Virus record (IMG/VR): IMGVR_UViG_3300049982_000071
Coordinates: 1-30,541 of that record
Length of the DNA stretch: 30,541 nucleotides
Origin: a virus
Taxonomy: Duplodnaviria; Caudoviricetes
Direction: 5' to 3' (one strand)
The notes beneath the pieces were generated by a model. It did no database searches and was not told where the DNA came from. It saw nothing but the letters and a program-made list of their open reading frames with translations. Position numbers and translations under genes: made by a program. The number at the start of each line of letters is the position of its first letter. Positions within the stretch are counted from its first letter, which is position 1. Below, one piece after another: positions 1 to 30,541 of this stretch.

Positions 1-71
1 CCCACGGAGAGACGGTCAGCGGAGCACCCGCTGACCAGTTCGCGGCGTTCCTGAAGCGGCAACTCACGTAA
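1..71 (+). CDS. 3' end of probable capsid scaffolding protein (partial)
   Basis: Frame from base 3 reads HGETVSGAPADQFAAFLKRQLT* with TAA at 69-71. It lies directly upstream of the capsid gene and has the amphipathic C-terminus typical of actinophage scaffolds. Confidence 0.6.
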   Translation, partial: HGETVSGAPADQFAAFLKRQLT

Positions 72-84
72 GCGGAGAAAACTC

Positions 85-1332
85 ATGCCCGTTCAGCTGA
101 ATGCTGTCAACAGCACGCTGCTCCCCCCGACCATCACCGGTCCGATCTTCGCGAAGGCCACCGAGCAGTCGGCGGTCATGTCGCTGGCCCGGAAGGTGCC
201 GCTGTCGGTGACCGCGAACACCGCGATCCCCGTCCCGATGGACGTCCCTGTGGCCGACTGGGTCGCAGAAGGTGGCGTCAAGCCGGCCGCGCAGGTCGGT
301 GTCGGCGTCAAGATCATGACCGGCAAGAAGGTCGCCCTCCTGGTGCCCGTGTCCGAAGAGGTCGCGAACACCAACCCGGCCGGCCTGTACGACCTGATGC
401 AGCAGGACCTGCCGACCGCGATCGCCCGCGCGTTCGACTATGCCGCGATCAACGGCAAGTCGATGCGCACCGGTGCCGCCGGCCCGTTCCCGGACTACCT
501 GGCACTCGCCACGTCGACCGCGGCGCTCGGCACCACCGCGAACTCCGCCGGTGGTCTGTACGTCGACATCGTCACCGGTGCCGGCAAGGTCGTGGACAAG
601 AACTACGACTTCACCGGTATCGCCGCCGACCCGCGGCTCAAGATCGACGCGCAGCTGCAGGTCGACACGCAGGGCCGCCCGCTGTACACGGACTCGATGA
701 ACAACGCCGGCACGAGCGGTGGCAACATCGCCGGGTTCCCGGCCTACTTCAACAAGGGCGTGTCCGGCAAGTACTGGCGTGCCGGTGACGCGACCCAGGT
801 CGTGACCATCGTCGGCACCCCGACCGGCGGCACGTTCCTGCTGATGTCTGGCGGCAACTCGGCGGCGATCGCGTTCAACGCCGCCGCTGCGACGGTGCAG
901 ACCGCGATCCAGGCGTGGGGCGGCATCTACTCCAGCGTCACGGTCTCCGGTTCCGCCGGTGGCCCGTACACGATCACGTTCCCGACCCAGGGTGCCAACG
1001 TCACCGGCGCGGCTGCTCCGTTCGCCGTGAACCAGACCGCTCTGACCGGTGGCACGGCGGCCACGTCGAAGGCCACCGTCGCCGCGACCGGCGCCGGTGG
1101 TGTCGACACCAACCTGCGTGGCATCGGCGGCGACTGGTCGCAGGCCGCGTACGGCGTCGGCATGGACATCTCCGTGCGGCTGTCGAAGGAGGCGTCGTAC
1201 TTCGACGGCACCACCTGGCACTCCGCGTTCCAGGAGAACCTGGTGCTGCTCCTGGTCGAGGCCTACTACGGCTTCGTGATGGGTTCGCCGGATGCGTTCG
1301 TGTCGTACACCAAGGGCACCGCGCCGTTCTGA
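85..1332 (+). CDS. Major capsid protein, HK97 fold, with an internal beta-rich insertion
   Basis: RBS GGAG. Motifs LLPPTITGPIF, ADWVAEGGVKP, KKVALLVPVSEE, AIARAFDYAAING, GDWSQ and FQENLVLLLVEAYYGF match actinophage capsid proteins. Confidence 0.95.
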   Translation: MPVQLNAVNSTLLPPTITGPIFAKATEQSAVMSLARKVPLSVTANTAIPVPMDVPVADWVAEGGVKPAAQVGVGVKIMTGKKVALLVPVSEEVANTNPAGLYDLMQQDLPTAIARAFDYAAINGKSMRTGAAGPFPDYLALATSTAALGTTANSAGGLYVDIVTGAGKVVDKNYDFTGIAADPRLKIDAQLQVDTQGRPLYTDSMNNAGTSGGNIAGFPAYFNKGVSGKYWRAGDATQVVTIVGTPTGGTFLLMSGGNSAAIAFNAAAATVQTAIQAWGGIYSSVTVSGSAGGPYTITFPTQGANVTGAAAPFAVNQTALTGGTAATSKATVAATGAGGVDTNLRGIGGDWSQAAYGVGMDISVRLSKEASYFDGTTWHSAFQENLVLLLVEAYYGFVMGSPDAFVSYTKGTAPF

Positions 1333-1361
1333 TCCGCCGTTCCACAGGAAGGACGTGAGCT

Positions 1362-1760
1362 ATGGCCGACATCGCTACCTTGGCGGAGTTTGCGTCCTTC
1401 CTGCAGGAGGATCTGGACACAGCTACCGCGAACCTGGTCCTGCTCGACCTCGCACAGGGCCAGATCGTGGACGAGATCGGGGCCCGGAACCCGTGGCCGG
1501 CCACTGCGAAGGCGGTGGCGTTGTCCGCGGCGAAGCGGGCCTACGTCAACCCCGACGGGGCCTCGACGGAGACGGTAGGCGGCACCACTACCGCCTATAC
1601 CGACGGGAACATGGGCGTCTTCCTCACCGAGGAGGAACGCGCCCGGCTGCAGCGTGTGGGCGGTGGCGGTACTGCCGCCTACAGCATCAACCCGTCGTAC
1701 GAGACGCCACCGTGGTACGGGACTGGGCTGCTCGGAATCAGCCAATCAGCCTTGTTCTAA
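1362..1760 (+). CDS. Head-to-tail adaptor
   Basis: Follows the capsid gene. AVALSAAKRAYVNPDGASTETVG...GVFLTEEERARL is the typical actinophage adaptor pattern. RBS GGAAGGA. Confidence 0.85.
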   Translation: MADIATLAEFASFLQEDLDTATANLVLLDLAQGQIVDEIGARNPWPATAKAVALSAAKRAYVNPDGASTETVGGTTTAYTDGNMGVFLTEEERARLQRVGGGGTAAYSINPSYETPPWYGTGLLGISQSALF

Positions 1761-1799
1761 ACCTGTCCATCCTGGGGATTCACGTAAGGCACGATCCCC

Positions 1800-2255
1800 A
1801 TGGGTCTTCTCGCGGCCACTGCCTACGACCCGGCAGTAGCGGTCAGCAAAGCCACCACCGCGGCTCTGGCGATGACAGCGCTGGACACAACGAACCTGCG
1901 GCTGGCGTTCACCGTCCCGTCTGCCGGACGAGTCCTCGTCCGGTTGCAGGGGACTCTGCACGGTGCGGCGACGTTCCCGCAGATCCTGCTCGGCGTGCTC
2001 GAAGGGGCGACCGTGCGTGGCCGGGTTTCACCGACTGGCATGGTGAACGGCAACCTCGCGGCGACCACGTTCCTGACGGTCGAAGCGCAGTACACCGTCT
2101 CCGGTCTGACTCCGGCCGCCAATCTCACCTGGGACGCGGCGTACGGGGTGGAGACGCTGGTTGCGTCGACAGGTTTGAAATACGGCGGTCCAAATGACGC
2201 CACGGCCAACAATGCGTGGGGAGCGTTCCTCTTCGAGGTCTGGGATCCCAGCTAA
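1800..2255 (+). CDS. Beta-rich putative virion protein (fibre module gene 1)
   Basis: 151 aa, Ala/Thr/Gly-rich, in the structural operon. TAATG overlap with the next gene. Confidence 0.6.
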   Translation: MGLLAATAYDPAVAVSKATTAALAMTALDTTNLRLAFTVPSAGRVLVRLQGTLHGAATFPQILLGVLEGATVRGRVSPTGMVNGNLAATTFLTVEAQYTVSGLTPAANLTWDAAYGVETLVASTGLKYGGPNDATANNAWGAFLFEVWDPS

Positions 2256-3868
2256 TGCCCGGGGTTCTGCCTACCCCACTGCTGACAAGCGATGGGGGTG
2301 TTCCCGTGGGGTTCCGGTCCTCATCCAGTCTCGTCGGCGCATCCGCAGCGAACGCCGCTATACCCGTCCCAACCGGCGCGGCGATCGGGGATATCGCGGT
2401 CGTCGGCATCTACATGGAGTCGGCGGCAACGGTCACACCTCCGGCCGGGTTCACGCTCAAGGCAAGCCTGCAAACGTCTGCCACGGCCCGCGGTCGGCTG
2501 GACGTGTTCTGGAAGCGGTTGACGGCGGCCGACACGGGAACATACTCGTTCACCTTCACCAGTACGTTCCGTGCTGCCGCTTGTGGACTGTGGTCGGGGC
2601 GGGTAGCTTCCGGCGACCCGTTCGACGGGACGGTTGGGACTGCCGAGTCGACGACTACGGTCACGACGTTGAACGTTTCCACCAGCCCCACAGGGGTGAA
2701 CGGGGACGCGGTCGGGTTCTGGACGAACTTCAACGGCGGGGCCACCTTCACCGCCCCGACGAACTACACCCAGCGGCAATCGGTGTCGAGCGTCATCGCG
2801 CTGGAAACCCGCGACACGGTGGCATCTGGAAGCACCGGCAACGTCAGCGCGACTTCCTCGATCACCGACTTCATGAAGGCGTTCCTCGGTGTCCTCGCCG
2901 AGGCCAGCAGCGGGGGGAGCGTCTCAGCCGACGCGGCGCTATCCGGAACCGGAACCCTGGCCGCGACCGCTACCGGTGCGAAGCCCTCCGATGCAGCACT
3001 GGCCGGTACGGCGACGGCGACAGCCGTCGCTGCCGGGTCCAAGGCCGTCGACGCTGCCCTCTTGGGAACGGGCACGCTCACCACATCCGCGACACCGTCG
3101 AGAATCGCCGACGCTGCACTGGCTGGCACGGGCACACTCTCAACCTCGGCATCCACAGACAAGCCAGTAGCCGCCACCGCTACCGCTACTGGAACACTGG
3201 CAGCCACAGCGACCGGCGCCAAGCCCGTAGATGCGGCCCTCGCAGGCAATGGAACCCTGACGTCGACAGCCGCCTCGAGCAAGACGGTTGCGGCCACACT
3301 GTCCGCCACCGGCACCCTGACGGCATCGGCAACAGTCACCAGTTCCAATGGTGTCGACGCGGCACTCGCAGGCACCGGAACGCTCACCGCTACGGCGACC
3401 GGGACAAAGCCGGGCAACGCGGCACTCAGCGGGACCGGCACCCTGACGGCTACTGCTGCAGCCGACAAGGCCGCCTCTGGGGCTCTCGCGGGGACCGGGG
3501 TACTCACGGGCACCGCGACCCCCACAAGGGTCGCTGCGGGCAGCCTCGCGGCAACGGGAACGCTCACAGCATCTGCCGCGGTCACCACACCCGGCGGCAC
3601 TGTGACAGCGGCCCTCAACGGCACCGGAAACCTCACATCCACCGCACTGTCGGCCAAGCCGTCCGCAGCGGCACTGAACGGTACCGCGACGGCAACAGCG
3701 CAGATCGTCGTCTCCAGGTCGGTCAGCGGTGTCCTCGTCGGCACCGGGTCTCTCGTCGCCTCCGCAGACACTGCCGGCCAGGTCACGATCCGCCCGTACA
3801 CGGGCACGACAGCGCGCCCGACAGGCAGAACACCCCGGCCCTACGCCGGAACCACCAATCGACCTTAG
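2255..3868 (+). CDS. Repeat-containing fibre-like virion protein (537 aa)
   Basis: ATG at 2255 overlaps the upstream TAA. N-terminal beta-rich domain, then 14 repeats of about 20 aa (DAALAGTGTLTATA), then a C-terminal (T-x-RP)x4 tail. Confidence 0.7.
   Translation: MPGVLPTPLLTSDGGVPVGFRSSSSLVGASAANAAIPVPTGAAIGDIAVVGIYMESAATVTPPAGFTLKASLQTSATARGRLDVFWKRLTAADTGTYSFTFTSTFRAAACGLWSGRVASGDPFDGTVGTAESTTTVTTLNVSTSPTGVNGDAVGFWTNFNGGATFTAPTNYTQRQSVSSVIALETRDTVASGSTGNVSATSSITDFMKAFLGVLAEASSGGSVSADAALSGTGTLAATATGAKPSDAALAGTATATAVAAGSKAVDAALLGTGTLTTSATPSRIADAALAGTGTLSTSASTDKPVAATATATGTLAATATGAKPVDAALAGNGTLTSTAASSKTVAATLSATGTLTASATVTSSNGVDAALAGTGTLTATATGTKPGNAALSGTGTLTATAAADKAASGALAGTGVLTGTATPTRVAAGSLAATGTLTASAAVTTPGGTVTAALNGTGNLTSTALSAKPSAAALNGTATATAQIVVSRSVSGVLVGTGSLVASADTAGQVTIRPYTGTTARPTGRTPRPYAGTTNRP
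2921..3775 (+). repeat. 14 tandem ~60-bp (20-aa) coding repeats
   Basis: VSADAALSGTGTLAATATGA / KPSDAALAGTATATAVAAGS / KAVDAALLGTGTLTTSATPS and so on. Twelve units are 20 aa, one is 22 aa and one is 23 aa. Confidence 0.9.
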
Positions 3869-3876
3869 GAGCCACC

Positions 3877-3984
3877 GTGCCGGAAACCCTCCAACTGCAG
3901 GTGACCGTCACGGCTGAGGCCGAGGTCACCAAAGCAGCAGACATCGAAGCCGCCAAGTCGGAAGAGAACGAGGATGAGCGATGA
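3877..3984 (+). CDS. 35-aa peptide MPETLQLQVTVTAEAEVTKAADIEAAKSEENEDER
   Basis: RBS AGGAG at 3867-3871, GTG at 3877, ATGA overlap with the next gene. It exactly fills the gap between its neighbours. Confidence 0.7.
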   Translation: MPETLQLQVTVTAEAEVTKAADIEAAKSEENEDER

Positions 3985-4376
3985 CCGTTGGATTCGCAGC
4001 CACCACCCTGGCGAACAAGTGGCTCGATATGCTGGCCGGTACCGCGTTCACCGCACCGACGAACACGTTCGTGAAGCTGCACACCGCCGACCCCGGCGCT
4101 GCGGGTACCACAGCCGCCTCGTCGGTGACGACGCGCCCACAGATCACCTGGTCGGCTGCTTCGGCGGGGTCGAAGGCAATCACCACCACCCTGCCAGCAT
4201 GGACTTCGTGGGCGGGTACGAACGGTGAGGTCGTCACCCACATCTCAGTCTGGGACGCTTCGACAGCAGGCAACTTCCTGTTCTCGGTGGCGCTCACCGC
4301 GTCGAAGACGGTGAACACGGGCGACACGCTCACGCTCTCGACGCTGACCGTCAGTCTGTCTCCGATCGCGGCCTGA
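3981..4376 (+). CDS. Small fibre-subunit-like virion protein (LHTADPG family)
   Basis: KLHTADPG...VTHISVWDASTAGNFLFSVALTASKTVNTGDTL is a widespread phage family usually annotated as minor tail/tail fibre protein. Confidence 0.75.
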   Translation: MTVGFAATTLANKWLDMLAGTAFTAPTNTFVKLHTADPGAAGTTAASSVTTRPQITWSAASAGSKAITTTLPAWTSWAGTNGEVVTHISVWDASTAGNFLFSVALTASKTVNTGDTLTLSTLTVSLSPIAA

Positions 4377-4379
4377 TCC

Positions 4380-4724
4380 ATGCGTCTCCGCGACACGGTC
4401 ACCCGGTTGCGGGCTCCGAACACCACGGGACCTGACGGTGCGACGATCCCCGGCGACTGGGCGAACGTTACCGAGGGCCAACTCTTGAAGGTGGACTACC
4501 CGGCAGAGTTCCAGCCGCTCGGCTCCACCGAGGACGTCGTTGCGCAGCAGCGCACCGAATCCACTCACAAGGTCTTCATGCCAGCAGGCGCGGACGTTCT
4601 CCCGACTGACCGGATCCGCTACCTCGGCATCGACTACCAGGTGGATGGGCAACCGGAAGCCTGGGGCCGCGGTGGACGGCAGCATCATCTGGAAGTGTTG
4701 GTCTTTAGGGTCTCCGGGGGGTAG
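4380..4724 (+). CDS. Head-to-tail stopper (SPP1 gp16-like)
   Basis: DTVTRLRA...FQPLGSTE...ADVLPTDRI...YQVDGQP...HHLEV pattern and position. Confidence 0.85.
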   Translation: MRLRDTVTRLRAPNTTGPDGATIPGDWANVTEGQLLKVDYPAEFQPLGSTEDVVAQQRTESTHKVFMPAGADVLPTDRIRYLGIDYQVDGQPEAWGRGGRQHHLEVLVFRVSGG

Positions 4725-4726
4725 GC

Positions 4727-5146
4727 GTGTCGACTCCGGTACTGCCGAACCCGAAGGTCATAGCCCGCACCGCGCTACTAGCGCAGGCGCCGTTGACGGC
4801 CCTCGTGGCGCAGCGGATCTACTACGCCATCCCGGCCCCTGTGGGCGGTGTAGAGCCGACGTACCCGCTGATCGTCCTGTCCATCGTGGACAGCGACGAA
4901 CTGCGCCCAGAGACCCTCACGGCCCGCGTACAGGCAGACATCTGGGGCAAGGGCAACGGCACCCAGGACGGCCTGGACGCCGAAGCGATCGCGGCAGTCC
5001 TTCGGTCCGTCGCGCGCAACCTCGTCGGCACCTGGACGGGCGGAACCATCGGAAACGCCGTCGCCGGCCAAGCCGTCCCGCAACCGGACTCCACCACCGG
5101 CCGGGTCAGAACGATCGTCGACATCCAACTCGAAGTGAATCAGTGA
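4727..5146 (+). CDS. Tail terminator (SPP1 gp17-like)
   Basis: LTALVAQRIY...PTYPLIVL...RVQADIWG...DSTTGRVR pattern. Confidence 0.8.
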   Translation: MSTPVLPNPKVIARTALLAQAPLTALVAQRIYYAIPAPVGGVEPTYPLIVLSIVDSDELRPETLTARVQADIWGKGNGTQDGLDAEAIAAVLRSVARNLVGTWTGGTIGNAVAGQAVPQPDSTTGRVRTIVDIQLEVNQ

Positions 5147-5157
5147 AGGAGCCCATC

Positions 5158-5418
5158 GTGGCCGACACCAAGCAGGACCCGCCGACCGTCGCCGAGGCCG
5201 TCACCGAGGAGCTCGCCGACCAGATCCTGGCGCAGCAGAAGGAGTACAGCCAGTACGTCGCGAAGGACAAGATCTTCGCCCCGAACGGCGCTCTGGCCTA
5301 CAACAAGGGCGACGCCGTGCCCGCCAGCAATGTGAGCAAGCTGAAGTACGACGAGCTCGGCTGGGTCGTCAAGACCGGCAGCAAGGAACACGCCGCGATC
5401 ATCGCCGAACTGGGCTGA
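5158..5418 (+). CDS. Hypothetical protein (86 aa)
   Basis: RBS AAGGAG, GTG at 5158, phage-like codon usage, TGATG overlap with the next gene. Confidence 0.75.
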   Translation: MADTKQDPPTVAEAVTEELADQILAQQKEYSQYVAKDKIFAPNGALAYNKGDAVPASNVSKLKYDELGWVVKTGSKEHAAIIAELG

Positions 5419-5735
5419 TGAGGATCGGCCAGTTCCGCCCCGAGGTGCTGGCCGCGGTGTCCCAGGCACCCTCGGTGAAGAAGCAGGTCCGCGCTGTGGC
5501 CGCCGAGATCCGCAAGATCGCCCGCCAGAAAGCCGTCAAGCAGACCGGCGCGATGGCCAAGGGGATACAGGTCGAGAACGTGTACGACTCCGACACCGGC
5601 TTGGTCGAGTACCACGTGGGCTGGTCCAAGAAGACCGCCTGGTATGGCCCTCTCGTCGAGCTCGGCACCCAGGACACACCGGCGAGACCGCACCTGCGGC
5701 CCGCCGCTGACGAGATCAACAACCGCCGCTCCTAG
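5418..5735 (+). CDS. HK97 gp10-like tail completion/neck protein
   Basis: KQTGAMAKGI...WYGPLVELGTQDTPARPHLRPA signature. Confidence 0.85.
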   Translation: MRIGQFRPEVLAAVSQAPSVKKQVRAVAAEIRKIARQKAVKQTGAMAKGIQVENVYDSDTGLVEYHVGWSKKTAWYGPLVELGTQDTPARPHLRPAADEINNRRS

Positions 5736-5773
5736 CGGCTCTCCCACCACGACGCCCTTAGGAGGGCCGTTAC

Positions 5774-6367
5774 ATGCCTGGTTCCACCGCAGTTCCCGTG
5801 CTCCTCACCGACCCGGGCTACCTGTTCGTCGCGCCGCTGCTCAGCACGGAGCCGACCAACACGGTCGCCGGGTCGATCTTCACCGACGCCTGGCCGGCTG
5901 CCTGGATCTCCGCCGGCGCCACGAAGGAAGGCTCGAACTTCACCTACGGGTCGAAGGTGGAGCCGATCTCGGTCGCGGAGTTCTTCGACCCGATCAAGTA
6001 CTCCACCACGGAGCGCTCCGGATCGATGGCGTTCGCGATGGCAAGCGTGACCCTGCACAACATCAAGCGCGCCCTGAACGGCGGCGTCGGCACCATCACC
6101 CCGATCTCGGGTACTGGCGCTACGGCGCTGGCGAAGTTCGAGCCCGTTGCCCCCGGCAGCGAGGTGCGGATCATGCTCGGCTGGGAGTCGACCGATGGCA
6201 CCACCCGCATCGTGATCCGCCAGGCCATCCAGGGCGGCGACATGTCGATGGAGTTCCAGAAGGCCCCGGCGTTCGCGGTTCTGCCCGCCACCTTCAACTT
6301 CGAGGTCCCGGCTGCTCTGGCTGTGTTCTCGGTCTACTCCGCCGGCGCGGCCCGGCTCGGTGCCTGA
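5774..6367 (+). CDS. Major tail (tube) protein
   Basis: Strong RBS AGGAGG. GYLFVAP...WISAGATKEGSNFTY. Lies before the chaperone and tape measure genes. Confidence 0.9.
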   Translation: MPGSTAVPVLLTDPGYLFVAPLLSTEPTNTVAGSIFTDAWPAAWISAGATKEGSNFTYGSKVEPISVAEFFDPIKYSTTERSGSMAFAMASVTLHNIKRALNGGVGTITPISGTGATALAKFEPVAPGSEVRIMLGWESTDGTTRIVIRQAIQGGDMSMEFQKAPAFAVLPATFNFEVPAALAVFSVYSAGAARLGA

Positions 6368-6918
6368 TGCCGGTCGAGATCGTGGCGGAACTTCCGCCGG
6401 AACCTGAGGTGCGGCGCGTCGAGTTCCTCGGCAAGGAGTTCGCGATCGCGTCCAAGATCGGCCTCATGCCGCTGATGCGGTTCGCGCACGCCGCGAAGTC
6501 CGGTCTGGACTCCGACGACATGGAGGGCATGGCGGCGATGTACGACATGCTCCGCCAGGCCATCGCCGACGAGCCTGTGTTCGTATTCAAGGGCCGCCAG
6601 ATCACCCGTGAAGAGGCCAACGACCTTCCGCCCGAAGCGACTCCCGAGGTGCAGGTGTTCGGCGGCTGGGACGAGTTCGAGGCGCACGCCACACGGGAAC
6701 GTGCCGACGACGCGGCGGAACTGTTCGGCGTGATCCAGAAGGTCATGACGATCCTGTCGCAGCGCCCTACTTCGCGGCCCTCCGACTCCTCGGCTGGGCC
6801 GCCAGCCACCGCTCCTACCTCCGGGGAAGATTCATCCTCGCTCGAGGTGGTGCGCCGCTTGAAGTCCAAGGGTCGCCCGGATCTCGCGATGGCGGTCTAC
6901 CGGCAGCAGACGGGCTGA
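6367..6918 (+). CDS. Tail assembly chaperone (gpG-like, 183 aa)
   Basis: TGATG overlap with the tail tube gene. Acidic and helical, with RPT followed by a Ser/Pro-rich tail. Sits between tail tube and tape measure. Confidence 0.85.
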   Translation: MPVEIVAELPPEPEVRRVEFLGKEFAIASKIGLMPLMRFAHAAKSGLDSDDMEGMAAMYDMLRQAIADEPVFVFKGRQITREEANDLPPEATPEVQVFGGWDEFEAHATRERADDAAELFGVIQKVMTILSQRPTSRPSDSSAGPPATAPTSGEDSSSLEVVRRLKSKGRPDLAMAVYRQQTG

Positions 6919-7118
6919 GCCTCGCTGATCTGTGTGACGTGGTCTACGCGATCCAGATCGAGCACACGCAGGCACTGGAGCTCGCCCTCATCTCTCGTGG
7001 GGGCGAGCTCGTTCCCGGTGAGATGACCGACAAGTTCGACGCGTGGCTCTTGGCTGAACCGGAACCGGTCGACCAGGAGAAGGCTCAACTTCTAGCCGCA
7101 TTGGGGGTCGGACCGTGA
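6765..7118 (+). CDS. Tail assembly chaperone -1 frameshift extension (gpT-like)
   Basis: The -1 frame is open: PYFAALRLLGWAASHRSYLRGRFILA...DGLSLADLCDVVYAIQ...QLLAALGVGP*. It ends in a GTGA overlap with the tape measure start and has no good start of its own. Confidence 0.7.
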   Translation, partial: PYFAALRLLGWAASHRSYLRGRFILARGGAPLEVQGSPGSRDGGLPAADGLSLADLCDVVYAIQIEHTQALELALISRGGELVPGEMTDKFDAWLLAEPEPVDQEKAQLLAALGVGP

Positions 7119-10117
7119 CCTCACTCGCGGAAGTCTGGGTAACAGTCAAGCCGGACATGGACAAGTTCGGTCCCGAGGTGAAGAAGAAGCTCACCGCGAT
7201 CGATACCCGCAAGGAAGGCTCCAGGGTCGCCGGCCGGTTCGGGGTCGGGTTCAACGGCGCCTTCGGCGGGATCGTGAAGCATTCGGCGGGGCTGTTCGTC
7301 GGGGCTTTCGCCGCGATCAAGGGCGTGCAGTTCCTGGCCGGGTTCATCAACGACGCGCGCGAGTCGGCGAAGGTCGGGCGGATCAGCGCTGCGGTGATCA
7401 AGTCCACCGGCGGGGTGGCGGGCATCACCGCCGCGCAGCTCGGGGATCTCGCGACCGCGATCTCCAACAAGACCGGCGCCGACGACGAGGCGATCCAGTC
7501 CGGGGAGAACCTGCTGGCCACGTTCACGAACGTCAGGAACGAGACCGGCAAGGGCAACGACGTCTTCAATCGCGCCACACAGGCAGCGGTCGACATGGCT
7601 GCGGCGATGAACGGTGGTGTGGTCGACGCGAACGGTTTGAAGGCCGCGAACATCCAGCTGGGCAAGGCTCTCAATGACCCGGTGAAGGGTGTCACCGCAC
7701 TGTCGAAGGTCGGTGTGTCGTTCACCCAGCAGCAGAAGGACCAGATCAAGACCCTGGTCGATTCCGGGAAGACGCTCGAGGCACAGAAGATCATCCTCGG
7801 CGAGGTCGGCAAGGAGTTCGGCGGCGCTGCTGCGGCGGCTTCTGATCCGCTGACCCGGCTGAAGACGATCGTCGGGAACCTGACCGAGCAGTTCGGCGGC
7901 TACCTGCTGCCCGTGGTGGACAAGTTCGCCACGTTCGCAGGCGACACCGTGGTGCCGAAGGTGTCTGCGTTCGCCGACGTGTTCGCGGCGAAGGTGCTCC
8001 CGAAGCTCAAGGAGTTCGGCGGCTTCATCCAAGCCGAGGTCATTCCCCGGCTCGTCCAGTTCGCCGGGTTCTTCAAGGACCAGATCCTTCCCCGCTTGCT
8101 CGACTTCGCCGGGTTCATCACCGGAAAGGTAGTCCCGGCAGTGGCCGGACTCGTGGGGAACCTGATCACGACTTTCACACCGGCGGTGAAGGACGTCTTC
8201 GGGTTCTTCAAGGCCGAAGTCCTGCCACGGCTGAAGGACTTCGCCGGCTTCCTCGGAACGTCGGTCCTGCCGAAGGTCGCCGCCATGGCCACCGCGCTGT
8301 CGAAGAACAAGGATTTCCTCGTCCCGTTCGTCGCCACGATCGTCACTCTGATCGCTGGCCTGAAAGCGTGGGCCATCGTCCAGGCAATTCTGAACGCGGA
8401 GTTGTTCGCGAACCCGATCGGCCTGGTCGTTCTGGCGATCGCCGGATTGGTTGCCGGACTCATCTACGCCTACAAGCACAGCGAGAAGTTCCGCGACATC
8501 TTGCAGGGTGCGTTCCACGGGATTCAGGCCGCGGCGCAGGCGTTCGCGCCACTGGTGAAGGCCGCGATCGACATCGTCATCGGTGTCTTCTCGCTGTGGT
8601 GGAACTACTACGCGAAGCCGATCCTCACCTTGTTCAGGAACATGCTGGAAGTGGTGTGGAAGGCGGCGCAGAAGTTCGGCCAGATCGTCGCCGCCGGGTT
8701 CAATGCGATCAAGGAACCGGCTGCTGCCGCGATCAAGTTCGTGGTCGGGAAGTTCCTGGACTTCGTGGGGACGATGCTCGACGCTGCGGCGAAGGCGTTC
8801 GGCTGGGTTCCGGGATTGGGGCCGAAGCTGAAGGCCGCGGCGAAGGAGTTCGGGAAGTTCCGCGACAACGTGAACGCTGCCCTGAATGGTGTGAAGGACC
8901 AGACGATCACGGTCACGGCGAAGCTGAATGCCGCGAACGTCAACAACAAGAACGCCACCGACCGCCGGCTTCCACCTGCCGGGTTCGCGGACGGCGGCGG
9001 GGTGTTCGGCGGCGAACGCGGCAAGGACTCCGTCCCGGCGTTGCTGATGCCGGACGAGCACGTGTGGACCACCAGGGAAGTTGCTGCTGCCGGTGGTCAC
9101 ACGGCGATGAAGAAGCTGCGGCGCGCTGCACTGGCCGGCGAACTGAACGGGTACGCCGCAGGTGGAGCAGTTCAGGTCGGGGTCAAGCCACGCACTGCGA
9201 ACGTCGACAGGTTCGCCAAGGATGTTGCGGCCCGCTCCATCGATCTGGTCCGTCCGCAGGCGCAGGCCCTGGCGAACCAGATGTTCGACGTACCGGGAGG
9301 ACCTCCAGGGTCGCGGCGGTCGTTCCGTGGGGTCACGCTGAACCAGCGGACCATCAGCATGCTGCTCAACGCAGAGCGGATCCTCGGTGCGGTCTTCCAC
9401 ATCACGCAGGGGTCGTACTCGACGCGGGTTGCTGCGTCCGGTTCCACCCATGCGGGTGGTGGCGCGATGGACACTGACGGTCCGCGCGGATGGAACACTG
9501 CTGTGCGGGCTTTGCGGGCTGCCGGGTTCGCGGCCTGGCATCGCACCCCTTCGCAAGGTCCGTGGCACGACCACATCCATTCGATCGCCCTCGGGGACAC
9601 CAGCGCGTCACCTGCAGCGAAGGCGCAGATGGCGTCTTTCCGCCGCGGAGGCGACGGTCTGGGGCACGGCATGGCGGCTGGCGGAAAGGTCGGCTCGTAC
9701 GCCGAAGGTGCCTGGAAGATCCTCACCGATCACCTGGCGATGGTGCACAAGGACGAGATGGTTGTCCCGGCTGTGAGTGCAGGCTTCCTGCGCAAGTTGT
9801 TGCCAAACCTCAACAACAGCCGGGTCCGTTCGAAGCTGCACCAGCTCCACGCAGACCACCAGGCACATCTCGCGCACGTGTCACATCTGAACCACGTGAA
9901 CGACATCGACCGCTTCACCCGGTCGAGCCTGGGGACGGTGGGTGCGGACATGACCGACAACGGCGTCACCGGAACCGTGAGGCTGCACCCGGACACGGTC
10001 CGGGAAGTCGCGCGGGCGTTGGCCGGCGAGATCTCTGACAATCCGCCGCAGGTCTACCTGGATAACCGCCGCCTCGATTCGGCGCTGTCTCGTTCAGCTA
10101 TCGGCAGGGGGTTCTAA
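7115..10117 (+). CDS. Tape measure protein with C-terminal M15-like Zn-peptidase domain
   Basis: 1000 aa, Ala/Gly-rich. QLGKALNDP, NPIGLVVLAIAGLVAGLIYAYK, FADGG...DSVPALLMPDEHV. THAGGGAMD...HIH metal motif. Confidence 0.95.
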   Translation: MTSLAEVWVTVKPDMDKFGPEVKKKLTAIDTRKEGSRVAGRFGVGFNGAFGGIVKHSAGLFVGAFAAIKGVQFLAGFINDARESAKVGRISAAVIKSTGGVAGITAAQLGDLATAISNKTGADDEAIQSGENLLATFTNVRNETGKGNDVFNRATQAAVDMAAAMNGGVVDANGLKAANIQLGKALNDPVKGVTALSKVGVSFTQQQKDQIKTLVDSGKTLEAQKIILGEVGKEFGGAAAAASDPLTRLKTIVGNLTEQFGGYLLPVVDKFATFAGDTVVPKVSAFADVFAAKVLPKLKEFGGFIQAEVIPRLVQFAGFFKDQILPRLLDFAGFITGKVVPAVAGLVGNLITTFTPAVKDVFGFFKAEVLPRLKDFAGFLGTSVLPKVAAMATALSKNKDFLVPFVATIVTLIAGLKAWAIVQAILNAELFANPIGLVVLAIAGLVAGLIYAYKHSEKFRDILQGAFHGIQAAAQAFAPLVKAAIDIVIGVFSLWWNYYAKPILTLFRNMLEVVWKAAQKFGQIVAAGFNAIKEPAAAAIKFVVGKFLDFVGTMLDAAAKAFGWVPGLGPKLKAAAKEFGKFRDNVNAALNGVKDQTITVTAKLNAANVNNKNATDRRLPPAGFADGGGVFGGERGKDSVPALLMPDEHVWTTREVAAAGGHTAMKKLRRAALAGELNGYAAGGAVQVGVKPRTANVDRFAKDVAARSIDLVRPQAQALANQMFDVPGGPPGSRRSFRGVTLNQRTISMLLNAERILGAVFHITQGSYSTRVAASGSTHAGGGAMDTDGPRGWNTAVRALRAAGFAAWHRTPSQGPWHDHIHSIALGDTSASPAAKAQMASFRRGGDGLGHGMAAGGKVGSYAEGAWKILTDHLAMVHKDEMVVPAVSAGFLRKLLPNLNNSRVRSKLHQLHADHQAHLAHVSHLNHVNDIDRFTRSSLGTVGADMTDNGVTGTVRLHPDTVREVARALAGEISDNPPQVYLDNRRLDSALSRSAIGRGF
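7889..8293 (+). repeat. Nine 15-aa amphipathic repeats in the tape measure
   Basis: FIQAEVIPRLVQFAG / FFKDQILPRLLDFAG / FFKAEVLPRLKDFAG and so on, with Pro every 15 residues. Confidence 0.85.
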
Positions 10118-11536
10118 GTGGCGACCTGGCAGTTCGTGACGGACTTCCTCACCTCCACCCCCACCGTGAGCCTGGACCTGAACAGCTTCGCTTCGGGGCT
10201 ACAGGTGACTGACGGGTACAACCTGGATCCGCCGAAGTACGAGAAGGGGTATGCGGCCAGCACTCTGCGGCACGGCAGTGTCCCTGTGCGTTCGGTGGCG
10301 CCGAACCGGACCTTGGTCATCCCGATCCAGGTCAACAAGGCGGACCGGGATGCGGCGGCGACCGCGATCGAGCTGCTCGGTCAGCAGATCGCGGTCGACA
10401 ACTTCCTCAAGGTCCAGTTCGGTTCCACGCCCGTGTTCTTTCGGACGTTCGCGGACCCTGACTATGCCTGGGAGGTCAAGAAGACCCTGACTCACGAGTC
10501 TCGGATCGTGCTGTCGCTGGAGGCCGAACCGTTCGCCTACGGCCCCCGGGTCACGGTCACGGGTTCACCGTTCACTGTGTCGAACAACCCGGCGAACGCC
10601 ACGAACCCGTGCAGGTTCGACGTCACCGGCGTCCTGGGTGATGTGCCAACCCCGCTGTTCATGCTGTTCACCTCGACGGGCGGTACGGGCGCGCCTTCTG
10701 GTGTGACGAGCAAGTGGAGCCACATCGCGACCCGCCGCAGGGGCACGCCAGGCAACTACTCGAACGTCATCCAGGGCGAGAACATGACCCAGGGTTTGAA
10801 TGCCACGGTCACCGCTGACGCCACCATGTCCGGTGGGTCGAAGTCGCGGATCTCGTTCGGTACCACGATCAACTCGCTGCGGCTCAGTGACACGTTCCCG
10901 GAGAACGGGACGGCGACGCTCGAGGCCCGCGGTGAGTACCAGGTCTACGGGCACTTCTCGAAGACTGTTGCGGGTGACGTCATCACCGTCCAGCTGGGCT
11001 ATGGCGCATCCTCGACAGCGCCGGTGCTGAACGACACGGTGACTCTTCCTGCGGTGACGGGTCCGTTCACGACGCTGCTGGGGAAGGTCCCGGTTCCGCC
11101 GTGGTCGGACCCTGTGAGCCACGGTTACGCGGGCGGCGCACAGTTGAAGGTGCTGCTGGCGTTCGTGGGTCTGTATGCAGCGCGCGTCTCCGGGAGCGGT
11201 TCGCTGGACGTGGACTACCTGTACTTCGTGCCTGCCGATGACCGGACTCTGATTGTCCGGTGGCCGTCGACGGACACGACGTACGCGATCGACGGCACCA
11301 CCTCCGAGGGTGGGTCGGTGTATGCGCTGAACACGAGCGTGGACACGATCCAGACGATCGCTTCGCCGGCTGCGATCACGGGTGGGGGCGGGTTCCCGGA
11401 GTTGACTCCGGGGGCAACGAACCGGATCCATTTCCTGCGCAACGTGGACCCGACCGGTGTGACGGATCCGGTGACGGACACGACCACGATCCAGGCCTAC
11501 TACTGGCCGCGCTGGCGTGAAGCTGTCCGACCGTAG
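10118..11536 (+). CDS. Minor tail protein, distal tail (Dit)-like, probably with an inserted carbohydrate-binding domain
   Basis: Immediately after the tape measure. NRTLVIPI, LEAEPFAYG, GDVPTP, C-terminal LTPGATN...YWPRW. The middle region QGENM...ADATMSGG...GEYQVY...DVDYLYF is CBM-like. Confidence 0.75.
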   Translation: MATWQFVTDFLTSTPTVSLDLNSFASGLQVTDGYNLDPPKYEKGYAASTLRHGSVPVRSVAPNRTLVIPIQVNKADRDAAATAIELLGQQIAVDNFLKVQFGSTPVFFRTFADPDYAWEVKKTLTHESRIVLSLEAEPFAYGPRVTVTGSPFTVSNNPANATNPCRFDVTGVLGDVPTPLFMLFTSTGGTGAPSGVTSKWSHIATRRRGTPGNYSNVIQGENMTQGLNATVTADATMSGGSKSRISFGTTINSLRLSDTFPENGTATLEARGEYQVYGHFSKTVAGDVITVQLGYGASSTAPVLNDTVTLPAVTGPFTTLLGKVPVPPWSDPVSHGYAGGAQLKVLLAFVGLYAARVSGSGSLDVDYLYFVPADDRTLIVRWPSTDTTYAIDGTTSEGGSVYALNTSVDTIQTIASPAAITGGGGFPELTPGATNRIHFLRNVDPTGVTDPVTDTTTIQAYYWPRWREAVRP

Positions 11537-11545
11537 GCGTACTCT
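11524..11545 (+). promoter_or_regulatory. PafBC/RecA-NDp-like promoter for the moron
   Basis: TGTCCG-N10-TACTCT versus consensus TGTCGG-N10-TANNNT. Confidence 0.5.
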
Positions 11546-11555
11546 GAACGTAAGT

Positions 11556-11608
11556 GTCCCGGCACGGTGGTAGCCGCCCGGGACTGACCGACCTACCGAG
11601 AGGCCGAT
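11556..11608 (+). promoter_or_regulatory. Two-hairpin 5' leader, second hairpin masking the RBS
   Basis: Stem GTCCCGG/CCGGGAC, then CTGAC, then CGACCT-ACCGAG-AGGCCG. Same design as 16349-16406. Confidence 0.6.
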
Positions 11609-11836
11609 ATGACAAACGATAGCAACGATGAATCCAACGCCCGCGCGAAGGCTGCCCTCCAAGCGGCGGGTTACCGCGCCTGGCACCGTCCCGTCCCACC
11701 TGATGCATCATGGACCCGCCACGTCCATGACATCAACGACCCCGAGACTCGCGAGGCGCTCCGGGACTGGCTACGGTGCACCTGTCGCGAGACTCTGGAC
11801 CCGGAGTGCCTGAAGCATGGCGAGGCTAAGTCATGA
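11609..11836 (+). CDS. Moron ORF1 (75 aa): fragment resembling the tape-measure peptidase C-half plus a CxC..CxxH motif
   Basis: RBS GAGAGG. ALQAAGYRAWHR...WTRHVH and CTCRETLDPECLKHG. Confidence 0.7.
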   Translation: MTNDSNDESNARAKAALQAAGYRAWHRPVPPDASWTRHVHDINDPETREALRDWLRCTCRETLDPECLKHGEAKS

Positions 11837-12174
11837 GCGCCAAGACTCTAGCGTCACCTGACAGGTACTACATCCCTGACGATGGCGGTCATGTCTACGA
11901 CCGCTGGGGTGGATACCACATCGCCCGAGATCTCTGGGAACGGCGGACGTCCGAAGGCAGAGTCGACTGGGCGAACCACGACTTCCAGCTACGCGAGTTC
12001 GTCATAGAGGACGGGATCCCTGCGCAGTGGCGTCGCCGCCGAGCGGTGTGCTTGCGCTGCGGTGAGAAGCGGATGGTCGGTGGATCGATCAGGCCTGGCG
12101 ACCGGACGCTGAATGCCGAGTGGTGTGTGCGGCCCACTCTCTGGCAGCGGCTGAAGGATGTGCTCAAGCCGTGA
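11833..12174 (+). CDS. Moron ORF2, hypothetical with CxxC
   Basis: ATGA and GTGA overlaps on both sides. H...CLRC...C. Confidence 0.7.
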   Translation: MSAKTLASPDRYYIPDDGGHVYDRWGGYHIARDLWERRTSEGRVDWANHDFQLREFVIEDGIPAQWRRRRAVCLRCGEKRMVGGSIRPGDRTLNAEWCVRPTLWQRLKDVLKP

Positions 12175-12353
12175 GCGAGTTCGCGCCGCCGCCGTTGCGA
12201 CCAGACCAGTCACTCTTCTGGGTGATGGCGATCAGGAATGGCCAGCTCTACGCCGCGCCCCTGGGTACCCCGTACGACCTGGATGTGTCCGAGGCGTGGA
12301 TCCGCGTGAACTCGACCGATGACCTGCGCGGATTCTTCGGGGCGGGAGCATGA
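12171..12353 (+). CDS. Moron ORF3 (60 aa), resembles a tail-tube N-terminal motif
   Basis: GTG at 12171 overlaps the upstream TGA. GQLYAAPLGTP...EAWI. Confidence 0.65.
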   Translation: MSEFAPPPLRPDQSLFWVMAIRNGQLYAAPLGTPYDLDVSEAWIRVNSTDDLRGFFGAGA

Positions 12354-12667
12354 GCGATGCAGACGTACGCCGTGAATTCCTGTGGGCCAGGTACGGCAAG
12401 CCTGAGAGGGCAGACGCAGCGACCGCACTGGAGACCCTTGGTGTCACCGACGTCAGGCCTGAGGATGTAGCGGCGTTCCTCTACCGCGACCGGGAATCCG
12501 CCGACGCATACGCCGCGGCTAATCTGGAAAATCAAGGCCTCACGGTCCTCGGCACCTACGAGGTTGGCAGCGGTGTCATCGGAGTCCTGGACCTGCGGCC
12601 TGAGATCGCCAGACTTGAAGATCATCTGCATCAGACCCGGGCGCGCGACCCGCACGACGGCGCATAA
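12350..12667 (+). CDS. Moron ORF4, hypothetical (105 aa)
   Basis: ATGA overlap with the upstream gene, RBS GGGAG. Confidence 0.7.
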   Translation: MSDADVRREFLWARYGKPERADAATALETLGVTDVRPEDVAAFLYRDRESADAYAAANLENQGLTVLGTYEVGSGVIGVLDLRPEIARLEDHLHQTRARDPHDGA

Positions 12668-12687
12668 CTCAACACTAGAAACCTACT

Positions 12688-12724
12688 CGAAAGCCCTGGC
12701 CTTACCGCCGGGGCTTTCGCATGT
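12688..12724 (+). terminator. Terminator-like hairpin closing the moron
   Basis: CGAAAGCCCTGGC-CTTACC-GCCGGGGCTTTCG, 13-bp stem with one G-U pair. Confidence 0.65.
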
Positions 12725-12730
12725 CTGGGG

Positions 12731-14398
12731 GTGCCGATGACCGCGCTCAACGTCAGCACCGTCCCCCTCGCCGTCCGCGTCTCGAACGCGCGCGTGGATC
12801 AGATGCTCACCGGCTACCTGCACGGCGACCTGCACTTCACCCAGACCGACCCTGGCGGCTACCGGGCCGCGTCTTTCGTGGTGTCGCAGAAGCTCGGGTT
12901 CCGCACCGACATGATCCAGCCGTACAGCCGGATCTACATCTACAACCAGCGCAACGGCGACACCGTCTTCGAAGGCGACGTCTCCCACCCCGGCAGAAGC
13001 GTCAGCGACGACGGAGCACTGCTCGAGGTCCAGGTCGAGGGCGGCGTCGAACGGCTCAACGACTGGTCCGGTCAGCGGATCTTCATTGACCGCGACATGA
13101 CCGCCTGGACCCTGTCGAACCAGTCCACCAGAGGCGCACTGAGTGCTACCGGAGATGATCTCGGCGGGTCAGGCACCGATTCGTTGACGCTGTCGTTCCC
13201 GAACAGCTTCCACGTCGAGCCCAACTACCGCAGCGAAGTCATCTATAACCGGATCCGGGAAGCCGGTCAGGAACTCGGCCGCATCAACTTCTCCGGCGAC
13301 TTCGGCCTCACCCACGCGAGCTGGCTCGCCCGACTGCTTGTGTCCCCACCCTCAACAGTGTCCCGCGCTGTCGCCGCCAACCTGGGAGGCTTCGGAGGTT
13401 CCGGTGCCGTCGTTGGTGGTGGTATCCCGACCGGCGCGAACGTGGCGTTCCTGCAGTTCATCTGGACCGGCATCGCGTCGAACACCGGCACCGCCGACAC
13501 TGTGTGGGCGTCGCTGTTCGACCCGGTCGTAGTCGTTCGGCTGCACCTGAAGGATGGCTCGTTCAGGACCACCGGTTATGTCGATTGGCTCACTGCCGAC
13601 CAGGTGTGGGAGGACATGCTCGGCGACGTCCTCGCGAGCACGTTCGACGGCTCCAACGCGTCCCTCGATCTGGGCACCGGCTACAACATCACCCAGCTCG
13701 CCTACCCGGACGGCACCACCGCCATGCAGGTAGCCGACGAGCTGATGAAGTTCGAACCCGGCTGCACCTATCTGGTCGGTGCCAGTAACCCGATCAACAA
13801 CAAGTACTCGCTGACATGGATGGCACGCTCGGACGTTCCCCGGTACGAGTTCTCCACATGGTCCGACGAGTACGACGGCGGCGCACAATCCGTCGACCAG
13901 TACAACGAGGCCGTCACCCGGTGGCGTGCACCGACCGGTGAGGTCAGGTCCACCGTCACCACCCAGTCAGTTCCGGAGATGGCCGCGGCAGGCAGGACCA
14001 GACGGTTCTACCAGGACCTCACCGACACAGTCTCGAGCGACGCGAACGCGACCCAGGCGAACGCGACCGTGCTGAACGATCACCGGTTTCCGCTGAACGG
14101 CGGACAGGTCACTGTGTCCCGCCCTGTCGTGGACTTGTGGACGGGCCGCACGGTGCAGCCGTTCGAGATCCAGCCCGGCTACATCGCCCGCATCGTCGGC
14201 GTGAACCCGTCCAGGGACGCACTCAACAACTCGCCCCGCAACGGCTCGAGCCTGTGCCGCATCGTCACCACCGACTACAGCGCCGGCTCGCATTCGGCGT
14301 CGATCGCTCTCGACTCGGTGCCGTACTCGATGGCCCGCGCGATCAGGAACGCCAAGGTCAAGCCGCTCCCGCGATACCTGCGGAACCCATTCCTGTAA
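12731..14398 (+). CDS. Minor tail protein (tail tip/hub-like); start may be ATG 12737
   Basis: 555 aa. FTQTDPGGYRAASF...TVFEGDV...VEGGVERLND pattern of actinophage post-Dit tail proteins. Confidence 0.8.
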   Translation: MPMTALNVSTVPLAVRVSNARVDQMLTGYLHGDLHFTQTDPGGYRAASFVVSQKLGFRTDMIQPYSRIYIYNQRNGDTVFEGDVSHPGRSVSDDGALLEVQVEGGVERLNDWSGQRIFIDRDMTAWTLSNQSTRGALSATGDDLGGSGTDSLTLSFPNSFHVEPNYRSEVIYNRIREAGQELGRINFSGDFGLTHASWLARLLVSPPSTVSRAVAANLGGFGGSGAVVGGGIPTGANVAFLQFIWTGIASNTGTADTVWASLFDPVVVVRLHLKDGSFRTTGYVDWLTADQVWEDMLGDVLASTFDGSNASLDLGTGYNITQLAYPDGTTAMQVADELMKFEPGCTYLVGASNPINNKYSLTWMARSDVPRYEFSTWSDEYDGGAQSVDQYNEAVTRWRAPTGEVRSTVTTQSVPEMAAAGRTRRFYQDLTDTVSSDANATQANATVLNDHRFPLNGGQVTVSRPVVDLWTGRTVQPFEIQPGYIARIVGVNPSRDALNNSPRNGSSLCRIVTTDYSAGSHSASIALDSVPYSMARAIRNAKVKPLPRYLRNPFL

Positions 14399-14421
14399 GG
14401 ACAATAATGAACGGGGACACC

Positions 14422-15282
14422 ATGGGACGCGTCTTTTTTTATGCACCTCATCCCGACGACGAGACGCTCTCTGCAGGTCTGGCACTGATCTACTACATCG
14501 CAGCCGGGTTTGATGTGCACCTGGTCTCCATGACGCTCGGAGACGCGCTCGGTGTGGCGAACACCCTCAACGGCGCGGCCAACGGAACCCCGCTGGTCTG
14601 CTCCACACCGAGCGATCACCCCTACATCCATAACCCAGTCCGGGAAGGGTACGCGCCGCTCACCGTTGAGGACATCGGTGTGGCCCGTACAGCTGAGGCA
14701 AGGTCGGCTCTGGGTGCGATGGCGATGATCCCACCCAACACGGGAGTCACCCCGGGCCAGGTGTTCCACCACGTAGTGGGTCTGCACGACGGCTTCGGCG
14801 CACCTGGGCAGGGTTCGTCCACGGCGCCGGTGACCCGTGAGGGGATCGACGCGGCGAAGGCGGCGATGCTGCCGTTCATCCAGGACTACCCGAACAGCTT
14901 CCACTACACGATGTCGCCCGCGGACCACCACCACGACCACGCGGCCTGCGGGATCGCGCTACGGGAGATCAAGGCAGAGAACCCGACCCTGCTCGGCGCA
15001 CCGCGGTTCTTCGTGTCCAGGCTGTACTGGGCGAGCTCGCAGCCTGACGGCCACTACCAGCAGGACCTGCTGGACGAAGCTGCAGGGACTCTTGCCTGGT
15101 TCAACTACGCCGGCGCGAACTACGACCGGTACGTGGCGTGGCTGAAGAACCAGGTCCAGAAGGCGTACCGCCACTGGAACCCTGCAGCCGGCGCGTACGG
15201 GATCGGCTACCACCAGGTGACCTCGCAGTTCGCGTCCAACCTGGGACCGTCTGTCGTCGTCGGGAATCTCTGGCACGGCTGA
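14422..15282 (+). CDS. PIG-L/LmbE-family Zn-dependent N-deacetylase
   Basis: VFFYAPHPDDETLSAG (PHPDDE), VSMTLGD, RTAEARSALGAM, DHHHDH (HxDH). RBS GGGGA before ATG 14422; alternative ATG 14407. Confidence 0.9.
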   Translation: MGRVFFYAPHPDDETLSAGLALIYYIAAGFDVHLVSMTLGDALGVANTLNGAANGTPLVCSTPSDHPYIHNPVREGYAPLTVEDIGVARTAEARSALGAMAMIPPNTGVTPGQVFHHVVGLHDGFGAPGQGSSTAPVTREGIDAAKAAMLPFIQDYPNSFHYTMSPADHHHDHAACGIALREIKAENPTLLGAPRFFVSRLYWASSQPDGHYQQDLLDEAAGTLAWFNYAGANYDRYVAWLKNQVQKAYRHWNPAAGAYGIGYHQVTSQFASNLGPSVVVGNLWHG

Positions 15283-15294
15283 AGGAGGTGTCTG

Positions 15295-15498
15295 GTGGAC
15301 TCGCCCCGGCCCACCCGCAAGCAACTCGAATCCCGGATCGTAGACCTCGAGCGGCACATCGAAGCGCTCGACGTCGACCATGAGAACCGGATCGCGGCCA
15401 TCGAGGCGGCGTGCCGTGCGTTCGCTGTCGTGTTCGCTCTGCCGCGCATCACTCCTGGGGAAGGTAGTTCCGATGCCGAAACTGCGCCGCTTGACTGA
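15295..15498 (+). CDS. Coiled-coil hypothetical protein (67 aa)
   Basis: RBS AAGGAGGT. Heptads LESRIVDLERHIEAL...HENRIAAIE. Confidence 0.65.
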   Translation: MDSPRPTRKQLESRIVDLERHIEALDVDHENRIAAIEAACRAFAVVFALPRITPGEGSSDAETAPLD

Positions 15499-15928
15499 GG
15501 CGTTCCAACGCTGGGCGATCCGGCATTTACCCGCGAGTCTCGTCGCGAGGCCGGGTGAGTGGCTCATCGCGGTTCTGTGCGGCACGTCCGGTCTCGCGGT
15601 CATCACCCGCACCAGCCATTCACTCGCGCTCGAGAACGTGCTCCGCGACTGGGGGTACTACCTATGGGCGGGGTGCCTGATGGCCGGCTGCCTGTTCATG
15701 GTGTGCGGGCTGACCTCGATCCGATGGCTGCAGGCGCCGATCCGGTACGAACTAACCAGACCGGCCTGTTACAAGTTCGGGTTGCGGCTGCTCGGTCTCG
15801 GCTCGTTCACCTACGGCCTGGCGCTGCTGATCAATTCCGGCTGGAACGCGCTCTTCCCGGCCTGTCTCGCGGTGATCTTCGCGGGGTTCTGCACGATCCG
15901 CCTGCTGACGGTGGCGGTGCGACTGTGA
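15473..15928 (+). CDS. Four-TM membrane protein, lysis cassette
   Basis: Four hydrophobic segments, RBS GGAAGG, GTGA overlap with the next gene. Confidence 0.7.
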   Translation: MPKLRRLTEAFQRWAIRHLPASLVARPGEWLIAVLCGTSGLAVITRTSHSLALENVLRDWGYYLWAGCLMAGCLFMVCGLTSIRWLQAPIRYELTRPACYKFGLRLLGLGSFTYGLALLINSGWNALFPACLAVIFAGFCTIRLLTVAVRL

Positions 15929-16314
15929 AGCAGTTGCTCATCAACGCTCTCGTCACCTTCCTGCTCGGCGGCACCCTGTGGGCGGCCATCAAGTACTTCG
16001 TCGACCGGCGCGACAAGAAGCCTCAACGGCAGGTCGCGGCACAGACTGTCGGAGCGCAGATCGAAGCGGCAGCGCTCGGCAACCTGGAACGCCGCCTGAA
16101 CGCGATGGAGCAGGCCCACGACCAGGAGATCCAGGCGCTCCAAGGCACGATCACGAACCTTCGCACCCGTGTCACCGAACTGGAGCGGCGCGCTACACAG
16201 GCGACGATCGCGGTCCGCTACATCCGCATCTTGCGGCAGTGGATCGACCAGCAGATCACCGACGCGACCGTGCACCCCCCGCCGGTCCCTGCAGGACTTG
16301 AGCTCGACGACTGA
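15925..16314 (+). CDS. Single-TM coiled-coil membrane protein, lysis cassette
   Basis: N-terminal TM, coiled coil, AVRYIRILRQWI...PPPVP C-terminus typical of actinophage lysis-associated membrane proteins. Confidence 0.8.
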   Translation: MKQLLINALVTFLLGGTLWAAIKYFVDRRDKKPQRQVAAQTVGAQIEAAALGNLERRLNAMEQAHDQEIQALQGTITNLRTRVTELERRATQATIAVRYIRILRQWIDQQITDATVHPPPVPAGLELDD

Positions 16315-16317
16315 AAC

Positions 16318-16339
16318 TGTCGGTGGTTGACGAGACAAT
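16318..16339 (+). promoter_or_regulatory. PafBC/RecA-NDp-like promoter for the HNH gene
   Basis: TGTCGG-N10-GACAAT (context CTGTCGGTG), one mismatch in the -10 element. Confidence 0.5.
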
Positions 16340-16348
16340 GAAGTAGGT

Positions 16349-16406
16349 GACCCCCGCGCGCTGCGAACGCCGGGGGTCTGACGAACACCTACCGAGAGGT
16401 GCGCGC
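16349..16406 (+). promoter_or_regulatory. Two-hairpin 5' leader masking the HNH RBS
   Basis: Stem GACCCCCG/CGGGGGTC, CTGAC, CACCT-ACCGAG-AGGTG. Confidence 0.65.
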
Positions 16407-16835
16407 ATGAGTGACCTTATAACCCGCTTCCTGGCCAAGACAGAGCCGGGGCCGGGTGACTGCTGGACGTGGATCGCACACAAGGATAAGGACGGCTACG
16501 CCAGGTTCCAGGTGAACCGGAAGGCGCGCCGTGCTTACCGCTGGTCCTACGAGTACCACATCGGCCCCATCCCGGACGGCTTGGTTCTCGACCACCTGTG
16601 CCGCAATCGCGCCTGCGTGAATCCCTGGCACCTGGAGCCAGTAACCAATCTCGTCAACATCCAGCGTGGAGAGCGCCCGAATCGCGAGGCCTGTATTCAT
16701 GGCCACCCGTTGGATGAGGCAAATACCTACTGGCCAAAGAATCGCGGAGGTCAGCGGGTCCGCGCCTGTCGGGAGTGCAACCGACTAGCGGTTCGGCGCT
16801 ATCGCGAGAAGCGATCACAGAGAGCGGTGAGTTGA
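16407..16835 (+). CDS. HNH endonuclease (free-standing, homing-type) with C-terminal Zn finger
   Basis: CWTW...GYARF...AYRWSY...LDHLCRNRACVNPWHLEPVTNLVN and CIHGH...RACRECN. Confidence 0.95.
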   Translation: MSDLITRFLAKTEPGPGDCWTWIAHKDKDGYARFQVNRKARRAYRWSYEYHIGPIPDGLVLDHLCRNRACVNPWHLEPVTNLVNIQRGERPNREACIHGHPLDEANTYWPKNRGGQRVRACRECNRLAVRRYREKRSQRAVS

Positions 16836-16837
16836 AG

Positions 16838-17635
16838 ATGGCGGGAACCCTCTGGATATCCGGCGCTGAACGGATTACACCGTCGTCGCCTGGTGGAACT
16901 CCGAGCTCTACCGAAGCCGCACGCCCACCGCGGGTTGTGTGGCACACCACTGAGGCACCGTCGGGTGACCCGAAGATGTTCCAGGCGATGATCAACGTCC
17001 TGAAGTCGAAGGGTGCGGAGCCGCAGGTTCTGTGGGATCCGCTGACGGACAGGCTCGGGCAGTTCATGCCACTGGACCACACCGGGCGGGCATTGAAGAA
17101 CGATGGCTCCTATCGTTCGAACCGGATCGGGAAGGTCTGCATCCAGATCGAGGTCATCGGCTACTCGAAGACCCCATTCACCGGCTACTGGAAACCTGGC
17201 CCGAACTTCCGTGCGCTCATGGCGGCCATTCGGTCCTGGGGGATCCCGGACGTGTTCCCGATGGGCAACCCGCCCAAGTATCCGGGTGGCAGTGTCCGTG
17301 ACCGCAACATCTGGCTCACCAAGGCTGGCCACTTCTGCCACGCCAACATCCCCGGCAACGACCACGGCGACCCGGGCGCGATCAGCGTCTCCGCGTTGTT
17401 CGCTGCCGCGCCCACCGCGCCGGCCAAACCGCCCGCGAAACCAGTCACCCCATCCACGGAGGACGAGATGTCTGCTAAGGACGTCGAAGACGGCATCGAC
17501 AACTACATGCAGCGGTACTGGAGCAAGGGCGGTACGGGCGGCATCAACCGCGCTGAGGACGAGGCGTGGCAGAAGGCCATGCTCGACGGCCTCAACCGTC
17601 TCGCTGCCGCTGTCGAAGCGCTGAAGGGCCAGTGA
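16838..17635 (+). CDS. Endolysin, N-acetylmuramoyl-L-alanine amidase
   Basis: VVWHTTE, IQIEVIG, GHFCHANIPGNDHGDPG Zn-amidase motifs, a Pro/Ala linker and a short helical C-terminus. Confidence 0.9.
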   Translation: MAGTLWISGAERITPSSPGGTPSSTEAARPPRVVWHTTEAPSGDPKMFQAMINVLKSKGAEPQVLWDPLTDRLGQFMPLDHTGRALKNDGSYRSNRIGKVCIQIEVIGYSKTPFTGYWKPGPNFRALMAAIRSWGIPDVFPMGNPPKYPGGSVRDRNIWLTKAGHFCHANIPGNDHGDPGAISVSALFAAAPTAPAKPPAKPVTPSTEDEMSAKDVEDGIDNYMQRYWSKGGTGGINRAEDEAWQKAMLDGLNRLAAAVEALKGQ

Positions 17636-17637
17636 CC

Positions 17638-17850
17638 ATGGCCACCGGTGACAATCTGAAGAACACCAAGGCGATCGCCGCTGCGGTCCTCGGCTTCATC
17701 GCACCGGGCGCTGCCTACCTGGCCGGCGTCTCGAGTGACGGGGTCTCGTCGCAGGAGTGGATCGCTGCCCTGCTGATCTGCATCGGCGGCGGCGCGGTCC
17801 TGGGCGGTGTCGTGCAGCGGGTCGAGAACAAGCCCAAGGACACCCCGTGA
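17638..17850 (+). CDS. Holin-like two-TM protein (alternative start GTG 17632)
   Basis: KAIAAAVLG...DGVSSQEWIAALL...VENKP, directly after the endolysin. Confidence 0.8.
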   Translation: MATGDNLKNTKAIAAAVLGFIAPGAAYLAGVSSDGVSSQEWIAALLICIGGGAVLGGVVQRVENKPKDTP

Positions 17851-17999
17851 CCGGCCTCCAGTTGCTGCTGCTGGTCCTGACTCTGGCAGCGGTCATCCTC
17901 GGCGTGGTAGCGACCATCACGAAGGAAGTGCGGTGGCTTGCTGCTGCTGTCACCTGCGTGGCGGGGTACCTGCTCGTGCTGGTACTCCACGGCCTGTAG
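17847..17999 (+). CDS. Small two-TM membrane protein (50 aa)
   Basis: GTGA overlap, RBS AAGGA, two hydrophobic helices. Confidence 0.7.
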   Translation: MTGLQLLLLVLTLAAVILGVVATITKEVRWLAAAVTCVAGYLLVLVLHGL

Positions 18000-18018
18000 A
18001 TCGGCGTACGCTAGCAGC

Positions 18019-18270
18019 ATGGACCAGCCAGTCTCCCACATCATCACGTGGGAGACCTGCGACGAGTACTTCTACGGCTGGGCTCCTCCGGGCGCGATCA
18101 GTGCCATGGACTTCACCATCGCCCGCATCTGTAACCGCCCCAAGGGTCACCCTCACGGGCACGACTACTGCCACGTCTACCCTGCCGGGTTCTTCCCGCT
18201 GCGGGAGAACAAGAGCGAGCGGCGGCGGCGGCTGATCAACGAGAAGAAGCAGGCTGCCTTCAGCAGGTAA
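18019..18270 (+). CDS. Hypothetical protein with C..CxRPxGHxxxH motif, possibly leaderless
   Basis: No SD. TACGCT (-10-like, 18007-18012) lies 6 nt upstream of the ATG. Confidence 0.55.
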   Translation: MDQPVSHIITWETCDEYFYGWAPPGAISAMDFTIARICNRPKGHPHGHDYCHVYPAGFFPLRENKSERRRRLINEKKQAAFSR

Positions 18271-18308
18271 GCCAAGTCAACGCCAAGCTATGCCAAGACT
18301 TGGCATAG
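18271..18308. repeat. GCCAAG direct repeats plus a perfect palindrome
   Basis: GCCAAG at 18271, 18282 and 18292. CTATGCCAAG-A-CTTGGCATAG at 18288-18308. Confidence 0.8.
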
Positions 18309-18357
18309 AGCGCACCCCACCTCATGCCCCCGTTGCGGGCTGAGGTGGGGCGCTTTC
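18309..18357 (+). terminator. Terminator of the late operon
   Basis: AGCG-CA-CCCCACCTCA-T-GCCC...GGGC-TGAGGTGGGG-CGCT-TT, located where + and - transcription converge. Confidence 0.7.
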
Positions 18358-18458
18358 CGCGTTCCCCGGCGCGAGTAGTGACCGACCGAGCGGTCACCAG
18401 TCCCCCACTGGGCTCCGGTGACTAGCCGAAGCATCAGGGAGAGCCAGGGACACGGAGC

Positions 18459-18770
18459 CTATGGGTTGCTCCCGTTGACTACCGGAGCGGTCGCCTGGAA
18501 TGCCTCGATAGCATCCTCGATCAACTGCGCAACTCGCTGCGCTTCCACGACCTGCTTGCGCGCCTCCGACCGAAGCCCCAGCAGTCGCTGGTAGTCCACA
18601 GTCTTGGGGCTGAACAGCATCTGGTTCAGGTAGAGGGCCATCAGTTCGGCCTGAGCGTATCGGGCGTCGTAGAAGGCTTTCTTCGCGATATCCACTGCCT
18701 CTTCGGCGGGGATCGCCTTCAGGCGCGGCTCTGGTGCAGCGCGTAGGATGTGGTGACGGTCATCGGTCAT
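18459..18770 (-). CDS. Hypothetical helical protein (103 aa)
   Basis: ATGA-coupled last gene of the leftward operon. Confidence 0.7.
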   Translation of the reverse strand: MTDDRHHILRAAPEPRLKAIPAEEAVDIAKKAFYDARYAQAELMALYLNQMLFSPKTVDYQRLLGLRSEARKQVVEAQRVAQLIEDAIEAFQATAPVVNGSNP

Positions 18771-18994
18771 CCCTTGCTCCGCTCTAGCATCGGCGCGTAC
18801 CGGACAACCCGGTCATGTATCGCCCACAACCTGTCCTTCTCGGCACTGGAACAACCGGAAGCGTTGAGGATGTCAGCCATCGCCTGCGCCGAGTCCTCGT
18901 CCACGTACCGGCTGGTCATGAGGTGGTAGAACGGCTGCCCGGTATCCAGGACAGCCCACCTGCCGTGCTCGTCCATACGAGGCTGGAACCTCAC
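18767..18994 (-). CDS. Hypothetical protein (75 aa)
   Basis: GTG at 18994 in a GTGA overlap, RBS GGAAGAGG. Confidence 0.65.
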   Translation of the reverse strand: MRFQPRMDEHGRWAVLDTGQPFYHLMTSRYVDEDSAQAMADILNASGCSSAEKDRLWAIHDRVVRYAPMLERSKG

Positions 18995-19209
18995 GGCAAC
19001 CTCTTCCCAGTCGGCCAAGCGCAGCTAGGCGAGACGCCGTAGTCGAGGAAGCCGCGAGACGACAGGCGCTCAACCTTTGCGTAGGCGAGCTTCCGAGGGA
19101 CGCCCTCCTCAATGAGAGCCTGCACGACTCCCGGGAACTGGAGGGGGTTATCCCGCCACGCCTGCGCAAGGTCGATCACATGTTGATCGGCGATGTCGGA
19201 GGACTTCAC
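18991..19209 (-). CDS. Hypothetical, winged-helix-like (72 aa)
   Basis: RBS GGAGG. GVPRKLAYAKVERLSSRGFLDYGVS...WPT. Confidence 0.7.
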   Translation of the reverse strand: MKSSDIADQHVIDLAQAWRDNPLQFPGVVQALIEEGVPRKLAYAKVERLSSRGFLDYGVSPSCAWPTGKRLP

Positions 19210-19451
19210 GATTCCTCCTTCGGGACCCGCACGAAGAACGACCCGGTATCCACCAACCGAGTAGCCGGCGCAACATCCACACCGATGCGCCGAAGCCACT
19301 CTTCGATGCCTGTCCACTGCTCGGTGGTGGCGGCGATGGTGAACTTGGTTCCTTCGGCGGCGAAGTCGTTGATGCCCGCTGACCTCAGGTACTGCTGCAG
19401 CTGGTGGGCTTGGAGCACGCTGCCGACGACAACCTCACGGCGCTCGGTCAT
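19206..19451 (-). CDS. Hypothetical protein (81 aa)
   Basis: Overlap-coupled on both sides, RBS GAGGTG. Confidence 0.7.
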   Translation of the reverse strand: MTERREVVVGSVLQAHQLQQYLRSAGINDFAAEGTKFTIAATTEQWTGIEEWLRRIGVDVAPATRLVDTGSFFVRVPKEES

Positions 19452-19723
19452 GATTCGCTCACCTCGGACAGTTCCTGGAACCGCTGGTGGAGACGCTTCA
19501 GTCGCGCAACCGCGTCATCAGACCAGCCGTACATGACCTGAAGCTGCGGGTAGGAGTCGCTATCCTCGTCCTCCCAGCCGCACACGATGCCGTAGATCCA
19601 CGCGAAGTCAGCGGCCTCCGACCAGTCCTGCGACGAGAAGGCGAGCGCGGACTCAAGCGACTTGAGCGGGTTCTCTTCGGCGTTCCGCATCGGGATCTGA
19701 TTTGCGATGATGTTGTGCGTCAT
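19448..19723 (-). CDS. Hypothetical protein (91 aa)
   Basis: RBS AAGGAG. DWSEAADFAWIYGIVCGW...YGWSDDAVARLKRLH. Confidence 0.75.
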   Translation of the reverse strand: MTHNIIANQIPMRNAEENPLKSLESALAFSSQDWSEAADFAWIYGIVCGWEDEDSDSYPQLQVMYGWSDDAVARLKRLHQRFQELSEVSES

Positions 19724-19899
19724 CCCGGCTGCTCCTTCGTCAGGTCGTTCCACCGTTGCACAACCTCAGGGAAGTACTGCTCCATCGCAGCCTCGGACTC
19801 GGTCCACTCCTCGCCATCGGACCAACCAACCCATTCGTTGTTGATCAGACGCCAATGGCTGCCGTCGTCGGCTGTCACACTCGGATGCTGTTCGGTCAT
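19720..19899 (-). CDS. Hypothetical protein (59 aa, MTEQHPSVTADDGSHW...), not in the ORF track
   Basis: Translated by hand. RBS GAGGAG, ATGA overlaps at both ends. Confidence 0.7.
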   Translation of the reverse strand: MTEQHPSVTADDGSHWRLINNEWVGWSDGEEWTESEAAMEQYFPEVVQRWNDLTKEQPG

Positions 19900-20066
19900 G
19901 TCTGCTCCTCGGGTCCGGGAACCTCAACGATGGAGTAGCCGTGTCCGTCACTCGGTCCGTCGCGGAACGCTTCCGCAGCCTCGCGGGTACCGAAGACCTT
20001 GATGACGGTTCCGGGCGGGTCCAGCCAGTCCGCATCGAACACGACATACCGAGTTGCATCGCTCAT
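19896..20066 (-). CDS. Hypothetical protein (56 aa, MSDATRYVVFDADW...VIKVFGTREAAEAF), not in the ORF track
   Basis: Translated by hand. ATGA overlaps at both ends. Confidence 0.7.
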   Translation of the reverse strand: MSDATRYVVFDADWLDPPGTVIKVFGTREAAEAFRDGPSDGHGYSIVEVPGPEEQT

Positions 20067-20503
20067 CCCTCTACCCCCTGTCGCTCAACCAGCCACTCAG
20101 GGAAATCCGGGCGGTCACGGTACCGATCAGCCATGTCATGCACGATCAACCCAGCATCGACAGCGCGGACCAACCCGTTGAGCGGCCCGCCTTCCTCGTG
20201 CTCTGATGAGATCTGCATGCAACGCCGCAGGATCTTCCGGTCGGCCGCGATCCGGGCCAGCACCGAAGCGGGCTCATGCAGGGCGAAGTGCGCGCGAGCT
20301 TCGGGATCCGACAGTGTTCGCGGGTAGCCGTCCTCGGATGCGACGGTGTGCCGCGAGTGACCGAACGTCTCCGGGTGGCGTTCGCCGCCCATGACCACGA
20401 CCTCGCCGAGCGGCTTGACCGCCTTCGCTATCCGCTCTTCCTCATCCCAGATTGCAGTCAGCCACGCTGCCAGATCCTCTACCACTGTCTTGCTATCGGT
20501 CAC
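20063..20503 (-). CDS. DUF6221-like protein
   Basis: LAAWLTAIWDEEE...HFALHEPASVLARIAADRKI...MADRYRDRPDFPEW pattern. Confidence 0.75.
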   Translation of the reverse strand: MTDSKTVVEDLAAWLTAIWDEEERIAKAVKPLGEVVVMGGERHPETFGHSRHTVASEDGYPRTLSDPEARAHFALHEPASVLARIAADRKILRRCMQISSEHEEGGPLNGLVRAVDAGLIVHDMADRYRDRPDFPEWLVERQGVEG

Positions 20504-20724
20504 GGCTGGGCCTGCCGATCAGCAAGGTAGAGCTCGTGGGTCCGCCGCAGGTTCCGGTTAGCGAGGATGCGCACGAATGCGGCGCGCTTCACGTCCGGGG
20601 TTGCGAGCATCAGTCCGTCACGATTCAGGCCGCCGATGACCGGGTACGCCATGACCATTCGCAGCTGGTAGGTGCTGTCGAAGTCGTCAGGGTTCAGCTC
20701 GTCCGTCTGCTTGCTATCGTTCAT
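20500..20724 (-). CDS. Hypothetical protein (74 aa)
   Basis: ATG at 20724 overlaps the upstream TGA; GTGA overlap downstream. Confidence 0.65.
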   Translation of the reverse strand: MNDSKQTDELNPDDFDSTYQLRMVMAYPVIGGLNRDGLMLATPDVKRAAFVRILANRNLRRTHELYLADRQAQP

Positions 20725-21305
20725 TCCGGGTCGACCCCTCGCGCCGCCAGTTGCGCCAGCGCCGCAGCCTCCAGGGACTCCAGGCGCGTGCGGTTCTTCT
20801 CCCGCGTCGGGTACTCCTCGATCTGCTCCAGACCGCTGCGCGCTTCCGCGAGGATGCCTTGCAACTCCTGGTCCGTGAACAGCGGGTTGAACTCCGGGGT
20901 GTCGTCGCCGTACACCCATTCGGTCTCGAACCGGTAGGCGACGTTCAGGATGCTCATGTCGGCCTTGCGGTCGTAGTACGCGGCCTTGTAGAAGATGCCC
21001 ACGCGGTCGATGCCGCGCTCGTCCACGATCACCGAGTGCATGCTGTGGTCTGTGCCCTTACGGCTCCAGCCTGCTGGCAGGGTCGCCTCACGGAACAGCG
21101 GGTCACCCGAGACGGGCTCGCCGAAGGTGAACCCCAGCGCCTCGAACTCGGCATCACGTCCGCGTGTGTCGGTCGGGAGCGTGGTGGAGGCCAGTACCTG
21201 AGCCTGTCCCTGCCGCTCCTGCCCTTCGATGTCCAGCGAAGCCAGCAGCCTGATCTCTGCGGGGTCGGCAGCGGTGTTGTGCGGGCTTGCAATACGATCG
21301 TTCAT
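20721..21305 (-). CDS. Conserved phage hypothetical protein (194 aa)
   Basis: RBS GGAG. IEGQERQGQ...FEALGFTFG...LPAGW...DHSMHS...RVGIFYKAAYYDRKA, a motif set I recognise from phage hypotheticals. Confidence 0.8.
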   Translation of the reverse strand: MNDRIASPHNTAADPAEIRLLASLDIEGQERQGQAQVLASTTLPTDTRGRDAEFEALGFTFGEPVSGDPLFREATLPAGWSRKGTDHSMHSVIVDERGIDRVGIFYKAAYYDRKADMSILNVAYRFETEWVYGDDTPEFNPLFTDQELQGILAEARSGLEQIEEYPTREKNRTRLESLEAAALAQLAARGVDPE

Positions 21306-21331
21306 GTCGGACTCCAATCCAGTCTGACTCT

Positions 21332-21373
21332 TGTGCCTCAGCCCCCGACAGGGCTGGGGCACACTTTTTGTTT
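21332..21373 (+). terminator. Intrinsic terminator antisense to the leftward operon
   Basis: TGTGCCTCAGCCC-CCGACA-GGGCTGGGGCACA followed by CTTTTTGTTT. Confidence 0.7.
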
Positions 21374-21421
21374 GTGGGGGTGACTCCGAGCGGAGACCCG
21401 CAGCCACCTACCGACAGCGTA

Positions 21422-21443
21422 ATGCTAGCGGGCGATCTCCACA
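21422..21443 (-). promoter_or_regulatory. Candidate promoter for the 21305-18459 operon
   Basis: Minus strand TGTGGA-N10-TAGCAT: good -10, weak match to the PafBC-type upstream element. Confidence 0.35.
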
Positions 21444-21450
21444 GACCGGG

Positions 21451-21768
21451 TCACGACAGGACCCACTGAACAGCGGTGTAGGACTCCAGCACAATCTTGG
21501 CGGCACGGCGATACCGGAGCAGGGTGTCCAGGTTGCCGTCTTCCCACTCACCGACCTCGTTGTCTGCGAACAGCGCATGCGCTGCCGCCTCGATCTCCAG
21601 CGCGGACGGTGTGCGCCACTCTTGGTCCGCCGCCTTGTATCCGGTCTCCCAGCCTTCCTCGAAGGCTCCCTGCGTGGTCGAGAACTCCAGCACCTGGTCC
21701 TCAGCTTCGAGTTCGGCAACGAGTGCCTGGTAGGCCTGGTTCGCTCTAGCGTTCAGCGTGCTCATCAC
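21451..21768 (-). CDS. Hypothetical protein (105 aa)
   Basis: GTGA overlap with the Ltp gene stop. IEAAAHALF...YRRAAKIVL. Confidence 0.7.
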   Translation of the reverse strand: MMSTLNARANQAYQALVAELEAEDQVLEFSTTQGAFEEGWETGYKAADQEWRTPSALEIEAAAHALFADNEVGEWEDGNLDTLLRYRRAAKIVLESYTAVQWVLS

Positions 21769-22436
21769 AGTCCCGCCTTCGTCACGCCGTACACAGCCTG
21801 CTTGTGGGTGAAGCCCTCACCAGCGTCCGACTCGAGCTGGCGGATCAGACCCGACCGGGAGAAGTGCGACATCTTCAAGTAGGACTCCGCCGACTTCGCT
21901 GCCTGCTCGTTCCAGTTCACCTTCACGTGGTCCACGGCGAACGTCGCATCCGCCACCGAGAACCCCTCGCCCGCATCCGACGACAGCTGCCGGATCAGAC
22001 CCTTGCGGCTGAATGCCGTGAACGACAGGTACGACTCGGCTGAGCCGATCGCCTGCACCTGGGACGCTGTCATCGGCGGCGCCGGCTTGTGCGTCACCTT
22101 CGGGGAAGGCTGCGTGGTGGGTTTGGCGGCAGACGGCTTGGTCGTCGGCGTGGGACCGTTGTCGACCGGCGTACCCGCCTGGGACGTCACGGTCACCGGC
22201 GCCTTCGCGTCCTGGCTTGACAGTGCGCCCCCCACGAGTGCCGTGCAGCCGGCCATCACGGCGATGATGCCGACGAACACGCCGAGGATGATGTTGCGGA
22301 CGGTGTGCTTCTTCGGCGGCTTGGGTGCCTGGTGCTGACCGCCCTGCCACAACGGGCTGTTGCCGACCACGCTGTCTGGCGGTACCGGGTCGCCGGGTCG
22401 GTAGGTGTTGCGGTCTGGCTGGCCGTAGTCACTCAT
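21765..22436 (-). CDS. Ltp-family membrane-anchored superinfection exclusion protein
   Basis: RBS GGGGAG, ATG 22436. TM segment, P/T linker, two repeats AESYL...FSRxGLIRQLxSDAGEGF...A..AV. Confidence 0.85.
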   Translation of the reverse strand: MSDYGQPDRNTYRPGDPVPPDSVVGNSPLWQGGQHQAPKPPKKHTVRNIILGVFVGIIAVMAGCTALVGGALSSQDAKAPVTVTSQAGTPVDNGPTPTTKPSAAKPTTQPSPKVTHKPAPPMTASQVQAIGSAESYLSFTAFSRKGLIRQLSSDAGEGFSVADATFAVDHVKVNWNEQAAKSAESYLKMSHFSRSGLIRQLESDAGEGFTHKQAVYGVTKAGL

Positions 22437-22439
22437 GAT

Positions 22440-22650
22440 TGGGTCTCCCCCTGTCTGGTGGGAGGTCCTGCCGCTCTCCTGCCGCTCCGACATGAGAAGG
22501 ATTCCTCCCGAACTTGTGGTCTGAGCGTGAAACCTGGGCTCATTCGGGTCCTCGCCTAGAGGGTGGATCTTCTCCGGCATGGAAGTCTGAGTCGCAGGTC
22601 AGAGGCTCTTACGGGTTCAACATAGCATCAAACGGGTTCATTTGGGAACA
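22440..22650. other. Probable attP region
   Basis: Non-coding gap downstream of the integrase. GGGTTCA-type boxes at 22536, 22546, 22613, 22634 and 22644. CGCAGGTCAGAGG motif. Crossover core not identifiable. Confidence 0.5.
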
Positions 22651-23735
22651 CCTGGGTGAGCCTGAGGTTGTTGCTCGTGCCGCTCCAGTGCCGCTCGGGC
22701 CTGATCGAACCTGGCCTCGGTGGCATGGGTGTACCGCTCGGTCGACCGCAACGACTTGTGCCCCATCAGCGCGGCGATCTGGGTAGCCGGCACACCCGCC
22801 TCCGCGAGCCATGACCCGAACGTGTGACGCAGATCGTGCGGCGTCGGTTGCGGCTCCGCGAGCCGCGCCTTCTGAACGGCAGGCTTCCACACGTCGTCCA
22901 GCCAGTGCGGGTAGTGCAGCCGCTTCCCGCCAGGCGTCCCCTGCCGCTTGCGGGACGTGAACACCAGCTCGTCATTCGGCTCGGGGATCGCCCGCGAAAG
23001 CTGAACGACCAGCGACTCGGTCAGGGGAACCACCCTCACTCCCGCCGGAGTCTTCGGAGCTTTGTCTCCGCCCTTGCGGGGAAGCACGGTGACGATGTTG
23101 ATCCGCTTCCGCAGCAGGTCGACCCGGAACCTGCGCAGCCCACACGCCTCCTGGAACCGCAGCCCGCAGTACAGCAGCAGCTCCACGAACAGCCGGTCAT
23201 GGTCGGAGAACTGCGCAAGCAGATGGTCCGCCTCGTCGCGGGTGAGGATGCGGTCCACGTGCGGCGCGGCAGCCTTCGCCTTGACGCCATTGGTGGGGTC
23301 GGCAGCCAGCAGTCGGTGCTTCACCGCGGCCCGCAGCATCTGCCCCAGCGTCCGCAGGCAGGCGTTCACCGTAGGTGCGCCGACAGGTACGGACTCGAGC
23401 TCGGTGACCCAAGCCTCCACGTCCCACGCCTGGATCGTGGCCAGCGGCCAGGACCCGAACTTGGGTTCGATGTGTTTGCGCCACTGCGAATCCAGCCGTG
23501 TCTGGGTGGACAGCTCCACTCGCCGGGTCGTCTCCCACTTCACCCGCCATTCGGCCAGCGTGATCTTCCCGGCGTTCGGGTTGACCCACTCCCCGCGACG
23601 GATCTTGGCTTCCTCGTCGGATGCCCAGGTCTGCACGACCTTCTTCAACGGGTCGGACCTGGAGAACCGGGCGCCGGACGGATGACGGACCGTGGCCTGC
23701 CACAGACCGGACTTGAGTTTGCGGACGTGCGCCAT
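22638..23735 (-). CDS. int: Tyrosine integrase (365 aa)
   Basis: MAHVRKLKSGLWQATVR arm-binding N-terminus. Catalytic GLRFQE, PKT, HDLRH, LMGH, TERY. Confidence 0.95.
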   Translation of the reverse strand: MAHVRKLKSGLWQATVRHPSGARFSRSDPLKKVVQTWASDEEAKIRRGEWVNPNAGKITLAEWRVKWETTRRVELSTQTRLDSQWRKHIEPKFGSWPLATIQAWDVEAWVTELESVPVGAPTVNACLRTLGQMLRAAVKHRLLAADPTNGVKAKAAAPHVDRILTRDEADHLLAQFSDHDRLFVELLLYCGLRFQEACGLRRFRVDLLRKRINIVTVLPRKGGDKAPKTPAGVRVVPLTESLVVQLSRAIPEPNDELVFTSRKRQGTPGGKRLHYPHWLDDVWKPAVQKARLAEPQPTPHDLRHTFGSWLAEAGVPATQIAALMGHKSLRSTERYTHATEARFDQARAALERHEQQPQAHPGVPK

Positions 23736-23811
23736 CAGCAGGCCTCGACCAGCAGCAGACCGATAGCGATGAGTTCGCGATCCATTCCCGGATCGGTCCA
23801 CCAGTCACCGG

Positions 23812-24234
23812 TCAGGGTTCGGCACGGGCACCCTCGACGGCCAGTATCCGCAGCATCCTCCGCGCTCCTGCGGACAGCGCCGGCCAAGCAGTGATGATCG
23901 CAGCCAAGTCTTGATCCTCTACCGGCAGCGGCTCCAGTCCACGCAGTATCCGGTCGATCGATCCCGGACGCCATCCCAGCGCCCGCTCGAGAGCTGTCAG
24001 CGTGGTCGGGTCGTACGAGGTCTTGCGCCCGTTCTCGATGCTGTCCAGCGTCGAGGTCGACAACCCGGAGACCGTCGACAGCTGGGTGATGCTGTAGCCG
24101 AGGACAGCGCGCGAGGTCTTGACGCGCTCCCCCAGTCTGTCCCACCCGGTCGTCACGATGGTGAGCGTTTCGGCAAGTGAGGTCTGCCGAGTTCTCCCCA
24201 CGCAGATCGTGGCGAATCTTGGCGGGACTGTCAC
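23812..24234 (-). CDS. XRE-family immunity repressor (true start may be GTG ~24156)
   Basis: WDRLGERVKTSRAVLGYSITQLSTVSGLSTSTLDSIENG...TLTALERALGWRPGSIDRILRG. Confidence 0.85.
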   Translation of the reverse strand: MTVPPRFATICVGRTRQTSLAETLTIVTTGWDRLGERVKTSRAVLGYSITQLSTVSGLSTSTLDSIENGRKTSYDPTTLTALERALGWRPGSIDRILRGLEPLPVEDQDLAAIITAWPALSAGARRMLRILAVEGARAEP

Positions 24235-24695
24235 ACACGATCAGCCACGCTCCCTACAGGCGTCAACGCCGGGGAACTGCCGCAGTTCGAGCACCGATGC
24301 AGCGGCACCAGCACCGGACGGATCGGCTGCTCCAGCCCCCGATCCCTGTACCCCTCGTCGTACCCCTCTTCCAGCCCCCTGTTGTGGGCGACCTTGTAGA
24401 TCTCGTCCGCGGCCAGGTTCTTCGTCTCCAGCCGCTTGTAACAGATCACGACCGCACCGAGAACGACGGCGGCGATGCCGATCCGGTCGGGCTGGACATG
24501 ATCCACACTCCCCCAGGCCAGGCCACCAACCCCCAATCCGAACAACGTCGTCCCGATGATCCCCAGCAATGTCGGTTTGCGTCGTTTCACAACCCAGTCC
24601 CTCCCGAACAGGTTGAACCACACATGCGCCCCTCGCGAGCCGCGAGGTACAGCGCCTTTATCGTTCGAAACGGCGGAATTGTTACTCATTGTCAT
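24231..24695 (-). CDS. Two-TM membrane protein with C-terminal CxxC (alternative start GTG 24590 with RBS GGGAGG)
   Basis: Two hydrophobic helices, GLEEGYDEGY, RCSNCG. Confidence 0.7.
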   Translation of the reverse strand: MTMSNNSAVSNDKGAVPRGSRGAHVWFNLFGRDWVVKRRKPTLLGIIGTTLFGLGVGGLAWGSVDHVQPDRIGIAAVVLGAVVICYKRLETKNLAADEIYKVAHNRGLEEGYDEGYRDRGLEQPIRPVLVPLHRCSNCGSSPALTPVGSVADRV

Positions 24696-24729
24696 ATCTC
24701 GTTTCGGTCACGATGCGTGTCGGTCGTTG

Positions 24730-25077
24730 TCATGTCGCACTACGAACGCGCCTCTGGAAAGGGTCTTGTCCCTCGAACAGCTCGAGAGTGACCCTGATCA
24801 GGTCAGGGTCCGCGCCGGAGTTGCGGATCCGCCGGGTGTCGCCGTTGCCGATGTAGACCAGCCAGTCCGCCGGCAGCCCGAGCTTGCCGCCCATGGCGCG
24901 AAGCATCGTGTCGGCCACATCCTCGGATCCGGCCTTGATGCGTTTGATCGTCGGCAGGCTGGGGCTGCCGGGTCTCGCGCCGACCGATCGGGCGCTCATG
25001 CCCTGTCGGGCGATCTCGTCGGTGACGAATCGGGCGATGCGGGCGCGTCCGTGTCTGTCGATCATGTTGATGATCAT
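24730..25077 (-). CDS. Second HTH (XRE-like) regulator; start uncertain (25107/25077/25065)
   Basis: RIARFVTDEIARQGMSARSV...PSLPTIKRIKAG...TMLRAMGGKLGLP. First gene left of the divergent switch. Confidence 0.7.
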   Translation of the reverse strand: MIINMIDRHGRARIARFVTDEIARQGMSARSVGARPGSPSLPTIKRIKAGSEDVADTMLRAMGGKLGLPADWLVYIGNGDTRRIRNSGADPDLIRVTLELFEGQDPFQRRVRSAT

Positions 25078-25089
25078 CGCAGACCACCC

Positions 25090-25116
25090 CGGATCATCTC
25101 GGTTCATTCGGGTTCA
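25090..25116 (-). repeat. Three 10-bp-period boxes
   Basis: Minus strand TGAACCC-GAA-TGAACCG-AGA-TGATCCG. Confidence 0.75.
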
Positions 25117-25124
25117 TGTCAGCC

Positions 25125-25153
25125 ACGGTAACCGCCTAGTCACGATCCCGCAA
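25125..25153 (-). promoter_or_regulatory. Leftward (lysogeny) promoter
   Basis: TTGCGG-N17-TACCGT, then 7 nt to ATG 25117. Confidence 0.65.
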
Positions 25154-25199
25154 TAGCCTCTTTGAACCCACTGGACCCCGAAATAGACCGCTTAGAGCC

Positions 25200-25229
25200 T
25201 TGCGCCAGAGCAAGCACGGGGAGTAACGT
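25200..25229 (+). promoter_or_regulatory. Rightward (early lytic) promoter
   Basis: TTGCGC-N18-TAACGT, then 7 nt to GTG 25237. Confidence 0.65.
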
Positions 25230-25236
25230 CTGTGCT

Positions 25237-25377
25237 GTGAACCCAAATGAGCCCACAAGATCCCACGGGTGGTTACTCAAGCAGGGTCCCAAGCCCGCCA
25301 AGGTCCCTTGCCTGCCGCGCCTAGCGCTGGCACTCATGGTTCTTGCCGGCCTACTGACAGGACTGGTGATCCGGTGA
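25237..25377 (+). CDS. Leaderless 46-aa peptide with a C-terminal TM helix
   Basis: MNPNEPTRSHGW...LALALMVLAGLLTGLVIR*. GTGA-coupled to the Xis-like gene. Confidence 0.5.
   Translation: MNPNEPTRSHGWLLKQGPKPAKVPCLPRLALALMVLAGLLTGLVIR
25238..25264 (+). repeat. Three 10-bp-period boxes
   Basis: TGAACCC-AAA-TGAGCCC-ACA-AGATCCC, with another TGAACCC at 25163. Confidence 0.75.
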
Positions 25378-25583
25378 CGAAGCCGAAAGAGATGACCGCG
25401 GAGAAGCGACTGCTGACCGTTCGGGAAGCGGCTGCGGTCCTGGGCTTCAAGACTCCGGCCCCGGTCTACAAGCTCATCGCAGACGGCGAACTGCCCACCG
25501 TGAGTCTCCCGGTCCGCGGCGGTACTCGCGTCGATGAGAAGGACCTCGACGTCTTCATCGAACGGCGCAAGCGCGTCGCCTAG
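25374..25583 (+). CDS. Excisionase-family HTH DNA-binding protein (Cro position)
   Basis: LLTVREAAAVLG...VYKLIADGELP...RVDEKDLDVFI. Alternative start ATG 25392. Confidence 0.85.
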   Translation: MTKPKEMTAEKRLLTVREAAAVLGFKTPAPVYKLIADGELPTVSLPVRGGTRVDEKDLDVFIERRKRVA

Positions 25584-25586
25584 AAC

Positions 25587-25640
25587 ACCGGGCGGTTGCC
25601 GGCCTGAGTCCATCCCCCCGACTCCCGGCATCCGCCCGGT
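25587..25640 (+). promoter_or_regulatory. Long hairpin with a C-rich loop
   Basis: ACCGGGCGG/CCGCCCGGT, TGCCGG/CCGGCA, GAGTC/GACTC, loop CATCCCCCC. Confidence 0.55.
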
Positions 25641-25720
25641 CTCCAACTTCACAGCAAACAGAAGCGGCCCTCGCTGCCAGCCAAGACAGAACGAGGGCCA
25701 CCTACTAAGGGGTCAGTCTA

Positions 25721-25939
25721 ATGGACGCAGTACTGAGGGTCATCGGGATCGTGGGGGCGGCGTGGTTGCTGCTGTCGATCCTGCTCGCAGTCGCATGGGC
25801 GCTGGGTGGGAAGCGGATCTTCCGCAGGCCACCGCAGCCACCGCAGTTGGTGATCAACACAACGCTGTCGCCTGAGCAGGCAGCCGCCGACGTGATCGCG
25901 CAGTTCAAGCGCGCGAACAAGATGCGGGGCGATCTGTGA
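25721..25939 (+). CDS. Small membrane protein (72 aa)
   Basis: RBS AAGGGG, N-terminal TM. Confidence 0.7.
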   Translation: MDAVLRVIGIVGAAWLLLSILLAVAWALGGKRIFRRPPQPPQLVINTTLSPEQAAADVIAQFKRANKMRGDL

Positions 25940-26232
25940 TGGCCGCCGGCGCGGCGATCGCGGGGCTGGCGCTTCTGGTCCTGACGGGTCAAGGCTGCCA
26001 GGACCAGGCGACACCGGCCTCGATGATGGACGGCGCGCACAACATCACGAAGTCCATGCGCGGCTTCTGGGACTCTCCCGGTGGCGCGGGGTGTAACTGG
26101 CGCAAGTTCGACCGGTTCGGCAACCCGACCGGCCACGGCGGTGGGTCCCGTTCGCAGACGGTGCTACTGGTCTCGTCCGATGTGGGCGGCAAGTTCAAGT
26201 CGGATCGGTGCAAGCTGTGGAGCCCGAAGTGA
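25936..26232 (+). CDS. Putative secreted protein/lipoprotein
   Basis: Hydrophobic N-terminus with LTGQGC. GCNWRK...FKSDRCKLW could form a disulfide pair. Confidence 0.65.
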   Translation: MMAAGAAIAGLALLVLTGQGCQDQATPASMMDGAHNITKSMRGFWDSPGGAGCNWRKFDRFGNPTGHGGGSRSQTVLLVSSDVGGKFKSDRCKLWSPK

Positions 26233-26426
26233 ACCCGCCGTACGCGGTAGCCGGCACCGAGGTCGAGGTCGGCATGACGATCATCCTCGAGCCGGACGGT
26301 TCTCCGTTCGTGGTGGCGGAACTGAAGCCTGCGGGCGGCGCGGTGAACTGGCGGTATGCGTTCAGCGCGACCGGCAACGAGGGCCTGCTCCACCTGAAGT
26401 CGTGGTACGCGGCGGTGGACTCATGA
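26229..26426 (+). CDS. Hypothetical protein (65 aa)
   Basis: GTGA and ATGA overlaps, RBS GGAG. Confidence 0.7.
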   Translation: MNPPYAVAGTEVEVGMTIILEPDGSPFVVAELKPAGGAVNWRYAFSATGNEGLLHLKSWYAAVDS

Positions 26427-26626
26427 GCATCCAGTGGAGCGCCAAGTCCGACAACGACGGCTACGGCGAGACCGTAGGTCGCCTCTACCGCGGCGAGCGA
26501 GCCCACTCCTTGCTCGCGGTCATGAAGCTCACCGGTGGTTCCGAGCTGCTGATGACTCCCGCCGAACTGCGCGAACTCGCCAGCGTCGCGAACCTTCTCG
26601 CCCGCCAGATCGAGGCAGACAAATGA
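26423..26626 (+). CDS. Hypothetical protein (67 aa)
   Basis: ATGA overlaps. LMTPAELRELA motif. Confidence 0.7.
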   Translation: MSIQWSAKSDNDGYGETVGRLYRGERAHSLLAVMKLTGGSELLMTPAELRELASVANLLARQIEADK

Positions 26627-26895
26627 TGGCCACCGAAGAGTGCCACTCCGCGACGATGGCGTGGATCGAGGACATTGTTGCCCTCCACCCCGAACTGTGG
26701 GACCACGTCTACGAGTACGCCACTGAGAATGGCCGCCTGTGGGTGCTGGTCGAAGGCACTGACTTCGAGGTGCTGGCGTGGCGTGCCGCTGTCGGTGGCC
26801 GGATCATGCGGTCGCAGGTCGTCAACGGCGTCTGGAGCAAGGAAGTACTGGGGATCCGGGTGCACGTACGCGTGACGGATCGGGGTGAGCGATGA
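26623..26895 (+). CDS. Hypothetical protein (90 aa)
   Basis: ATGA overlaps, RBS GAGG. Confidence 0.7.
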   Translation: MMATEECHSATMAWIEDIVALHPELWDHVYEYATENGRLWVLVEGTDFEVLAWRAAVGGRIMRSQVVNGVWSKEVLGIRVHVRVTDRGER

Positions 26896-27200
26896 CGATC
26901 CAGCCGCTGACCATCACGGTCACAGAGGTTGCCGAGGACACCGAGTGGGATATCGCCTGCGAGCGCATCTCGCGACCTAGGGTTGCCCACACCCATCCCT
27001 GCCAGGGATCGGGGCGCGCCGAATGGTCGCTGTGGCTCAGCTGCGGATGCTCTCCGGTCTACGTCCTCTACTGCACGGCGTGCAGGGATGCCGTCCTGTC
27101 TGCAACGGGCATCCACTGCGACGTATGTGAGTTCACGTTCAGCCCCGGCTCGACCGCCTACTGCTTGGTTGAGCCGCTGAGCAGGCGGGTGTCCTCGTGA
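26892..27200 (+). CDS. Cys-rich putative Zn-binding protein
   Basis: CE...C, CGC, CTAC, CDVC. Overlap-coupled. Confidence 0.7.
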   Translation: MTIQPLTITVTEVAEDTEWDIACERISRPRVAHTHPCQGSGRAEWSLWLSCGCSPVYVLYCTACRDAVLSATGIHCDVCEFTFSPGSTAYCLVEPLSRRVSS

Positions 27201-27382
27201 ACTGCATCTGTGGCGCCACGTCCGCTGGTCTCGTCACGTCTCGTCCCCTCGCCGGCACCGACCACTTCGCCTCAGCCCCGGTGTGTTCCCTGCCTGCGTG
27301 TGTGGACGAGGCCACCAAGTGGGTGACGAGAGTGACGTTCGGCAAGCCCGCGTTCCACGTACTCAACGAGGTGGCGTCATGA
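27197..27382 (+). CDS. Small Cys-containing hypothetical protein
   Basis: CICG...CSLPAC. Overlap-coupled. Confidence 0.65.
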   Translation: MNCICGATSAGLVTSRPLAGTDHFASAPVCSLPACVDEATKWVTRVTFGKPAFHVLNEVAS

Positions 27383-27768
27383 AGATCACCGACGAAGCCG
27401 TGCGGGCTGCGGCGAAGGCGTGGACCGACGCGTACTACAACAGCGACAGCGGTGACTGGATGCGCGCGGCGCTCACTGCTGCGCTGCCCCACCTGACCGA
27501 TGACGGGGCGGCGGATACGCCCCCAGCCGACCTCGCAGGTATTGGCGCACCTTCGGCTGCCGAGAGTGCGACTACTACTGCCGCCCCGTCATCGCCCCAC
27601 TTGTACAACGAAGAGATCTACAGCCGAGTGCATCACTTCATGCGCGGTTGGGACCGGGGCGAGGTCATCTCGGCGTCAGTGACTGCGGGCGAGGGGCAAG
27701 CGCTGCTCACCTACTCCGATCTCGGCGAGTTGCTGTACGCCTTCAAGGGCGAGGGGCGTGCGTCATGA
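27379..27768 (+). CDS. Hypothetical protein (129 aa)
   Basis: RBS GAGGTG. ITDEAVRAA...MRAALTAALPHL is a common actinophage motif. Confidence 0.7.
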   Translation: MKITDEAVRAAAKAWTDAYYNSDSGDWMRAALTAALPHLTDDGAADTPPADLAGIGAPSAAESATTTAAPSSPHLYNEEIYSRVHHFMRGWDRGEVISASVTAGEGQALLTYSDLGELLYAFKGEGRAS

Positions 27769-27848
27769 CCGGCGTGTTCCGGACAGCCATCGCAGTCGCA
27801 GCTGTCGCTGGCCTCTGGATGCTATGGCGTACGGGGAGCTGGCGCTGA
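27765..27848 (+). CDS. 27-aa TM peptide
   Basis: ATGA and TGATG overlaps, RBS GAGGGG. Confidence 0.55.
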   Translation: MTGVFRTAIAVAAVAGLWMLWRTGSWR

Positions 27849-28021
27849 TGCATGCACGCCTCGGTTTGAAGGCTCGATGGTTCTGCAAGGGATGCACCAC
27901 ACGCCGCTACCAAGGCCGCTTCCCCTGCACCGAATGCTGCGGCTGGACCGCATCCGCCGGCAAGGTCGCGCGCGGTGTCCTCACCGCACACGGCCAGCTG
28001 AACGCCAGGTGCCTCCCATGA
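27848..28021 (+). CDS. Small Zn-ribbon-like protein (57 aa)
   Basis: CKGC...CTEC...H...C. Overlap-coupled. Confidence 0.6.
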   Translation: MHARLGLKARWFCKGCTTRRYQGRFPCTECCGWTASAGKVARGVLTAHGQLNARCLP

Positions 28022-28269
28022 TGCGCAGGTTCGTCCTCGTTCGAAGCAAGGACGTCACCGGCAGGAGCGGCCTCGGCATCATCGCCGAAGGGTGCGCCTG
28101 GACAGGCGGTTCGGCGCACCTGCACTGGATGACGGACTGGGAAACGTTCGTCCACTGGCCTGGCGGGGTCGACGCGATCCTCGCCGTACATGGGCACGAA
28201 GGTTCGACCATCGTCCGCTGGCTGGACGAGCACCCACTGACCACTTTCGACCGGGAGGACCGGGGATGA
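28018..28269 (+). CDS. Conserved phage hypothetical protein (83 aa)
   Basis: RRFVLVRSKDVTGRSGLGIIAEG...HGHEGST family pattern. Confidence 0.8.
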   Translation: MMRRFVLVRSKDVTGRSGLGIIAEGCAWTGGSAHLHWMTDWETFVHWPGGVDAILAVHGHEGSTIVRWLDEHPLTTFDREDRG

Positions 28270-28415
28270 ACATGATGCGAGGGGTCCCAGAGCCCGAAGG
28301 ACCGGGGATCGGATTCAAGATCTGGTTCGCGTTCTGTGCACTGCTCGGGCTGGGCATGACGGGCGTTGTGGTCTGGCTGATCATCGCCGCCATCCACTGG
28401 CTGGGGAGGCACTGA
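28266..28415 (+). CDS. Small TM protein (49 aa)
   Basis: RBS GGAGG, hydrophobic helix. Confidence 0.65.
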   Translation: MNMMRGVPEPEGPGIGFKIWFAFCALLGLGMTGVVVWLIIAAIHWLGRH

Positions 28416-28648
28416 TGACTTCGGCGCCGATCAAACTCAGCAGAGACCGCTTCAAAGCGGCACGCAAGGGTGAGCCCTACGACCCGCCCAACGTCCACGC
28501 CGACCGCCTGCTGGCGATCCTGCAACCAGCAGCAGCCAGCGACCCCGCGCCGGACTCTGCGGCCTTCCGGAAGTACGTCACGGACTCGTTCGCCGATCGG
28601 TTCCTCAGCCTTTGCGCGGCCCACCCTGTGCGTGCGAGGCGACCATGA
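28415..28648 (+). CDS. Hypothetical protein (77 aa)
   Basis: RBS GGAGG, TGATG and ATGA overlaps. Confidence 0.65.
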   Translation: MTSAPIKLSRDRFKAARKGEPYDPPNVHADRLLAILQPAAASDPAPDSAAFRKYVTDSFADRFLSLCAAHPVRARRP

Positions 28649-28827
28649 TCGGCCAGTTGATGAAGGTCGCCTACGAGGTCGTTGCTGTCGGCTTCATCGT
28701 GCTGGTCATCCTCACCGTCCCGAAGGCCCGTGCTCGTGGCAAACGTCTGTTCGTGGACGAACCCACCGCACGCATCAAGGGGCTCTCTGCCGACACCCGC
28801 ATGGATCACAGTCAGGACGCGCTATGA
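28645..28827 (+). CDS. Small TM protein (60 aa)
   Basis: ATGA overlaps, one TM. Confidence 0.65.
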   Translation: MIGQLMKVAYEVVAVGFIVLVILTVPKARARGKRLFVDEPTARIKGLSADTRMDHSQDAL

Positions 28828-28991
28828 GGGAGCGCCTGCACTGCCTGCGCGCTGCGTTCCGTCGCCTGTTCCTGCTCGACCCGTCACCTGAGCCTGACCT
28901 CAGACGTGGTCACCCCTGCCGCGTTCCGTCATTGGATCGCCGGCTCCAAGCATCCCGACGCATGCCGTGTCGGGTGTCAGTGCAGACCTGA
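28824..28991 (+). CDS. Arg-rich hypothetical protein (55 aa)
   Basis: ATGA overlap, RBS AGGA, atypical composition. Confidence 0.45.
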   Translation: MRERLHCLRAAFRRLFLLDPSPEPDLRRGHPCRVPSLDRRLQASRRMPCRVSVQT

Positions 28992-29007
28992 TCGGAGGTG
29001 AGTTCAG

Positions 29008-29049
29008 ATGACCGTCAACCGTAGCTGGGAGTGGCTTGTCACCCCGTGA
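29008..29049 (+). CDS. 13-aa minigene MTVNRSWEWLVTP
   Basis: Very strong SD GGAGGTG 7 nt upstream, flanked by a 9-bp inverted repeat. Confidence 0.45.
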   Translation: MTVNRSWEWLVTP

Positions 29050-29128
29050 TCTGAACTAACCATCCATCGCCCGCCCGGTCCCTCTGGGGATGACCGGGCC
29101 TCACATCAACCGACAGGGGAGGAACCCG

Positions 29129-29395
29129 ATGAGCGACTGGAAGATCGAAGTAGTCAAGGCGAACCCGGACAGCATCGGGACCCATGACCTGCTGGTCAGC
29201 TTCCTTGAGTGTGACCGTGCGTGGAAGCGGCTCTCCAAGCCCGCCCGAGCCGCCGTAGAGGCCGCGTACCCGGACGGCGTGGTGTCGGCCCACTACAACA
29301 CCATGGACGCCTTAGAGCGCCATGGGTTCATGGACGAGGGGGCGCGCCTGACTCCCGCTGGTCGCGAGGTTGTCCGCTGGATCGTGCGCCCATGA
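29129..29395 (+). CDS. Winged-helix-like hypothetical protein (88 aa)
   Basis: RBS GGAGG. TMDALERHGFM...RLTPAGREV. Confidence 0.7.
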   Translation: MSDWKIEVVKANPDSIGTHDLLVSFLECDRAWKRLSKPARAAVEAAYPDGVVSAHYNTMDALERHGFMDEGARLTPAGREVVRWIVRP

Positions 29396-29547
29396 GTGAG
29401 CACACGTGGCTAGGCCACCGCGACCTCTGCCCTATCGCCTGGGGAGAACCCTGCGACTGCCCTTGCAGCAAACCCACCTGTCCCGGTGTCGACCGTTGCC
29501 AAGACCCCGAATGCCCCGTGCTGGACCTGTTCAACACCACTGAATGA
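29392..29547 (+). CDS. Cys-rich small protein (51 aa, 7 Cys)
   Basis: ATGA overlap. H...CP...CDCPC...C...C...CP. Confidence 0.6.
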   Translation: MSEHTWLGHRDLCPIAWGEPCDCPCSKPTCPGVDRCQDPECPVLDLFNTTE

Positions 29548-29562
29548 GGGAGGGGAAACCCC

Positions 29563-30009
29563 GTGAGCCAAATGAAACGCTCGAAGCTGGCGGTCACTGA
29601 CGCTGCGGCGAGGCTACGCGCCGGCGAAAGCCTGAAAGTGGTTGCCGCCGAGGCGGAGATCTCCACCCACACACTCTTGGACAGGCTGAGTAAGGCCGGG
29701 TTCTCAGGCAACGGTGAGAACAACTCGGTCGAGCAGCGCCACGAACTGAAGACCTACCTGTCGTCGGCGTTGCTCACATGGCTGGAACCGTGGATGGCTG
29801 ACGCGGTCTGCGCACAGACGGACCCGGATGCTTTCTTCCCCGAGAAGGGCGGTAGCACCGCTGAGGCTAAGCGTGTCTGCCTGGGGTGCCCGGTACGGGA
29901 GACCTGTCTTGAGTGGGCTCTGGCCAGTGGCGAACGCTTCGGCATCTTCGGCGGCAAGTCGGAGCGTGAGCGGCGCAAGATTGCGCAGCAGCGTAAGGAA
30001 GCGGCATGA
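29563..30009 (+). CDS. whiB: WhiB-family transcription factor with an N-terminal HTH extension
   Basis: CAQTDPDAFFPEKGGSTAEAKRVCLGCPVRETC...ERFGIFGGKSERERRK. RBS GGGAGGGG. Confidence 0.92.
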   Translation: MSQMKRSKLAVTDAAARLRAGESLKVVAAEAEISTHTLLDRLSKAGFSGNGENNSVEQRHELKTYLSSALLTWLEPWMADAVCAQTDPDAFFPEKGGSTAEAKRVCLGCPVRETCLEWALASGERFGIFGGKSERERRKIAQQRKEAA

Positions 30010-30350
30010 CCGTGACGGATGAGTACGGGTGCGCGACGGCCGCAATCAGCAGCGACGACATGCTCGCCGCTGGCATCTCGTACCGCCAGCTCGACTACTG
30101 GTGCAGCAAGGGATACCTGCGTCCCGATTCGGCCTCACCGGGTTCGGGGTATGCCCGCAGGTTCCCACCTGAAGAGCGTGAAATCGCCCGCTTGATGGTC
30201 GTCCTCACCAAGGCTGGCCTCGAACCGAAAGCCGCTGCCCGCGCAGCCCGCGAAGGCGTCGAAAACGATCAACCCTACGGAACCCTGAATGACTCGGTCG
30301 CCGTCTTCTGGACCGCCGCTGACCTCGACTGCATCGGAGAAATTTCATGA
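30006..30350 (+). CDS. MerR-like HTH DNA-binding protein
   Basis: AGISYRQLDYWCSKGYLRP...GSGYARRF...LTKAGL. Confidence 0.85.
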   Translation: MTVTDEYGCATAAISSDDMLAAGISYRQLDYWCSKGYLRPDSASPGSGYARRFPPEEREIARLMVVLTKAGLEPKAAARAAREGVENDQPYGTLNDSVAVFWTAADLDCIGEIS

Positions 30351-30541
30351 GCCTCAGTACCCGCAAGCCGACCGGCAAGCCGCCGTGGCCGATCCTGCTG
30401 CTGGCCGGCTCCGAGAAGGCAGGCAAGACCTACTCCGCCGCCGAAGCATCCGGATCAGATCTCGTCGGCCGCACCCTGTGGTTCGGCGTCGGCGAGGATG
30501 ACCCGGACGAGTACGCGCCGCTTGGACGGTTCGAGATCGTC
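30347..30541 (+). CDS. AAA/RecA-like ATPase (Sak4-type recombinase), 5' part
   Basis: MSLSTRKPTGKPPWPILLLAGSEKAGKT Walker A motif. Runs off the end of the window. Confidence 0.8.
   Translation, partial: MSLSTRKPTGKPPWPILLLAGSEKAGKTYSAAEASGSDLVGRTLWFGVGEDDPDEYAPLGRFEIV

Follow-up and report, generated by a model that had tools for sequence, protein, structure and literature searches.

A four-gene insert between Dit and the tail tip

The DNA analysed here (the window) is a stretch of 30,541 nt from the IMG/VR record IMGVR_UViG_3300049982_000071 and comes from a temperate, actinobacterial-type phage, a soil virus. Four small ORFs separate its Dit gene from the gene in the tail-tip position, with an ATGA or GTGA overlap at each junction (Table 1). 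Coordinates, overlaps and the assignment of Dit to PHROG 33 confirm the insert of the earlier note, which had described four overlap-coupled ORFs splitting Dit from the tail tip. ORF1–4 gave no Pfam match and no PHROG match below E 0.06; their GC3 is 0.69–0.82, against 0.81–0.92 for the structural and lysis genes. The tail-tip-position gene, for which GTG at 12731 is a possible alternative start, gave no PHROG match and no Pfam match below E 0.1.

Table 1. Features of the cassette, its flanks and the related structural genes in the window
Feature	Position	Strand	Observation
Tail tube protein	5774..6367	+	Pfam PF25681, E 1.6e-4, below gathering score
Peptidase-like domain near the tape-measure C-terminus, relative of ORF1	9347..9694	+	H-x6-D at aa 779, HxH at 820-822
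Dit (distal tail protein), upstream flank	10118..11536	+	PHROG 33, E 6.9e-7
Promoter-like motif TGTCCG-N10-TACTCT	11524..11545	+	TGTCCG PafBC -26-like, TACTCT -10, GGCG just before -10
Leader	11556..11608	+	Fold: GC-rich hairpin (11556-11584), TGACCGAC linker, small stem around GAGAGG ribosome-binding site
ORF1, 75 aa	11609..11836	+	Shared cassette start MTNDSN, peptidase-like residues 13-42, then Cys/His tail
ORF2, 113 aa, with CxxC	11833..12174	+	24-column weak likeness to head-closure family
ORF3, 60 aa, GTG start	12171..12353	+	Conserved short-protein family G-x-x-Y-x-A-P-x-G-T...W
ORF4, 105 aa	12350..12667	+	Marginal likeness to head-tail adaptor N-termini
Trailer	12667..12725	+	Conserved 22-nt stretch, then 12-bp closing hairpin (12689-12718); common to L010, L311, L312
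Tail-tip-position gene, downstream flank	12737..14398	+	Homologues directly after Dit in L002, L009, L010

Five loci with both a Dit end and the downstream tip gene were available for comparison of the site. It is empty in three of them (L002, L009, L010), where Dit is directly coupled to the tip gene, and occupied in the other two, by an HNH gene in L006 and by an insert of ~250 bp in L007. One soil run (X3) holds a joint 11532 -> 12728, the intervening letters of which are not known. Morons are inserts missing from the same site in relatives, equipped with promoter- and terminator-like signals of their own and expressed from the prophage; the insert is absent from the relatives named, and such signals are present at the level of the sequence. 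Among GenBank phages, tblastn of ORF1–4 and of the L010 cargo found no match, and blastn of the whole cassette returned chance matches only (E>=1). No IMG/VR loci came up for ORF2, ORF3 or ORF4 as queries.

Expression signals at the ends of the cassette

The earlier note had credited the cassette with its own promoter-like motif, a structured leader and a closing hairpin. The TGTCCG-N10-TACTCT motif, whose first hexamer overlaps the last Dit codons, matches only once in the window (0.17 expected), and 17 of 100 shuffles also contain a match; a sigma-70 scan found no promoter. A TANNNT element lies 10 nt ahead of the leader hairpin in all five cassette-type leaders, and in 39 of the 75 leaders of the wider family, compared with a shuffle mean of 9.4. 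The PafBC promoter consensus is tGTCgg(N10)tA(N3)T (PMC8635444, available text), and the spacing and GTC triplet of PafBC-dependent promoters recur in the window and in G009. Unlike such promoters, however, the remaining three of the five cassette leaders have no GTC/-26 element, and in the window the hexamer sits within Dit codons. Because only two of the five leaders carry the PafBC motif, control of the predicted cassette promoter by DNA damage is doubtful.

The leader hairpin by itself is not significantly more stable than shuffles (z -1.3 and -0.8); 75 related leaders nevertheless retain both of its arms. These 75 are the passing leaders among 114 IMG/VR matches; a looser pattern had returned 120 loci with two true leaders, and these loci were left out of later scans. 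The window leader is near-identical in L311 and L312 and similar in L010, G009, L034 and L035, and Rfam holds no relevant match for it. The small second stem was counted in 68 of the 75 leaders; since the pattern used for the search already prescribed most bases of this stem, the count is partly circular and is not used as evidence. The closing hairpin is far stabler than shuffles (z -3.7 and -4.1, 0/200), which confirms this part of the note, though it has no T run and was not called by a terminator scan.

The leader family mostly heads endonuclease genes, the first ORF matching an endonuclease in 47 of 71 cases. Free-standing actinophage HNH endonuclease genes share the hairpin-TGACCGAC-RBS leader; examples are the gene between Dit and the tip in L006 and another in the window at 16407. 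In contrast to these, the cassette has a conserved trailer and no nuclease gene: no nuclease match was found for ORF1, ORF3 or ORF4, and that of ORF2 is only E 0.29. An HNH homing element would encode its nuclease behind the leader, which the cassette does not.

Exchange of cargo between fixed ends

The cassette consists of fixed ends and variable cargo, of which the four ORFs of the window are one filling. Its ends are common to four records: the leader and trailer of the window surround unrelated cargo in L010, L311 and L312, at other sites of the tail operon. Contigs from the soil runs X2–X5, all of one study, join the Dit end plus leader to the trailer through 321 other letters, and ORF3 to the trailer via 299 different letters; in X5 a DNA relative of ORF2 runs almost directly into the trailer. 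ORF4 is replaced by a different gene in soil runs, and ORF1 is uncovered beyond its first codons in five of them. Cargo is exchanged gene by gene, with the exchange points at start and stop codons. For comparison, integron-type gene cassettes are marked by attC sites and a dedicated integrase. Fixed ends, exchanged cargo and the empty site in relatives support the idea of a self-contained moron and extend it.

ORF1 and the tape-measure peptidase domain

Residues 13–42 of ORF1 resemble a peptidase domain found in the tape measure and in endolysins, namely its C-terminal portion with a helix, a strand and HxH. The likeness to the tape measure, proposed in the earlier note, holds up well, with 15 of 30 residues identical (pairwise BLASTP E 6e-8; z 14.9 vs 200 shuffles). 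Against the domain profile, ORF1 scores E 0.0038 among 28,174 frames, and hhalign gives 89%. The HxH motif is kept together with the preceding helix and the AWHR strand, but ORF1 has no H-x6-D metal motif, although the tape measure has one, and so is without two presumed metal ligands. The domain, for which Pfam gave no match in the tape measure and which we take to be a Zn peptidase of the LAS/M15 type, also builds the endolysin of G009. ORF1 is a singleton among proteins of 41–132 aa. A recent copy of this phage's tape-measure gene was rejected as its source, the best DNA match being ~22 nt. The ESM Atlas returned no usable match for ORF1 or ORF3. G010 has a similar peptidase scrap, which looks like debris, in a 56-aa ORF ahead of its endolysin.

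ORF3 and the neck-like ORFs

ORF3 had been likened to the N-terminus of the tail tube. Pairwise comparison with the phage's own tube protein gives nothing (E 34; p 0.25), and what remains of the claim is a weak family-profile signal: hhalign against the tail-tube family yields E 0.009–0.0008 (including 7.6e-4 and 0.0014), with a probability of just 4–25%. For the ORF3 family, the tail tube is the best of 13 structural and lysis family alignments (E 0.0014, 0/100 column shuffles); scored as a single sequence, ORF3 gives E 0.0096. ORF3 may weakly resemble the N-terminal strands of the tube.

A profile search of 1.84 billion proteins gave 17 ORF3 matches, none annotated as tail tube. Six are long proteins with 4–11 repeated matches (propeller-like) and were dropped before alignment A4, together with one further match, a 2,465-aa protein (seven in all). 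Nine of the ten non-repeat matches are short proteins, and the family holds its short length across very different sequences. An ORF3 alignment matched nothing in the JGI metagenomes; its sole match in GTDB genomes, an unrelated membrane-protein stretch, was rejected, and one weak profile match in 33 related viral records (G032, E 0.0015 for one genome) was not accepted. The AlphaFold model of ORF3 is weak (pLDDT 70) and shows a small hairpin-plus-helix domain.

ORF2 and ORF4 appear to resemble neck proteins more weakly still. ORF2 aligns with the head-closure family at hhalign E 0.0026 (0/100 shuffles), and ORF4 with the head-tail adaptor at E 0.035 (2/100 shuffles), its PHROG hit being 35314, 'head-tail connector', at E 0.064. 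Both are singletons at 90%, by exact cluster look-ups only.

Small phage ORFs served as controls, with E<=0.01 in one and E<=0.003 in none of 210 comparisons. Three of the four window ORFs match a virion family at E<=0.003, ORF3 having entered as a family profile (E 0.0096 when taken singly), whereas each control was a single sequence. Subject to this difference in scoring, the comparison tells against a rival account, which we regard as somewhat unlikely. On that account, the locus would be an ordinary hypervariable moron site whose cassette furnishes a mixed set of small genes, for defence or fitness, with signals for their expression. The virion likenesses of the window's ORFs would be incidental or ancient, only the 133-aa protein described below being virion-derived. 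Several results fit it. Thirteen other ORFs from cassettes or from behind related leaders include just one, L311 cargo 1, that matches a virion family (E<0.01), leaving 12 without; the signals of ORF2–4 are weak; ORF3 is modelled as a domain with a free-standing family; and the leader is generic, the first ORFs behind the 71 family leaders showing no virion family among the matches listed.

A conserved tail-tube derivative in sister cassettes

Behind the same leader, L311 and the closest relative, G009, both encode a tail-tube protein that is conserved and has internal deletions. In L311 this is cargo 1, with a match to the tail-tube profile at P 2.8e-13 (0/300 shuffles). Its family has seven members including itself, all of 129–134 aa, and aligns with the tube family at hhalign 98%; HMM E-values for the 133-aa cargo are 5.6e-13 and 9.4e-9 among 28,174 frames. 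On sequence grounds, this 133-aa cargo is unambiguously homologous to the siphophage tail tube. The window's tube protein is its relative, and is related to ORF3 only weakly; ORF3 itself does not match the 133-aa protein (E 0.036–0.13). The family has no counterpart of tube residues 58–92 and 163–189, and these deletions exceed the loop tip. They presumably remove inner-sheet strands, and the hairpin region also appears to be missing. Co-assembly into a ring is doubtful, since the deletions exceed the loop tip and seemingly take inner-sheet strands. The AlphaFold model is of low confidence (pLDDT 61) and has no tube match. Fold searches with the ORF3 and 133-aa models reached best Z-scores of 2.4 and 3.8 with no tube fold, and Foldseek found no match at E<=0.001; both models are weak and the searches uninformative, and either protein may have a tube fold.

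Conservation of the short forms, a check suggested by the earlier note, was looked at in both proteins. The one pair tested (dN 0.18, dS 1.65, dN/dS about 0.11) points to purifying selection on the 133-aa family, and 11 of 17 changed codons in ORF3 variants are synonymous. These data argue against the view, improbable to us, that the cargo is recombination debris, that is, pieces of structural and lysis genes caught behind a selfish HNH leader and drifting without function. So do the four frames, all intact and coupled, the short length kept across the ORF3 family, and the lack of DNA-level likeness between ORF1 and the phage's tape-measure gene. Debris would nevertheless explain ORF1, a singleton whose catalytic site is fragmentary and which goes uncovered beyond its first codons in the five soil runs, as well as the G010 scrap and the deviating GC3.

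The conserved tube derivative is the strongest support for virion-derived cargo. As for the 'virion-protein fragments' of the earlier note, the description is firm for 30 residues of ORF1 and weak for ORF3, and the sister-cassette protein lends it independent support.

Proposed function

We tentatively favour, as quite possible though short of probable, a moron hot spot whose virion-derived mini-proteins interfere with the tail assembly of rivals. The promoter-like motif and the hairpin leader, a leader module that may have come from a mobile HNH gene, would drive interchangeable mini-proteins, some of them related to virion proteins, and recombination in the conserved ends would swap the cargo. 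Expressed in the lysogen, the truncated virion-like proteins would bind tail-tube, tape-measure or neck partners of phages infecting it and poison their assembly. Late transcription would have to read through the closing hairpin to reach the tip gene. Several points weigh against interference. Aimed at protein families that the phage itself uses, a blocker would call for a counter-defence, and none was found. The tube likeness of ORF3 is faint, the fold searches found no tube match, and ring co-assembly of the 133-aa protein is doubtful. ORF1 is a singleton with a debris-like counterpart in G010, and of the 13 other ORFs only L311 cargo 1 matched a virion family.

A bolder version strikes us as unlikely. 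Here the locus would be a plug-in slot made from a captured homing-endonuclease leader, with rotating mini-proteins cut from the phage's own tail tube, tape-measure peptidase, head-closure and adaptor genes, each poisoning or masking one interface in the assembly of rivals.

The mini-proteins might instead act as decoys: produced at an early stage of infection or induction, they would occupy the host's sensors of virion proteins, so that the phage's late proteins would not set off abortive infection. Sensors of the Avs type that recognise the tail tube, the tape measure and the head-tail connector do exist (PMC13581612, available text), the phage's own assembly would be unharmed, and the motifs of PafBC type, present in the window and in G009, would tie the timing of expression to DNA damage. 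We consider decoys a slim prospect, however. In published models, Avs16 binds the beta-hairpin of the tube, and the target of Avs18 is a helical segment of the tape measure (PMC13581612, available text), whereas ORF1 carries a peptidase piece rather than such a segment. The 133-aa family appears to have lost the hairpin region, and sensor mimics might themselves set off the sensor.

For interference with tail assembly, the closest known system is Tab of Pseudomonas phage JBD26, an 83-aa tail-blocking moron in the late operon, which acts through the tape-measure protein and has anti-Tab adjacent (PMC10884400). It shares with the cassette its small size, own promoter, position inside a late operon and absence from related phages, and tail assembly as the class of target, in our case as a proposal. 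Unlike Tab, to which the available text of that paper assigns no sequence similarity to known proteins, the cassette has several exchangeable genes, some virion-related; no counter-defence gene was identified for it, and its activity is a proposal. Tai/Ati are likewise prophage- or satellite-borne blockers of tail assembly, the function we propose here, but they act on the central tail fibre or tail needle of enterobacterial phages, and virion-derived or swappable cargo is not described in the text available (PMC11364771). Prophage FimU look-alikes likewise imitate an assembly component, from a prophage gene and for defence, but what they mimic is a pilus protein on the host surface instead of virion proteins of the phage itself (PMC12952977, available text).

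Long-loop mutants of lambda gpV and SPP1 gp17.1 are dominant negative (PMC9022992, PMC8718954, available text): a tube protein without its stacking hairpin cannot extend the tube, and the sister-cassette protein is without residues 58–92. The natural protein differs from these mutants in also having no residues 163–189, in being about 30% identical to tubes and in having a model without a tube-fold match; ORF3 would contain two strands only.

A literature search over titles and abstract beginnings, with most subscription papers outside it, found no description of such a cassette, of its leader or of a natural truncated tube homologue. The available texts do not relate Tab or Tai to virion proteins, and engineered mutants have supplied dominant-negative tube proteins. 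With a tube family that is natural, conserved and internally deleted, in a cassette with a promoter-like motif, it could be tested directly whether truncated structural genes serve phages as weapons or decoys. By way of the fixed ends, many uncharacterised accessory genes of actinophages could be searched for. If mini-proteins cut from the phage's own genes do rotate through a plug-in slot, defence would have evolved here through truncation of the phage's own structural genes.

An insertion between Dit and the tip gene

Between Dit and the gene in tail-tip position lie four ORFs joined by ATGA or GTGA overlaps, as an earlier note had described. None of them has a match in Pfam; the best PHROG match of ORF2 has E 0.29 and that of ORF4 E 0.064 (head-tail connector). 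By comparison with relatives, the block is an insertion. Among the 31 related viral loci compared, five have both the Dit end and the downstream tip gene. Three of these, L002, L009 (whose tail tube is 97% identical) and L010, have the two genes abutting; the junction holds an HNH gene in L006 and an insert of ~250 bp in L007. Outside these five, in L028, the gene after Dit has no match to the tip gene. The limits in the table are set by one soil contig in which 11532 is joined to 12728 through letters that are not known. Upstream of ORF1, the promoter-like motif (TGTCCG-N10-TACTCT) and hairpin leader of the note are present. Its closing hairpin (12 bp) also stands, being more stable than 200/200 shuffles, but has no T run.

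The window (30,541 bases, ~65% G+C) is the entire virus record. Its content (major head protein, neck genes, tail tube, tape measure, Dit, endolysin, tyrosine integrase, Ltp-type superinfection-exclusion lipoprotein and WhiB) identifies it as a temperate siphophage-type genome. We infer an actinobacterial origin from WhiB and base composition; the sequencing runs containing this DNA are soil metagenomes. The Ltp-type gene (PHROG 4980, superinfection exclusion, E 6e-40) adjoins the integrase. A second likely moron, read by eye, follows the holin-position genes, where the closest relative, G009, carries a short tube protein; it has GGCG-TACGCT six bases 5' of the ATG (possibly leaderless), a Cys/His-rich ORF and then a closing hairpin. 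In the related locus L001, the tail-tip homologue has moved upstream of the head-closure genes, distant from Dit.

Coordinates of the features discussed
Feature	Record	Position	Strand	Size
Insert	window	about 11533-12727
Four-ORF block	window	11609-12667
ORF1	window	11609-11836		75 aa
ORF2	window	11833-12174		113 aa
ORF3	window	12171-12353		60 aa
ORF4	window	12350-12667		105 aa
Peptidase-like domain, tape-measure C-terminus	window	9347-9694
Peptidase-like domain, G009 endolysin	L045	3222-3971
PIG-L deacetylase-family gene	window	14137-15282
HNH gene before endolysin	window	16318-16835
Second likely moron	window	~18003-18330
Cys/His-rich ORF of second moron	window	18019-18270		83 aa
Ltp-type lipoprotein	window	21765-22580	minus
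Tail-tip homologue	L001	6167-8083
Leader and Cys/His-rich ORF	L034, L035	~3000-3960	reverse	59 aa
ORF with peptidase scrap	L010	20399-20569		56 aa
Tail-tube derivative	L311	984-1385		133 aa
Tail-tube derivative, G009 copy	L045	1965-2366	minus

Fixed ends and exchanged cargo

As a whole, the note's observation holds in part, and comparison brings out a more elaborate architecture: the cassette has fixed ends and variable cargo. The same leader and trailer recur in L010 at a different tail-operon site, enclosing a gene for 132 aa with an ORF3-like N-terminus (hhalign 59%, E 9e-5). A trailer pattern search of JGI metagenomes returned two records, L311 and L312, which add two more sites; in each, a leader near-identical to the window's precedes a pair of unrelated cargo genes. 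Genes reading like the PIG-L deacetylase-family gene, which follows the tip gene in the window and is kept in relatives, lie just after the L311 cassette and just before that of L312.

Cargo is also exchanged at the window's own site, in four soil runs of one study. In one contig the Dit end leads into the leader, 321 other letters and the trailer with the tip start; in a second, ORF3 is followed by 299 other letters and the trailer, and in a third ORF2 by 17 letters and the trailer. The joints coincide with start and stop codons. Single joints are weak because the assembled contigs were matched at 85% likeness and several sides are short; the firm ones are the two with 75-letter sides.

A leader shared with mobile HNH genes

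A tight leader pattern gave 114 loci in IMG/VR. Removing redundant loci and those with no hairpin candidate left 86, of which 75 passed an energy and start-codon filter. TANNNT lies 6-16 nt 5' of the hairpin in 39/75 leaders (shuffles: mean 9.4, maximum 19), and a window scan found no Rfam match for the family. For 47 of the 71 first ORFs of at least 40 aa (many of the last 22 shortened by brief flanks) the best PHROG match is an endonuclease; no virion family appears among the matches listed. Across L197-L310 this widespread actinophage leader comprises a hairpin, TGACCGAC, an RBS and GTCGATATG, mostly ahead of HNH or endonuclease VII genes. We infer that the cassette took over its expression module from mobile HNH genes; such a gene occupies the L006 junction. 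The same family precedes the HNH gene before the window's endolysin (TGTCGG-N10-GACAAT) and, in L034 and L035, a Cys/His-rich ORF without trailer, facing a convergent gene that reads by eye like a methyltransferase.

The PafBC consensus, given as tGTCgg(N10)tA(N3)T in PMC8635444, is matched in the window (0.17 matches expected by chance). Such motifs occur at two of five cassette leaders, the window's and that of G009 (perfect, TGTCGG-N10-TAGCCT), and are absent from L010, L311 and L312. Since GTC occupies the PafBC position in 5/75 leaders against 0.3 expected, a damage-responsive subset probably exists within the wider family. For the window's cassette the motif is a candidate only, its hexamer overlapping Dit codons. 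The L006 HNH gene has a perfect PafBC motif; this and the motif at the window's HNH gene suggest a damage-inducible subset of homing nucleases.

Virion-like cargo

The claimed likeness of ORF1 to the tape-measure peptidase is upheld. Residues 13-42 match tape-measure residues 796-824 (15/30 identities, E 6e-8), a match that alone stands out clearly when ORFs and window proteins are compared (60 comparisons), and a peptidase-domain profile (7 sequences, the window's own tape measure among them) finds ORF1 at E 0.0038 among 28,174 frames. The domain (H-x6-D...HxH) has no Pfam family of its own. ORF1, a singleton among proteins of 41-132 aa, retains HxH; H-x6-D is missing, so that it is not an intact enzyme of this kind. 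Before the G010 endolysin, a short ORF that overlaps the start of the next lysis gene ends in a comparable scrap (AWHR...HIH) and looks like what is left of an endolysin that was replaced.

ORF3, likened in the note to the tail-tube N-terminus, has no pairwise match with the window's tail tube and gives a weak family-profile signal: the probability rises from 4% to 17-25% as the profile deepens, and the tail tube is the best of 13 families, beating 100 column shuffles. This is suggestive in a targeted test but would not hold up in a library search. Over 24 columns, ORF2 aligns with the head-closure family (E 0.0026, 0/100 shuffles) and ORF4 matches, marginally, the adaptor family (E 0.035, 2/100 shuffles); in controls with 15 small ORFs, 1/210 comparisons reached E<=0.01. 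Of 13 further ORFs located in cassettes or behind related leaders, the L311 protein alone reached this threshold with a virion family; virion-like cargo therefore occurs without being the rule. A generic moron slot with incidental virion likenesses is the strongest rival explanation, though a somewhat doubtful one.

For ORF3 the short form proved conserved, as the note's idea would have it. ORF3 is, on comparative evidence, a real gene: close relatives have 58-65 aa, the wider family among 17 matches consists of nine proteins with 48-96 aa and a fusion with 161 aa, a distant member begins MTNDS, as do the cassette's first codons, and 11/17 listed changed codons are synonymous. Functionless debris, which the broken motif of ORF1 might recall, is improbable beside such conservation.

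The first L311 cargo is by sequence a conserved, internally deleted tail-tube derivative (P 2.8e-13; 0/300 shuffles). The G009 copy, 71% identical, stands after the lysis genes, is headed by a leader of the same type and shares its first six residues with ORF1; dN is 0.18 and dS 1.65 for this single pair with DNA. All seven members (P0013-P0019) have 129-134 aa and align with the tube family at 98% probability and ~30% identity; tube residues 58-92, which we take to be the long hairpin stacking the rings, and 163-189 have no counterpart. According to the reviews PMC9022992 and PMC8718954, lambda and SPP1 long-loop mutants have a dominant-negative effect, and the tube no longer grows when the loop is deleted. 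Against this analogy, the deletions seem to remove whole strands. A weak predicted model (pLDDT 61) matched no tube structure. If phages have a natural blocker of assembly, this family is the foremost candidate.

As the likeliest reading, though a tentative one, we propose that the cassette's own promoter would be active in the lysogen, that the small products would bind the partners which related incoming phages need for assembly and leave their tails incomplete, and that swapping of genes between the conserved ends would replenish the cargo as rivals escape. Tab, a late-operon moron, prevents tail completion in this way (PMC10884400), and Tai does so via the central fibre (PMC11364771); for the cassette such working can at best be inferred. 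The cargo might instead be decoys for virion-sensing immunity, in keeping with the Avs sensors of virion proteins described in PMC13581612, a reading we consider unlikely. The solid novelties are a cassette with fixed ends and swappable cargo and, in its sister copies, a conserved family of truncated tail-tube proteins.

Follow-up and report, generated by a model that had tools for sequence, protein, structure and literature searches.

A cassette gene of a temperate siphovirus resembling the C-terminal part of a tape-measure peptidase domain: a probable derivative and a tentative decoy

Introduction

How does a short gene lodged between two tail genes come to resemble one half of an enzyme domain encoded about 2 kb upstream, and what could such a half do without the other? 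This question is raised by ORF1, the first of four coupled genes that separate Dit from the following tail gene in a virus whose DNA is contained in soil metagenome runs, the best of which may represent the sample of origin. The window analyzed here is the whole virus record, 30,541 bases long and approximately 72% complete. The original prediction, made from this sequence, held that ORF1 repeats the C-terminal half of the peptidase motif of the tape measure without being a recent duplicate, and that it is either a repurposed enzyme fragment (a mimic or an inhibitor) or a new zinc-binding mini-fold.

The window encodes a capsid, connectors, a tail tube, a tape measure, Dit, lysis genes, and an integrase, and the virus is a temperate siphovirus. 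Among the records matching its integrase, 865 of 1541 are Mycobacterium or Gordonia phages, a count that also reflects the make-up of the collection; together with the gene style, these matches point to an actinobacterial host. No RNA dataset occurs among the runs listed as containing the DNA of the window. Several further genes deserve mention in their own right. A 596-aa gene without a PHROG match lies amid the head-tail connector genes (2194-3984, +), a region in which short repeats occur. A PIG-L family de-N-acetylase (14416-15282, +; PF02585, E 2e-11) directly follows the tail genes, and the gene at 16775-17635 (+), with no Pfam match at E 1, is by its position a likely endolysin. Adjoining the integrase, a membrane-anchored Ltp-family protein with two PF07553 repeats (21765-22580, -; E 1e-35) likely serves superinfection exclusion. 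The features on which the following sections concentrate are collected in Table 1.

Table 1. Coordinates of the tail genes, the cassette, and related cassette genes (window positions unless a locus is named).
Feature	Position	Strand	Remarks
Tail tube protein	5774..6367	+	before tape measure; PF25681 E 1.6e-4, below cut-off
Tape measure protein	7115..10117	+	1000 aa; PHROG matches
Tape-measure peptidase domain	9296..9676	+	residues 728-854; H779-x6-D786, H820-x-H822; predicted LAS/M15 fold
Dit	10118..11536	+	left flank; phrog_33
TAnnnT hexamer	11540..11545	+	same place in 5/5 leaders
Leader hairpin, then conserved GACCGA block	11556..11584	+	z -1.55 only
ORF1 ribosome-binding site GAGAGG	11598-11603
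ORF1	11609..11836	+	75 aa; cassette gene no. 1; ORF2 start overlapped by ORF1 stop
ORF1 codons 1-6 (MTNDSN)	11609..11626	+	part of cassette leader, outside the peptidase homology
ORF1 residues 12-56	11642..11776	+	probably homologous to C-terminal part of LAS-type peptidase domain
CxC-x7-CxxH tail of ORF1	11777..11818	+	absent from orthologue P0171; accessory
ORF2	11833..12174	+	113 aa, no family; in soil contigs also directly after this leader, with ORF1 missing
ORF3	12171..12353	+	60 aa; weakly resembles tail tube N-terminus
ORF4	12350..12667	+	105 aa, no clear family
Terminator-like hairpin at the cassette end	12688..12719	+	z -2.86, 2/200 shuffles
Next tail gene	12731..14398	+	right flank; adjoins Dit in L005, L006, L011
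P0174, G003 cassette gene	L087:1117-1518 = L003 about 8520-8920	-	shortened tail tube homologue
P0175, G011 cassette gene	L091:1108-1506	-	ORF3-like half fused to zinc-ribbon half

The predicted peptidase domain of the tape measure

In the alignment of the domain, H779 and D786 are invariant in 23 of 23 rows, and H820 and H822 are present in 120 of 120 domains; the role of the latter two, as the HxH histidines, is presumed here. The domain model (pLDDT 87.5) finds exclusively LAS proteins among its matches with Z of at least 5 (13/13), including Hedgehog, a Zn DD-peptidase, VanX/VanY, MepA, and Ply500. The best of them reaches Z 7.3 (rmsd 2.7, 90 aligned residues), and the 13 best range from 5.2 to 7.3; these scores are middling, and the Foldseek rows are weak, none having E <0.001. 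Searches of Pfam, NCBIfam, and PDB yielded no sequence match for the domain family. The same domain is found in endolysin-like phage proteins and, in P0118, fused to peptidoglycan-binding repeats, and it is predicted to act as a cell-wall peptidase.

The domain is rare, occurring in one of 50,697 phage records, yet it lies only about 2 kb from ORF1. Among the closest tape measures it is 68-87% identical, although other parts of these proteins diverge. As an observation in its own right, 9296-9676 and the loci L001-L086 make up an unannotated LAS-type family common to tape measures, endolysin-like proteins, and bacterial proteins. The genome G042 (locus L081), which is unpublished, contributes one row to the diverse family profiles and one of 33 profile matches. 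It is also the center of a 401-genome sample of its class, three members of which were matched (one full family domain and two spurious hits); no conclusion rests on this genome.

ORF1 and the C-terminal part of the domain

The two peptides that first suggested the likeness (11654-11734 in ORF1, 9509-9586 in the tape measure) translate exactly as quoted, with 9 of 12 residues identical in the first block and W..H.H.I common to both. No shuffle attains their local score of 77, neither among 5000 compared with the tape measure nor among 500 compared with the window in six frames (Gumbel p ~2e-4). On a profile of 119 domains built without the window's own copy, ORF1 obtains 26.0 bits, the best of 20,000 shuffles 9.9. 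A distant profile, comprising only 33 family members less than 55% identical to the window's own domain, gives 23.5 bits (best shuffle 10.0), and a third profile score of 23.9 bits likewise stands against a shuffle maximum of about 10. Among natural six-frame segments (7,049), no non-member exceeds 7.7 bits. Profile-profile comparison by HHalign of the ORF1 family with the domain family yields 95% over 44 columns (0/150 column shuffles) and extends the match to residues 12-56, beyond the block originally noticed. Conversely, a profile of ORF1 and its orthologue P0171 recovers the domain in 33 of 42 records, all picked for carrying it. Since the match had originally been picked by eye, chance matches were simulated as well: 295 of 5000 with an equal pair score attain the profile score of ORF1, so that the profile by itself adds only modest evidence.

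The codons have diverged, as had been stated: 9 of the 13 shared residues other than Trp are encoded by another codon, and the identity by codon position is 0.59/0.66/0.41. Moreover, 53 of 170 other family segments (some of them redundant) outscore the phage's own tape measure against ORF1. Both results indicate a likeness to a family rather than a local repeat, and the special tie of ORF1 to its own tape measure that had been assumed is not borne out, the domains of other phages being as close.

ORF1 would cover a helix, two strands, and the last helix bearing the HxH motif, with the W-x-R strand preceding it, and retains G21, W25, R27, W35, H38, and H40. The first His, the N-terminal helix, and a strand are missing. 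As proposed, the H-x6-D motif is absent, with no His upstream, and for this reason ORF1 is predicted to be inactive. D4 was considered as a retained zinc-ligand Asp and rejected: it falls in the Asp column because the first five or six codons travel with the leader. A separate N-terminal half is not encoded in any of 790 six-frame segments of the window, bearing in mind that the record is 72% complete. On the shared stretch, ORF1 stands near the bottom of the family (20.8 bits, with 41 of 42 members scoring above). It deviates at near-invariant positions (R18 to Q/S, A23 to R/K, G33, and the small residue 41 to D) and lacks the conserved PSQGP loop, R801, and the final Q/GxGL motif of the family. 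The polar swaps presumably reflect adaptation to the missing N-terminal half. With considerable confidence, ORF1 is regarded as homologous to the zinc peptidase domain and likely a true derivative; as far as the alignments tell, it would correspond to the C-terminal part, long diverged, in agreement with the original prediction.

The family-guided model of ORF1 is middling (pLDDT 72, pTM 0.52), its best fold match has Z 3.4, and fold searches with it matched no fold, with no LAS protein among the rows; the best ESM Atlas values (0.76-0.78) are uninformative, and a single-sequence model has pLDDT 0.52. No match to ORF1 was obtained in Pfam (at E 1), PHROGs, NCBIfam, or PADLOC, and the five cassette proteins compared with PADLOC 2023 have none either. 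Neither ORF1 nor P0171 has a hydrophobic segment, ORF1 has no export signal, and its net charge is -2. These properties bear on a partnership of ORF1 with the Ltp-family protein, which had been put forward earlier and in which ORF1 would act on the Ltp protein of its own phage as an antidote or a decoy. Such a gene is indeed present in the window, and Ltp repeats are reported, in the accessible text of PMC3952083, to bind a tape measure in its C-terminal region. However, the Ltp protein is membrane-anchored and would act at the cell surface, and the target described in the same text is a positively charged end of the tape measure. The link is therefore unsupported, and this role is held to be extremely improbable.

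An orthologue and probable selection on the core

Phmmer searches with ORF1 returned five matches: ORF1 itself, three repeat artefacts, and P0171, a 66-aa protein on four ENA contigs (E 4e-16) that is 62% identical to ORF1 over 60 columns. P0171 retains G-Y-[RK]-A-W-x-R-P, W-T-R-H-x-H-D, and N-D-P-E-T-R-E-A-L. Although found without reference to the tape measure, it scores 23.4 bits on the distant profile. When descendants of ORF1 are simulated at equal identity, only 42 of 3000 (32/3000 with rate variation) retain a score of this type, and P0171 counts as independent support for homology. A stand-alone homologue keeping the motif thus exists beside the significance over shuffled controls, the two points on which the original prediction had been staked. 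Further relatives were not obtained: the word-indexed protein database, cultured phages, and a metagenome scan hold no homologue of ORF1 beyond itself, and pattern scans of IMG/VR with ORF1, P0171, and their alignment returned the protein itself or nothing. A half-domain profile search listed 46 small proteins; the 28 examined among the 45 others are all unremarkable members of the family, truncated or short, and none resembles ORF1.

The likeness might still be accidental or convergent, a common helix-Gly-strand-Trp-loop-Trp pattern in an unrelated small protein. The 295 of 5000 simulated matches, the very many windows scanned, and the ORF1 fold matches devoid of LAS proteins would agree with such an origin, and TIR domains are similar: P0171 has a faint match to TIR_2 (12.8 bits, E 0.17, cut-off 28). 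A full five-strand TIR domain was nevertheless rejected for both proteins, which have only 66-75 residues; the score is below the Pfam cut-off, and ORF1 gives none. The faint match illustrates how common the helix-Gly-strand-Trp pattern is. Against chance stand the score of P0171 with its rarity among simulated descendants, the HHalign result, the detection of the domain in 33 of 42 records, the low natural background, the lack of a Pfam match for ORF1, and the vicinity of a rare domain, which together make an accidental likeness improbable.

Alternatively, ORF1 could be a relic in decay, without function, left from a lysin or tape-measure gene that had once been captured. The family has two members, and many broken fragments of the peptidase-domain family exist in databases. 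This contrasts with an orthologue at 62% identity that has an intact frame and conserved columns of its own, with the start signal and coupled stop of ORF1, and with simulations of neutral decay from the phage's own tape-measure block, in which only 63 of 1661 matched runs keep an ORF1-type score. A relic is therefore very improbable, and the core of ORF1 is very probably under selection. Reads gave no dN/dS estimate, as no contig in four runs spans ORF1.

The orthologue also bears on the Cys-rich end of ORF1. The CxC-x7-CxxH motif announced in the original prediction is present and is the only one of its kind in the window, in favor of a new zinc mini-fold defined by it. P0171, however, has none of the four ligands (0/4), and cassette genes swap Cys-rich modules (see P0175 below). 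Comparison of the two proteins indicates that the tail is an add-on; the motif itself stands, and a mini-fold built on it is hardly credible.

The cassette and its leader

ORF1 and the genes coupled to it occupy a slot that is empty in L005, L006, and L011. The right-hand flanking gene is taken, by its position, to be Tal-like. Four of the 24 related records also carry this leader. Its hairpin stem remains paired in G003 despite changed letters and is also present in G009, G010, and G011. The TAnnnT hexamer is likely the -10 element of a cassette promoter, although a sigma-70 consensus scan found none. Neither Rfam, exact scans, nor cultured phages contain the leader, and a search with a loose pattern returned mostly noise. 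A hairpin similar to the closing one follows the G003 and G011 cassettes, whereas a scan for terminators with T-runs did not report 12688..12719.

The DNA of ORF1 codons 1-6 leads into other genes in soil contigs. P0182 starts with MTDD and then continues as ORF3, and the G003 cassette gene starts with MTD. Across the joint of the empty site (window 11517-12760), soil contigs are variable, with empty, ORF2-first, and ORF3-last forms, and forms in which leader and terminator flank other genes; these joints come from metagenomes at 80% likeness, and the sides of some are short. By its arrangement, with insertion between genes that are adjacent in relatives, a promoter-like leader, and a terminator, the cassette is moron-like. 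As a separate observation, the conserved leader (11540-11626, with L087, L089, L090, and L091) combines TAnnnT, the hairpin, GACCGA, the ribosome site, and the first codons, and could serve as a regulatory RNA or mark a boundary of recombination.

Cargo of sister cassettes

The cassette of G003 has the same leader, terminator, and junction as the window and encloses P0174, a 133-aa homologue of the tail tube. P0174 matches the L002 tube with E 1e-10 and reaches 43 bits on a profile of five tube sequences (best of 5000 shuffles, 10.4). The PF25681 score, below the cut-off for the tube of the window, is above it for the G003 copy. An internal stretch and the final 40 residues of the tube are missing. 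G003 retains a full tube gene besides P0174, to which P0174 is least similar (71 vs 79-116), and it is the only one of nine records with this tube family to contain a second copy. ORF3 may be related to the tube as well: HHalign gives 22% (E 1e-3) with none of 200 column shuffles, and 17 of 5000 shuffles on the tube profile. The N-terminal half of P0175, like ORF3, weakly resembles the tube N-terminus, and its zinc-ribbon half also stands alone (P0176, P0177). ORF2, ORF4, the G009/G010 gene, and the C-terminal half of the G011 gene match no structural protein; comparisons of cassette genes with Dit, the next tail gene, and gene 4727 were covered by pairwise searches only. In total, two of seven cassette genes or modules clearly, and one weakly, appear to be derived from tail proteins. 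On the opposite strand, just after the G009/G010 cassette gene (L090:583-1308, +; L089), lies a gene that is, by its motif, presumably methyltransferase-like.

The truncated tube homologue lends indirect support to the view of ORF1 as a repurposed fragment or mimic, one of the options named originally. It also speaks against a related possibility, that ORF1 is a true homologue with a new job, i.e. a mini-domain binding metal, a peptidoglycan precursor, or a host protein via the old active-site face. The best-conserved stretch of ORF1 and P0171 (HD.NDPETREAL) is the pair's own and lies outside the family consensus, and H38, H40, D41, and D44 could conceivably bind metal, both points in favor of such a role. 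A second derivative of a tail protein in a sister cassette would then be left unexplained, and a new job of this kind is considered rather unlikely.

Both derivatives could instead be prophage weapons. ORF1 made in the lysogen would pair with the tape-measure peptidase domain of related phages and thereby jam the assembly of their tails or the entry of their DNA, which is considered unlikely; the truncated tube of G003 would, within the same scheme, cap rival tubes, also an unlikely event. The moron anatomy of the cassette and the parts missing from P0174 suit a weapon, and Tab is, in the excerpted text of PMC10884400, a late-operon moron that targets tape measures. ORF1 and P0174 are no closer to the copies of their own phages than to those of others, which fits a weapon against rivals and traffic of cassettes equally. 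On the other hand, the phage's own tape measure has the same domain, closely similar to that of its relatives, and would be co-expressed, with no antidote evident, and the polar residues 23 and 41 of the alignment would argue against re-pairing with an N-terminal half.

A proposed decoy for tail-sensing defense

On the best reading, ORF1 would be a cytoplasmic, non-catalytic mimic of a tail protein that takes part in phage conflict, with a decoy placed ahead of a blocker of rival tails. Specifically, it may be a cytoplasmic decoy for a host or prophage factor that recognizes the peptidase domain of the tape measure, a mechanism that, taken as a whole, is put forward tentatively and with less than even confidence. 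Several defenses recognize components of the tail, according to the portions of PMC11364771 available. The decoy was chosen by analogy with DSAD1, an anti-DSR2 protein that mimics the tail tube and occupies DSR2 (PMC10973363, as its accessible sections describe). As it shows no export signal, ORF1 would be expected to encounter tail proteins, or sensors of them, within the cytoplasm. Because active-site residues are kept and the surface facing the N-terminal half seems to have been shed, a free-standing bait fits better than a piece that re-pairs.

Such a decoy may go back to a piece of a tape-measure-type peptidase gene that the cassette took up behind its leader, from which the piece would have gained its start and first codons. 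The fragment would then have adapted to the loss of its N-terminal half, with polar residues (R/K23, D41) replacing small near-invariant ones, while keeping the W-x-R / W-x-x-H-x-H face. The protein would be made from the cassette promoter in the lysogen and upon infection, and also by read-through together with the tail genes. It could thereby compete with newly made tape measure protein for a sensor or a blocker, in the way that DSAD1 competes with the tail tube.

Several points lower the weight of this proposal. The PSQGP loop, R801, and Q/GxGL, which a faithful mimic might keep, are lost; four of the seven cassette genes or modules match no structural protein; and the ORF1 family consists of two sequences. 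Literature searches brought up no defense factor for the tape-measure peptidase domain.

Relation to known systems

LAS/M15 peptidases (Zn DD-peptidase 1lbu, VanX/VanY, Ply500, the Hedgehog N-domain) share H-x6-D, HxH, and a LAS-like model with the tape-measure domain. ORF1 retains the HxH motif and presumably the helix-strand-strand-helix unit bearing it, whereas it has neither the first His nor the Asp motif and lacks the helix and the strand on the N-terminal side; as a defining motif is missing, ORF1 is not a member of the LAS enzymes. A LAS-fold peptidase domain within a tape measure is also present in mycobacteriophage TM4 (MT3/VldE), and the spacing of the VldE ligands H301, D308, and H375, as given in the accessible text of PMC11667670, equals that of the window domain. 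It differs in that no Pfam or PDB sequence match links it to the window domain and in that the VldE fold ranks 15th (Z 4.7). A stand-alone half of MT3 was not described in literature searches aimed at other questions.

Like DSAD1, ORF1 is a small phage protein resembling a tail protein. From what the available text says, DSAD1 mimics the tube at a binding site, whereas ORF1 is probably homologous in sequence to one part of a tape-measure domain; the truncated tube gene of G003 is a closer parallel. Tab/anti-Tab of phage JBD26 likewise involves a small late-operon moron tied to the tape measure (PMC10884400). In the part of that source at hand, Tab is not described as a tape-measure fragment; no antidote pair was identified here, and the likeness is one of description. 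With morons in the sense of Hendrix (definition from an extract of PMC4378225), the cassette shares the insertion between genes adjacent in relatives, the promoter-like leader, and the terminator. It differs by a reusable leader donating first codons, by up to four coupled genes, and by cargo apparently derived from tail proteins. Searches of titles and the starts of abstracts, with few subscription journals among them, returned no truncated paralogues or fragments of tail proteins acting as decoys. Morons and mimics are known; within the literature so covered, morons stocked with truncated homologues of tail proteins were not found described.

Implications

The origin of small accessory and counter-defense genes of phages is largely open. 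Here, two and possibly three of them are traced to tail proteins of this phage group, and one of these bears a signature of selection after truncation. Such origins yield a searchable pattern, i.e. short genes with homology to a portion of a virion protein encoded in the same genome. It is a speculative and rather doubtful proposition that, in this group of temperate actinophages, a reusable promoter-terminator cassette within the tail genes captures pieces of such genes (the half of the tape-measure peptidase, the tube without an internal stretch and its end, and perhaps the tube N-terminus), from which decoys or dominant-negative weapons evolve, and that it points to an undescribed defense sensing the tape-measure peptidase. 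If the products are decoys, they would name the surfaces that host defenses watch and could serve as baits for those defenses; if they are blockers, they would form a class of superinfection weapons predictable from sequence. If true, this would be a general route by which a virion gene turns into a gene of conflict.
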